From the NCBI RefSeq assembly GCF_006345805.1, contig NC_043012.1, positions 28,644,001 through 28,708,000 on the forward strand: DNA of 64,000 nucleotides. The letters run 5' to 3'. A program made the translations under genes and the position numbers. Numbering within the stretch: the first letter of the stretch is position 1; each line of letters begins with the position of its first letter. The DNA is from Octopus sinensis. Taxonomy: Eukaryota. The notes under the pieces were generated by a model that had not been told where the DNA came from, did not search any database, and saw nothing but the letters and a program-made list of their open reading frames with translations. Positions 1 to 64,000 of this stretch are shown one piece after another.

Positions 1-669
1 TTGAACTGCAACTTAAAAGTGTGGTGCTGAAAATGTTTATCAAAAGCGGCCAGAAGTGGTTCTTCCTTGAGCGGGTACATATACATTAACACAAATAATG
101 AACAAGCAAAATATTTGGCATCACTTTAGAGCATTACCTTTTCTCTAGAATTTCATTAATTTTTCGATCATGGAAACACATTTATCTTTCACTCTGGACG
201 TTTCTTAGTTTCTCGAGGAACTGGTAACTACTAATATCCTCGGTTGAGGATATTCTGTATTGCTATAGTTTCTTATTTCTCTCTCTTCGACGACGGAATG
301 ATTAGCTTCACTCAATAACATATGATCCACATGTTTAGCTATTCTAGAAACAACTGCGTGACGCTCTGTGCACTATGTTTATATTATGAATTAATTGTTC
401 TAGGGTGATGCCAAAGGTTCTGCTTGCTCATAATCTGTTTTAAAGTATATGTAGGTATATTTCTGTCCGTGTTTGTGTATATAGTCGTGGGTATATGTAT
501 ATGCATGTGTAATTAGCGTACAACTTTTATGCAAGCACATTGATTAATGGCAAATCCTAAAAGTCTGTTCACGAATTTCATATTTTGTCACATATATGTA
601 CATGTATATCATATATATGCATATATATATATATATATATAAGAGAACAAAGTGTATGTACGTCGCTAT

Positions 670-1000
670 ATATATACATATATATGAAAATACAAAATGG
701 GACAAGAACGCAAAACATCCGGACAACTAGGTGATACAAAAAGGGACATCAAAACATCCAGATAGACGATACAAAAACACGGACGGGTCATTCGAAGCCT
801 TAAATCTTCAGTCAAGAACCGGATAATCCTCGCAATTTCGGCTGATTCATCTTGAGATTGCTCCAATCTCGCCAGCCCCAAGGGAAAACTAAGCTGTGAG
901 CATTAGATTCCTTGGAAAAACGCATCGAATATATACGAAACAAGGACGGAAAAACAGACGATGTTACACGAATATAAATACAAAATTAATGCAAAAAAGA
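670..1000. repeat. Dispersed non-coding repeat, probably a Penelope-like terminal-repeat fragment; second partial copy at ~49603-49716
   Basis: The block gacgatacaaaaa(a)cacggacggg..cattcgaagcctt.aatcttcagtcaagaaccggat.atcctcgcaatt occurs here and at ~49665-49716, each beside a (TA)n tract. PLE assignment is inference. Confidence 0.4.
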
Positions 1001-1174
1001 CAATAATAATAATAGTAATAGGACATAACAATAGGCGTCTTTCGACTGGAGACGAATTGAATTCCGCTGGCGTGTTGAGAATTAAGCCTTACGGCAGATG
1101 GAAGAGTGTCGATGTGCCAGTGACCGTGTTCAAAAGCAAGAGGGCTAGCAGTCGGCCAACGGTCACGTGAAAAG

Positions 1175-1290
1175 AGAAGAGAGAGAAAAAGAGGAACAAA
1201 GGAATTAAGGAGGGGGGAAGAGAGAGAAAAAGAGGAACAAAGGAATTAAGGAGGGGGAAGAGAGAGAGAAAAAGAGGAACAAAGGAATTA
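1175..1290. repeat. Purine-rich tandem repeat, ~41-42 bp unit, about 3 copies
   Basis: gagagaaaaagaggaacaaaggaatta(aggaggggggaaga) repeated directly. Confidence 0.85.
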
Positions 1291-1973
1291 TGTATGTGTG
1301 TGTCTGTGTGTGTGTATGTCATATATATTTTCGGCTGTAGGTTATATAAAGAACACCCTTCGCACATGGTTTCTCTCAAACCTTCTCATCTTGGTCTGCT
1401 ATTCGACACCTTCATATTACGAGGCGAAATGTCCAGCCGCTAAGCTAAGAAACATCTCTAGTTTTTAATCGTTCATCAATCTTTTCATTCATTTAATATG
1501 TATTACGAACATGCTAATGTTCTTGAGATAAATAACTTTGTAACCTGTAATTCGTTACTTCCTCAAATAACTTCTAGAATCATATCACTTTAAATATTTG
1601 ATATAATTCTCATGTGTTTCTATCGTTCTTTGCTTCACTATTGCCCTTTGCTGCTATTTCGATTTTCTTGTGGCGAAGCTAGCCATTTCTTCCATTTATT
1701 GTTTGCGATGTTCTGTGATGTTCTGTGATGCAAATAACCTTTTGATATGCAATACCAACTCCCTGAATCTAGCCAGCCACCTATCAATCAGGTGACTCTG
1801 CTAGGTAGACCGATTTCATTCTCACCAGAGAGCAGGATGCATGGTTGCTCTTAAATACAAAGACCCTCCCTGGTGAAGAATGTACCCACCAGCATAGACT
1901 AGTCATTAGTGAGTTATAGCTTCCAACTCTGTCGTGTCTGTGAATATATTCCTTGTTGGTCAGTTAGACACAA

Positions 1974-1974
<1 letters not shown>

Positions 1975-2040
<66 letters not shown>
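1975..2040. repeat. (ATT)n/(TAA)n microsatellite
   Basis: Pure att repeat abutting the end of the RT fragment. Confidence 0.95.
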
Positions 2041-2043
<3 letters not shown>

Positions 2044-3710
2044 CCTAGGTACTTGTAGCTCTCCGCTGGGTCTAGTTCTTTTATGACATTCTGCTGGTCA
2101 AGGTTAACGTTAGATGTTTCTGTCATTTTTCCTTTGATAAAGGTAGCCTTTGCACACTTATCGAGGCCGAATTGCATTCTGATGTCGTCACTGAATTGTT
2201 TGACTATCGCTAGTAAGCCCTTGAGTTGTTGGTCATTTTTTGCAAAAAGCTTTAAATCATCCATGTAAATGAGATGATTTATATTTTTATCAAACATTTT
2301 ATACCCGTACTGCGCGTCATTGAGCAGCTTTGAGAGAGGTATTAAGGATAAACAAAAGAGGAGTGGTGACAGTGAGTCACCCTGGAAAATGCCACACGAA
2401 ATTTTTACATCACCAGCATTTAGGGATTCATTGTCACTGTTCAGAGTTAGTGTGGTTCTCCATGATCTCATACTTACAGTCAAGAAGTTTCGCAGAGTAG
2501 GTGCTATCTTATACATTTCCAGGCATTTCCTAATCCAGCTATGTGGTAGACTATCAAAAGCCTTTTTATTGTCTATTCAGGCTATTGATAAGTTTTTGTG
2601 TCGTTTGTGACAATCTTCTAAGATCATCTTATTGATGAGTAGTTGGTCTTTACAGCCGTAGGATCCACGTTTACATCCTTTCTGTTCATTAGGGAATATG
2701 CTGCTGTCTGTTAAAAAACTATAGGTATATTCCGTCAGGACAGATGTTAGTGTTTTGTACATAGTTGTTAAGCAGGTTATGGGTCTATAGTTTTTTTGGT
2801 TCATTTGTTTCTTCACTTTTTGGAAGTAGGAATGTTAACCCATTAACTAGCCAAGGAGGCATCCTACTAGGGTGTTGCAAAACATCATTGTACAGTTCTG
2901 TTAACAGTTCATGGCTCTCTGGGAAGGCATTCAGCCAGAAGTTAGGAATTTTATCCTTTCCTGGAGACTTCCATTTGCTTGACCTCCTGAGAGCAGATCT
3001 TATATCTTCTACCTTGACACCCTCCCACTTTTGCTCTTCTAAGGGGTCCAGTTCTGTAGATATTCTGTCAATCCAGGGGGCCTTTTCGTTGTTTGTTTTT
3101 TCTTCTGCCCAGATTTTATTCCAAAATCCCTGCACTTCTTCTTTTGATGGTACAGACCTTGCAGTAAACGCTGTTTTTCCTATCTTCCTGTAAAAATTCT
3201 TGGTGTTATTTTTGAACATGTTGTTGTCCTTGAAAAATCTAACACGCTTTTCATACCTCGCTATGCGGGCAGCTTTGGCAGATACCTTTTGTTTGATGGT
3301 TTCTATGGTGGCATCAATATCAAGTATAGTTTTCATATTGTATTTTTTCAGTAATTTTGGGGTTTTTGTAGGTTTGGTAGTCTTGTGAGCCTTAAGGTTT
3401 TTCAAATATTCAATGTCAGATCTAAATATTTTAATTTGTTGTTGCAGACGCTCTTGCCAAGAAGGCTTTTTGTGGGAATGTTGCCGTTTTCTAATCTTTA
3501 CACCACATAGGATCGTTGAGATTTTCGCGGATGCATAGTATATTGAGGTTTGTGATATCAACATCATTAGCTGAAATTATATCCTTAAGTGCAAGCCGGA
3601 TTTTACCAATTATTTTCATGTTTTGGTTAGAGTTGCGGATTTTAGGAAGTGTATCACATTCATCCATGGTGGTTTCTTTAATTTTCAGCCATGCTAGTTT
3701 CTTTAATTTT
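2041..3710 (-). mobile_element. R4/Dong-clade non-LTR retrotransposon, RT region, frameshifted and truncated at both ends
   Basis: Three overlapping minus ORFs give KSPGKDKIPNFW, NYRPITCL, EQKGCKRGSYGCKDQLLIN, GIFQGDSLSPLLFC, HLIYMDDLKLFAK, FGLDKCA and YKYLG, which are RLE-clade RT motifs. Confidence 0.9.
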
Positions 3711-3716
3711 TATTAC

Positions 3717-3756
<40 letters not shown>
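3711..3756. repeat. (ATT)n microsatellite
   Basis: att repeat at the other end of the RT fragment. Confidence 0.95.
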
Positions 3757-3899
3757 TCCCTTTCACTTGTCAGAGCTCTACATTTCACTTGATCTGGTTA
3801 ATTCTGTAAGGACGGAGAACAACCTCTTGTTAAGTGTTTCACAGAATCTCTTTCCACGATATTTAACATCCAAGTACCAATTTCAAAATCCTCGCTGTC

Positions 3900-5170
3900 C
3901 CCAATAAAGCAGTTTTCTGAGCATATTCTACCCTCATATTAATCTCAATTTCTCAAACCTGGCCAAAATGCTTCCCAGTGCCCCTATAACTACAGGGATG
4001 ACTGTTACTTTCTTCAGGGCCCAGGTCCACATTCGTGCAATTTCATCTTTTAGCGGTTTCTCAGTTATTTCCAGTTCTTTGTTACTCACTCGTTCATTCC
4101 TAGGTATAGCAATATCTATGATCTTGGTTTCGTTCATCATTTTATCAACTACAACAATGTCTAGTCTGCGAACATCATTCATTGAATAACTCTGGATTGT
4201 AAAATCCCACAAGAGCTTATACTCATTATTCTCAGTGACGCCTTCTGGTGTTCATGCTCGTACCATTTTAATATCCTTTCAAGATCGTACTTCTCATACA
4301 ATCTCTAATACACATACTTAGCTACGTTATCATGCCTCCTTTTGTATTCCCTTTGGACAACCTTGCTACACTCACTCGCAATATCTGAGACTGTTTCAGC
4401 TTGATGCCACACATCTTATAAAGAGGAGACTTACTACTCTTATCTGTAATTAGTTCTCAGAGCCTCTTCCTGAGCGCTGTGTATCAATACTTCAGTACAT
4501 CCTTTCAAATGACTTTTCCACAGCCATCTTCCTCTTCCATTTCTCTGAGCGCTTTCCCATGCATGACTTTCACTTTCCAGTTGTTCAGTCTGTGTTCTCC
4601 ATATTGCTTCTTAAATACTTTCGGGTGTATCACATTTTCACTAGGTATCGTGTCGCTGTTTCTAATATCAACCACCAATGGTGCAATCTGCTGTTTCACG
4701 CACCATCTCACCGTTTTCCTCGTTGACATCACAGATCTTGCAGCCTATGATACTTCATCCTCTCTTATATCTCGGCACATGCAGTCTGTCGATATTGCTT
4801 TTAGCGTGCAGTTCCTTGTTCACTGTCATAACTTTCCTGGTTTTCTATCCATTTCCTTAAGCTCGTTCTTTGTCCATCTAACAACACTTGCGCCATATCA
4901 CACTAAGAAGACACCCCATGTATTTATTGTTCTGGTCCTTTCTTTCCATTGAGTTTACTCTATAATTAATTTGGTTCTTAGGTATTCTCACATAAAGCTT
5001 TCCTTGATCTTTTCATACTCCAAAATATCCAGATACTTACATCCATCCACCTGAACATCCTTAATTCTTTTACTGTTGGTAGTTATACATCATCAGATGA
5101 CACTACTTTGCCTTTTTTAATAAGCATACCGTTCCTTTTAATCCCAAATTCCATCCCGATATCAAATTTA
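3900..5170 (-). mobile_element. Second, older R4/Dong-like LINE remnant (RT end, linker, restriction-like endonuclease)
   Basis: Minus-strand peptides CKYLDI (RT end), MHGK.LR and WDFTIQ...RRLDIVVVDK...IIDIAIP...EIARMW...VIPVVIGALG (PD-(D/E)xK domain). Many stops and frameshifts. Confidence 0.8.
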
Positions 5171-5336
5171 AAAAATTACATAGAAATCACCCTATCATTG
5201 TATTTTACCATTATGACCGAGTTTGACTATTGTCTTGTTTTAATAGCCTAAAACAGTATAATTATTAGGTATGATTTTAAAAACAGGCATCTTGCATCGT
5301 TTGGACAGCTTCAGCTACACAGAAAAGAGCCTGCAT

Positions 5337-6600
5337 CACTGTAACATCAGTCACCCGTAAGCAGAGAGTAGAGAAAGATGCGCTTTACAAGGTCACGTTA
5401 CTTAAGATAAAATGTTCTTATTTCAGTTATTTCTTAATGCCGTTTTTTTTTTCAATGTATATATGCTACATACATTGCTTTATTGCATCATGTTATATTA
5501 CAGTGCTTCTTTAATATTATGTATACACTTAGATAGTAAATCAAATATATGCTGTTAAAAATGTTCCCTTCTCCTTTCTTTACAGACCTCCACATCATTT
5601 GAAGCAAGGATGTTTTCTAGATGTGCAACAAGCCTGGATAACTTTTGTTACATTTCTGGCGCGTTTATGACCAAAAGAAAAACATTAATAAATTTGTCAA
5701 AAATCTTACTATGCCTACTTTGAAGGGAAATTAGGCGCCCAAGATAAAAAGTGGGCTCTTCATAAGGCCTGCTCAATTTGCGCTGAAGAACTAAGACAAT
5801 GGAGAAAGTGCACAGAGAAGTTTTTTTAAATTTTGGGGTTTCCAAAAAATCACAGTGATAACTACTACTTTTCTTTACATAAGGAGCAGGGACACAATTC
5901 GGAGAGTGGGAAAACATTGTTTATTCAAATCCCTCATCTGCATTACGACCTGTTACCCATGGACCAAACGTTCCAGTTCCATCCCCACCAGGAAACCATG
6001 AAGACTTACATTTGAGTTGTGAGGAGTCAGAAGGCAGAAATAGTAAATGATCTAGTGGGGAACTGAAGCTCAGAAAGGATTCATCAGAGATATTAGGTTT
6101 CAGACTTAGATCCAAGAGTCTTTTAGCTCCTCCAGCATTATTCTATTAATATCGTAACGGCGTAAAAATAATTTGTTCCTTATATCACTCAAGAAAATGA
6201 TTCATTTTATTGTACAAAATATGATTCGTTTTTATTGTTGATCCGAAAACGGTTCTTTTGCCACCTCTACTTGGCCTCATGAAGTAAATTGTAAAAGCTT
6301 TGCCACAGAATAAAGATGGCTTCAAAAATATACGTAGCAAGTTTTCAGTTCTATAAGATGCCAAAGCCGAAAAGGGTGTATTTGTAAGACAGATATAAAG
6401 AAACTCGCCAAGGATGAAAATGTTGAAAACTCTCTTGGTGATTTTGAAAAGATGCATGGATTTGTTTCAAAGATGCGATGAAGAACAAGGATCCAAACTA
6501 CAAAGACATAGTGGGAAGAATGCTGGCAAAGTTCGAAAATCTTATAATAATTCTGCTTGTCATTGCATTACTCAGCCCGTTGGTAACATTTTCACGTGAT
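5337..6600 (+). mobile_element. Decayed DNA transposon, Chapaev3-like (CMC superfamily)
   Basis: Fragmentary peptides CNKPG/DNFCYI, APKIKSG/WA.H..C..CAEELRQW, VLLPPL.LGLMK, KGVFV and KNKDPNYKDIVGRML; starts with CAC (cactgtaaca). Family name is from recall of motifs. Confidence 0.6.
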
Positions 6601-7058
6601 CAGAGAAAAAGAGGTAGAGAGAAAAAGAGGATGAGTGAAGCGTCCATGACGTGAGGTAGAGTGAATATAATTGCAACGCTTTCCTGTGATTAGTTGAAGA
6701 AAAAGGGGAAACAAAAGAGAGAGGAGAAGAGGATAAGGCGAAGAGTGAGGCAGAAAGGGAGACAGAAAGCTAAAGAGGAAGAGAGAAAAGACGGAGAGAG
6801 AAGCGTCCATAACGTATGTTAGGGGGTAAGTAATATTAAGTGGTTAAAAAAGTTAGTTGAATGTAGAGGAGAGTTAGAGATGTAATTTTAGTAGGGGGGT
6901 GATGTTCTGATGGTGAGATTAAAGAAAAGCAGAGAGAGAGAGAGACAGAGAGAGAGAGAAAGAAAGAAAGCAAGAAAGAAAGAAAGAAAAAAAGAGACAG
7001 ATGATGTTGATGGTAACTTGTATTTAATTGTTTTTTTATATCACCCATCACTTAACGC

Positions 7059-7322
7059 ATGCGCATTCTAAACTTAGAAAGAAACCAGTTTCCTATTCGC
7101 CTGCCATATGCAATGGCTATCAATAAATCACAAGGGCAGACATTTGAGAAAGTGGGGCTATTCTTGCCTGAGCCTGTATTCAGCCACAGTCAGCTCTATG
7201 TTGCATCCTCAAGGGCTCGCAAATTATCTGACGTGAGAGTTAAAGTGATCAATACTGAGAAACAAGGGAAAAGAAGGAGAACTTACACGAAGAACATAGT
7301 CGGCAAAGAAATATTGGATTGA
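7059..7322 (+). mobile_element. Helitron PIF1-helicase C-terminal fragment
   Basis: RNQFPIRLPYAMAINKSQGQTFEKVGLFLPEPVFSHSQLYVASSR...TKNIV, matching Helitron helicase motifs V-VI. Confidence 0.85.
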
Positions 7323-8614
7323 AAGGTGTACGCAAATTGAAATGTGTATTAGCTCTGACCCATCGCCTTGGCTTAGAAGATACCAACGATGTGGCTTTTA
7401 GAATATGTCATGTTAAATTTTTACCCCTGTGAAAGTGTGACCCTTCTATTTTACATATAAAATCATTTTTTTCTTTTTTACTATAGAATTTTTGTTTTCT
7501 AGATATGAAAAGTTTGAAATGTAATTTTTTCTGTTTATTGGAAAAAATGGAAAAATAAATGTGAATATTTATTTTATGTGTGGTGTATACTGAGTCTATA
7601 AAATTGCGCATAAAGTATACAGATTATGTATATCGTATTTCAATTTCCTTCACTTTTCAATGAATAGCAGACGAGCGACTATCTTTTAATACAGACAACA
7701 CAGGCTACGCTTTCAGGCTTTTGGGATAAAGTCTTCAGGAACAACCCAATAGGGTCCCGCTGGTGAGCATTAAAGTTTATTTCCTACAAGCTCATTCTGT
7801 AAAATCTGGAGGATCTACGTAAGGAGCAGGGGTAAGATTTAATTAAGACAAGAAGATATGAGGGAAGATGGAATATCGAGATATTGATCCACCAGGAAAC
7901 CATGAAGGCATACATAGATGGAAGGAGCCTTTGTAAAAATCTATTTTCTCGCCTTTCAATTGTATTTGTACCGTATTATTTTGCTATCTAAAGTGTCATA
8001 TTTATTTTCACTTGTTTCAATTTGTCCTACCATATATGGAGTTACCTACAAATTATGGTATATTCTATAATTAGATTGTGAAAAAAACTTAGGTAATGGG
8101 AGATAGCTATTTTGATATTTCGAATTAGGAACACACAAATATAGAAAAATAACATACAATTATCAAAGTAATTTTCAAAAATTCCATTTCGCAGCCCTGT
8201 GTGGTAGAAGGCTTTTTCAAGCTGTTAAAATAACACCATTGTCAGAGCGAGATAGGGACCCGGGTTTCCAAGCAAATATTGGAATTTTGTTTTGGAAAAT
8301 GGTGCAGAGATATCAAACAACAGAAAAGAAGTATAAGTTTTGTTACTCTGAGTGCAGAACCAATCGATTACCTCTCGCTCATCTTTCTCTCCCTTTCCTA
8401 TGAGAGTTGTAAAAATTCAAGCGAGAGAGGTTGGGTGCTCCTTGTTTGGTCCATATCTACATTTGGGCTGCAAATTGTTAATTCTATTGTGTTATAGTCA
8501 GAGAAAATCGCAGGCGCCTCCTTCAGGTTATAAAAGTTAAGTTGAGCTAAGTAAATTTTTTGGCTCAAAAAGCAAAAAGCAAGGCCATGTAGGGGGACAT
8601 GGAGTTATGTACAG

Positions 8615-9300
8615 GGTGGTGTTCATGCAAAGAGTTCAGGCCATTTGTGGTCAAGGGAGACTTTGAACCGAGCGGTCGTCGGCATCTTCACTATCTCGTC
8701 CGGCAGCTTATTCCACGGATCCGCAACCTGGACGGAGAGAACTCCTCTCCTTCGATTGAGATGAAATCGTCGCAGATAGAGCTTTTCGGAGTGACCCCGC
8801 AGCCGACGTTCTGGAGCAGGAGTGAAGAACAGCTCTTTCAAGAGGTTACACTTTCCGCTTATGATGTTGTGAGCAAGAATGAGATCACCACGGCGTCGTC
8901 GTTTTTCTAGAGAATAAAGGTCGAGCGTCTTCAGCCTTTCTTCTTAAGACAAATGCTTCAGACCAAGAACCATGCGGGTAGCCAGCTTCTGGACTCTTTC
9001 GAGATGATGTATGTCTTTGAGGAGATAAGGAGAAGAGGCTTGAATCCCGTACTCCAAAATGGACATAGAGCGGTAGGAATATGGCTGCTGTGAGCATTCC
9101 GAATGACGGTCGAATCGAAAACAGAACTCCGCGTGCTTTGTTGGCATCATGGACGCACTGGGCCGAAGGCGGAAAGGAAGAATCCACCAAGATACCCAGG
9201 TCCTTTACCTGGTCGGTCCTCTCCAGCAGCACACGACCCGGCTCGAAATCAAGTTGAGTTGCAGGAGAAGAGCCAACAGGCATATGACAACACTTTGACA
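8615..9300 (-). mobile_element. CR1/L2-type LINE 3' fragment
   Basis: ILEYGIQASSPYLLKDIHHLERVQKLATRMVLGLKHLSYEERL, then RGHSEKL...WNKLPDEIV...FKVSLD, the CR1 RT C-terminus. Confidence 0.85.
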
Positions 9301-9519
9301 CTATAAATGCTCATAAAAGAATACTATTATTTGTTAAGTAGTGATATAGTGTAGTATTGCCTCTCGCTGGATAAAATACTATTGGTTTTCGTTTATGCAG
9401 TGACATTCGTGAAAGAATATGGTGCTTGGTCCATTTGAAGTCACCTAAGAGAAGTACTGATCCAATTAGATTAACATCTACTCTATTTCTTTGTATACTG
9501 AAACTGTATACCCCTCCCG

Positions 9520-9900
9520 GTAAAAAGTGGTATCACCCTAGATCGAATGGAAAGGCCAAACGGTGCGTGGATACTTTTAACAGAATTTTAAAGAAAGCTA
9601 ATAAGGAAGCTACGGACGAGGTTGCGATCCAACAATTCTTAAGGATATACAGTGTAACTCTGAACCGAAATGCACCAGAAAGAAGTTCATCAGAAGAATT
9701 AATGTTGGCCAGAAAGGTGAAGTCAGTATTCGATAAACTGTTACCAGTGAAGAAAAACATACGCGTTAGTAAAGATTCTTTAGAATCAGTGATAAGGTTT
9801 ATGTAAGAATGTACAAAAATGGCAAGAAATACTGGGAAGAAGGAGAAATTGTAACATACATGACGTATGATGTAAGAAGCAGAAATGGAATGAAAAGGAG
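9520..9900 (+). mobile_element. Ty3/Gypsy integrase C-terminal fragment
   Basis: YHPRSNGKAKRCVDTFNRILKK...QQFLRIY.VTLN...SSEELMLARKVKSVFDKLLP resembles the YHPxSNGxAERFVxTFK integrase motif. Confidence 0.8.
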
Positions 9901-10222
9901 ACAAAAATCAGCTTCCGGAATGAGTCAGAGAAAAGGAACCAACTAGAGTAGAAATACCGATGGATTAACTATATGATACTTTCGGGTTCCAGCACCGTTA
10001 CAAGAAGTCGAAGCCACACGTACAAGGGAAAGGAAGAACACTGAATTCCTAAACGAAATATCAGCGTGATGATGATGGTCGCTTTGGCAGTAGTAGTAGT
10101 AGTAGTAGTAGAATTCCTAAGAAGAAAAGATATTGAGTATATATATGAATTTTTTGCGTAATGAGATAAAAAAAAACCAAGGCTGTATAATAGATATTAG
10201 AACATTTATAGATAGAAGGTCT

Positions 10223-10327
<105 letters not shown>

Positions 10328-10805
10328 ATACACATATATATATATATGATTAAAAAATGGGTGGGGTTGTACAGTGAAGCTTCATACCCCTGCCGGTAAA
10401 ACGTGGTAGGACACCCATTATAAATAGACCAGTAGCAGGTCGTAGAGAGAGGATCGAGAATCGAATAGTTGAGAATCGACAGTTCTAGTCGATATCTTGC
10501 GACAGAAATTAATGTATTACTACTCCGGTACAAAGAGATACAACTGTATCCGATGACTAGTAACCATTGTGGGTACTAGCGTAAAACAGCAACTACAGTG
10601 CAACGGCATTCACACTTCACGCCAATAGGAGGAACCCACTTTACAACAATTTTTCAGACGCCCTCTTCAAATTTTCTATCTATAGTACCGGATAGTAGAA
10701 TGGTGTGACGAACAAAAGAAGCCTTCGGTATCCCAGCGGGGTTCCAGTGCAATGAGCGGAATCAGTAAAAGTGTATGTGTATGCGTGTGTGCGCGCATGT
10801 GTATC

Positions 10806-10838
<33 letters not shown>

Positions 10839-10917
10839 AGTCTGGATGTATTCACTCGTAGATGTATCATGGCCGAAACGTTTATATCGTAACTACGAGA
10901 TCCCATGCTATATATAT

Positions 10918-11607
10918 CCATTCGGTGAGCTTCCACACAGTTTCAATCGAGCTAATTTCACTCACGAACCTTCGATCGTTCCAATACTACGCAGTTTTGG
11001 ATGGGTTTATATATACTAGTTCATTTCGGCATTTTCATTTTCTGCCGACTGAAACTGCGCTTGCGTGGTAGATTTTGAAAAAATTATAACATATAAAGAT
11101 GGGACACGTGCTATTGGTCTCATATTTATAGGTTAGTCTTGAATGGCTCGGTTACTGATGAGAAGTTGCCTAGTAAATTATTTTATTTACTAAAAAATTT
11201 GAAACCTATAGGTATAACCGTAAAATCAAGGTAAAAGTTTTGATTTTTTCATTCCCTTTGAAATTGCTTAAATTTTGTGGTTTTCGGTCGTTTTGACTGT
11301 CTCCTAGCGAGTAGAAATTGCCTGTTATAGGTAATTTCTCTTTGTGTTTAAATGTACACTATTTTATATTGTCGTCTATTGACTTTTTATACATGCTAGG
11401 CCACTGGTAGTGAAATTTGTAAAAATTTACTACCCTATATATACATATACATACATACATACACACACATACGCACACACACACACGCACACACACATAT
11501 ATATATACATATATATAACCCCAAAACACTGTGTAGTATTGGAATGATCGAAGGTTCGTGATTGAAATTAGCTCGCTTGAAACTGTGTGGTAGCTTGCCG
11601 AATGGAC
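10918..11607. repeat. Pair of ~85-bp inverted SINE-like fragments (10918-11000 and 11521-11607)
   Basis: tccattcggtgagcttccacacagtttcaatcgagctaatttcactcacgaaccttcgatcgttccaatactacgcagttttgg reappears reverse-complemented with a few mismatches. Confidence 0.8.
11149..11220 (+). ncRNA. Minimal type-I hammerhead ribozyme motif
   Basis: Stem I CGGTTA/TAACCG, core CTGATGA, long stem II (GAA/TTT base plus TAGTAAAT/ATTTACTA), GAAA, palindromic stem III ACCTATAGGT, GUA cleavage site at 11214. Confidence 0.75.
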
Positions 11608-11693
11608 TGCATTGACCGTTGGCGGTTCGACGGCGAACTATTCACTTCTTATATTCCTAACATTTTATAGCCAATTACTGCAAACATTACCAC

Positions 11694-11696
11694 TCT

Positions 11697-11793
<97 letters not shown>

Positions 11794-11934
11794 GCTGCTG
11801 CTGCTACTACTACTACTACTACTACTACTATTTCTACTGCTACTGCTACTGCTGCTACTACTATACTACTACTACTACTACTATTTCTACTGCTACTGCT
11901 ACTGCTGCTGCTGCTACTACTACTCCTACTACAA

Positions 11935-12022
<88 letters not shown>

Positions 12023-12095
12023 CACTACTTCTGCTGCTGCTGCCAACGCGACCGCCAAACACCATCACCACCACCGCTATCATCATCATCATCAC
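11694..12095. repeat. Compound (CTA)/(CTG)/(CAT) trinucleotide microsatellite
   Basis: Direct reading; it explains the polyL/polyS/polyV ORFs. Confidence 0.95.
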
Positions 12096-12599
12096 GTTGA
12101 TATTTCTTTAAGCTTAGCAAAACATATTTTCCGACTTAAGTAAATAATTATTTGTGAAAAATCAACGTGTCTTGACAGAAAATATAACGTGGCGAGAGTT
12201 AGATGTCGGCAAACGATATGTGATGGGAATGATAATTATCAGAGTGGTATTCCATGTTTTGGGCAAGTTATTTTAGAGTCTACCAAATATGGAAGGAATT
12301 AAAAACAACGCTTTTACCGTTTGTTTGGGGTGATCATACACACGCGTGCGCGCGCGTATACATACATAAATACACGCATACACACACATATACAAACACA
12401 TGCACAAACTTATTCAACCACACGGACAAGCATATGTATTATGTGGGTAGGTAGGTAAGTAGGTAGATAGAGTGGTGGGTAGGTAGGTAGGTACTTCTGT
12501 GAAAGATGAGTAGTCCATGTATTTACAAGAATAAATAACATTAGAGAATCTATTATGTAATGAAGAGTTGTGAAGGCAAAGAATGGTTAATTATTCTTT

Positions 12600-15072
12600 T
12601 AGACATAACTTACACTTGCCGATGTTTGCATTGTATGGGGGAGCTTCGCTTACTATGGGCCAGGATAGAGTGTATGAAATATTTTGAGATTTTATGTTGT
12701 GTATATACGTTGCTAAGGAGACTGATAATATAGAATTTGGATTGGAGGAAGAATTCCTGTGTGAACGGTAGTGGCGCTTGAAATCTACGGTGCCACCGAT
12801 ATATACCCTTGCTTGGTGGGAGTGTTGTTTTATAACACGGCACTTGTAGATTACATTTTTGCGTAGGCAGGAGCCTCCAAGTGGGCATAGTTGGGAAACC
12901 TGACAATTGCAAGTTTTCCTACCTGCTCGATGGTTGGGATTTACTGCTAGTGAGGTTGAGCTCCGTTAGTTCATTGTTACTGGGGGAGAACCTGAAGTGA
13001 AATTTGTATTTGTATTGGATTGTGAGGTGATATTGCAGCTAGTATTTGTTGTTGCGTCGGTAGGATCGTGGGATGATGGTTTGAGTCTGGTATTATTTAA
13101 TTGAGGGGGGTTACTAAGGGTTGTGTTATTGCTACTATGTGGGCTAATTTGGGATACAGTATGAGATTTTAGTTATTCTGAGGATTGGTATTGGAATTCG
13201 CAATTGCTCGAGGAGGTGATTATGGATCCTAAACTACGTGTGCTGGAGTAGAAGATTTTCGCGGATGATTTGTTAAAGATGGCATAGTATTTATGCTGTG
13301 GTGGAAAATTAAATTTTAGGATTTTGAAGTAGAGTTTAGGTAGAGATTTAATTTGGAGAGAGAAAGGTGGTGCGACCCATTAGATTTCTCTCTTCCTGAC
13401 CTTAGAATGTTTAGAATGTGTGGTTGTAGTAAGTTTATCAGGAGGGGGTGCTTGTAGTTGTTATAGGCTAGGGGGCGACCAGTGGGGTAGCCAAATGCGA
13501 TGTGTAGGGGTTTTTTTTAGAGTTGTTGGGTTACTGTAGAGTGGAAATAGTATTAGTAGATTCAGGGTTAGTATTAGGAAAGAAATGTGTTATTTTAGTT
13601 TTAATCTTAGTATTGGGGATACAATAGATTTTTTTCGCTGAAGCCACTTATTTGGAGGGTCTGATTATAATAAGGGGCGTGAGTGTTAAAAATTTCTACG
13701 TTAACAGGTAAGTTAGAGATTCTGATAGATATGACTATGACAACGCTCTTAAGGATAAATTTAGGGTGATTAGAGAGGACATTTATATATTGTAAAGATT
13801 GGTTGGGTTTATGGAAACAGTGATATAGATGTGTGTTTAAGTCGAGAATAACATCTAAGGAATTTGCCACCTTAGTGTCAATTTCGAATTAAATACTCAG
13901 GTTATGATTTTTAAAAAACTGTGTAGGGCTTTCTTGGTGCATTCCACTGATGATCGAGATAATCCAATCGCTGAAAGGAGTGCATCATTCCTGTATAGTC
14001 TACCGGAGAGGTTGGAGAAGTATTGTTTAATTTGAGAGAGAAGGAATAGGCCAACTAGGTCAGTAACCTGGGCTGAGTCCGATACGCTTATGGTTACATT
14101 GAAGAAATCCGTAGATGAGTTGCAGGTCCAATTATTATCCTTAAAGTGAATTAGAGTCTTCATCGCAGCCAGGATGATATTGATGTCAGATCGGGAGATG
14201 GGAATATATTTTCGGGTGAACATTAGGGCTTTATTTAAGAAGATTGGTGGTATTGATGAACAATAATTTGGGATGTCAAATTGATGAAAATGGATATGTT
14301 GTTTATCATGAAGAGAGTGAAACCAAGTGATAACGTCTCCTGTGAAATTCCAGAGCGGAAGCTTAACGTTAATCCTAACAAGTGGTAGAATACGGTCAAT
14401 AATACATTTACTAATTCGATCTAAGTTGGATCTAGAGGAGCAGATTAGTCTAATGGAAGGCTTAGTGTAGAGATGAGTCTAATGGAAGTCTTAGAGTAGA
14501 GGCGAATCTAATGTAAGGCTTAGAGTAGAAGTTGAGTTTGTAGTCCTTTAGGGTAAAGTGGGGGAATATGGTTCAGTTCTGGTTAGTAAATTTAAATCGG
14601 CGATAAGCTTACACTGGATGTTGTTAATCTCATTAAGGGCATTTTTATGTGTATGTTTTTAATTTGTGTTTAGTTCCTTTGATATGAAGTTAGTATACGT
14701 TTCCAAGGGAAGGGCGTAAAGATTGCCGGTTTTGTCAGAAGAGAGTGCAGGTGTAGTGAAGTCCTTATTTTAGATGTAATTTTGGATAGTAATTTTTGGA
14801 AGAAATTAGTATAATTAGAGAATTACTATAATTAGATCTTTCACAAAATTAGCCAATGCAGGGTTTGGGGGTGAGCTGTTGTGGGACTTTAGGTTGTAAG
14901 TGTCCTTTGCATTAGAATGTGCAGGATAGTTAGATTTTAGGTTATAGTGTAGGGCTTTCCACCTCATTCGAGTGATAAAATTATTAATCTTCTGTAGTAA
15001 TAGTTCCATATTTAGCTCCCTTGGTGGGATTGGAATATTTTTTGTAGGTATACCCCAAAATTGCTTAGCCAT
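12600..15072 (-). mobile_element. Near full-length decayed Penelope-like element (RT + GIY-YIG endonuclease), possibly Naiad-type
   Basis: KNIPIP...FITRMRWKAL; FNVTISVSDSAQVTDLVGL...LYRNDAL (RT); LDVILDL...KPNQSLQYINVLSNHP; FPPQHKYYAIFNK; TCNCQVSQLCPLGGSC...VIYKCRV...VYIGGT...CK (EN). Confidence 0.85.
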
Positions 15073-15122
15073 AAGTGTTATCTATAAGTAATGCTCGACC
15101 GAGCAAAAGATATATAGTTTAT

Positions 15123-15910
15123 AGACGAGAAACAGATGTTCTCTGTATAGAATACACTTCATGGTGCTCAAAAGATTTAAACTTGAACTGGTAGAGGAGT
15201 AAATGTAAGAACAAGCAAGTTAGGCAAGTCAATATACAGAAAATATTAAATACACTTGATACAAAAAACGTACATATGTTTACATATAAAAATGTCCGGT
15301 TTACACAATAGAAATGATATCAGGAATTAAAGGGGTCGAATAAGAGTTTTACGAGTCCAACAGCTGTTTCTGGGGACTTGGTGGTCCAAAATAATGATTG
15401 TAAAATGATTCCATCATCAGATAATACCAGCCTCCGTCTTCAGGGAGGTATTTTACATTTGGGGTGTTGACAGAAAGATTAAAGACGGAATGATTTTGTG
15501 GAGAACTAATTCTTCCTTCTAATACACTTAGTTCTCCACAAAATCATTCCATCTTTAATCTCCTTTCTGTCAACATCTAAAATGTAAAATTCCTCCCTGA
15601 AGACGGTGGCTGATATATCCGATGACGGAATCATTTTACAATCATTATCTTGTATCACCAAGTTCCCAGAAACAGCTGTTGGACTCGTAAAACTCTTATT
15701 CAACCTCTTTAAATCTTGATATCATTTCTATTCTGTGTAAGTCGGACCTTTTTATATGTAAACATATGTACATATTAATGTATTTAATACTTTCTTTATA
15801 TTGACTTGCCTAACTTGCTTTTCCTTACATTTACTCCTCTACCTGCTCAAATTTAAATCTCTTGAGCACTACGAAGTGTATTCTATACGTAGAATATCTG
15901 TCTCTCATCT
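15123..15910. repeat. ~385-bp inverted duplication (15123-15509 vs 15528-15910), likely inverted pLTRs of the adjacent PLE
   Basis: Arms are reverse complements at roughly 85% identity (by eye) and directly adjoin the PLE start codon. Confidence 0.8.
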
Positions 15911-15935
15911 CTCTCTTTCTTTCTCTCTCTCTCTC

Positions 15936-15997
<62 letters not shown>

Positions 15998-16760
15998 CTA
16001 GATGTACCCACCGTGACCCGTTGGGTCACAACCACTCCAAGTTGAAAATGTGGATGTGCAGCAGGAAAGGAAAAAAATACTGTTTTAAGCTTCAAGTAAT
16101 AAAATTCTTAAATAATACAGTTCTCCTGCCTTAGTAGGACAACATAAACACAACCAAGTGTTTCTTTGAAAACATTCAAATGTCCTTCAACTTTTTTCCT
16201 TGCTTTCTTCTTTCCCAACCTTGGTTACTACTGTTCTAGTTGAAATATATGGGTACTTCAGCATAAAGTAATGTTTTTGCTAAGTCATCACTGATGCACA
16301 GTGAAAAGAATTCTGTCAATGTTGTTCTCTTATGTTGTTCATTGACAGCCATACATATCCTCATAATTTCTGAGCAATATTCTTTGTTCACCTGGTAGAT
16401 GAACTTGCAGTCTCATTATTGCGGGTGTTCTTTCATGAATTGAAAACCCTAAAATGGATGCAGCGGCTTCAGATGGTCCAATATACCTACCCATTAGTTA
16501 TTGACTAATTTCGTTATCATTGTTTATTTGAACAGTAGCTTGATCCTTTCCTTTCAGCATGTACTTGACGACGCACATAGCTGACCTCACTGAGGTAACG
16601 AATTCAACGTCGCAGATGCATTTGAATGCTCTTAAAAGAGTTTTAGTATAAGGTACAAACCATTTGTTGTTTGTTTTTCCATTCTTACGAAATTCAATTC
16701 CTCCTATTGCAGCTGATCTTCGTCTATAAAGAGATGTCCCTTAACTGTTTTTTCTACTTT
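15998..16760 (-). mobile_element. Helitron remnant: Rep fragment plus 3' terminus
   Basis: Minus peptides DVEFVTSVRSAMCVVKYMLKGKDQA, YIGPSEAAASILGFSIHERTPAIMRLQVHLPGEQ and TTLTEFF...KTLLYAEVP. 3' hairpin GTGACCC-aac-GGGTCAC (16029-16013), then CTAG (16001-15998) followed by T. Confidence 0.8.
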
Positions 16761-17023
16761 TTGATTAAGATGATAAAAACTAATATTTTATTTCAAATAA
16801 AACAGTAATTTTCCCCTTTAGGAAAGAAATCAAGTACCCGTGATTCAAAAAGTATCTCATAAAAATATAGGCCGAATTTCTCCTTCAGCCCACGGCATTC
16901 GAAAGTTGTATAAAAGATCAATGGAAGAAAAAAGACAGTAGGAAAAAGGACTTTTTGACGCATCAACATTTTCAGGAAAGCAAACTTTGAGTTTAATATA
17001 ATATATATATATATATATCATAT

Positions 17024-17080
<57 letters not shown>

Positions 17081-17259
17081 CACACACATAAATTTGAATG
17101 TTTACACACATGTTGATTTACATATATATTGTTTGTATAGGTGTATTTGCTTTAGTGTGTAGATATATATTTATTTGTATATACACACACAACAAACGTG
17201 CACAAACACACACACACGCACACACACACAAACGCATACACTCACACGCGCGCATGCTG

Positions 17260-17312
<53 letters not shown>

Positions 17313-18033
17313 AAGTGCTAATTCTGTTTAGGAACATTGGCACACAAGGCACATTACACATAGCAAGTAAACATTTCATTGAAGCTTAAAAATGAAAAGA
17401 GTCTTCAAAAACTGTTACTCCGAGCATCAGGTGACCTGTCGTCAGGCAGTGGCGAGCATTCAGGATCCTGAACCTTGATTCTGAATGTTTGCGTATGCCT
17501 TTACTATTATTTGTTTTTCTCGTATGTGTGCATACATGTACTTGTATGTATTAATCTGTGTGTGTGTATATATATACATATGTGTGTAGATATATATGTA
17601 TATATATACACACATGTATGTATATATGTATATATACATGTATGTATGAATGTATGCATGTGTGTATGTATGTGCGTGTGTGTGTGTGATTGTGTATGTG
17701 TGTGCGTATGTATGTAAGTGTGTCTGTCTATATACGTATATATTCAGTTTTTAATAATTTCATATTTTTCTCATTCTCGATGTTTCTCTCTCTCAGTAAT
17801 TGTATCAGACCAGTAACAGTGTTCAGATGAACAGAACACATCGCCCCCCCCCCACCCTGATGAGCTGGGAAAACGTGGCGTTTGAATTAATTTAATTGAA
17901 ATTTTATGAATATAGTAATTAGGTGACAACTGTTGAACACAGTTAAAGTGAAACATTTTTTGAAGGGTTTTTGCTTTTCTTCCTCTATTTTTGTATACGT
18001 ATGCATGAATGTCTGTATATATGTATGTGCATA

Positions 18034-18567
<534 letters not shown>

Positions 18568-18866
18568 ATATATATATACATACATACATACATACATAGA
18601 AAACATCACTTTGCGATACCAGTGTAAAAGATATCCCATGCATCATCAAACGTCTACATGTTAATACCTACTCCTTTGGCTGCTATTTCTAAAATTTTCG
18701 ATATGTGGTCAAGCAACTTGTTGCAAAACCCTTATTGTTATAATTATATAAGTTTTTACCGAATATGGTCCTTTTCTATACCGAAATACTACAAGGTGAA
18801 ATTTGTTGATTTTATTAAAAAAATTATCTTTCACCCTATATCTGTAATATATATATATATATATAT

Positions 18867-18908
<42 letters not shown>

Positions 18909-18917
18909 ATATATATA

Positions 18918-18996
<79 letters not shown>

Positions 18997-19020
18997 CACA
19001 TACAAATGCCACGCTCTGGG

Positions 19021-19230
19021 AGGAGGCGCGTGGCTTAACAGTTTAGGGTGTTCGACTAATGATCGTAAGACTGTTTTTGATTCCTGGACCGGACGACGCG
19101 TTGTGTTCTTGAGCAAAAAACTTCATTTCATTTTCCTCACAGCTGTTAAAAATGAGTAATCCTGCGACAGTCCGGCGTCCCGTCAAGATGAGGAACATAT
19201 ACGCCACAGAAACCGGCAAACGAGCCCTTA
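19021..19230 (+). mobile_element. tRNA-head SINE of a different family (V-domain-like)
   Basis: gaggcgcgtggctta...gttgtgttcttgagcaa...aatgagtaatcctgcgacagtccggcgtcccgtcaag resembles the V-SINE central motif ctgcgatggactggcgtcccgtcc. Confidence 0.55.
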
Positions 19231-19289
19231 TTAGTCTATTAGCAGAGATACCAGCCTCTCTCGGCATTAAAGTGGCATAGTATTTTTAT

Positions 19290-19480
19290 TGTTTTAATTG
19301 TTTCAGTCATGTAACTGCGGCCATGCTGGAGCACCGCCTTTGATCGAAAAAATCGAACACAGGATTTATTCTTTGTTAGCCTAGTACTTTTTCTATCAGT
19401 GTCTTTTTACGTTATGGGAACGTAAACACAGCAACGTCGTTTGTCAAGCAATGGTGGGGTACAAACGCAGACACAGATAC
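19290..19480 (-). mobile_element. SINE tail fragment (same family as 18133)
   Basis: ttgtttcagtcatgtaactgcggccatgctggagcaccgcc...gttt gtcaagcaatgg. Confidence 0.8.
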
Positions 19481-19529
19481 ACACACACACAAATATACAT
19501 ATATATACAACAGTCTTATTCCTACATAC

Positions 19530-19560
<31 letters not shown>

Positions 19561-20140
19561 ATATATATATATATATATACAAATTAGTAAATAAATGGCA
19601 CAACTAAGTACCGATATTTACTGGAAATAGCGAACGTAAAAATACGACGCTAATGTGTAGCTTCACCGCGTATGTATTAGCAAAAATGCGTGTGTGCAAC
19701 AAATTAGAGAAAAAAAACCGTCTTACCTCCAGGGAGAACATCTGAAAGATGAAACACCCGGAAAAGGATAATGTGGTACCTGCAGGTTTCAGGTTTTACA
19801 AGATATGTCTCTCACCCATATTTTGTTTTACCTTCGTCAGCCAAACATATACCAAGACGAAATCTACGATGTTACCACATTAATACTAACATACTCGACT
19901 GAAATGCGGAACGCTAACAGTACGAGAAACGGTGAAGAAGTTTCAAAATATCAGTAATGCAATACAGAGTATTGCCTTATATATATTACCATATATATAT
20001 ATATATATAAATGTATGTATGCACACACACATAAATATACATTCATAATATATATATACATACATATGAATACACACATATACACACATACATACATACA
20101 TACATACATACATACATACATACATACATGCATGCATACA

Positions 20141-20231
<91 letters not shown>

Positions 20232-20329
20232 AGGAAATTGAAATTGAAATCATATAATAGTGAAAGTATTAATAGAGATGTTATTGTTTCACTTTCGAAA
20301 CGTAATACAGAAACAGTGTAGGAGATTAG

Positions 20330-20507
20330 AGATTGCTCAGGGCTTGCATTAGGCATGACGTTGAAAATTCTTTTGGCCTAAGACACTGCATGGACCCTAA
20401 GTAAAGCATGTATAAAGTTTGAATGAAATTGTTTGGGTAGTTCTCGAGTTTTAGTGATGCACACAAACAAACAAACAGACACACATTCTCAGTTTTATAT
20501 ATATAGA
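20330..20507 (-). mobile_element. Helitron (non-autonomous type) 5' end
   Basis: Minus strand a|TCTATATATATAAAACTGAGAATGTGTGTCTGTTTGTTTG: 5'-TC start after A, typical of animal Helitron 5' termini. Confidence 0.65.
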
Positions 20508-21247
20508 TAGATATCACTCGGGAAGAATCTTTATTGTTTTATCCTATATAATTAACTAAACATGATAAACTCATTTTCGCCACAGAGAAATATGTCACTC
20601 GATCCATGGAGTGTCATTAAATATAACAGAATCTTCAACTCCGAACGAAGCAGCAGAGATTTTACGAAATTTTTAAAACACTTTTACAAACTATGCCAAA
20701 CAAACAACACTGATAGCAGCAACAACTTTAGAAACAGTAATAGAGCAGAATTGATTTAAGAAATTAACGCTTTGCCCATAAAATTTTAAGGTTATAAATA
20801 TAACACAAAGAACACGAAAATTCTGTAGAGTACAAACAGTATTAAAAACAACATTTATGGAACGAATAGGTTTTATCATGTGCACATTCTTATTATCAGG
20901 ACACCTACTTATTACCTGGGCACAACAGATCCATCATTTCAAATTCTACTCGATTCAGACAAAACAAACACTTTTATAACGGAAAATTATTATAATACAC
21001 TTAAAAACTAGCACTGAAATAAATAGTACTCCCAAACTATTATGGAACGGCAATTATTAAATTCTCTTTGGGAAATAATACCATGAGTGTAAAAGATTTA
21101 AAAAAAATATTCACAGATTTGTCAATAACATGTCAGAATTTTTTAAATATATTTCATGGAAGGTATACTACGTAATCGTCGTAGTACACACTATTAAGGA
21201 CAAGGGGTGGGGATATAGATCTAATTATATATTTAAATGAATCCTAA

Positions 21248-21293
21248 ATGGCACATTTTTCATAGAATGGGAATTCTATGAAAAATGTGCCAT
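21248..21293. repeat. Perfect 21-bp inverted repeat with 4-nt loop
   Basis: ATGGCACATTTTTCATAGAAT-ggga-ATTCTATGAAAAATGTGCCAT. Confidence 0.95.
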
Positions 21294-21959
21294 AATCATG
21301 CCAAAAATTGAACGATATAGATATTTGAACTATCTTAACATTTGTCTTTGTACTTTGTTTACATGTATTTGGTAAACAGAGTTTTTCGTAACCAAGTCTA
21401 ATTGCATCAACAATAGCTCTACCAGTCTACCTTGACCCATATACATTACAGGAAGACTTCATCTCTAAGAAGGATGCTTTAATTTCAAAGACTCTCGGGG
21501 ATAAGCTATTTAAATTTGCATGGTGATCTCAATACGATAAAGATATGCTTGTCCAGACGTTTGAAGAGATGTATAGTTATCATGAACGATTTGTAACAGA
21601 CGGTGTGATAAAACTTACGATACAGTACTTAATAACTGTTTATCTCTATAGTAATATCACAAGACACCAATGGTTGTAAAGAATCTTTTGTTAGCCTCAT
21701 CGATCCCACTAAACATTGAGGATAATGAATATGAGTAAAAATAGTTGAGCATGGTTAAACAATTCAATATTTTGACGTTGCATTCTGCCATGGGTTACGA
21801 TTCTCTGTGTCTTACAACCAACTAAACACTAAACAAGCGAAGAATAACAAACTTGCTCTCAGCTTTCCGACAGTCTCAGGTGAAGAGTTATATTTGGTAC
21901 TATCGTGGCTAAGTATCAGCGTGGGATACTCTTTCGTCAAAACGATGGTTCAGCGGAAA

Positions 21960-22440
21960 AGCCATAGCAATCTATGTGTGCCATAGTTGCATACATCTGT
22001 CACATCCAACAATAGTCGATACAGTTTCCTTGACTGCCATAATAAGCTATACGTGCCATATTTTCAGAAACCATCCCCAAATTGTTAATACCTGTCGTAA
22101 TAACTAAAATATTGCATAGTTACCAATATTTATCAGTTTTCAATAAACACCATACTTAAATAATGTAGGGCATAGCTCATCAACGACTACTTTAAAGTCT
22201 ACCTACTTACAATGGTTACCATTATCTGCTATAGCTACCAATAGCTGTCATAGTTCCCTATGTCCGCATAGTCACGGGCCATAGTTACGAAGACGTTTAA
22301 TGTAGTCACCACTATCTGCTACACTTATCGTTGTATGACAGCTAGAATACGTCATAGTTAAAAGTGCCTTAGTTATATTACCAGCCATGTTCATCAGTAA
22401 CTATCGTACCTATATCTGCAATAGTTACCAATGTTTGATT
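21960..22440. repeat. Highly degenerate short-period tandem repeat (catagttaccaat-like motif)
   Basis: Recurrent ccatag(t/c)t(a/g)c motifs. Confidence 0.5.
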
Positions 22441-23024
22441 GAAAAAACAAAACCCCTGGAGTTTGAAAAAAATTTAAGATGGTCTTCATTAGAATGTCTG
22501 CCAGTTCGTTTTACTTAATGGATTTTTTTCGAGGTTATTATTAGAAAATACAAATATTTATAATAACTGCAGCATTTCCCTGAAGTTATCCTAAACATAT
22601 AATAAAACACAGTAAAATATACTTTCTTAGACTCTGTGAAAGAAACAAACATTTGTTCTTTAGAGGAAACCTCAGTTAAACAACAAAACCTCATCTTATC
22701 TCCTCCAAACCCCCAAATTTATATTATAATAGTTAAGCATTTGATCGCTAATCTCTTGATCAGGTTCCTCGAGTCCAACCACATTCCAACTCGAGCACCT
22801 GCCTTAGACTTCGTTCTGTAAGTGCATCCACATGAAATGAATAAAGCATGATATTCCAAGGGAGCACCCCGGTTATATGGTATATTACATTGATGGTAAT
22901 TAGTTTTACGTGAAATCACTCGTAAAACTATTCCATGTGCAGCAATAGAGTCACTAATCGCAAATAATTTACGACGCAAACGTCCAAAGACGACGTCCGT
23001 AACAAAGACAATTACGATAACCAC

Positions 23025-23185
23025 GTCGTCGTCGTCATCATCATCATCATCGTCATCATCATCATCATCATCATCAACAACAACAGCAACAACAACAACA
23101 AAAATAACAACAACAACACCAACAACAGCAACAAGGACAATAACAGCGGCAAAAGCTATAGCAGCAGCAACAACAGCAACACCGA
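23025..23185. repeat. (CAT)/(CAA)/(CAG) microsatellite
   Basis: Direct reading. Confidence 0.9.
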
Positions 23186-23572
23186 TGTCAGTAATAAAAA
23201 CAACAATTTCATTCCATAGCTGATTCTTGTCTTTCGTGTTGTTGATCCAGATGTGCTGCTCATTCTTGTTGTCTCAGAAATGGTATCACAACTTGCCCCC
23301 GTCTTTTCCCCCTCAAGCTTCATAAACTATTGGGGTCGGACATAAAAAGAAAAAGCTGATGGTTGTCCTCCACTACAGCATCATCATCCGGAACGAACAC
23401 TGTCATAAATCCATCAGTAATTCTGCATATCTTAATACAATATACACCTATAAAGTCATATATATGTCTACAAAAACAGAAAAGCCTAGGCTCATACGCG
23501 CAATAATACATGTTTCTCGCTGACTTGCCACACACAGACACAGACAGACAGACAGACAGACACACACATATG

Positions 23573-23610
<38 letters not shown>

Positions 23611-23779
23611 TATATAAGGAATAAATATTCAAAAGTGAATATTTATATAGATATTATTGTTATTGTCATCTGCGGTAAATATAAATAAGGGATAATGATA
23701 ACAACAATAATATAGGTGGTTGGAGGCATTAAATAGTGTTAGATAGCTATAGAATTAAAATTTATATTATCACTTGGTC

Positions 23780-23880
23780 GACATCAGGTTACAGTAGGAG
23801 ACACCTGCCCAAGATGCTACGTAGTGGAACTGAACTCGGAACCATGTGGCTGGAAAACAAGTTTCTTATCCCACAACCAT
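23780..23880 (-). mobile_element. SINE head fragment
   Basis: gacacctgcccaagatgctacgtagtggaactgaactcggaaccatgtggctgg. Confidence 0.7.
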
Positions 23881-24269
23881 ATATGTATAGATATATATAT
23901 ATTCAGGGTCATTTCATTGTGTTGATCCGTTAAACCCTACACATGTTTTTCACTCTCCATTTTTACCCTTCTCAATCCTTTCTGTCGAACAGCGTAGACT
24001 CGAAACAGCCAAGACTTTCTCATTCTACCCAATCGCCAAACAAATACATCTACTTGTTTCCTCACCTGTCTTCAGCTTTTGTTTTTTTGTTTTCTGTAAC
24101 ATCGAACTCTATATATAGATGTGAGTGTATATATATATATGTGTGTGTGTGTGTATGTGTATGTGTGTATGTATGTATATATATATATGTATGTATATGT
24201 ATGTATATATATATGTATGAATGTATGTATGTATGCATGTATGTGTGTGTGTGTGTGTGTGTGTGTATA

Positions 24270-25116
24270 CAGGGTGTCCCAAAAAGTTTGATATCATTTG
24301 TGATGTCCATACCGGAGTGACTACATGGTCAACAGAAATTAAACTTAATAGGCTTAATTTTGAATATAACAAGTTTTATTCCACAGATTTCCAACGAAAG
24401 CTTTTGTGAGATAATAATTTTATAATGTTCCAAAGTTATCACGGTTCTTGAGATGGCGCAGAACACATTCACTTGTGGTGAGTCCTTTTCGTGTCATGTG
24501 AATTTTCTTCGCCTTAAATCCGAACATTCTGCTTCTTCACTTTGCAATTCGTATGGAATGTGGCCTCGTCGTTGAAAACAAGACGGTTTTCAAAGTCGTC
24601 ATCTTCAAGTTTTTCTTGTATATCTTCACAGAAAGTTTTACGCTTTTGCTTGTCAACCGGTTTTAAAGCTAACACAAGCTGAAGCATGTAGGGTTTCAGC
24701 TGCAAGTGTTTCTTATGACACGTCAAACAGTTTCTAGGTTTGATCTTCGCACAGATTTCTTTGGACTCCGAATAAGCGTTTCCCGCAGGTGGTTCACCAT
24801 CTCTTCTGAAACTACTGGCCATCAAGATCCTTTTTTCCGACACAAATAACCTTCCTCTTGAAACTTCTCATGCTACGACCGAATCTGCTTCCCTGTTGGC
24901 GCTTGTCTAGGAAATCTTCTAACAAATACATGCTGCACATTCATATTTAACTGAGTTTGGGCGTACTTCAATACACAAAACGCCTTTTCTTTTACAGTAA
25001 ACATTCAAAAGAATGTATTGAATTCTGGACATGCTGCTAAAATTTCAGACAATTTGGACGACAATTGGTCACTTTATTTGGTGATGAAAAGATGTCAAAT
25101 TTGGGGGGAGACCCTC
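24270..25116 (-). mobile_element. Internally deleted Tc1/mariner-superfamily transposon (DD37D/maT-like)
   Basis: Imperfect TIRs cagggtgtcccaaaaagtttgatatc / gatgtcaaatttggggggagaccctc with flanking TA. Peptides KEKAFCVLKYAQ and LQLKPYMLQLVLALKPVDKQKRKTFC...LVFNDEATFH...QNVRI. Confidence 0.85.
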
Positions 25117-25138
25117 TATATGTATAAATACATATATA

Positions 25139-25517
25139 CTCTTTTACTCTTTTACTTGTTTCAGTCATTTGACTGTGGCCATGCTGGAGCATCGCCTTTA
25201 GTCGAGCAAATCGACCCCGGGACTTATTCTTTGTAAGCTCAGTACTTATTCTATCGGTCTCTTTTGCCGAACCGTTAAGTGACGGGGATGTAAACACCAG
25301 CATCGGTTGTCAAGCAATGCTAGGGGGACAAACACACTCACACAAACACACACACACATACATAAATATATATACATATATACGACGGGCTTCTTTCAGT
25401 TTCCGTCTACCGAATCCACTCACAAGGCTTTGGTCGGCCCGAGGCTATAGTAGAAGACACTTGCCCAAGGTGTCACGTCTTCTACTATAGCCTCGGGCCG
25501 ACCAAAGCCTTGAGTGG
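25139..25517 (-). mobile_element. CORE-type SINE copy whose head is replaced by a fold-back inversion
   Basis: Tail and body match the 18133 copy; 25424-25458 is the reverse complement of 25477-25511. Confidence 0.85.
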
Positions 25518-25595
25518 GGGAAAGTAAAACTTCGTTCATAGAATATGCATATGCACACATGTACACATAAACATAGAAGTAGGCATACACACACA

Positions 25596-25682
<87 letters not shown>

Positions 25683-26239
25683 CATACATAGTCACACACG
25701 CGTGTACATATACATACAAACACATATATATTTATTCTATACATATGTAAACATACATACATACAATACACACATACACGCGCATACACACGTATATATA
25801 CCCATGCATGCATCATTATGTTCATATACACATCTCTATACGCACATGCACATACATACGCGGATAGACGTATGTACAAATAAAAGCACACACGCAAAAA
25901 TATAAACCGTAAAACATTCACATTTGCCGCAAAACTTGAATATACATGAGTTATATATGTATGTACACAAATATACCATTGTTCGCCATTAGACATGTTT
26001 CGTTACCTAATAGGAATGACAAAGTTGTACATATTAAACAAACATAACAGAAATTTCTTATTAGAAATTCTTTAGAGATAGAATCAAATAATACAAAATT
26101 TACATTTGGATGAAGTGTTTGTCTATATATTTAGTAAACGGGAGTAGTATATGTAGTTGTGAGAAAGAATTAATTATATATACATACGTAAATATAGATG
26201 TGCATATGTATACACATGTATACACGCGTATACACTCAC

Positions 26240-26360
26240 ACAATGCTTTGGTCTCACCGTGACTATACTAGAAAACACTTGCCCGAGGTTTAACGCTGTC
26301 GGATTGAACCCGGAACCATGTGGCTAGGAAGCAGACTTCTTACTACACAGCTATCACTGC
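26240..26360 (-). mobile_element. SINE head fragment
   Basis: gaaaacacttgcccgagg...gattgaacccggaaccatgtggctagg...tacttactacacagc-like sequence. Confidence 0.7.
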
Positions 26361-26467
26361 ACATATGTATGTATGTATGAATGTACGAATGCATGTATAT
26401 ATGTATACACGTATGTATGTATTATATATAGGATGAGAAAATAGAGTGGTAAATAAATACATTATAA

Positions 26468-26789
26468 TTTATCAATTAACAAAATGACAAACATCTCTTA
26501 CAGGTGTTTCAATTCAAACCCTCAGAAAATTACTTAATTAAATTAAAAATTAAACATTATTTGAAAGTCGAATCTCTTTAAATGTAGATAAAAATATATA
26601 AAATAGTTGTCCAATTCCTGCATGTTGAGTAAACTGCTGCAAACATGCAGGAATTGAACAACTATTTTATATATTTTTATCTACCTTTGAAGAGATTCGA
26701 ATTTCAAATAATATTTAATTTAATCAATTTTCTGAGGGTCTGAATTGAAACACCCGTAAGAGATGTTTGTCATTTTGTTTATTGATAAA
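26468..26789. repeat. Large imperfect palindrome (~150-160-bp arms, 15-nt loop)
   Basis: 26468-26626 is reverse-complementary to 26642-26789. Confidence 0.9.
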
Positions 26790-26856
26790 TAATGATTTAT
26801 TAATTACCTCTCTATTTTCTCATCTTATTATTATCATTATTATAATATATATATAT

Positions 26857-26890
<34 letters not shown>

Positions 26891-26893
26891 ATA

Positions 26894-26927
<34 letters not shown>

Positions 26928-27065
26928 CATATATAAACCACGGTTTATATAGTTACTTTGCAGTTGAGTATTAAATGTAATGTTCAATATTTTTGTATAG
27001 GTAACTAACCAGTACTTTCATAGGATTTTGCTATTCCTTAATGAGGTTTGTAACCTTTAATTGTG

Positions 27066-27149
<84 letters not shown>

Positions 27150-27289
27150 GCATACACACATATATATTCATACATATACAGGGTGTCCATAAAGTCATGA
27201 TGCAATTTAAAATACTTGTATCTTCGTTACTATACATGATAGAATTGATATGTAAAAAGAATAAGAAAGAGGAACGATATAAACTTTTT

Positions 27290-27930
27290 ATTCATCCGAC
27301 TTCCCAAATTAAAAAAGGATTTACAACCAAAAGCCCTACCATACATCTCCACACACAAACCCCCACTAACAATAAAACCTTCGACACCATCCTCTACTAA
27401 AAAGGGACCACAGAGTGAATCTAATTCTGCAAATACACCTCATCATAAAGAGCAAAAGACAACCCAAGTCAATAATAAGTCTCCTAATACAAGCCCATGT
27501 ACACTCGGCAACAACATTGAAACCATCAGAAAAAAATGAGGAAGACATAACTGCGGTATATGCATCATCCTGATTGAGGGATCGGAGTTCTTCTTCAAAC
27601 AAAGTCAACGTTTTAGTGAAAAACAACTTCACATGTGCTTCGTAAAACCTAATATCCGTATTAGTTTGCACAGGGTGTCGAGAGCAATACATAGGCCAAA
27701 CCAAAGACAGTTTACGCCAAAGGATGATCCTACACAAATCTCAGATTAAAATACGGGAATATAGAAAAATAGCATTTAGCGAACACATCGACGTTTGCGC
27801 CACTTACGAACAACCAATTTCAGATTTTTCCCATCTATAAATTCGGGGACGATGCAACCTATATTCAGCGCATTAGCAAAGAGTCATATTTTATCGCAAG
27901 ATATAAACCCCTTTTGAATGCTTCCACCAC
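27290..27930 (+). mobile_element. Penelope-like GIY-YIG endonuclease fragment (CxxC type)
   Basis: NFTCAS*NLISVLVCTGCREQYIGQTKDSLRQRMILHKSQI...FSEHIDVC...KESYFIARYKPLLN. Confidence 0.85.
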
Positions 27931-28097
27931 AAATAATACTACAAGGGCCTTAGAATAATACCCACGCAAATATCAAAAACGATTTATTCAGAACAGTTCC
28001 AATCACCACTACTATAACCGTAACAGTTCACTTTTAGGTCACTTGACCATTTAAGGAGACACTAGCAACATCCTACTGCTGTCATATCACTCGTGTC

Positions 28098-28099
<2 letters not shown>

Positions 28100-28130
<31 letters not shown>

Positions 28131-28176
28131 CTTCTTCTTCTTCTTCTTCTTCTTCTTCTTCTTCTTCTTCTTCTTC
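28100..28176. repeat. (TTC)n microsatellite
   Basis: Direct reading. Confidence 0.95.
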
Positions 28177-28449
28177 GGCTACTGCTGCTTAAACAATCAA
28201 AACCCAGAACCCACATCCTTCATATTAAATATTTCTTCCGATCTGCTATTGCCGCACGTATTTGTGAACTATGAAAATATTCTAAAAAACATTTCATTTC
28301 ATTTTTCCACAATTTAATTGTTTTTCATGCTTTACACTGAGTTGAAAAAGTCGCAAAGACTGAAACAGGTACCAAAATGTTCTTCATAATAAAATTATTT
28401 TAGCATTTTCTACCTTGTCTTATTTTTCTTATATATATGAAATCGTGTG

Positions 28450-29400
28450 TTACTTTTCAACCTTCTCTCATCAGAGGGCCCATCTGCTGTCAGCAGCCGC
28501 TGAGTGGAGGACTCGACATACTTTGGTTAATGAAGCACAGACATGCGCTGAGGCAGAAATATCTCCAACGTTTCCTTGGCGGTGAGCATGTATGTTCGCC
28601 GTTTATCAGACATGACTTTCTGCAGCCTGGATCAAGGCTAGATAGAGCGCTTGGCACCTAGAGTGTCAGCAAGTGCTCACAACCCTCTGCCAATTGAACA
28701 ATGCAGTCGGTGGAAGTTCCTCATTGGAGTTCTACAGGGGATTAGTGGTGAGCAAGAGAGACGACATCCTCTGGGAAACTCTGGGCCTCGAGTGAGAGCA
28801 ATTAACTTGTCTTTTTCAGAGGACCTTCGGGTCGTAGCCTATGAATAATTTCCAGAAATCCCTGGACTGGCATCGTTACCAGGAAGCTCTGCAGGTTCGG
28901 GAAAATTTCTACAGAGATGGAATGCTATCAGATGGACCTGTCTCAGTTGTGCGCTGAGCGACGAAGCCATTCTGTATGAACTCGTCCAGTGTCCGGGTAT
29001 TGATGACTTATGGAGCTTTGTCGAACAACTGTTGATGTGTGTAGGACAGATCCGCTTATCATCCGAGTCCACCGTGAGGATTATCCCGCTGATTTCTTTT
29101 GGCCGGGAAGGGAAGACAGTTTTCCTCCGTCTGGTGGCGAAAAAGGTAGTGCGGTGGATGAGGTAGGACAGAAGACAGATACTTTCCTCTCTGGCCAAGC
29201 TCCCATCGATCTTTTTAAGTTCCACTTGAAAAAGGAAGTGAGGTTAGAGAGGGAAGTGCTTCCCCTCGCCAGTACTTTTACTGAAATGTGGGTGAATGCA
29301 GCGGGGATGAACCGCGTGAATAGGCCTACTATCAACTTACACTTGCAAACCAGAGGCGGTTGAGAATAAGAAAGACACCTGTTCAGGTGCCCTTAGCGAT
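28450..29400 (+). mobile_element. L1/Tx1-like LINE 3' fragment
   Basis: Cys/His-knuckle-like SDEAILYELVQCPGIDDLWSFVEQLL, then FKFHLKKEVRLEREVL...FTEMWV, resembling the Tx1 ORF2 C-terminus. Frameshifted. Confidence 0.6.
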
Positions 29401-29624
29401 CTGGGTAACCAGGATGAGTAGTGTTCCTCGGTTGTCCCTGAGTGAAACTCTCAGCTTTTGGGGAATTTTGTTGCTGAATTTTTGTTATTAATTCTTCTTT
29501 TATTTTATACACAATATTTTATGTTAAGCCCACTTGTCCCTTATCTTGTATTATCCTTTTTCCGTTCGACCCTTTTGGCCAATAAAAAAAGATTATTATT
29601 AGTAGTAGCGATAAGGCGGCTAGA

Positions 29625-29860
29625 CGGCAGAACCGTTAGCACGCCGGGCAAAATGCCGAGCAGCATTTTCTCCCCCTTAACGTTCTGAGTTCAAATGCCA
29701 TTGGGGTTGACTTTACCTTTCATCCTTTCGTGGTTGCCTTTGCTTTTCATCATTTCAGGGTCAATAAAATGAGTACCAGTTGAGCACTGAGGTGATGTAA
29801 TCGACTAGTAGCCTACCCCCAAATTTCAGGCCTTGTGCCTATACTAGAAAGGATCATTAT
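29625..29860 (+). mobile_element. Meta-domain SINE
   Basis: gttctgagttcaaat...gttgactttacctttcatcctttcg...gtcaataaaatgagtaccagttgagcactg matches the MetaSINE central domain; ends in an (att)n tail. Confidence 0.7.
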
Positions 29861-29899
29861 TATTATTAGCACTTACTGTCTTTTGTTATATTATTATTA

Positions 29900-29981
<82 letters not shown>

Positions 29982-30556
29982 GAGAGAGCAGTGCATGCCA
30001 TCAAAGTGACACTAGTGTAAAATATACGAAGCCCAGTATATCCATCATGACTACCCGTCCGATAAGGGTACACCAGGCACATGCAACACAACCATATGTG
30101 CACGACATGGAGATCTCATATCAAGATAAACAGCGCATGACCTCGCAGGTCGGGACCAGTTAGAATTTTCTTCTGGTCGAGTAACCCATCCCGCTCAAAA
30201 GGTCCCTGAATAAGGATTCTTTAAGGATGTTGAACGAACCACCCATGTTTCCAAAAGTGAATTATCCAAACCTCTAAGAATTCCTTTTAACACACGGCTA
30301 TGATGCTCCCCCACTACTTCTGCTCGTGATCAGAGATGCACTTATCGTCAGCCACTAAGGGACATGCTCAACTGGTTAAGGTCAATCAACTGACACGCAA
30401 ATCTGTGGTATTGAGCAGAATATTTGCTGTAGCCCATCTTTCATACCATGACAAAACAATGTACATGATAACACTTTCAATCAGTTAAGATCAGAAACCA
30501 TGTGTGCCACTGTCTGGTACTGCATCAGAGCATTTATGGTACTGTATCAGGGCATT
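29982..30556 (-). mobile_element. ~575-bp non-coding element flanked on both sides by (ATT)n/(TAA)n
   Basis: Unique-complexity sequence bounded by (att)n at 29890-29981 and 30557-30770; no recognisable ORF or tRNA head. Strand inferred from the (TAA)n tail. Confidence 0.55.
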
Positions 30557-30557
30557 A

Positions 30558-30696
<139 letters not shown>

Positions 30697-31012
30697 GCTA
30701 TTATTATTATTATTATTATTATATTATTATTATTATTATTATTATTATATTATTATTATTATTATTATATTTGTTATTTTGATTTCTCTGAATATATACT
30801 GATAATGTAGATAGCTGACTTGGGTAAGCGTTCAAAGTGATACTGTCCCTCACTGTTTCAACCATGTTTAATTCTATACAAGTTTTGTGAAATTTAGCAT
30901 CCGTAATTATTTATCTGTAATGTGATTCAAACCGAATTTTACTGAAAGAATTGTAACCAATATTGAATTTATGCTACACTGATATCGTCATCTTCATCAC
31001 ACACACACACAA

Positions 31013-31105
<93 letters not shown>

Positions 31106-31903
31106 CACTCACCCTTAAGCATACTTATATATAAATACATATATAGAAAGACTGATAAATATCTTTACGGATGCGTGAGAGGAAATGTGTATGAGTACAT
31201 TTGCTTGTGTGTGTGCGTGTGCATGCGTGTGTGTGTGTGTGTTTATGCCTATGTTTATGATTACGCTGATCTAAACACCGGTATTGTTATAATACATTAA
31301 ATCCCATGGCTTAATGAATGGACACCTAGAAATTCTTCAATAAGAACTTGACTAAAATATGAACTCAAGCTGGTGTGACCGACTAAAGCCATGAAATCCT
31401 TCTGCTTTGCATGTAGAGGTTTGATCCCTGCTTCATATAATGACTGACTGGACAAAAGAATGCAGGAATAAAGACACATATTTACATTCTTATTCTCTGT
31501 TACTATTCGGTTTTCCACAATTATCATTCATGATGTTTAAGGCACAATATTATGTCAAATAGAAGTGTACGGAATGAATCAAATTGAAAATTTGTGTAAA
31601 TAAGTGAAAAGAAATATGATACGTTATCACGCGCGCGCACACGCAATACATTTACACACATACATGTATATATATATATATGCATGTAGCTATATCCGTA
31701 TACAGTTGTGTGCGCGTGTGTGATGGAGAAAATATGTCAGATTCTGTATGTAAACACGGTATGTATTTTGCGTGTGTGTGTGCGTGCGAGAGAGAGAGTT
31801 CTCTCACTCTAAAGTTCTTCAGTACAATCGTATCAATTACATTCATGTATTTATTTATTTGCACTCACATATACACGTACACATACGCACGCACGCGCGC
31901 GCG

Positions 31904-31944
<41 letters not shown>

Positions 31945-33009
31945 ATATATACGCATGTATTCATGTATGTATTTATACGTTTCTTGATTATTTCTTTCTT
32001 TTCAACTCTTCTACTATTTTATTTATCTATTTGTTCACTTTTTCCTATTCACGTCTCGTTTACATCTTTTCATATTTCTGCCTTTTCGCGTTGCTTTCAC
32101 CCTCACTCCATCTGTCAGCGATCATTCCTTCTTACCAGTCATCATTCGTTATATGGTCACAAGGCATTAATAATAAATGTTATTTTAGCTGCCATTTCAA
32201 TGTTATTTTGATAACAAACTTGAAATTGCTTCTGTGAAAAAACAGCGGCTTCGTTTGGCCAAGCGAAGCTCTCTTTATCATATTTTTTTTCTTCTCCTCC
32301 TGTATTGCTTTACCTCGATAATGTCGTTTTGGTCGGATGCCAAAAGACCTCTACCATTTCTCTACCTATTAACGGAATACGGCAATTGGATAATATATTA
32401 TCATGCATGGCTGGCCCAAAGTTTGAATTTAACACGCTTTGGCTCATGTCCTGAAGATTCTCAATGCACATGTATACACACACAAAGATACAAACACACT
32501 CGTACATACACACACACGCACGCAAATATTCAGATGTGCTAATATGTGTGTACCTCTGAGCGTACTTGCGTGTATGAGCCTTTAAATACATATATACATA
32601 TACAAATATGCACACACACACACTGCTGTTTGTACATACATGTATATATATGTGTGTGTGTGTGTGTGCATGTGTTTGTGTGTGTGTGTTTGTGTGTATG
32701 TGTGTGTGCGTGCGTGTGCGAGTGTGAGTGTATATACATACATACATACATACATACATACATACATACATACATACATACATACATACATACATGCATA
32801 TATATATATATATATATAGTAAGAGGAGGAATATAATATCCAGGCAGACACCGAATTTCTGTTAAATGCCAAGGCTGATTCCTTCCTTTAACTCCCATCC
32901 GATGTGGCAGTTTATTTCTTGGCTACTTAGAGTGTAAAGTAAAATATTGATAATATTGATAATAGGGAAAACGAAGACTTTATTTCCAGTTAGTTTATTC
33001 ATAATAATA

Positions 33010-33100
33010 GTCTGATACGTGTTTCGATCGCATTAACTGCATATTGTTGCATATTTACATGCAGCAATTTATGCATTATTTGTTCGATCTCTTCAGGGTA
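33010..33100 (-). ncRNA. Hammerhead-like motif lacking a clear stem I
   Basis: Minus strand: CTGAAGA-GATCG...CGATC-GAAAC-AC-GT-A. Sequences adjacent to the core do not pair. Confidence 0.4.
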
Positions 33101-33201
33101 TATAAGTATGAAATTGTTCGAAGATCAATTTTTCTCCGATATCAGTTGAATTCGACTAGTTAGTAGCAGTATGAATAAACTGATTGGAAATACACGAAGT
33201 T

Positions 33202-33366
33202 CTTTTACTTGTTTCAGTCATTTGACTACAGCCATGCTGGAGCGTCGCCTTTAGTCGAACAAATCGATCCCTGTTATTATGTTTTGTAAGCATCGGTGTT
33301 CAAGCGATGGTGGGGAGATAAACAGATACATACATACATACATACATACATACATACATACATACA

Positions 33367-33397
<31 letters not shown>

Positions 33398-33574
33398 GTA
33401 TATATGTATATATATACGACGGGCTTCTTTCAGTTTCTGTCTACTAAATCCACTCACAAGGATTTGGTCGGCCCGATGCTATAGTAGACGACACAAGCCC
33501 AAGGTGCCACACAGTGGAACTGAACCCGGAACCATGTGGTTGGTAAGTAAGCTACTTACCACACAGCCACTCCT
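33202..33574 (-). mobile_element. CORE-type SINE, internally deleted
   Basis: Head and tail match the 18133 copy. Confidence 0.85.
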
Positions 33575-33869
33575 AAAGTAACAAACTGAGGAAAAGAAAT
33601 CCTTCAAAGAGGTGTGTTAAACATCCAATTCCCATCCAATGAAAGGGTTTCAATTGGGATGTGTTTGAAATGTTATGAAGTGAATTTCGATGGTCGTTGA
33701 TTGCACTTACTTGACTGTATCGTCCGTTAGAGTGTTTTTGTTGTTTTTTAATTGTAATTGATGTAAGATTGAATTGTTAACGCTCACGCTCATCACACAG
33801 ATATTTGAATTAATTTTTACAATCCAGCTTTTCTTTCACACGGAATTTCTAAAGTCAAGACCCTGAAGT

Positions 33870-33947
<78 letters not shown>

Positions 33948-34199
33948 GGAACTGTGTTTATGTATATCAGTGAAAAAGTCGAAACAATATATTGACCTGT
34001 TAAGGTTTTTATAATTATTTATGCTATATACTATTATGTTACGTTGTTACGTTATATATTATATTCATAGGATTTAATGTAATATTGTAATATAAAGAAA
34101 TTATTAGATTGTCAATTGAATATCTCTATATTTAATTTATATACTTTATGTGTTTATATAGGTATATTATGTACATGTATGTATATCTGTATGTATATA

Positions 34200-34345
34200 T
34201 AGGCACAGACGCAGCTGTGTTGTAAGAAGTTTGTTTCCCAACCACATTGTTTCGAGTTCAGCACCTTGGACAAGTGTTTTAATACTCGGGTGAACCAAAA
34301 TCTTATAAGTGGATTTGGTAGACTGAAAGAAACCCGTAGTGTATA
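34200..34345 (+). mobile_element. SINE head fragment
   Basis: gctgtgttgtaagaagtttg...accttggacaagtgttt...gtggatttggtagactgaaagaa. Confidence 0.7.
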
Positions 34346-35364
34346 TATATATATATATATATCTTATGATAATCTTATGATAAAAGGCAGATTTTCTCTG
34401 CCTGTTCCCATGTTTCTTTTTAATACAATTCTACAATATAGAATTTCTTCAATTGGAATTTACCTATGATTTTTCCAAGTAGATTCGATTGGGTCATGGC
34501 ATAAAAAGTTTTTTTTTTAATTTGACCCCCAATTAAGCAAAAATTCGAGAAAACTCAATATTTTGCAAGTGTGAAACTATCAAAGTGAAAGCATTATATA
34601 ACAGGGATGAGCCATTAATACTGGTCATCCATTTTGCTAGAGGAAGATCCGCTATGGTCTAATATGCTACACCACTGTTTTTTAATTCATATTAATCAAA
34701 TTAATATTCAATTTTTCACCCTTATTATGTGTGTGTATTAGCAATACGTATAAAATTGCATCAATGACTTGAACTTGAATAAGTGGTTTCACATAAATGG
34801 GGATAAATTAAAAGGTTTGTTGTTATTATTATTACTGTTTGACTATTGTAATCACGTTTGTTGGTTCCTCGTCAGGGAAACGTTGTTGTGTTGCATTTGT
34901 TAAATAATTGTAAACCGTAACCCTCCCCCTTTCGGAGAAGGGGCTTTGGTTATTGTTTAAAAATTGAATTGTGTCCCTGTTTGGGGAAATTGACAATATT
35001 TTCACCGTCTTTACGGAAGCATTTTTGTTAAAATGCCTTCGATAGAAGAAAGTCCAAAAATGAATTTCGCTGCAGCCGTACACTTCTATACAAGAGGGAG
35101 GACAAGATCCAATTGATCGAAATTGCAAGAGACGGAATTGCAATTCCAGTCTGGTATATATTTTGAGTATTGTTATCACTAGCGATATCAAGATATACCT
35201 TTGTATTTTGTATTTTATGTGTAGATGTATATATATAGATGTACATGTAATATGTACACATATATATATACACATATATACATGCATAATATATCTACCC
35301 ATACACACATACGCACACACACACACATACATAGGGGCAGGTGTGGCTGTGTGGTAACAAATTA

Positions 35365-37717
35365 CGTTCGAAGATACTGTACTTGATATGGGCGGTAGTG
35401 CCTTGCCGGTCTATGGCCTACCTTCAACAAACCGGGAAGGCACAAACACTCTGTCTTCACATTTGCTGCGTGAGACATGATTTAATGTTGACGAGCTTGC
35501 CGACAATGAGCCAAAGCTCCTTCCAGAACAGAAGTTCGCTTACAACTCCGTTGTTAATTCAGTCCGGGCCAAAGCTGGGGGGATTTTTTTTTCCTGGACG
35601 CTCCTGGGGGCACTGGGAAAACTTTTGTCAACAAATTAATATTGGCTGAGATTAGGCGAACACAAGGCATTGCCCTAGCTGTGGCATCACCTGGAATTGC
35701 GGTTACTTTGTTGCCAGGCGGCAGGAAAGCTTACTCCACCTTCAAGCTCCCGCTTGACTTAGCGAAGACTGAGACACCAACTTGCAACATCAGTAACAGC
35801 TCCGATCAGGCAGAAGTCTTCAGACAATTCAAGCTTATCGTTTGGGATGAATGCACGATGGCCCACAGAGGTGCTCTTGAGGCACTAGATAGATCTCTCA
35901 GAGACATCAAACACTCTTCAGCTCCCATGGGAGGCATAACACTTCTTCTTTCAGGGGATTTCCGACAAACACTTCCCGTTATTTCCAAAGGGACTAGAGC
36001 TGATGCAGTAAGTGCGTGTCTTAAGTCATCCACATTGTGGCCACTGGTGAAGACTCTCAAACTTCACACCAATATGCGTGCTCATATGCGACGTGATATC
36101 ACATCAGCAGCATTTTCTCACACCCTCCTTGCACTTGACGAAGGCAAAATACCAGGGGATGAAAATGATAATATTGCCATCGATTCCATTTGTACCATTG
36201 TTAAAACGCCTTCTGATCTCAGAGATGCAGTGTTCCCAGATCTACAAGCTAATTATCAGAATATGGATTGGATTGGCCAAAGGGCTATTCTGGCCCCGAG
36301 GAATAAAACTGTTTACCATATTAATGATGAAATGCTAAAACTCATTGCTGGGGATGTCTATGCATATAAGTCTATCGATACAACTCCTGACCCAGAGGAC
36401 GTCATCAACTATCCTATAGAGGTACTCAATTCCTTTGAGCCCCTGGACAACCACCACACATTCTCAAACTTAAAGTTGGTTCCCCTATAATGCTCATTAG
36501 AAATTTGGTTCCCCCAAAACAATGCAATGGCACACGTTTGATCGTTAAGTCCTTATCTCCCAATCTGATTGAGGCCACCATTATCACAGGGTGCGGTCGA
36601 GGCAACGTTGTGCTCATACCTAGGATGCATCTTTTCCCATCAGGAGCAAACCTACCTTTCATATTTCGGAGGTCCCAGTTCCCAGTAAGGCCATGTTTCG
36701 CAATGTCAATTAACAAAGCGCAGGGTCAAACACTGTCTGTGGCGGGAATACATTTGGGAGAGCCATATTTCTCTCATGGTCAGCTTTATGTTGCCTGCTC
36801 GCGTGTCGGCAGCAACACTGGTGCTTTCGCATTCGTTCCACAACGAAAAACAAAAAAAAACATTGTGTACAAGGAGGTTTTATAGGATTACTACGTTTCA
36901 TCATTTTCGAACACGTTAGTATTTCACTTACATACGACTCTCTTTTATGATGGCATTTACATTTTTAGGCGTTTCATGACATTAATTCACACTTAACCAA
37001 CACCTGTCCTTCGCTCACCTCTATTTCTATCCATTCATCATCAAAACACCAGCCTCATCTTCTATATCCAACGTACATGACACATCTACCCCCTACATCT
37101 ACACTCTCACTGTTAAAGTTTACATAAGCGACAACACGATCGCAACATACACTTTGGAAACTAAGCAACAGATCATTTTATACAACAACACATTTAATCA
37201 TAACGCCCATCAATGAAAACATCTCCACCACTGTGTTGTGATTTATCTATTCAACACCACTACAGTCTTGCCGGTCTGACATATGGTGAGTAGATGCTAT
37301 TGTTCTATAAATTACCCATATTTACTTACCCATGCTTCATTCCCCTCTTGCCTACATAGGGCATCCATTCTCTTTTAACACAGCATGAAGTTTTGTAACA
37401 GCACATCCGCTGCCGTTCGTGGAAAACTAAGAGACCCTATTCACCTGCGAACGCTTTACACCGCCTTCCACGACTATCAGATCTTACAATTAAGAGAACA
37501 ATAACATGGCTCTTTTCAAGGCAACCTCGCATTCAATTTTTACACCATTCTACGAGGGGGTAGGAACCCCTTTACACGGCTTTCTATACACTTACAAATA
37601 CATTCATTCGCCGTAAACTTATATCAATATTTGCCTGAATAATCATCATAATTCAGTGCAATCATTAACAGTACTTTCAAGCAATTCAGCCCCGAGCAAC
37701 GCCGGGCAATTCTGCTA
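35365..37717 (+). mobile_element. Helitron 3' half: PIF1 helicase (frameshifted), 3' UTR and terminus
   Basis: LDAPGGTGKTF, LIVWDECTM, LLSGDFRQTLPV, NGTRLIV, FAMSINKAQGQT, SHGQLYVACSRV, KNIVYKEVL. Terminal hairpin GCCCG-agcaacgc-CGGGC, then CTAG at 37714-37717 followed by T. Confidence 0.9.
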
Positions 37718-37718
37718 G

Positions 37719-37787
<69 letters not shown>

Positions 37788-37834
37788 CATATATACATAT
37801 ATACATATATACATATACATACATATATATATAT

Positions 37835-37900
<66 letters not shown>

Positions 37901-37906
37901 TATATA

Positions 37907-38149
37907 CTCTTTTACTCTTTTACTTGTTTCAGTCATTTGACTGCGGCCATGCTGGAGCACCACCTTTAGTCGAGCAAATCGACCCCGGAACTTATTCTTT
38001 CTAAGCCCAGTACTTATTCTATCGGTCTCTTTTGCCGAACCGCTAAGTGACGGGGACGTAAACACACCAGCATCGGTTGTCAGGCAATGTTAGGGGGACA
38101 AACACACACACACATACATATATATATACACATATATATATATACATAT

Positions 38150-38209
<60 letters not shown>

Positions 38210-38439
38210 ATATATATAATATATATATATATACATATATATATATACATATACATATATACATATACATATATACGATGGGCTTCTTTCAGTTTCTGTC
38301 TACCAAATCCACTCACAAGGCTTTGGTCGGCCTGAGGCTATAGTAGAAGACACTTGCCCAAGGTGCCACGCAGTGGGACTGAACCCGGAACTATGTGATT
38401 CGTAAGCAATCTACTTATCTCACAGCCACTTTTACGCCT
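37907..38439 (-). mobile_element. Full-length CORE-type SINE
   Basis: Near-identical to the 18133 copy, with an expanded internal (TA)n. Confidence 0.9.
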
Positions 38440-38479
38440 ATAGTTGTTCTCCTTATTTAAAAAATATTTTAGTAGGACG

Positions 38480-39470
38480 GCCCACACCCGAGACAGAGGC
38501 AGAAATCTCATGTAGGGGTAACACAACATATCCACTGAACGGCTACTTTAACACGAGGCAGATGTAACAATAGTAGAACCAAATGGGCAACCAAACGTGC
38601 GAAAGTACGTGGGAGAAACTAAAAGCCCCTTCAGAACCCGCTATAGCAACCACAAGTCCTCTTTCAACATTCAGGAGATATGTAATGCCACAACCCTACC
38701 CAAACACGTATGGCCATTGAAAAATAGTGCCACCGAGTACAACATAAAGTGGGAGATTCTAGAGAAATGTAAAGAGTACTTCAATAGCAGCTGGAAGTGC
38801 AGTGTGTGTCATTCTCGCAGCAGTGTGTGTCATTCTCGCAGCAGTGTGTGTGTGTGTGTGTTATTCAATAGCAGCAGAAAGTGCAGATTATGCCTGGCTG
38901 AGAATAGCAGAACTGAAAATTTTAATACTTGCCCACATGAAAATGATATACATCCTATCATACCTTCATGCCCCATCATGACTATAATAATCATTTACTC
39001 AACTTCAACCCTTCACTAATACCTGGGAATCCAACAGTGTTTGACCAGAAGATACACAAATGCACCTACCAACAAACACACGCCCCAGCACGGCGGCCAC
39101 CCACTCGCCCCAGCACTGCGGCCACCACGAATTTAAGCAAAACATAATAAGGAAGCACACAAACGAACACAGCTGTGTGTGCCAACACCACCCACAAAGG
39201 TTATACACATTCCATTTCCACATGAACACCAACCTTAAAAACTTGTTTTGGTACCAAGGGACGTAATTTAATCCCCTGCTCAATTCGCTTCAACACCTTT
39301 TCACAGCAACCACAAACCGGATGTATCTATTCACCTCTAACAATAGAGAGCAGTCGCCATATTTCATTCTATATCGGCTACCTCTGATGAGCGCATGGTT
39401 ACATAATCTGATTGTTACCTAACACTCCATCGAATCCCTAGTGCGAAACCGATGGGTAAGATCGGCCGTA
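38480..39470 (+). mobile_element. Penelope-like element 3' part (GIY-YIG endonuclease + 3' region)
   Basis: KYVGETKSPFRTRYSNHKSSF...NATTLPKHVWPLK...IKWEILEKCKEY...CRLCLAE. Confidence 0.85.
39375..39470 (+). ncRNA. Type-I hammerhead ribozyme motif in the PLE 3' region
   Basis: CTGATGA (39384-39390), stem II GCGC/GTGC, GAAA (39445-39448), stem III ACC-gatg-GGT, GUA site at 39458. Stem I CT/AG plus CGGCT/GGCCG around an internal loop. Confidence 0.6.
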
Positions 39471-40548
39471 ATGTATATATAATACTCCACACTTTGACTA
39501 ATATAGCTACTCTACTGGGATATACGAGTGTATATTTCCTGACTTATGAAAGCTTAGAGGCTTACACACACACACATACACACACATACACTCATATATA
39601 TATGCTTATTTCGGTTAATGACTTATTCAGGAATATAGCAACACTAGCGCTCCTGAGGGTAATATTCTCTGGGAACGCACAAAAGGCCTTTTTAGAGTTA
39701 TTTACTTTGAATTATTATCTCATACCTGATTAGCCTGTTATTACGTAACATGCTTCACGATTTTAGTATACATACCTTATTAGTATTTCAGCCTATGTTT
39801 TATATACTCTGGGAGCGCCTTTCGAAAGAAGCCCGTCGTATATATATATTATTTAGTTATTGAAGATATGTATTTCATTATTAGATTATAACTTAGCCAA
39901 CGAGATATGTAGATCGTTAAATAGTTATACAGTTCTTTTAAGATAAGTTATACGTTTATAATTTGCTTTTTAATCTTTAATTTTTTAATATATTTCATAA
40001 ATATATTATATTAATATTTGATATTTACGTAAGTAATAATGGACTAATTAATTTTAATCCTTGCCCACATGAAAATGATATACATCCTATCATACCTGCA
40101 TGCCCCATCATGACTATAAATCTAATGATTACATATATTCTGATCTTCCAGTAGAGAAAGTTCCTTTCTAAGGATAATTTTAACTCAAGTAAGGGCTAAT
40201 TGAGGTAGTATATTTTATACCCTGCTAGTGTACTGGTTTTATCCTCAAGTATTATTTCTTGATGTGCATATAAATACCACGAGTTTTCCATCATAAATAG
40301 TCGTTATGTTATTTTTGCATTATCTGAAATGGAATACCCACGAATCTATTGATTGAAATCCCAATAACTGAACTATTATTAATTTCTATTATTATATATT
40401 TTGTATATTTATATATAAATATATCATAATCATGATCTCACTGTACGATATGCTGGTATACCCGGTATATATTCTCCATATTAAAATGCATGTAATGCTA
40501 AAGGGTGTGTACCTGATCGATTTAGAAATTCGTTTTCCGACATTATTC

Positions 40549-40581
<33 letters not shown>

Positions 40582-40618
40582 GTGTGTGTGTGTGTGTAAT
40601 TATGTATATATATACAAA

Positions 40619-41131
40619 AAGGACACAGGGAAAAATGTGTCAAGGCCATCAGGAGGCGTTCGATGCTTCCTAGGGCTATACAGCGGTGGTGTACCCCCTA
40701 CTGTCACGTTCTTGTTAGATTGACAGTATACAACCATTCTATCGCCCCACCACCGTACATGTCTCTACGAGAGATTTAGAAATTCAATATTTCTTATTTT
40801 GATAATCAGTGAATAGACTTCACTGAATATAGATATATACAATTGCGAAGTCGAGGCAAATATCACCGGCTGACCGGTGTCTGCTACTCTAGGCCGATGA
40901 AGGACAACGATCCTGAAACACGTGTCCCTAGATGCAGTTCCGGCAGCCGGGGGTGTTTGTCTCCCCTTCGTAAATGTATATAAGGACACAGGGAAAAATG
41001 TGTCAAGGCCATCAGGAGGCGTTCGATGCTTCCTAGGGCTATACAGCGGTGGTATACCCCCTACTGTCACGTTCTTGTTAGATTGACAGTATACAACCAT
41101 TCTATCGCCCCACCACCGTACATGTCTCTAC
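40619..41131 (+). mobile_element. Retrozyme-like / pLTR-like tandem unit, period 363 nt (150-bp direct repeats at 40619-40768 and 40982-41131)
   Basis: Repeats differ at one position in 150 by my reading; the unique part of the unit carries a hammerhead motif. Confidence 0.7.
40866..40950 (+). ncRNA. Type-I hammerhead ribozyme motif with extended stem I (U4C core variant)
   Basis: Stem I TCTAGG/CCTAGA extended by CTGC/GCAG, CCGG/CCGG and CCGGCTG/CAGCCGG. Core CCGATGA, stem II AGGA-caacga-TCCT, GAAA, palindromic ACACGTGT, GUC site at 40926. Confidence 0.8.
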
Positions 41132-41539
41132 ATGCGTGTGTGACAGGCCATTTAGTTGAACTCCCATTAAAATCAATATTTTTCATTCGATTTCGTTCAC
41201 ACTTGGCATATACATCATTTATGTTCTAGAGATGGTACTACTCTTCAGATTATTCACTTATGGCGTAATATGGTGTTATGGGGCTTCAGGTTTAAGAAAA
41301 AGTTCCATTCCTGGGATTTGTGTCTAATCTGGACAAGAGAGGTAACTCTTTGCGAAGTAATATTCAGAAATTGATTGTCTCTCTTATATTTGTATCTCTT
41401 AAACACTTTTGCATAGTACGTAAATAAACAATATGGATAATCGTTGCTTTAAGTGAACATAATGAGTAACGCTACACCTACTGGACAAGACGAAAGCATC
41501 TTTTCATAGTAGGTAGAGCGATCACCCTCCCACTACCCA

Positions 41540-43622
41540 TGCCAATTACAACGGCGGGCTTCTTCTCTTGAAAGACTTGGTTATGGCAAGTGGAGATCAA
41601 CGATTGGACGCTTACTCTCTCAACACTCCAGACAGAAATGAAGACGCCTGTCCTAATCGCCTTATCCACAGAGAAACATCCTACAACATCTACAAACGCA
41701 ACCAGTACATTGCTGACAAGACTCTTCTGAATTCCGATCAAAGCTGACGTATGCAATTTTGTCCTCAGAAACATCTACACACACACTGGCGGAATCATCT
41801 TCTTCGACGCACCCGGTGCAACTGGAAAAACATTCCCCCTGAATCTTCTTCTTGCGAAGTTGTGGCGTAATGGTGACCTTTCTATTGTTGTTGCTACCTC
41901 AGAAATAGCCTCGACTCTTCTCGACAGCAGATGAACAGCAGACTCTACCTTCAAATTGCCTTTCAACGTAACACATCAAGAAAACCCAACGTGCCACATA
42001 ATGCATTCCTCGGACGAAGCGATAATTTTGAAAAAGTGCAAACTCATTGTTTGGGATGAAGCAACTATGCCCCATAAATGTTCCCTACAAGCACTTTACA
42101 CCACAATGAGAGACCTTAGATCGAACAACATTCTTGGAGGTGCGACACACTCTGCCTATTAAACCCAAAGGAACACTGCTCATAAACTTAATACCTGCCT
42201 TTAAAAGTCCCTCCTTTGATTGCATGTCCAATTGAAACAACTCACCATCAACATGGGATGACGCCTACAGACTGGTCAGTCTACAACCCAGTTTTCGGAA
42301 ATGCTCCTTAAGATCGGCAATGGACAAATTACGTCCGACAACAATGGATACATTCACACTACTGCCACTGGCCACATTGTCTTCATCCCGTTTACCCAAA
42401 TCTAACAACGGAATACATAGAACCAGCTTGGCGTTTCAACAGGGCCGTTCTTGCCCCTACAACTGCAGCTGTCAACATTCTTAACTACGACTTACTGAGT
42501 CAGGTACCTTCTGAAGAATGTTGTTACAGACCAGTTGACACCGTTACTGACCTCGATCAGGTTACACACTTTCCAACACAATTTCTCAACTCCCAACATC
42601 CTGCAGGACTCCCTCCCTATGAACTTCACTTAAAATCGGTTGCCCTGTAATCCTCCTACGCAATCTAAATGCCCCTACACTACAAGCAACAGAACTTGCC
42701 TTGTGGTCAAACACAATGATGGACCACGTCATCAAATCCCAAATTATCACGGTACAAGGCAAAAACGATATCGTTTTCATTCCGAAAATTCCGCTAACCC
42801 CAACAGACTGCTCCTACCCTATGCAGAGACTTCAGTTCCCTCTCAAATTCAGCTTCGCCATGACAATTAGCAAAGCACAAGGTCAATCACTGAAAGTTGT
42901 CGGATTAGACCTTCGAACGTTGTACTTGAACAGTTCTACGTCAGTTGTTCCAGAGTTGGCCAGCCAGACAACTTACTCATCTATGCGCCTGAAGGAAAAA
43001 CCAAAAATGTTGTCTACAAAGCAGCCCTACAGTAGTTATTCCTCTACTGCAATCTTCACATCTATGCCAAACTGTGGCTGTTAGCAATCAGACTTCCTGT
43101 AAGCATTCCATTGATATTTTGCTTCATTTCCCCGATTGCTGTTAACAGTACATTACCTTCAATGACCCTTCTTACTTCATGCACACTGTTCGCTCATAAG
43201 CATGCTCTGATATTTATTTTTCTATTTGTGTGTTTGCTATAAATGTTTGCTTTTCTTTATCATATATGGCTTTCATTGAAAAAAAAAAGCTTCAATGCAG
43301 TTGTGTCAGGCATTACGAGTAAAACAACTACATGCTACAAAACACTTCAGGTGAGATAAAGGATCCCTAATGCCTACTGCAATTGTGATCTCATTTTATG
43401 GGCTTTCATTTATTACTAACTGCCAAATTTGCGTTCAAAAAACTTTATTCATTACCTAAGTTGCTTAATACCATATAAACTGCTAACGAAAATGGCAATT
43501 AAACATTTTGCGTTTATCAACTTGAAACGACTTCTAGCTGCGGGCTAATTCAAATTAAACCGTCCACAGGAGTGCACCATTATAAGAAATTACACCGTCC
43601 AAAGGACGGGTGCATTTGCTAG
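41540..43622 (+). mobile_element. Second, more decayed Helitron 3' half with intact terminus
   Basis: FFDAPGATGKTF, KLIVWDEATM, QRLQFPLKFSFAMTISKAQGQSL, KNVVYKAAL. Hairpin CACCGTCC-aaa-GGACGGGTG, then CTAG at 43619-43622 followed by T. Confidence 0.85.
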
Positions 43623-43789
43623 TATACTTATAATTATTTAGATTGCTTTTTTCTTCAGTTAATGTAACATGGGTTTTCCTTTACGAAAACTAACAGTAAA
43701 ATCATTGATGTCCATTGGACGAGTTTGATATGGAATCCAAATGATTTTAACAAATGCGATTATGTGTCAAATTTTTGCCTATGTCATAA

Positions 43790-43955
43790 TGCTTAGCGGC
43801 ATTTCGTCCGTCTTTTCGTACTGCGGTCAAATTCCAGCGAGGCCAACTTTGCTTGTCATTCTTTCGGGGTCGACAGAATAAATACCAGTCGAATACTGGA
43901 GTCGATGTAATTAACCTAGACACTCCCCAGAAATTGCTGGCCTTGTGACAAAATT
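43790..43955 (+). mobile_element. Meta-domain SINE (degenerate)
   Basis: caaattccagcgaggccaactttgcttgtcattctttcggggtcgacagaataaataccagtcg. Confidence 0.65.
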
Positions 43956-44906
43956 TAAAACCAATTTTTTACCCATATAAAATGAGTAACTACAATAACT
44001 ATCGTTGCTAACAATTTGTAAATTATGTAATTACGATGTCTGAGGAGTAACACCACTGAGCGAATCGTAAGCGGATAGTTCGAATCTTTTCCGATTCGTG
44101 TCGCCACAAAGAAAGGCATTAATAGTTATAGAATAGCGGAATATTCAGTTCATTGTAGCTATTAGTTACATTGTATAAAGAATATAAAAGTGAGGTCAAT
44201 CTGAGATCAGTTAGACGATGGTTATTCAGTTTAGTAAATCTTTAATTAATGTTTTCGTTTTTTTTCTTCCTTTCCTTTCAACAGATGACCGTTGCGTTAG
44301 CAGTCATAGGTCGACTTCTTTATTACACATTCTATCCTATTCTCTACCGACCCGTTGATATTAGTTTGCCATTTGTCTAGAATGTCTCCTTCTTTGATGA
44401 ATTATTTAATTTCAACCGACACAATTGTGTTTGGCACGAACTTAAACAGTAAGGAAAAAAAAGACACGCTGTGATCATAATCATAAACATCAGCACCACA
44501 ACAACTACAATGCACGAAGACTATGAATTCAAACAAAACCAAAATCTACGTTAGGTTTCCTTTCATGCTTTCCCCTCGAAGTCCTCACATCTTTTAAAAA
44601 CACATTTAATAAGAAAAAAGGTAAAACATGTATACAAAGAAATATATAAAGTATATATTTACCGGTGGCTGTATGTGTGTTGAGTATTAGCAATTCAGTC
44701 AACTGCTCTAGAGACGATCAAAGTACTAAGACTCTCAGATTAGCTGACACTATACATCTATTAGAGTTTTTCTATCATATAAGCCGTGTGTGAGCTTATG
44801 TAAAGAAATGCTTTTTATGCGATCCTGCATACTTGGACACTACATTAACATACATAAACAGACATGCGCATACATACAAAGCTACGTATATTCATGTATG
44901 ATTGCG

Positions 44907-44943
<37 letters not shown>

Positions 44944-44969
44944 ATGTGTATCATGTGTGTACGTGTGTG

Positions 44970-45011
<42 letters not shown>

Positions 45012-45624
45012 GGACATCAAACCAGACGTTTACAATCCTTATTTTCACAATACATGTAAGTTGTTCATTAGTCTGAAATAGTATGCGACGAATTGGATTT
45101 TTGTGCTATCTGGTCTGCAGTTTAATATATCCCAGTACATCATGACAGAACAATAAGACCCGATCTTCAGATATAAGAATAGTATAATATTCGATTTTTC
45201 TAGTGAAATTGATCAGTTTTAAAATCATCCACTCGATAGAATAATCTTTGTGCATAAATCTCCGTGTATATGTGTATTTTCAAAGTATTTTCAGTGACTT
45301 CAAATAAACTATAATCATCAAATGCATGTACAAATACATTTTGCTTTATTCTAATGGCATTTCTTTCATTAAACTCCTAAGACTTCTTGCATACATATTC
45401 TCTCATCGTCCTTCTCTCCTCCTCCTCCTCTTCTCTCTCTCTCCCTCTCCTTCTACACAGACATGTGTCCATACCAATATGTGTGTGGCTGTATTTGTCT
45501 TCCTCTTCTACCACTTGACAACCGTATAACTTTATGCGTGTGTTTACATGTTTGTGTGTATATACGTATGTATCTATGTTTATATGTAACCTTATTTCTA
45601 TGCATGTATATCTATACACACATG

Positions 45625-45755
45625 TAAGGCACAGCTATGGCTTTGTGGTAAGAAGCTTGCTTCCCACCCACATGATTCTGGGATTAGTTCCATTGCGTGG
45701 TACCTTGGGCAAGTTTCTTCTACTGCAGCCGCGGGCCGATCAAAACCTTGTGAAT
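45625..45755 (+). mobile_element. SINE head fragment
   Basis: ggctttgtggtaagaagcttgcttccc...cgtggtaccttgggcaagtttcttctactgcagcc. Confidence 0.75.
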
Positions 45756-45880
45756 ATATATATATATATATATATATTTAATCAATATAGGGTGGCAAGG
45801 AAAATTTTGTAGAATTTTATTGCCACCAGCGGCCCAGCGGGAAAAAAATTAAATAGTCATAGACCATTTTTAAGTTCAAC

Positions 45881-46136
45881 ATTAACAATTAAGGAACGGC
45901 CATAATAGGCCATTCACCCACTAGAAATAACAGCCAAAGCTTCTACCGCAAATAAAGATTAATTCCGTAAACAGGAGAAAATTAAAAATTAAAAAATTAA
46001 AATTAAAATTAAAAACAGGGTAAATGTTTTTTTAATTTTCTCCTGTTTACGGAATTAATCTTTATTTGCGGTAGAAGCTTTGGCTGTTATTTCTAGTGGG
46101 TGAATGGCCTATTATGGCCGTTCCTTAATTGTTAAT
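45881..46136. repeat. Perfect 108-bp inverted repeat with 40-nt A-rich spacer
   Basis: 45881-45988 is the exact reverse complement of 46029-46136 by base-by-base reading. Confidence 0.95.
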
Positions 46137-46589
46137 ATATATATATATATATATGCACACATACATACGCACGCGCACTAAATCTCATGGTGTATGCTAC
46201 ATAAGTTAGCTGTTACAGGCGAAAGAAAGAAAATGAAAAAATTAGAGAATAACAAGTGTGTGCGTGTGTGTGGGGGGGGGGTTAGACTGAAAGAAGGGGA
46301 AAAAAAGAAAAGGAAAAAGAAAATTTGAGAGAGAAAAGGAAAAAATAGAGGTAAAGAGAGTGAAATGATGGCGTTCCAATAAGTATCTAACGAAGGCTAG
46401 ATAATTCGTTCAGCTTGCGAAACGTACACAAAAACGCACACATAAAATTACATGTATGTCTACATAAATACAAACATACATACAAATACACACACATATG
46501 GACACGCATACAAATATACAAATAAATATGTACTCAAATATATGCCCACATATATATATATGTATATAGACGCACACACACATACATAT

Positions 46590-46635
<46 letters not shown>

Positions 46636-46638
46636 CAC

Positions 46639-46672
<34 letters not shown>

Positions 46673-47059
46673 AGGTACACACACATACATATACATACAG
46701 ATACCTACAATACATACATACACATAAATATATAGAGACATATCTTCACATCAAGACAAATACATACATCACACCGTATATACGCAACTATTAAAAAAAA
46801 CTTCCTCGTATATATAATATTAAAATGTTACAATAAGGAAATTGCACAATAAATCAATAAAACATAATTAAATACGTGGGCGAACAATAAAAATAAACCT
46901 CGGCGAAGCTTAAGCTTAAATTTGTAAAACAGTCGAATGCTTCCTTAAAATGAAGTCGAAATATGTACTATAATTGTAATACAAAATAACTATAAGGTGT
47001 AAAGTCAAATTCAAATGCGAATGTCAAAATTTTCCGAAAGTCAAAATATTTTACTCATA

Positions 47060-47515
47060 CGGTATTTTATCGGTTGACATTTTTAAACCCCACAGCGTAC
47101 CTGCAGGAATTTAATGGCTTGCGTCTCTGGTTCAAAGCATGTTATTCCTGGAACAGGATGAAGAACTTTTCTGAGAGGCAAAGATTACATTTCATAGGTC
47201 TTTTATAAGAACCATGTCTGTATGATAATGCGTCATTCTCTTTCAATTGTTTTGCAAGACTAGTTGCTGTCCTATTCTCGGGTATCGGAAAGAATTTCGG
47301 TGGGAATAGAATCGAGTCTTGAACGAATTTTCCGAAGAAGTATAACACGAAAGTTATTACAAACAATTACAGTGTCGAATCTAATCTGAGTAACTGCGAC
47401 TTCAAAGATAAGACTTGCTGTCCGTTGGAAGGTAAATATTTTTAAAAAAGGAATTGTTTATAGAGCTAAAGTGCAAGTAGATAGATCACAAGAATATAAA
47501 ACATACACAGGGGAT
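47060..47515. mobile_element. Penelope-like GIY-YIG fragments in opposite orientations
   Basis: Minus 47060-47300: TATSLAKQLKE...CNLCLSEKFFIL...LNQRRKPLNSCR (EN C-terminus). Plus 47385-47515: NCDFKDKTCCPLEGK...IVYRAKV...KTYTG (EN N-terminus). Confidence 0.7.
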
Positions 47516-47519
47516 TCGT

Positions 47520-47715
47520 GTATGTTTGTGTTTGATCCCTCGCCATTGCTTGACAACCAATGCTGGTGTGTTTATCTCCCTGTAAATCAGAGGTTCGGCA
47601 AAAGACACCGATAGAATAAGTACTAGTACTGGGGTCAATTTATTCGACTATAACCCTTTAAGGCGGTGCTCCAACATCGCCGCAGTCAGATGACTGAAAT
47701 AATTAAAAGAATAAA
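47520..47715 (+). mobile_element. CORE-type SINE tail
   Basis: gcttgacaaccaatgctggtgtgttt...ggcaaaagacaccgatagaataagtact...gcagtcagatgactgaaa. Confidence 0.8.
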
Positions 47716-47731
47716 AGAATATACATAATAC

Positions 47732-47805
<74 letters not shown>

Positions 47806-49350
47806 TTATGTATGTATGTATGTACGTATTTATCTATGTGTGTGTATGTGTAAAGGTCTATAAAATACACACACATACCCCCCCCACACACACACGCAAA
47901 TACATAGAAAAGAAATTCATTCATATCTCTAGACAGATGAATATTAAGCACTGTTAAGGAAACGCTGATAAGAAGTTGGTAAAACAAGAATAATTTCGTA
48001 ATGTAATGAGCCATCCGCTAAATTGTCGAGATGGTTCGGCTCCGATTAGCTTCTGGGAAGTTATTTCAACTTTAAGAAGTTATTTTATCGTAGGCAATAA
48101 AGTGTTGACAGAGCTCTACTTAAGCGGAAAGCAGGTAAAGTATAGCCAAAGAGTCAGCTAATACAACCATCACCTGCAGCTGATGTTTAAAACTGTGTTT
48201 ATTTATGGTCATTCCAAGGGTGTAGGTGTGTGAAAAGCAGTAAAGTTTTCCGAAGCATAGTCTTTGAAGACGGAAGGAAGAAGATGATTGTATCATCTCC
48301 GTATATTAGTGGTACTCATTTTATTTACGCCCAGAAAGGTGGTAGCTGGTAAAATCAGTAACAAAATGTGCTTATTTCGAACCACACATGGTCAACTTAG
48401 CTTTTCTCCTTTTCAGGAGCTGTAGAAAAAGCATCAGTAATATCCAACGGTTTGATTCAGTTGCTTTTATTTCTCTTCTATGGGTCGTGACTTTTAGGTA
48501 ATGGGAAAAATGTATGAAGTTTGATATGGTAGGCAGTACATACCATATTTATTTCTCGAAGACTCAAAGTAATACATGTACATTGGGAAGTTCTGAATGT
48601 TTGTTACCTTCTGAATAGCGGCAGAGATCCTTTACTTTAGGAGAAGAGAAGAAGAAAGAATAGTAGGTGCTTGTTTTGTGATTTCGGTTTGTCGGGAACC
48701 TGTCCTGCGTAGTACATCAGTATTCTTTAAGCAATGAAAGAATGTAAATATTGAATTGAATGTTACACATTCCTAAAGGAAAATAATCAACAAGTACTTA
48801 TTTAATCGGAACCTGAAAGGAGATTAATAGAAACAAATAGCCCCTTGGGACACTGTATGTGGTCGACTAGTTTGGTGGAAAAAGCAACCAAATGTCCCTC
48901 AAATCACGTCGTATATAATGTAGCGCATAATATAGTGTATCATTAAAATATGGGACAATCACACCTGGAAGCATTTGATCATGGGTTAGCTCAGTGAGAG
49001 CTGGCATTAGGCAAACAGCAGCTGTATGGTCATGGATTTATTGGACAGGGATAAGTGCATGTGTGTCCGTACAGGTGATCCTGGACTTTACTTTGAGACT
49101 TCTGTTATTAAAATACCTCGATTCTATTGGATCATGAAAATAATAATCATATATCTTCTGACTTGTGGCCGGCGTGGAAGGAGTAGTAGGTCCCTTGCCA
49201 GCTTTCGAAGCCACATGAGACTTTATCACTGACGGGAAGTGAAATGTATTTAAAAAGTGGTCTTACTCGGTCACCAGGCGATTTCTGACACACACACATA
49301 CACACACACACGCACACGCGCACACACACGCACGCACGCATACACGCACG

Positions 49351-49382
<32 letters not shown>

Positions 49383-49571
49383 TATCAAGAGTTGAACAGA
49401 CAGAACACAACAAAAAACAAAGTTAGACGAAAGCAGAGCAAATGGGGAAGTAGATAAAAACTTAACAGACGAGGAATATAGACAAAGTCACGATGCACGT
49501 AATAATCGCAGCTGAGTTTTTTGCGTCAGTCAATGAACCAAAATATCAACGCACACCCTGTTTGTTTACTT

Positions 49572-49603
<32 letters not shown>

Positions 49604-49862
49604 GAAAAATACAAACTGGGACAAGGACGTAAAACATTTAGAAGACGATACAAAAAACACGGACGGGACATTCGAAGCCTTCAATCTTCAGTCAAGAACC
49701 GGATCATCCTCGCAATTTATATATATATAAACACATGAGTATCTGTATATTGTTTTTTTGTCTCCCACTGCCGCTTGACAACCGGTGTTAGTTTGTTTAC
49801 GTTAGTGTAAATTAGTGGTTTGTCAAAAAAGTCTGTTAGAACAACGTACCAAGCTAAAAAAG

Positions 49863-49894
<32 letters not shown>

Positions 49895-50099
49895 TGTATG
49901 TATGTGCAAGCGCCGTAAATCCAATGCAAAAAGAAGAAAAAAAGAAGAAAGTGATGTTTATGTTTACGTGAGTGTATGTATATGTGTATCGTCAGGTCAG
50001 AGATCTCATAACAGGCCGAGGAGACTTGCTACCGGTACCATGTAAATTAGTACTCCCTGTTCTATGGTCGAGTGGTCGGCGACCAAATCGGCTCCCTCG

Positions 50100-50300
50100 A
50101 TTGAGTAGCTCGCTAGTCTTGTGAAGAGGATGTTTGGACACTCAGTAGGACTAAAAGCAAGTTGTGTCGAAGGATAGATATGCTCCTTGTAGGTCAACGG
50201 CCATCCAGTCAGGGAAGGCAATGGCTAATTACCCTCGTATTTCTGCTAAGAAATCACTATGAGAAAGTCAAAAAGAAATAACGCTCTGGGGTCATCCGAT
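50100..50300 (+). mobile_element. Possible RTE-associated non-coding fragment
   Basis: gggaaggcaatggctaattacc...gaaatcactatg resembles the gaaggcaatggcaaaccac motif of RTE-related elements (from recall). Confidence 0.3.
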
Positions 50301-51908
50301 GGGAGAAGTCGCGATTAATTGGGAAGACTTACATTGTAGTGTCATCAATGCGCTCCAAAAAGCGTACGGTACATGACAACGACAATGTATGTGTGAGTGT
50401 GAATGTGTGTGAATACATGTGCCCGCGTATACAAGAAAGAGAGAGTGAGAAAACCAGGAGGGAAAAGGAATAGTGACAGAATGAAAAGATAACAAAATAG
50501 ATAATAGAAAGCAACAAGAATAATGTAGACAAAGATCAAATTGTAGTCTGATGGATCTTGGTGGATAATAATGGTCATAATAGATTTCCATAGCCTTAGG
50601 TTTTAAGATTTCACCAGACTGCCTAACAATCGTATATCGTATGCGTGGTATGTGTGCGTAGTCGTCATTGTCCCTTATATTATCTTCATATATAATTTGT
50701 TCAGTTTGCGCCACTGTGTATACACGTGCACTGCCCCCTACTTATATACGCTTGTATTTACACAGCAGCAGCTGTGTGGCACGTCTCTTAACTGCCTCTC
50801 ATTTTCTTCCTTTTGTTTTCTACTTTCCATTTCTTTTCTCTTTTTCTTTTTTTTTGTCACTGGAATTGATAGCAGTTATAGTATACATTGTTCCTTATTT
50901 TGATAGCACTCTTTCACACATACCGCCCATACACACGCAAAAGCGCATATGCATACATACACACAGTTGGAATATTTGTGAATCTGTGTGCGCATGTGTG
51001 TGTGTGCGCATGCGTGTGTGTGTGTGTGTGCATCTATGTGTCTATGGGCCTAAGTGTATATATACACATATATTCATATGTATATATTCATATACACGCA
51101 CGCACGCGCACACACACACATACACAGAGAGAAAGAGAGGTGAGAAAGATACAATGTATATATACATATATATATAAATACACACGCACACACATACACA
51201 TATATATACACATATACATACTTGTAAGCATAATCATGTGTATTAGCGCTTAGGTGTTTAGGTGTTTGTATGAAAGAATGTAATCGTAGTGTCCGGTTGA
51301 GTATAACAACGTGAGCGTTTGTGCGTTCGTGCATACGTACGTACGTATGTATGCACGTATGTATGTATGCATGCATGTAAAGTCCACAGATTACGTACAG
51401 AAAAGTTGAGAAAGCAAAGAATTGGTAAAAAAAAGTAAAGAGAGTAAAAAGCGACGTAATTTTTTCCCTGCCAAATTGTGTAAAACTGTGTTACAATCTC
51501 TTTATCGTGAATGTGTTTTAGAAATCTCTTTGTGTACGAATCTGTTTTAGCTTTGTCTGTTTACAGTTTTTCACCGAGTTCTGTACTAAATTGTTTTTAT
51601 CACCCAATGTATATTCTCATTCAACAGCCCATAAGCTTTCTTTTAGCTTGGATTGCTTGACATTTCGTTCTATACCTAAGATATCTGTTTTTAAATCTAC
51701 GTGCAAAAACACAAAATCATCAAAAAAGTAAGCGTTCAATAGTTGCTTGTGTGAGAAGTGTATAGAATGTAGGGTGTGTGTGTGGGGGGGGTATGTGTGT
51801 GTGTGTGTGTGTACAGAGAGAGGAAGAGAGAAAGAGAATGAGAAATTGATAGACAGGGAAAGAGAGAGCGGGAGAGAGAGAAAGAGAGAAAGAGAAAGAG
51901 AGAGAGAG

Positions 51909-51939
<31 letters not shown>

Positions 51940-54900
51940 GAAAAAGAGATAGAGAAAGTGAGCGGGAGAAAGATAATTCATTGTTCTAGACCAGAATTTC
52001 AACTGGATATTCTTGATTACTTTTCGATTAGATACGAAGAAGATACTGTTATAGGAACCGAACATTGCAGTCATGTAACCTATGAACCCAACATTGTCTA
52101 ACGTTCTGTTCATTTTGCAGTGCCTATCATGATAGGTTTTGTACAGTGCAGACGTATGTAATGTGTGTTCAATTCGAGATTTTCTAGCACAAATCGCTAA
52201 GAGAGTACATTTGCGATTTTCTCACAGTTTCGACCTTTCCGTGTCTCGTTTGATGTCGATACTATAAATTCTTATGTTCTTTGAACAATATGATGGTATA
52301 TATTTTACCTACAAGATGGCCGATATTTTACCTGCTAATCATAGTCATGATTGTGTATTTTTTAATGAGACACCACCATGAAAAACCACACATATAAGCA
52401 GCCAGGATGGTGTTTGTAGATGTTCTTTCGTAAAACACTTTTGAGCGGTGTAGTTTCAGACAGCAATCTTAAACTTACTCTACAATATATTCCAAAGTAT
52501 ATTCATATACATACATAGATGTAAATACATATATGCGTATACATGTCTATGTGTGTATGTGTGTATGTATGTATGTAAGGTGTATACATTTATATACTTA
52601 TATATATATAAACACTTACGCATACATATATACGTGTTACGTAATATATACATACATACATACAAACATACATACCATACATACCATACATACATACATA
52701 CATACATACATACATACATACATACCATACATACATACATATGTAGACCTTTAATGAAGCTGATTCTATAAATATAGCGTGGTATCTTATGCAATCAATT
52801 TGATAACAATAGCAATTCATCAGAGTTACACCAATGACTGTATTTTGCACGGCCTTTAGTGAAACCCATGATTAGTTGCTCAGAACTGAAACCTGATAAA
52901 ACCCAATGGATTGAAACGCATCAATGTTCCATATTTATGAATCTTGATTCAATCTCTAGCAAACGACTGTGGGCTGTGTACACAGAAATAGATAATTTTA
53001 TATATTTTACTAATTAGTACATTAGTTACATGGTATTTGTTTGAATTAAATATGTTGTCTTCTTGTGTGTAGCATATTGACCTCCACTAGTTCCAGTTCC
53101 ATGTTTGTGTTTCAATAAATCCTAGTGAAAAGGAATTTTGAAAGATCTAAGTTGGTATTTAGTCTCACTTTTCTTCAGTGTGACTATAAAAATGGCCCTC
53201 ACACTCTCATAAGTCAAGCCACATTCACTCACACACACAATGGTCAGTAAAGTTACGATAAACAATCGTAGCCTTCACTATTAGATATTTTAATAGTGTT
53301 TAGAATCTTACATTGCATCATTCCTGCACACTGTCTCTGAACAGTGCCTTTCAAAATGTTCCATCTGCCTCTATTCTTGTAGTCGCACGAACAGGTTAAT
53401 CGTTGATACATTTCTATGCCGCTAGAAGGAACTCTTCAACAATTTAAGGTGAATTAACTTTTCCCTTTATTTATTAATTTTTTTATTGTGAAATGTCGCG
53501 GTCCTGGTTTTAGGCTCACCACTCCATACATATCGCAAGACTACAGCAAACAGATATGAAAAATATATTATGTTTACACTGTTTTATATGCGACTACTCC
53601 AACAGACATGCTCTAAGGTTTCTCAATTTCCTAGAAATAGCAGTACTATTTCCCTTAAATCGCCTTTTCTATCTTAAATATATTAAAAACAGGATTTGAG
53701 TAGATAATCTAATTCTAACATAGGGTACTGTTGCATTGTTGTTGTTCATGGGTCAGTGCGACAAGGGTTGAATTAGAGTTTAACAACAACTCCAGCAATA
53801 AAAACAACAGAGCCGATAGGAATGCATGTCTATAGCGACACCAGAAGAATATTATACAGAATGCTGTTCTCAAACTATAGAACTCGAATAAAAATGTTCT
53901 CCTGAGTTACTTCAGCATGCCACAGCAATTGGCGAGATGTCTTCCAGGAAACTAATTTAAGCTATTAATTAAACAAAAGTAATGATTAAAGTCAAGCAAT
54001 TTAAAAAAAAAAAAGCAACATTAATCCAACAAAACTCCCCAAAATGAATACACTGAAGAACAATCCTTAATGATATAATATGTAATAAAATGTTTATTAA
54101 AAATGTCAGTAAGTGATTTGTATGGAAAGGGTTAGGCATGCATTGGTTTTATTGAATACGTATGAAATGGTTCGAATTAGAAGTTTTCAATTGATATTTC
54201 ATTATGCCAGCGCATCGAATCTGTGAATGCGTGCGTTTTTAGTTGCTGAAATTTCTGCAGAACAAATGTAGCTAGTGTGTATATATTTATACACACTATC
54301 ATTTGCATATCATTTGAAGCATACAAACAAATAATGATGCACGAGAATGGTATGTGATATTAACAAGTATGTATCATTATGTGTGCTTGTGTATGTAGGT
54401 ATATAGGTCTCTGCATGTGTGTATATATGTGTATATGTCAAATATGTGTATATATAAATGTATAACAGAACATTCCCGAAGATTTGAGTAAAAACTGTTT
54501 TAAAATTAATTTGACTTAAATTGATTTAATTTAAAATCATTATCACAATTATCTAGGTATACATTTGATGGCGTTTATGTTAATAAAACAGCTTCTTAAT
54601 AAAATTAAACAATGATCTATATGCGAAATATATACTTTTAAGCTTTCATGCTAAATGTGTTGCTCTTTAAGATCGTTTTAGCCGTGTATGTATATGCATA
54701 CAAGTCGGTCTTACTTGGAATTACTGCAATGTAGTAACCTGTCGTAGTTTAATGACCTGTTGTCAATTCGGTTCTTTATAACTGTGGATTTATTCTTCCA
54801 ATTTTATACATCAATTCACAATCTGTGTATATTTGTGTGTGTGTGTATACATATATATTCATGTATATATAAATTTGTATATTAATACATATGTATACTC

Positions 54901-55055
54901 ATGTATATATATATATATATAATAATAAATATTAGGGAATAAATCCAAAAACAGGGAAAAAATCAGATTTAGGATTAAATTCAATTTTATAGTAAAATAT
55001 TATATAATATTAATTCGAGACTTCATAAATTGAAACTGATTTGAAAATCGGAAAT

Positions 55056-55099
55056 CCACCTGACGAATGTCATTTGAAGACATGAAACGATTGTAGTGG
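55056..55099 (+). ncRNA. Compact minimal type-I hammerhead ribozyme motif with fully canonical core
   Basis: CCAC-CTGACGA-ATGTC-atttgaa-GACAT-GAAAC-gatt-GT-A-GTGG. Confidence 0.8.
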
Positions 55100-55183
55100 C
55101 GGTTTATTTATTTTATATTAAAATTTTATGTATTGATTAAGTCTTTCCTTGTTTGTTTTGCAAAATAGTGGTTTTGTCTCGAA

Positions 55184-55252
<69 letters not shown>

Positions 55253-55256
55253 CTTT

Positions 55257-55328
<72 letters not shown>

Positions 55329-55334
55329 ATATAT

Positions 55335-55660
55335 AAGAATAAAGAGTTTTGAATGGTACAACAATGCACTATAATACAGACAATGGGCTATTAATACCTG
55401 TTGTAATTTAGTAATCCATAGTCTGATATGATATTTCGGAATAATATTCCTTCTTCGGATATTCTTAGATGGAGTCGCTGCAATATTCGGTTTTCTAACT
55501 TAGAAAACCCATTATAGCAGCGACTCCATCTAAGAATATCTGAAGAAAGAATATTATTCCGAAATATCATATCAGACTATGGATGACTAAATTACAACAG
55601 GTATTAATAGCCCATTGTCTGTATTATAGTGCATTGTACCATTCAAAACTCTTTATTCTT
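55335..55660. repeat. Large imperfect palindrome (~160-bp arms) centred on 55499, next to (TA)n
   Basis: Arms are reverse-complementary; central hairpin ggttttctaa-c-ttagaaaacc. Confidence 0.95.
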
Positions 55661-55697
55661 TACAAACAATACACAATGCTTCAAGCAGACTATAATA

Positions 55698-55793
<96 letters not shown>

Positions 55794-55939
55794 TATGGGT
55801 GGACAGGGGAAAATGCGAGACCATATTCGTATGTTTTGAATTCGTTAGTACTGGTATTGAATATAGTCTGTCTGATGTTACTCGAATCAGATAGGTATGT
55901 TTAATTTTTTCAGTGCTCTCAAATTTAAAAGTTTGAAAT

Positions 55940-56022
55940 CTTGTGCTGATGAAGGGAATGATAGAATGAAAATGTGAATATTGCATTTTCATATCTATCT
56001 AACTCAGAAACGCGTCCACAGG
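55940..56022 (+). ncRNA. Type-I hammerhead ribozyme motif with long stem II
   Basis: CTTGTG/CACAGG stem I, CTGATGA, stem II GATAGA/TCTATC + ATGAAAATG/CATTTTCAT (A.A mismatch at its base), GAAAC-GC-GT-C. Confidence 0.6.
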
Positions 56023-56297
56023 TAATCAAATACAGAGTTGGTTTTCATGGTTTTTTTCCCCCTATGCCTACGTGGATTGTTTTGAGTATAATATGTTGTC
56101 TGGGAGTTGCTTCTTATAGTAGAAGAAATAGCTAAGTTTTTTGGCTGCTATTTCTAAAGTTCGGTAATTATAATTATACCCATAATTATATAAAAATATT
56201 GTTTAAGTTTACCGTAAATGGTCCTTTTAAGATGCCGAATACTACTTGGTGGAATTATTAATTACTAATTAATTAATCTTACCCTTTATTATTATTG

Positions 56298-56369
<72 letters not shown>

Positions 56370-57099
56370 TATATATATATATACATACATGCACAAACAT
56401 GTATATATACTATATCTATGCATAATACATGCAAATCAGAAGAACTGAAACAAATTTCAATACAAGCCTCAGTGTAGGTAAATAAATTCATGCATGATTA
56501 ACTAACAACCAACTGCCAAAAGTACAAATATGCTAATTAGGCTGTCCAGGCGATGCTAGCATAATTCATAATTGCTTTGTACACATTAGGTCTAGGCCAC
56601 TGGTTGAGAAGGAAGCTTGGTCAATCTTCTCCCGGGAGTGGTCAACAAGTTGTCAAACTTCGTCTTCTTTCTTTTCTTTTTTATGGCACACCAAAAATAT
56701 GCGCTGTATTTTACTAGTGTAATATATTTAGACACTTCTGTACGCCGTTCACTATATACATATATTTCTATCATATATACATTTCAAAGTTGTGCGAAGA
56801 AGCTACCATATCCACAAGTGTAAAAGAAAACAAATAACTATGCAGCTAACAATACACACATGCCTACATACACATAGCATACATACATACACACGCTCAT
56901 ATAATAGGAGATATATATATGCAAACATGTATCCATATGTGCACCTACATGTGATCAAAAAGTCTATAGAAACTGAGGTTGGTCTCTCTCTCATTCTTTC
57001 TTTCTTTCTTTCTGTCTGTCTGCCTGTCTCACTCTTTTTATACACATAACCACACATACGCATGCGCACAAACATATATATGCAACAGGTTTCTTTTAG

Positions 57100-57215
57100 T
57101 TGCCGTTAACTATATTCATTCACAAGGCTCAGTAGTAAAAAAGGCATTCGCTCAAGATGCCACGCAGTGGGACTGAACCCTGCACTATGGGAAGCAAATG
57201 TCCTACCAAACTGTT
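57100..57215 (-). mobile_element. SINE head fragment
   Basis: cattcacaaggc...gctcaagatgccacgcagtgggactgaaccc. Confidence 0.7.
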
Positions 57216-57233
57216 ACACCGTTCATATATAAA

Positions 57234-57392
57234 TGTGATGATCTGGGGGTTATATCTTGGAAATCCGCTGGCCCAATGGTTTCCCTTTATGGCAGAATTA
57301 ATTGTCAAGACAATTTAAGCATTTAATCTGATGAAATACACCCTATAATTGCAGAACTGTTCCGTAAGGAAACGCAATCTTTCAGAATGATA
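57234..57392 (+). repeat. Isolated copy of an internal Tc1 segment (matches 58365-58523)
   Basis: 159-bp direct repeat with a few mismatches. Confidence 0.85.
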
Positions 57393-57610
57393 TATATATA
57401 AATGCGCGCGTGTGTGTGTGTGCCAACGCACGAAACTCTCGGGCATGAGTTACTCTCTTACTTCTGCTAAATATTAATATATAGAATGTGCAAATCTTTA
57501 GCCTGGCTCAAGAGTCATACAAGGGTCTCACGTTGCTTCATCAAGGATATATCTCAGTGATTCATTCTAGCTATGGTTTTGCTCGTATACGAGAAAGCAG
57601 CTACTATATA

Positions 57611-58555
57611 CAGGGGTCGGACAAAATAATGGAAACACCTAGCATCATAGCATCATAATTTTCAAATATCTATAAAACCGTAAAAAGCTTGTTTATTTTT
57701 ATGTTTTTGATTTATTATTAATGCTGCTTAATATGTTTTGCTAAAACTGCTATTTCTTTTAGATATCATCAGAAAAAGGTTATTAAAATTCAATATAATG
57801 ACAGATCTATCGGAGTTTCAAAGAGCTCAAATTTTTGGTGCTCATATGGCAGGCGCTAGCGTAACGAAAACAGCCGAAATGTTTGGTGTATCAAGAAGTT
57901 CTGTCTCCAAAGTAATGACAGCCTTGGAGAAAGAGTAAAAAACTTCCTCGTCGAAACAAAGCTCTGGAAGAAAACCAAAACTTTCAGATAGGGACCATCA
58001 GACGCTTATGCGAATTGTCAGAAAGAATCACAAAAGTACAGCTCCCAATTACTGCAGAGCTTCATGATCATCTCGAGAACCCACTTTCCACAAAAACTGT
58101 TCGCTGGGAGCCGCACAAAGCTGAATTTCACGGGAGGGCTGCAAACAGAAAACTACTATTTTCAAAAACAAACGTTGCAAAGCATTTAGAGTGGAGCAAA
58201 AACCTACAGAATTGGTCCCTATAGTAGTACAAGAATGTTATTTTCTCGGACGAGTCAACCTTTATCTTATTTCCGACCACCGGCCAAGTATACGTATGGA
58301 GACAACCAAAAGAAGTATTTGACCCAGACTGCCTTCTTTCAATTGTTAAACATGGAGGAGGATCTGTGATGATCTGGGGATTATATCTTGGAAATCCGCT
58401 GGCCCAATGGTTTCCCTTTATGGCAGAATTAATTGTCAAGACAATTTAAGAATTTAATCTGATGAAATACATCATATGATTACAGAACTGTTCCGTAAGG
58501 AAACGCAATCTTTCAGAATGATAATGCACCAATTCACACAGCTAAAGTTGTTACT
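57611..58555 (+). mobile_element. Tc1-family transposon, decayed and 3'-truncated
   Basis: TA|caggggtcggacaaaataatggaaacacc TIR; MTDLSEFQRAQIFGAHMAGASVTKTAEMFGVSRS (HTH), VIFSDESTF, VKHGGGSVMIWG, QNDNAPIHTAK (DD34E-type). Confidence 0.9.
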
Positions 58556-58599
58556 GCCGTATACGTAGGACGTATTCTATCTCTCTCTTGTATCTTTTC

Positions 58600-58889
58600 T
58601 CTTGTCAAAGAAAATATTTTCCCAGCGTTCGTTATTTTACCTTCGATCCTCCATGTTTGTCTTCGTTTAGTTTCCTTGTATGTCTCCACTGTCCTGCTTT
58701 GTTCCCAACTTTGAGAAGTAGATTGACAGCCGACAACTGATGTAGGGTCGTCTTTTATGTTACTTGTTCTGTTTTCCATTTGTTTCTCTCGTTGTTTGCG
58801 TATTGAATTCATTTGTTTTCGTATTTCATGTTGTTTACTGTTGGTGACGTCCTGTACCCATATATGCATATGTATATATATGTATATGC

Positions 58890-58935
<46 letters not shown>

Positions 58936-59328
58936 AAGGGAATTTGAACCATAACTGCGAGTATAATCGACTAAACCACACGTATGTTTGACGTTATGTT
59001 AAAATTTGGCGTGCGGCGTAGTAAATTGTATTCAAGACAAATTCTACTGATGAACTATGGATATGTTATGAAAGTAAAATTGCATAATACATTAATAGCG
59101 AAACAATTGTCTAGAATTAATCTGCATTTTTGTTATTTTTCATTTGCCCTGCTCGTTTACGTTAAAAGTTGTGCTAATTCTCCTTGGAAACAATTTTTGG
59201 TGGCTGAGACCATAGCGGATCTATTTTTAGCGCAAGAGTCGACCACATATCGGACATTCTCTTATATTTGTATATATATATATATATATAATATATGTAT
59301 ATATATATATATGTATGTATGTATATAT

Positions 59329-59382
<54 letters not shown>

Positions 59383-59800
59383 TAAATAATATATATATAT
59401 ATATGCATATATGCATACGTATATGTGCATACATCTATACGTATATACATCTATACATACATCTATCCATATGTGGGTACGGGATGTCACGAAACCTGTA
59501 CAACAAAACTACACATTACAAGTACATGGAATATGAACTATTTTTCGAACAAAGAAAAACACAAATGGAAAACAAAACAAACAGCACAAAAAACGACCCT
59601 TCATCAGTTGTTGGCTGTTTTTCTACTCTCGTATTTCGAGCATTTAACAACAAGATACGCTTTCGATGAAACAGTTGCCCCCGCAAAGCAAATTAAATAG
59701 AATTTGGGATTTTGCGGAGGGTCAAATTTGGTAACACAAACAAACAGTGAAAACAAACAGGAAGGGCTGCTAATCCTAAATGAGGTTGTGGGGGCGAACG
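58600..59800. repeat. Two inverted copies of one dispersed (probably PLE-terminal) repeat: ~58600-58850 (+) and ~59470-59800 (-)
   Basis: Shared cagcc.acaactgatg.agggtcgt.ttt...tgttttccatttgt. Confidence 0.55.
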
Positions 59801-59862
59801 CGTAAATCAAGCTCGGACTCACACACATACACACACACATTCACACACATACACACACACAT

Positions 59863-59896
<34 letters not shown>

Positions 59897-60235
59897 CGTG
59901 GCCCTCCGTCGGTTACGACGACGAGGGTTTCAGTTGATCCGATCAACGGAACAGCCTGCTCAGGAAATTAACGTGTAAGTGGCTGAGCACTCCACAGACA
60001 AGTGTACGTTTAAAGTAGTTTTCGGGGAGATTCAGCGCGACACATTGTGTGACAAGGCTGGCCTTTTGAAATACAGGTACAACAGAAACAGGAAGAAAAA
60101 GAGTGAGAGAAAATTGTGATGAAAGAATACAGCAGGGCTCAACCCCCCTGCCGGAGCCTCGTGGATATTTAGGTGTTTTCGCTTAATAAATACTCACAAC
60201 ACCCTGTCTGAGAATCGAAACCACGATCCTATTCA
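59897..60235 (-). mobile_element. tRNA-head SINE of another family
   Basis: Minus head ...gatcgtggtttcgattctcagacaggg (B-box-like); body gtggagtgctcagccactt...gttccgttgatcggatcaactg. Confidence 0.55.
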
Positions 60236-60971
60236 CTGGGCCTTTGCGCCTCCACACACACACACACACAGAGTTATATTTGGGGACGGTCATCTTTTAC
60301 TAATGAAATACACGCACTATTTACTTGATGTTCACTTTAGGTTACTTGTTTCTTTGTCGGAGTTCTTTCGATAAATATTCTATTCCATCTTCAACGACTT
60401 TGTGTCCCTCTTGGTCTCTCCTTCTCTCTGGCCTTGTTTTGTCTATTCCATTTTGTCATTCCATAAGGGGACAGCGTATAGCATAGGTGAGAGAATGAGT
60501 AAACAGTGGTGGGAACTCGTTAGTGCCTTACCAATTAGGGTATGGAGGCTCAGTTGATAACATAGATGTTAGGATCTTATCAATGCATAGAACAGTTACA
60601 ACACTCAGACAAATTATGTAGGTCATACACGCGATAGAAAATAGAAATGGCTCAAGAGAACAGGTAATTGGAGTAATAACACCCCACACCACCCTACCAC
60701 ACTACGCAGCACGATGACTAAAGACAGAATGAAGAAAAATTAATGGCACAGAAACAAACAGTGTAATATTGAAATAGATATACACGCATACAAAATAGAA
60801 TAAACAGGACAAGTCCAGAGAGAAGACGAGACACAAGGGACAGAAACTCACTGAAGAGGTCACTGAGTGTCAGACGAAAGAACTCTGACAAATAAACTAC
60901 TATTAATAAGAATAATTCTTTCTACAGTTGAACATTTTGCCCGGCATCCTAACGAGTCTTCCAGAATGCCG

Positions 60972-60975
<4 letters not shown>

Positions 60976-61052
<77 letters not shown>

Positions 61053-61054
61053 TG

Positions 61055-61099
<45 letters not shown>

Positions 61100-61110
61100 T
61101 ATAATAATAA
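60976..61110. repeat. (TAA)n microsatellite
   Basis: Direct reading. Confidence 0.95.
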
Positions 61111-61770
61111 TATATGTGGAGATGGACAAGAAACAATAAATCATATTATCTCTAGCTGCCCAGTCCTAGCTAAGAAGGAATATATTCACAGACATGACAG
61201 AGTTGGAACCTACATACATTGGAATCTATGCCAACATTATGGAATAACAACAGAAAAAAGATGGTATAGGCACACACCAGAAAAGGTCACAGAAAGCGAG
61301 AAAGCAACCATACTCTGGGATATGCCGATACACACAGATAGAGAAATTAAGGCCAACAGACCAGATATAGTTGTCAGAGACCATGAAGAAAAAAAATGCT
61401 TTCTAATTGATGTATCAATACCGGCTGATGACAACGTGTCTCTAAAAGAAATGGAGAAACTCTCAAAATACAAAGACCTGGAAATAGAGGTAACTAGAAT
61501 GTGGAATCTGAAAACAGAAACAATTCCTATCATAGTAGGTGCATTAGGCATGATAAAAAAAATATTCAGACAAATACATAACAAAAACACCAGGACTTAC
61601 AAACACATATAACATACAGAAAATTGCACTACTAGGCACTGCACACATCCTACGCAGAACACTTTCCATACAATAACAATCAGAGCATCACAACAAATCA
61701 CAGCACATACCCAAGGCACACAGAGCTGCGCTCGGTAGTGAAGTGAAAGCACGCTATAAAAATAAAACTA

Positions 61771-61773
<3 letters not shown>
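61111..61773 (+). mobile_element. 5'-truncated R4/Dong LINE (CCHC finger + restriction-like endonuclease + 3' UTR) inserted in (TAA)n
   Basis: ICGDGQETINHIISSC...YIHRHDRV...RPDIVVRDHEEKKCFLIDVSIP...EKLSKYKDLEIEVTRMW...IPIIVGALG; followed directly by (aat)n from 61774. Confidence 0.92.
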
Positions 61774-61807
<34 letters not shown>

Positions 61808-61814
61808 TATTATA

Positions 61815-62460
61815 TTAATATAATTTGATATAATACAAAAACTATATGACATGTCTTTGCAACTTATGATTTATCTAATTTATTGCTGTGTCTTAAATGT
61901 AGGATTGAACTTAATTGTCCCGTACTTAAATTTAATTAATTTCTCGAAAGTAACTTTTACCTCATGAGGTAAATTCTCATTCCCTGCTTTCTAATTCATT
62001 CCTCGCTCTTCCTTCTCCTCCTCTCTTTCTCTCTCTGCCTCTCCCGGGAGAGTCCCAGTCAAAACACCGTAAGCTATGATTTTAATATAATACAAAGATA
62101 TATCTAAACAATATGTCACATGTCTGTGCAACTCTTAATTTATCTAATTTGCTGCTGTGTTTTAAGTGTAGAATTGAACTTAATTATCCCGTCTTCAAAT
62201 TTAATTAATTTCTCGAAAGTAACTTTTACCCCACGAACTATATTCTTATTACCCGCTCTCTAAATTCATTCCTCGCTCCCTCTTGCTCTCTCAGCCTCTC
62301 CCTCTCTGCAAAGCAAAAGTTTTAGTTGCTACTAAAACCACGCTGGATGTTTATTTACAACCGAGAGAGTCCTTCAGCCAAAACATCGTAAGCTATGATC
62401 TTAATATAATGCAAAGATATATCTAAAATATGACAAACCTCAGCAACTTTTAATTTATTT
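61815..62460. repeat. Diverged tandem repeat, ~270-320-bp unit, ~2.3 copies
   Basis: Recurrent taatataatacaaa...aaatttaattaatttctcgaaagtaacttttacc...aaaaca.cgtaagctatgat. Confidence 0.8.
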
Positions 62461-62789
62461 CTTGGCAGAATCTTTTCCAGTTTGGGCCGTAAGAAGCGCT
62501 GCAGTAGGCACCTTCTCTCAACGGTTATGCGCCCGCTTTACCCACTCCCTCTACCATCTTCCCCTTATCATTTTCCCTTATGTCCAATATCTACCTCACC
62601 TCCGTGTCTACAACCACTCCTAAGCAGTACTCCTATTCTCCCTGTCGATCTGAATTGATTATACTGAACTTGCTTTGTTAAATGGCTCCCTTCCCTCCCT
62701 AGTTGATCTTCCTTTCCTTTTCCTTTCATTTATTTCTCTCTCTCTCTCTCTTTCTTTCTCTCTTCTTTAATTTTTTCTTTTCTCTATTG

Positions 62790-64000
62790 ATGCCAAACCT
62801 ACAGAAGAGTAGGAAAGGGTGAGTATCCGGCGCTTTCAAATAACCAGTGCTCCGGGTAGGCTGTATTCTTTAGCCTCGGACGGCAATCATCCTAGGTAAC
62901 GGAACACTCTGAGTCCAAAACCAGGGGAGCAAATCTCTTTCGGCTTTGGCGGACAACCTCGATGGAGATGGTGTCTCGATAAAAATACCGGTTGGTAGTA
63001 ACCTAAAAACACACATCATTTGTGAGTGAAAATGTCAAGAAAAATACATGACGATAACGTTGTGAACGGGATTGGAACCACTGGTGAAGGTGCTGCACTC
63101 GGCAGGCACCCCACTGTGCAGCAGGGTGGGCCCGGTCTTAATCCCGCCACTACTAGCCATGCTACAAGACTTAAGTGGAGTAAACAAGTAAACAGTATGG
63201 TTATGGAGTGTTACTACCGGAGCACCCCAGTGGATTCGAATGGTGTGCCTGTCAGAGGGTACAGAAAACGAATGCACAGTGAATGGAAGGCAATGGAACA
63301 GTTCGAAATTACTGAACAGAGATTGTGCTACCAAACAAGAGCAATACGAAGGAATGGATGGTTAACAGAATTGGAGCTAGAAGCTATTAAAAGAAGGATA
63401 TCGGGTGGTGCTGGGCATCTGAGAAACGAAATTGGTATAGTGGAAGAGGTGGACACTTGCTCGCAAGAATATACTACAGTGAATTGTGAAAGAATTGGGA
63501 TCAGCGACTACTCAAACAATAAAGGTCGATTAATATTAGACAAGATTTGGGATTTATTAAATACAGAAGCATTATAATTTATGTGCAACTTCAAGAAAGC
63601 TAACCAATGGAGACTAAATCAAGAGACGGGTAAAGTGAATAGTGTATTAAAACACATCCAAACAAAGAACATCACACAAACAAATAATCTTATCCAGGCT
63701 GCAAAGTAGGATTGTGGCAGAAAGGATGGGATTGAGAACTTCTGAGTGACGGATAGAAGAGGAAATAAACAACCTTGGTGGAAAAGGAGAATTTCAGAAG
63801 ATATAAACTCTTTGAACAATGTAGTGTCAATATTTGTCAGGCAAAGAAATTCGAAAAAGTTAGAAAGAAGATACAATAGGCCTGAATGTTGTAATTGAAG
63901 AAATGAAGCAGCGCATACTTATAAAAAAAAAGCTAAGCTAACTAAGTTTGAACAACAGATTAAGCAATACCAGCAAAACAAATTGTTTAGAACCGACCAA
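62790..64000 (+). mobile_element. 5' part of an R4/Dong-like LINE (5' UTR and ORF N-terminus), continues beyond the window
   Basis: KWSKQVNSMVMECYYRS...GYRKRMHSEW...EQRLCYQTRAIRRNGWLTELELEAIKRRI, then PWWKRRI; homologous to the N-terminal region read in 2785-3567 (KPSWQERL). Confidence 0.75.

What the first reader, a model, noticed from the sequence alone, without database searches (positions are those of the whole stretch)
40619..41131. Young 363-nt tandem unit carrying a hammerhead: candidate cephalopod non-LTR retrozyme (circular RNA replicon)
Seen: two 150-bp direct repeats (40619-40768 and 40982-41131; one mismatch) give a 363-nt period next to a TG/TA microsatellite, with no recognisable coding content. 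The unique part folds into a type-I HHR (40866-40950) with a long interrupted stem I, stem II AGGA/TCCT, palindromic stem III ACACGTGT and a GUC site. Established: metazoan non-LTR retrozymes are short (a few hundred nt) tandem repeats with type-I HHRs whose multimeric transcripts self-process into monomers and circles; minimal HHRs with palindromic stem III act as dimers. Inference: this is a ~1.4-mer insertion of a non-autonomous ribozyme-bearing retroelement, probably mobilised by the PLE RTs abundant here. The core reads CCGATGA (U4C), so this copy may be attenuated.
Basis: partly seen in the sequence, partly recalled or inferred. Interest (0 to 1): 0.8.

Follow-up and report, generated by a model that had tools for sequence, protein, structure and literature searches.

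The report
Octopus hammerhead-ribozyme retrozyme copy, core mutated
This is a recent, about 1.5-unit insertion of a small non-coding mobile element from an octopus genome that carries a self-cleaving hammerhead ribozyme; it is a new example of a known class (animal retrozymes), and this copy has a mutation in the ribozyme core.

Summary
Two 150-nt direct repeats (one mismatch) give a 363-nt period. The unique part carries a type-I hammerhead ribozyme (HHR): 6-bp helix I, 4-bp helix II, an 8-nt palindromic helix III and a GUC cleavage site. Its core reads CCGAUGA, so U4 is replaced by C.

The motif is not chance. None appeared in 300 simulated windows. The 363-nt RNA folds far better than shuffles (z = -8.4).

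Sampling about 125 kb of Octopus sinensis and O. bimaculoides DNA gave two homologous copies. One has the canonical CUGAUGA core, compensatory changes in helix I, and a different but still palindromic helix III. The window's U4C is therefore a derived change.

None of the three loci has an adjoining ORF. All lie in or beside microsatellites. All show a partial-tandem or head-to-head inverted arrangement, as Penelope-like element (PLE) insertions do.

Best reading: a non-autonomous HHR retroelement of the non-LTR retrozyme kind, copied from a circular or multimeric RNA, probably by PLE machinery. This locus has a single, mutated HHR and is probably a dead copy.

Circular RNA, self-cleavage and genome-wide copy number were not testable. 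It is a new member of a known kind, of moderate interest.

The parts
40549..40597 (.). (TA)12(TG)13.5 microsatellite; left flank and probable target site
   Evidence: TRF rows 40549-40572 (AT) and 40572-40597 (TG)
40596..40768 (+). Upstream 5'-truncated partial copy: the last ~12 nt of segment B with a TA expansion, then segment A (40619-40768)
   Evidence: nhmmer envelope 40597-40751
40769..41131 (+). Full 363-nt unit: B (40769-40981, unique, carries the HHR) plus A' (40982-41131). 5' end GAGAGATTTAG, 3' end CATGTCTCTAC. The forward copies in L003 and L005 begin at the same 5' end, and the L005 copy ends at ...ATGTCTC beside an assembly gap
40827..40981 (+). Long imperfect hairpin (quasi-rod) that extends helix I of the HHR. 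Whole circular monomer: MFE -137.4 kcal/mol, z = -8.4
40888..40932 (+). Type-I hammerhead ribozyme motif. Helix I 40888-93 / 40927-32; core 40894-40900 (CCGAUGA); helix II 40901-04 / 40911-14; loop 2 40905-10; GAA 40915-17; palindromic helix III 40918-25; C17 at 40926; predicted cleavage between 40926 and 40927
40895..40895 (+). C at core position 4 (U4C). It is derived: both homologues have T here
   Evidence: Alignment A2
40885..40887 (+). UAC bulge on the 5' strand of helix I. With U40933 and A40910 (the 3' A of loop 2) it sits where the Schistosoma HHR makes its loop 1 / loop 2 tertiary contacts
   Evidence: Schistosoma contacts IL1.U1, IL1.C8 and L2.A6 and loop 2 CAAAUA from PMC2632901
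41132..41143 (.). Right flank ATGCGTGTGTGA, read as a (TG)n remnant. The insertion would then sit inside a TG microsatellite
   Evidence: read directly from the sequence

Best explanation
The locus is a recent genomic copy, about 1.47 units long, of a 363-nt non-coding hammerhead-bearing retroelement of an Octopus genome. The element is of the kind described as metazoan non-LTR retrozymes.

Proposed life cycle (inferred by analogy with described retrozymes):
1. Multimeric transcripts of tandem master copies are cut by the type-I HHR. Its short palindromic helix III favours action as a dimer.
2. The 363-nt monomer, a highly base-paired quasi-rod, is ligated into a circle.
3. A reverse transcriptase with endonuclease, most likely of a Penelope-like element, starts cDNA synthesis at a fixed internal site (the ...CATGTCTCTAC end).
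4. It runs around the circular or multimeric template for more than one unit.
5. The product is inserted at a microsatellite.

This would give the arrangement seen here: a 5'-truncated partial copy, then a full unit, between (TA)n(TG)n and a (TG)n remnant.

This particular copy holds one HHR, and that HHR has U4 replaced by C. It cannot release monomers and is probably a dead-end copy.

Shown: the anatomy, that the motif is not chance, the strong RNA structure, homologues with a canonical core and compensatory changes, the absence of coding sequence, and the microsatellite flanks.

Inferred: the RNA circle, the PLE partner, and the loss of activity.
For: 1. The HHR matches the published canonical metazoan type-I architecture: helix I 6 bp, helix II 4 bp, helix III short with a palindromic loop (PMC4209133). 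Nucleotides equivalent to the Schistosoma tertiary contacts are in place.

2. It is not chance: 0 hits in 300 simulated windows.

3. Structure. The circular monomer has z = -8.4, and none of 39 GC-matched genomic 363-mers from the window folds as well. The L003 unit has z = -7.4 and its hairpin z = -4.9.

4. Homologues.
- L003 843-1178, minus strand: core CUGAUGA; helix I CCUGGG/CUCAGG, with two both-sided and one one-sided change relative to the window; helix III ACAUGCAUGU, a different sequence that is still a perfect palindrome.
- L005 14597-14839: a decayed copy.

5. Unit size 363 nt, GC 45.7%, no ORF with homologues. Retrozymes are described as about 170-400 nt, below 50% GC and non-coding (PMC7229834).

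6. PLE-type insertion signatures.
- Partial tandem in the window.
- An inverted fragment or copy head-to-head with the forward copy in L003 (1179-1253) and in L005 (14365-14506, minus strand).
- Microsatellites at the ends in all three loci.

7. The DNA copies are continuous across the cleavage site and end elsewhere. The template was therefore not a cleaved linear monomer (read).

8. A second, unrelated tandem HHR array in O. sinensis (L004, 560-nt period, 3.3 units, one HHR per unit) shows that the genus hosts such arrays.
Against: - Only 1.47 units and a single HHR are present here, and no tandem master array of this family was seen.
- The core has U4C and a 10.1-11.1 A-U pair in place of the usual G-C. 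The Rfam score is well below the gathering score.
- In L003 and L005 helix II is weakened (CGGA/CCCA and AGAA/CCCA). The three copies therefore do not give a clean functional consensus.
- Nothing was found for the unit in the viral or metagenome collections, or for its longest ORF in the protein collection.
- No autonomous partner was linked to the family.
- Expression, cleavage and circularisation are untested.
- Loci were sampled only next to Helitron genes, so any density estimate is rough.
Confidence: 0.7

Rival explanations
1. The unit is a solo pseudo-LTR, or the terminal non-coding part, of an autonomous Penelope-like element. It would not be an independent non-autonomous family.
For: Partial-tandem and inverted arrangements and microsatellite targeting are PLE hallmarks. 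PLE pLTRs carry HHRs with a dimer-prone helix III. Retrozymes and pLTRs are reported to be phylogenetically intertwined (bioRxiv 10.64898/2026.07.22.740005). PLE-like ORF remnants exist in the window.
Against: None of the three loci has coding sequence between or next to the repeats. The HHR is the canonical type with tertiary-contact nucleotides, whereas PLE HHRs are described as minimal motifs that lack them. The unit shows no similarity to the sequence downstream of the PLE-like ORF remnants in the window.
Confidence: 0.15
2. It is a SINE-like HHR element, comparable to Schistosoma Sm-alpha. It would be transcribed by pol III and mobilised by a LINE, and the 3' microsatellite would be its tail rather than the target.
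For: Simple repeats abut the 3' end in all three loci. A LINE-like RT is present in the window.
Against: ARAGORN finds no tRNA-like head. Microsatellites also lie on the 5' side in the window and in L003. Partial-tandem and head-to-head inverted copies are not SINE features.
Confidence: 0.08
3. It is a local DNA-level duplication or satellite fragment with no RNA intermediate. The HHR would be a relic or a chance motif.
For: Only 1.47 units are present. The core is mutated and the Rfam score is below threshold.
Against: The motif does not arise by chance. Related copies lie on other chromosomes of other species, with compensatory changes in helix I and a preserved palindromic helix III. A plain tandem duplication would give two full copies.
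Confidence: 0.05

Closest known systems
Metazoan non-LTR retrozymes (Cervera and de la Pena 2020, PMC7229834), for example those of Mytilus galloprovincialis, Acropora millepora and the axolotl
   Same: Unit of a few hundred nt (363), below 50% GC, non-coding. Type-I HHR with 6-bp helix I, 4-bp helix II and a short palindromic helix III. Strongly self-paired monomer RNA. Dispersed related copies.
   Different: Here there are only 1.47 units with one HHR, whose core carries U4C. No array of this family was seen. RNA circles are not shown. No paper on cephalopod retrozymes came up in the literature searches.
Schistosoma mansoni Sm-alpha hammerhead, the crystallised full-length type-I HHR
   Same: 6-bp helix I followed by an internal loop with 5'-UAC-3' on the 5' strand and a U on the 3' strand. 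4-bp helix II with a 6-nt loop of the form CAAnnA (CAACGA versus CAAAUA). GUC cleavage site (for the Schistosoma loops; the full Schistosoma sequence is from my memory).
   Different: Core U4C and an A-U 10.1-11.1 pair. Internal loop 1 is 3 x 1 nt rather than 4 x 4. No SINE-like pol III head.
Pseudo-LTRs of Penelope-like elements carrying minimal HHRs (Cervera and de la Pena 2014, PMC4209133; Craig et al. 2021, PMC8557442)
   Same: Partial-tandem and inverted 5'-truncated arrangements, insertion at microsatellites, and an HHR with a dimer-prone helix III.
   Different: No RT-EN ORF at any of the three loci. The HHR is canonical rather than minimal.
Newt satellite 2 and axolotl HHR repeats
   Same: Unit of about 330-350 nt and a type-I HHR whose weak helix III makes it work as a dimer.
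   Different: Those form very large arrays. Here only short copies were seen.

Membership tests
Hammerhead ribozyme, type I (Rfam RF00163) | Invariant core C3-U4-G5-A6-N7-G8-A9 | tested here: not met
   The window reads CCGAUGA, with C at 40895. Homologue L003 reads CUGAUGA.
Hammerhead ribozyme, type I (Rfam RF00163) | G12-A13-A14, an A15.1-U16.1 pair, and H17 at the cleavage site | tested here: met
   GAA 40915-17, A40918-U40925, C40926 (GUC).
Hammerhead ribozyme, type I (Rfam RF00163) | Three helices around the core, with helix I open (type I) | tested here: met
   The MFE fold and the HHR-constrained fold agree, -74.1 versus -72.5 kcal/mol.
Hammerhead ribozyme, type I (Rfam RF00163) | Score at or above the curated gathering score | tested here: not met
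   14.3 bits against 34, although the alignment covers model positions 1-45 of 45.
Hammerhead ribozyme, type I (Rfam RF00163) | Self-cleavage | not testable with these tools
   Needs in vitro transcription of C4 and U4 versions, as monomer and as dimer.
Canonical metazoan type-I HHR (PMC4209133) | Helix I 6 bp, helix II 4 bp, helix III 1-2 bp with a 2-4 nt palindromic loop | tested here: met
   6 bp, 4 bp, and ACACGUGU (2 bp plus loop ACGU, or 8 bp in a dimer).
Canonical metazoan type-I HHR (PMC4209133) | Loop 1 / loop 2 tertiary-contact nucleotides | tested here: inconclusive
   U40933, C40887 and A40910 occupy the positions of IL1.U1, IL1.C8 and L2.A6 of the Schistosoma HHR. This is positional correspondence only.
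Non-LTR retrozyme (PMC7229834) | Short tandem repeats (dimer or longer), each unit with an HHR | tested here: not met
   This locus has 1.47 units and one HHR. L003 and L005 also have one forward HHR each. Arrays elsewhere in the genome could not be searched.
Non-LTR retrozyme (PMC7229834) | Monomer of about 170-400 nt, GC below 50%, no coding capacity, no LTR/PBS/PPT | tested here: met
   363 nt, 45.7% GC. The longest ORF of the unit has no homologue and three of its ORFs are not on record as called genes.
Non-LTR retrozyme (PMC7229834) | Multi-copy and dispersed in the genome | tested here: met
   Three loci in about 189 kb from the window, O. sinensis and O. bimaculoides. The true copy number is unknown.
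Non-LTR retrozyme (PMC7229834) | Highly self-paired monomer RNA | tested here: met
   z = -8.4 for the window monomer; z = -7.4 for the L003 unit.
Non-LTR retrozyme (PMC7229834) | Expressed as linear and circular RNA | not testable with these tools
   No RNA-seq or northern data are available here.
PLE pseudo-LTR | Flanks an ORF encoding RT and a GIY-YIG endonuclease | tested here: not met
   There is no such ORF between or next to the repeats in the window, L003 or L005.
PLE pseudo-LTR | Partial-tandem or inverted 5'-truncated arrangement, and microsatellite insertion bias | tested here: met
   Window: partial tandem in (TA)n(TG)n. L003: inverted 75-nt fragment, flanked by (TA)n and (CT)n(TA)n. 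L005: inverted partial copy, with (TA)n(CA)n at the 3' end (criteria).
tRNA-derived SINE | tRNA-like head carrying a pol III promoter | tested here: not met
   ARAGORN finds nothing in 39000-42500.

The most novel reading that the evidence does not exclude
This is a recently active, octopod-specific retrozyme family whose DNA copies share fixed ends (5' GAGAGATTTAG ... CATGTCTCTAC 3') about 158 nt away from the ribozyme cleavage site, and which run through that site for more than one unit. This would be genomic evidence that a PLE-type reverse transcriptase starts at a specific internal site on a circular ribozyme-processed RNA and copies it by rolling circle. Retrozymes would then be linked mechanistically, not only phylogenetically, to the 'internal initiation' behaviour shown in vitro for a PLE.
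Probability: 0.3. Interest if true: 0.6.

Novelty: new member of a known kind. Interest (0 to 1): 0.4.

Why it matters
Retrozymes are small ribozyme-bearing RNA circles that spread through animal genomes. How they are copied back into DNA is still inferred rather than shown.

An octopus family would extend the known range within molluscs to cephalopods. Its features are a canonical hammerhead, defined DNA ends away from the cleavage site, greater-than-unit-length copies, head-to-head inverted copies and microsatellite targets.

The family also gives a concrete sequence for testing the proposed PLE-driven, circle-templated mechanism, using RNA-seq junction reads and a pile-up of genomic copy ends.

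The locus itself is an ordinary dead copy and has no evident effect on a host gene.

Tried and rejected
- Rfam at gathering thresholds found nothing in the window or in L003-L005. Weak sub-threshold hits appeared only in very small search spaces.
- No second copy of the unit exists in the window, by blastn or nhmmer.
- Exact-pattern scans of the HHR in metagenome and viral contigs found nothing.
- The 111-aa minus-strand ORF of the unit has no homologues. Three unit ORFs are not on record as called genes.
- Apparent similarity of both flanks to the unit is not significant: 11 to 29 of 300 shuffles do as well.
- No tRNA-like head.
- RNAalifold on a MAFFT alignment of the window and L003 hairpins was uninformative, because indels misalign the rod. 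I compared independently folded and HHR-constrained structures instead.
- Three other HHR-like motifs in the window (11155-11214, 39372-39477, 55060-55095) have no thermodynamic support, with z between -0.7 and +0.5.
- I tried to confirm that the GIY-YIG-like ORF remnants are PLE. There was no Pfam, NCBIfam or PDB hit for the window fragments. Distant full-length homologues gave only weak GIY-YIG hits and no RVT_1 hit. Their PLE assignment therefore stays an inference from architecture.

Full report
**1. The observation**

The two 150-nt direct repeats are real: 40619-40768 and 40982-41131, 99% identical, 363 nt apart. They differ only at G40691 versus A41054.

Reading the sequence, the first copy probably extends back to about 40596. 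GTAATTATGTATAT(ATATACAA)AAGG matches GTAAATGTATAT-AAGG at 40970-40985 once two small indels in a TA-rich stretch are allowed. A three-sequence profile places its envelope start at 40597. The repeated block is then about 535 nt, or 1.47 units.

On the left lie (TA)12 and (TG)13.5 microsatellites. On the right the flank begins ATGCGTGTGTGA, a (TG)n remnant. The block therefore sits inside a TG microsatellite.

The window holds no other copy (blastn, nhmmer). The flanks are not significantly similar to the unit.

**2. The hammerhead**

- helix I: UCUAGG / CCUAGA, 6 bp
- core: CCGAUGA
- helix II: AGGA / UCCU, 4 bp, with loop CAACGA
- GAAA, then the palindrome ACACGUGU
- C17, with cleavage between 40926 and 40927

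The minimum-free-energy fold of the surrounding 159 nt is essentially the HHR fold: -74.1 versus -72.5 kcal/mol when the HHR helices are imposed.

Rfam's Hammerhead_1 model aligns from its first to its last position. It has the same 14-nt helix II segment and the same 4+4 palindromic helix III. It scores only 14.3 bits against a gathering score of 34, and nothing in the window reaches a gathering score. By Rfam's standard this is not a hit.

I therefore tested chance directly. I wrote a descriptor for the canonical metazoan type-I HHR: helix I of at least 6 bp, helix II of at least 4 bp, a short helix III hairpin, and at most one core mismatch. It finds only this site in the window and none in 300 simulated windows of the same first-order composition.

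The architecture is the one Cervera and de la Pena give for most metazoan HHRs: helix I 6 bp, helix II 4 bp, helix III 1-2 bp capped by a 2-4 nt palindromic loop. Such HHRs work as dimers in tandem transcripts (PMC4209133).

The nucleotides that make the loop 1 / loop 2 contact in the crystallised Schistosoma HHR are the 5' U of internal loop 1, the extrahelical pyrimidine next to helix I, and the 3' A of a CAAAUA loop 2 (PMC2632901). They have positional counterparts here: U40933, C40887 within a UAC bulge, and A40910 of loop CAACGA. This is correspondence by position, not a test.

There are two departures from the consensus. C replaces U4 at 40895, and the 10.1-11.1 pair is A-U rather than G-C.

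**3. The whole unit as RNA**

I permuted the unit to begin at the cleavage site and folded it as a circle.
- The 363-nt monomer (45.7% GC) has an MFE of -137.4 kcal/mol.
- Dinucleotide shuffles give -90.1 +/- 5.6 kcal/mol, so z = -8.4.
- None of 39 GC-matched 363-mers from the same window folds as well.

Helix I continues into an imperfect rod of about 55 bp (40827-40893 with 40927-40981). The rest forms a branched domain.

**4. Relatives**

The unit's ORFs were no handle on other copies. Pattern scans of the viral and metagenome collections found nothing.

The Helitron helicase ORF at 35642-36490 identified the source as an octopod. Its best matches are Octopus bimaculoides and O. sinensis proteins at 76-81% identity. 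It also gave access to six 21-kb stretches of those two genomes. Two of the six contain relatives of the unit.

*L003 (O. sinensis).* The minus strand 843-1178 is a nearly full unit, about 74% identical overall and up to 89% locally. Its HHR has:
- the canonical core CUGAUGA;
- helix I CCUGGG/CUCAGG, still 6 bp, with two pairs changed on both sides (A-U to G-C and U-A to C-G) and one G-C to G-U change relative to the window;
- a UAU bulge with an opposing U;
- helix III ACAUGCAUGU, a different sequence that is again a perfect palindrome.

The L003 hairpin folds with z = -4.9 and the whole unit with z = -7.4.

*L005 (O. bimaculoides).* The stretch 14597-14839 is a decayed copy with core CUUAUGA.

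Two of three copies have T at core position 4, so the window's C4 is derived.

Helix II is 4 bp only in the window copy. It reads CGGA/CCCA in L003 and AGAA/CCCA in L005. Three copies therefore do not yet give a clean functional consensus.

**5. Anatomy of the insertions**

The forward copies in L003 and L005 begin within 2 nt of the position that corresponds to window 40769 (GAGAGATTTAG). The window block ends at ...CATGTCTCTAC (41131). The L005 copy ends at ...ATGTCTC next to an assembly gap.

The window block is therefore best read as a 5'-truncated upstream copy (about 40596-40768) followed by one full unit (40769-41131).

In L003 a 75-nt inverted fragment lies head-to-head with the forward copy. 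It is the reverse complement of the last 48 nt plus the first 28 nt of the unit, so it spans a unit-to-unit junction. In L005 an inverted partial copy lies at 14365-14506.

All three loci end in or beside microsatellites:
- window: (TA)n(TG)n on the left and a (TG)n remnant on the right
- L003: (TA)n on one side and (CT)n(TA)n on the other
- L005: (TA)n(CA)n beyond the gap at the 3' end

Partial tandems, adjacent inverted 5'-truncated copies and a bias for microsatellites are the published signatures of Penelope-like element insertion (PMC8557442). A purified PLE protein starts reverse transcription at internal sites of its RNA (PMC11167929).

The DNA copies are continuous across the ribozyme cleavage site and end about 158 nt away from it. 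The template therefore cannot have been a cleaved linear monomer. It was either a religated circle or an uncleaved multimer (inference).

**6. Coding context**

Nothing between or next to the repeats codes for a recognisable protein in any of the three loci.

Elsewhere the window contains the following.
- A LINE-like RT at 1914-3576, minus strand (RVT_1; motifs read).
- Helitron helicase fragments (motif read).
- Two decayed copies of an ORF family with a YIG...R...H signature, at 12594-12965 (minus strand) and 38552-38920 (plus strand). They are related to each other at E = 2e-8.

Distant full-length homologues of that family are 690-806 aa. They carry a YRDDG motif followed by a C-terminal domain, and for that domain three of the six homologues scanned give weak GIY-YIG matches, E about 1e-3 to 1e-2 and below threshold. 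An RT-like protein with a C-terminal GIY-YIG nuclease is the PLE architecture. However, RVT_1 did not match, and neither Pfam nor PDB supports the window fragments themselves. The PLE label is therefore an inference.

**7. Interpretation**

The best-supported reading is a non-autonomous, hammerhead-bearing retroelement of the non-LTR retrozyme kind. These are units of about 170-400 nt, below 50% GC, non-coding, highly self-paired and carrying a type-I HHR (PMC7229834). A recent preprint argues that they derive from PLE pseudo-LTRs.

One defining feature is not met at this locus or in the two relatives: tandem units each carrying an HHR. With a single HHR, and that one carrying U4C, this copy cannot release monomers. 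It is most likely a dead insertion, of the 'monomer derivative' kind described.

U4 belongs to the invariant core and to the uridine turn.

**8. Rivals**

- A solo pLTR of an autonomous PLE cannot be excluded without a genome-wide search. It is disfavoured by the lack of ORFs at three loci and by the canonical rather than minimal HHR type.
- A SINE-like, LINE-mobilised element is disfavoured by the absence of a tRNA-like head and by the tandem and inverted arrangements.
- Chance is excluded.

**9. Abundance and age**

Three loci were found in about 189 kb of octopod DNA. This suggests thousands of copies or more per genome. The sampled stretches all lie next to Helitron genes, so this is only a rough inference.

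One mismatch in 150 nt between the two repeat copies indicates a recent event. By contrast, divergence from the O. sinensis copy is about 25%.

**10. Verdict**

It is a new member of a known kind, not a new kind. The literature searches turned up no paper describing retrozymes in cephalopods. That is the extent of its novelty, apart from the mechanistic hint given by the fixed ends.

Noticed in passing
L004:3476-5342 (O. sinensis CM016870.1): A tandem array of about 3.3 units with a period of about 560 nt, 96-100% identical. Each unit carries an HHR-like motif (3981-4024, 4540-4583, 5102-5145): UGAG CUGAUGA, 25 nt, GAA, ACGUACGU, U, CUCA. The core is canonical and helix III is palindromic. None appeared in 100 simulations. 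The 559-nt monomer folds with z = -5.1. It is unrelated in sequence to the window unit, and it looks like a true retrozyme array in Octopus. It is flanked by 86-94% direct repeats at 2844-3125 and 5639-5985.
   Followed up: partly
window 38552-39604: A GIY-YIG-like ORF remnant (38552-38920, + strand) is followed about 450 nt downstream by an HHR-like motif with a perfect core (39372-39477; Rfam HH9, 14.5 bits against a gathering score of 52; weak helix I; fold z = +0.35). An (AC)n microsatellite follows at 39564-39591. This may be the 3' end of a 5'-truncated PLE.
   Followed up: partly
window 38918-38987 and 40050-40119: A 70-nt direct repeat, 97% identical and 1132 nt apart. The first copy starts just after the GIY-YIG-like ORF remnant. 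It is unexplained, and it may be another partial-tandem structure.
   Followed up: no
window 12594-14478 (- strand): Decayed ORFs of a family whose full-length homologues (690-806 aa) have a YRDDG motif and a C-terminal CxC...CPLxGxC plus GIY-YIG-like domain. The representative library holds 1962 relatives at E <= 0.001. Pfam does not recognise an RT. It may belong to a PLE clade with a C-terminal endonuclease.
   Followed up: partly
window 1914-3576 (- strand): An RT ORF split by a frameshift or stop, with motifs that look LINE-like rather than PLE-like (NYRPITCL, FQGDSLSP, YMDDLKL). It is interrupted by an (ATT)n-type run that reads as poly-Ile.
   Followed up: no
window 35558-36885 and 42623-43081 (+ strand): Helitron-type PIF1 helicase fragments. 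The first is 76-81% identical to Octopus bimaculoides proteins, and its DNA is 88% identical to L002.
   Followed up: partly
window 11155-11214 and 55060-55095 (+ strand): Two motifs with a strict CUGANGA...GAAA core and HHR-like helices. The first has the palindromic helix III ACCUAUAGGU. Neither has thermodynamic support (z = -0.7 and +0.5). They are probably chance or decayed.
   Followed up: partly
window 15123-15910, 26417-26837, 45881-46136, 55206-55788: Four long self-complementary (palindromic) stretches, 85-90% complementary, resembling foldback elements.
   Followed up: no
window 41136-41150: The right flank TGTGTGACAGGCCAT resembles TGTGTCAAGGCCAT inside the repeat (40635-40648). 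It is not significant by shuffling (85 of 300 do as well), but it lies exactly at the insertion end, where PLE 'tails' occur.
   Followed up: partly
window 11690-12040: A long (GTA/GCA)n trinucleotide microsatellite lies downstream of the GIY-YIG-like ORF at 12594, with a (TACC)n run at about 12440-12490.
   Followed up: no
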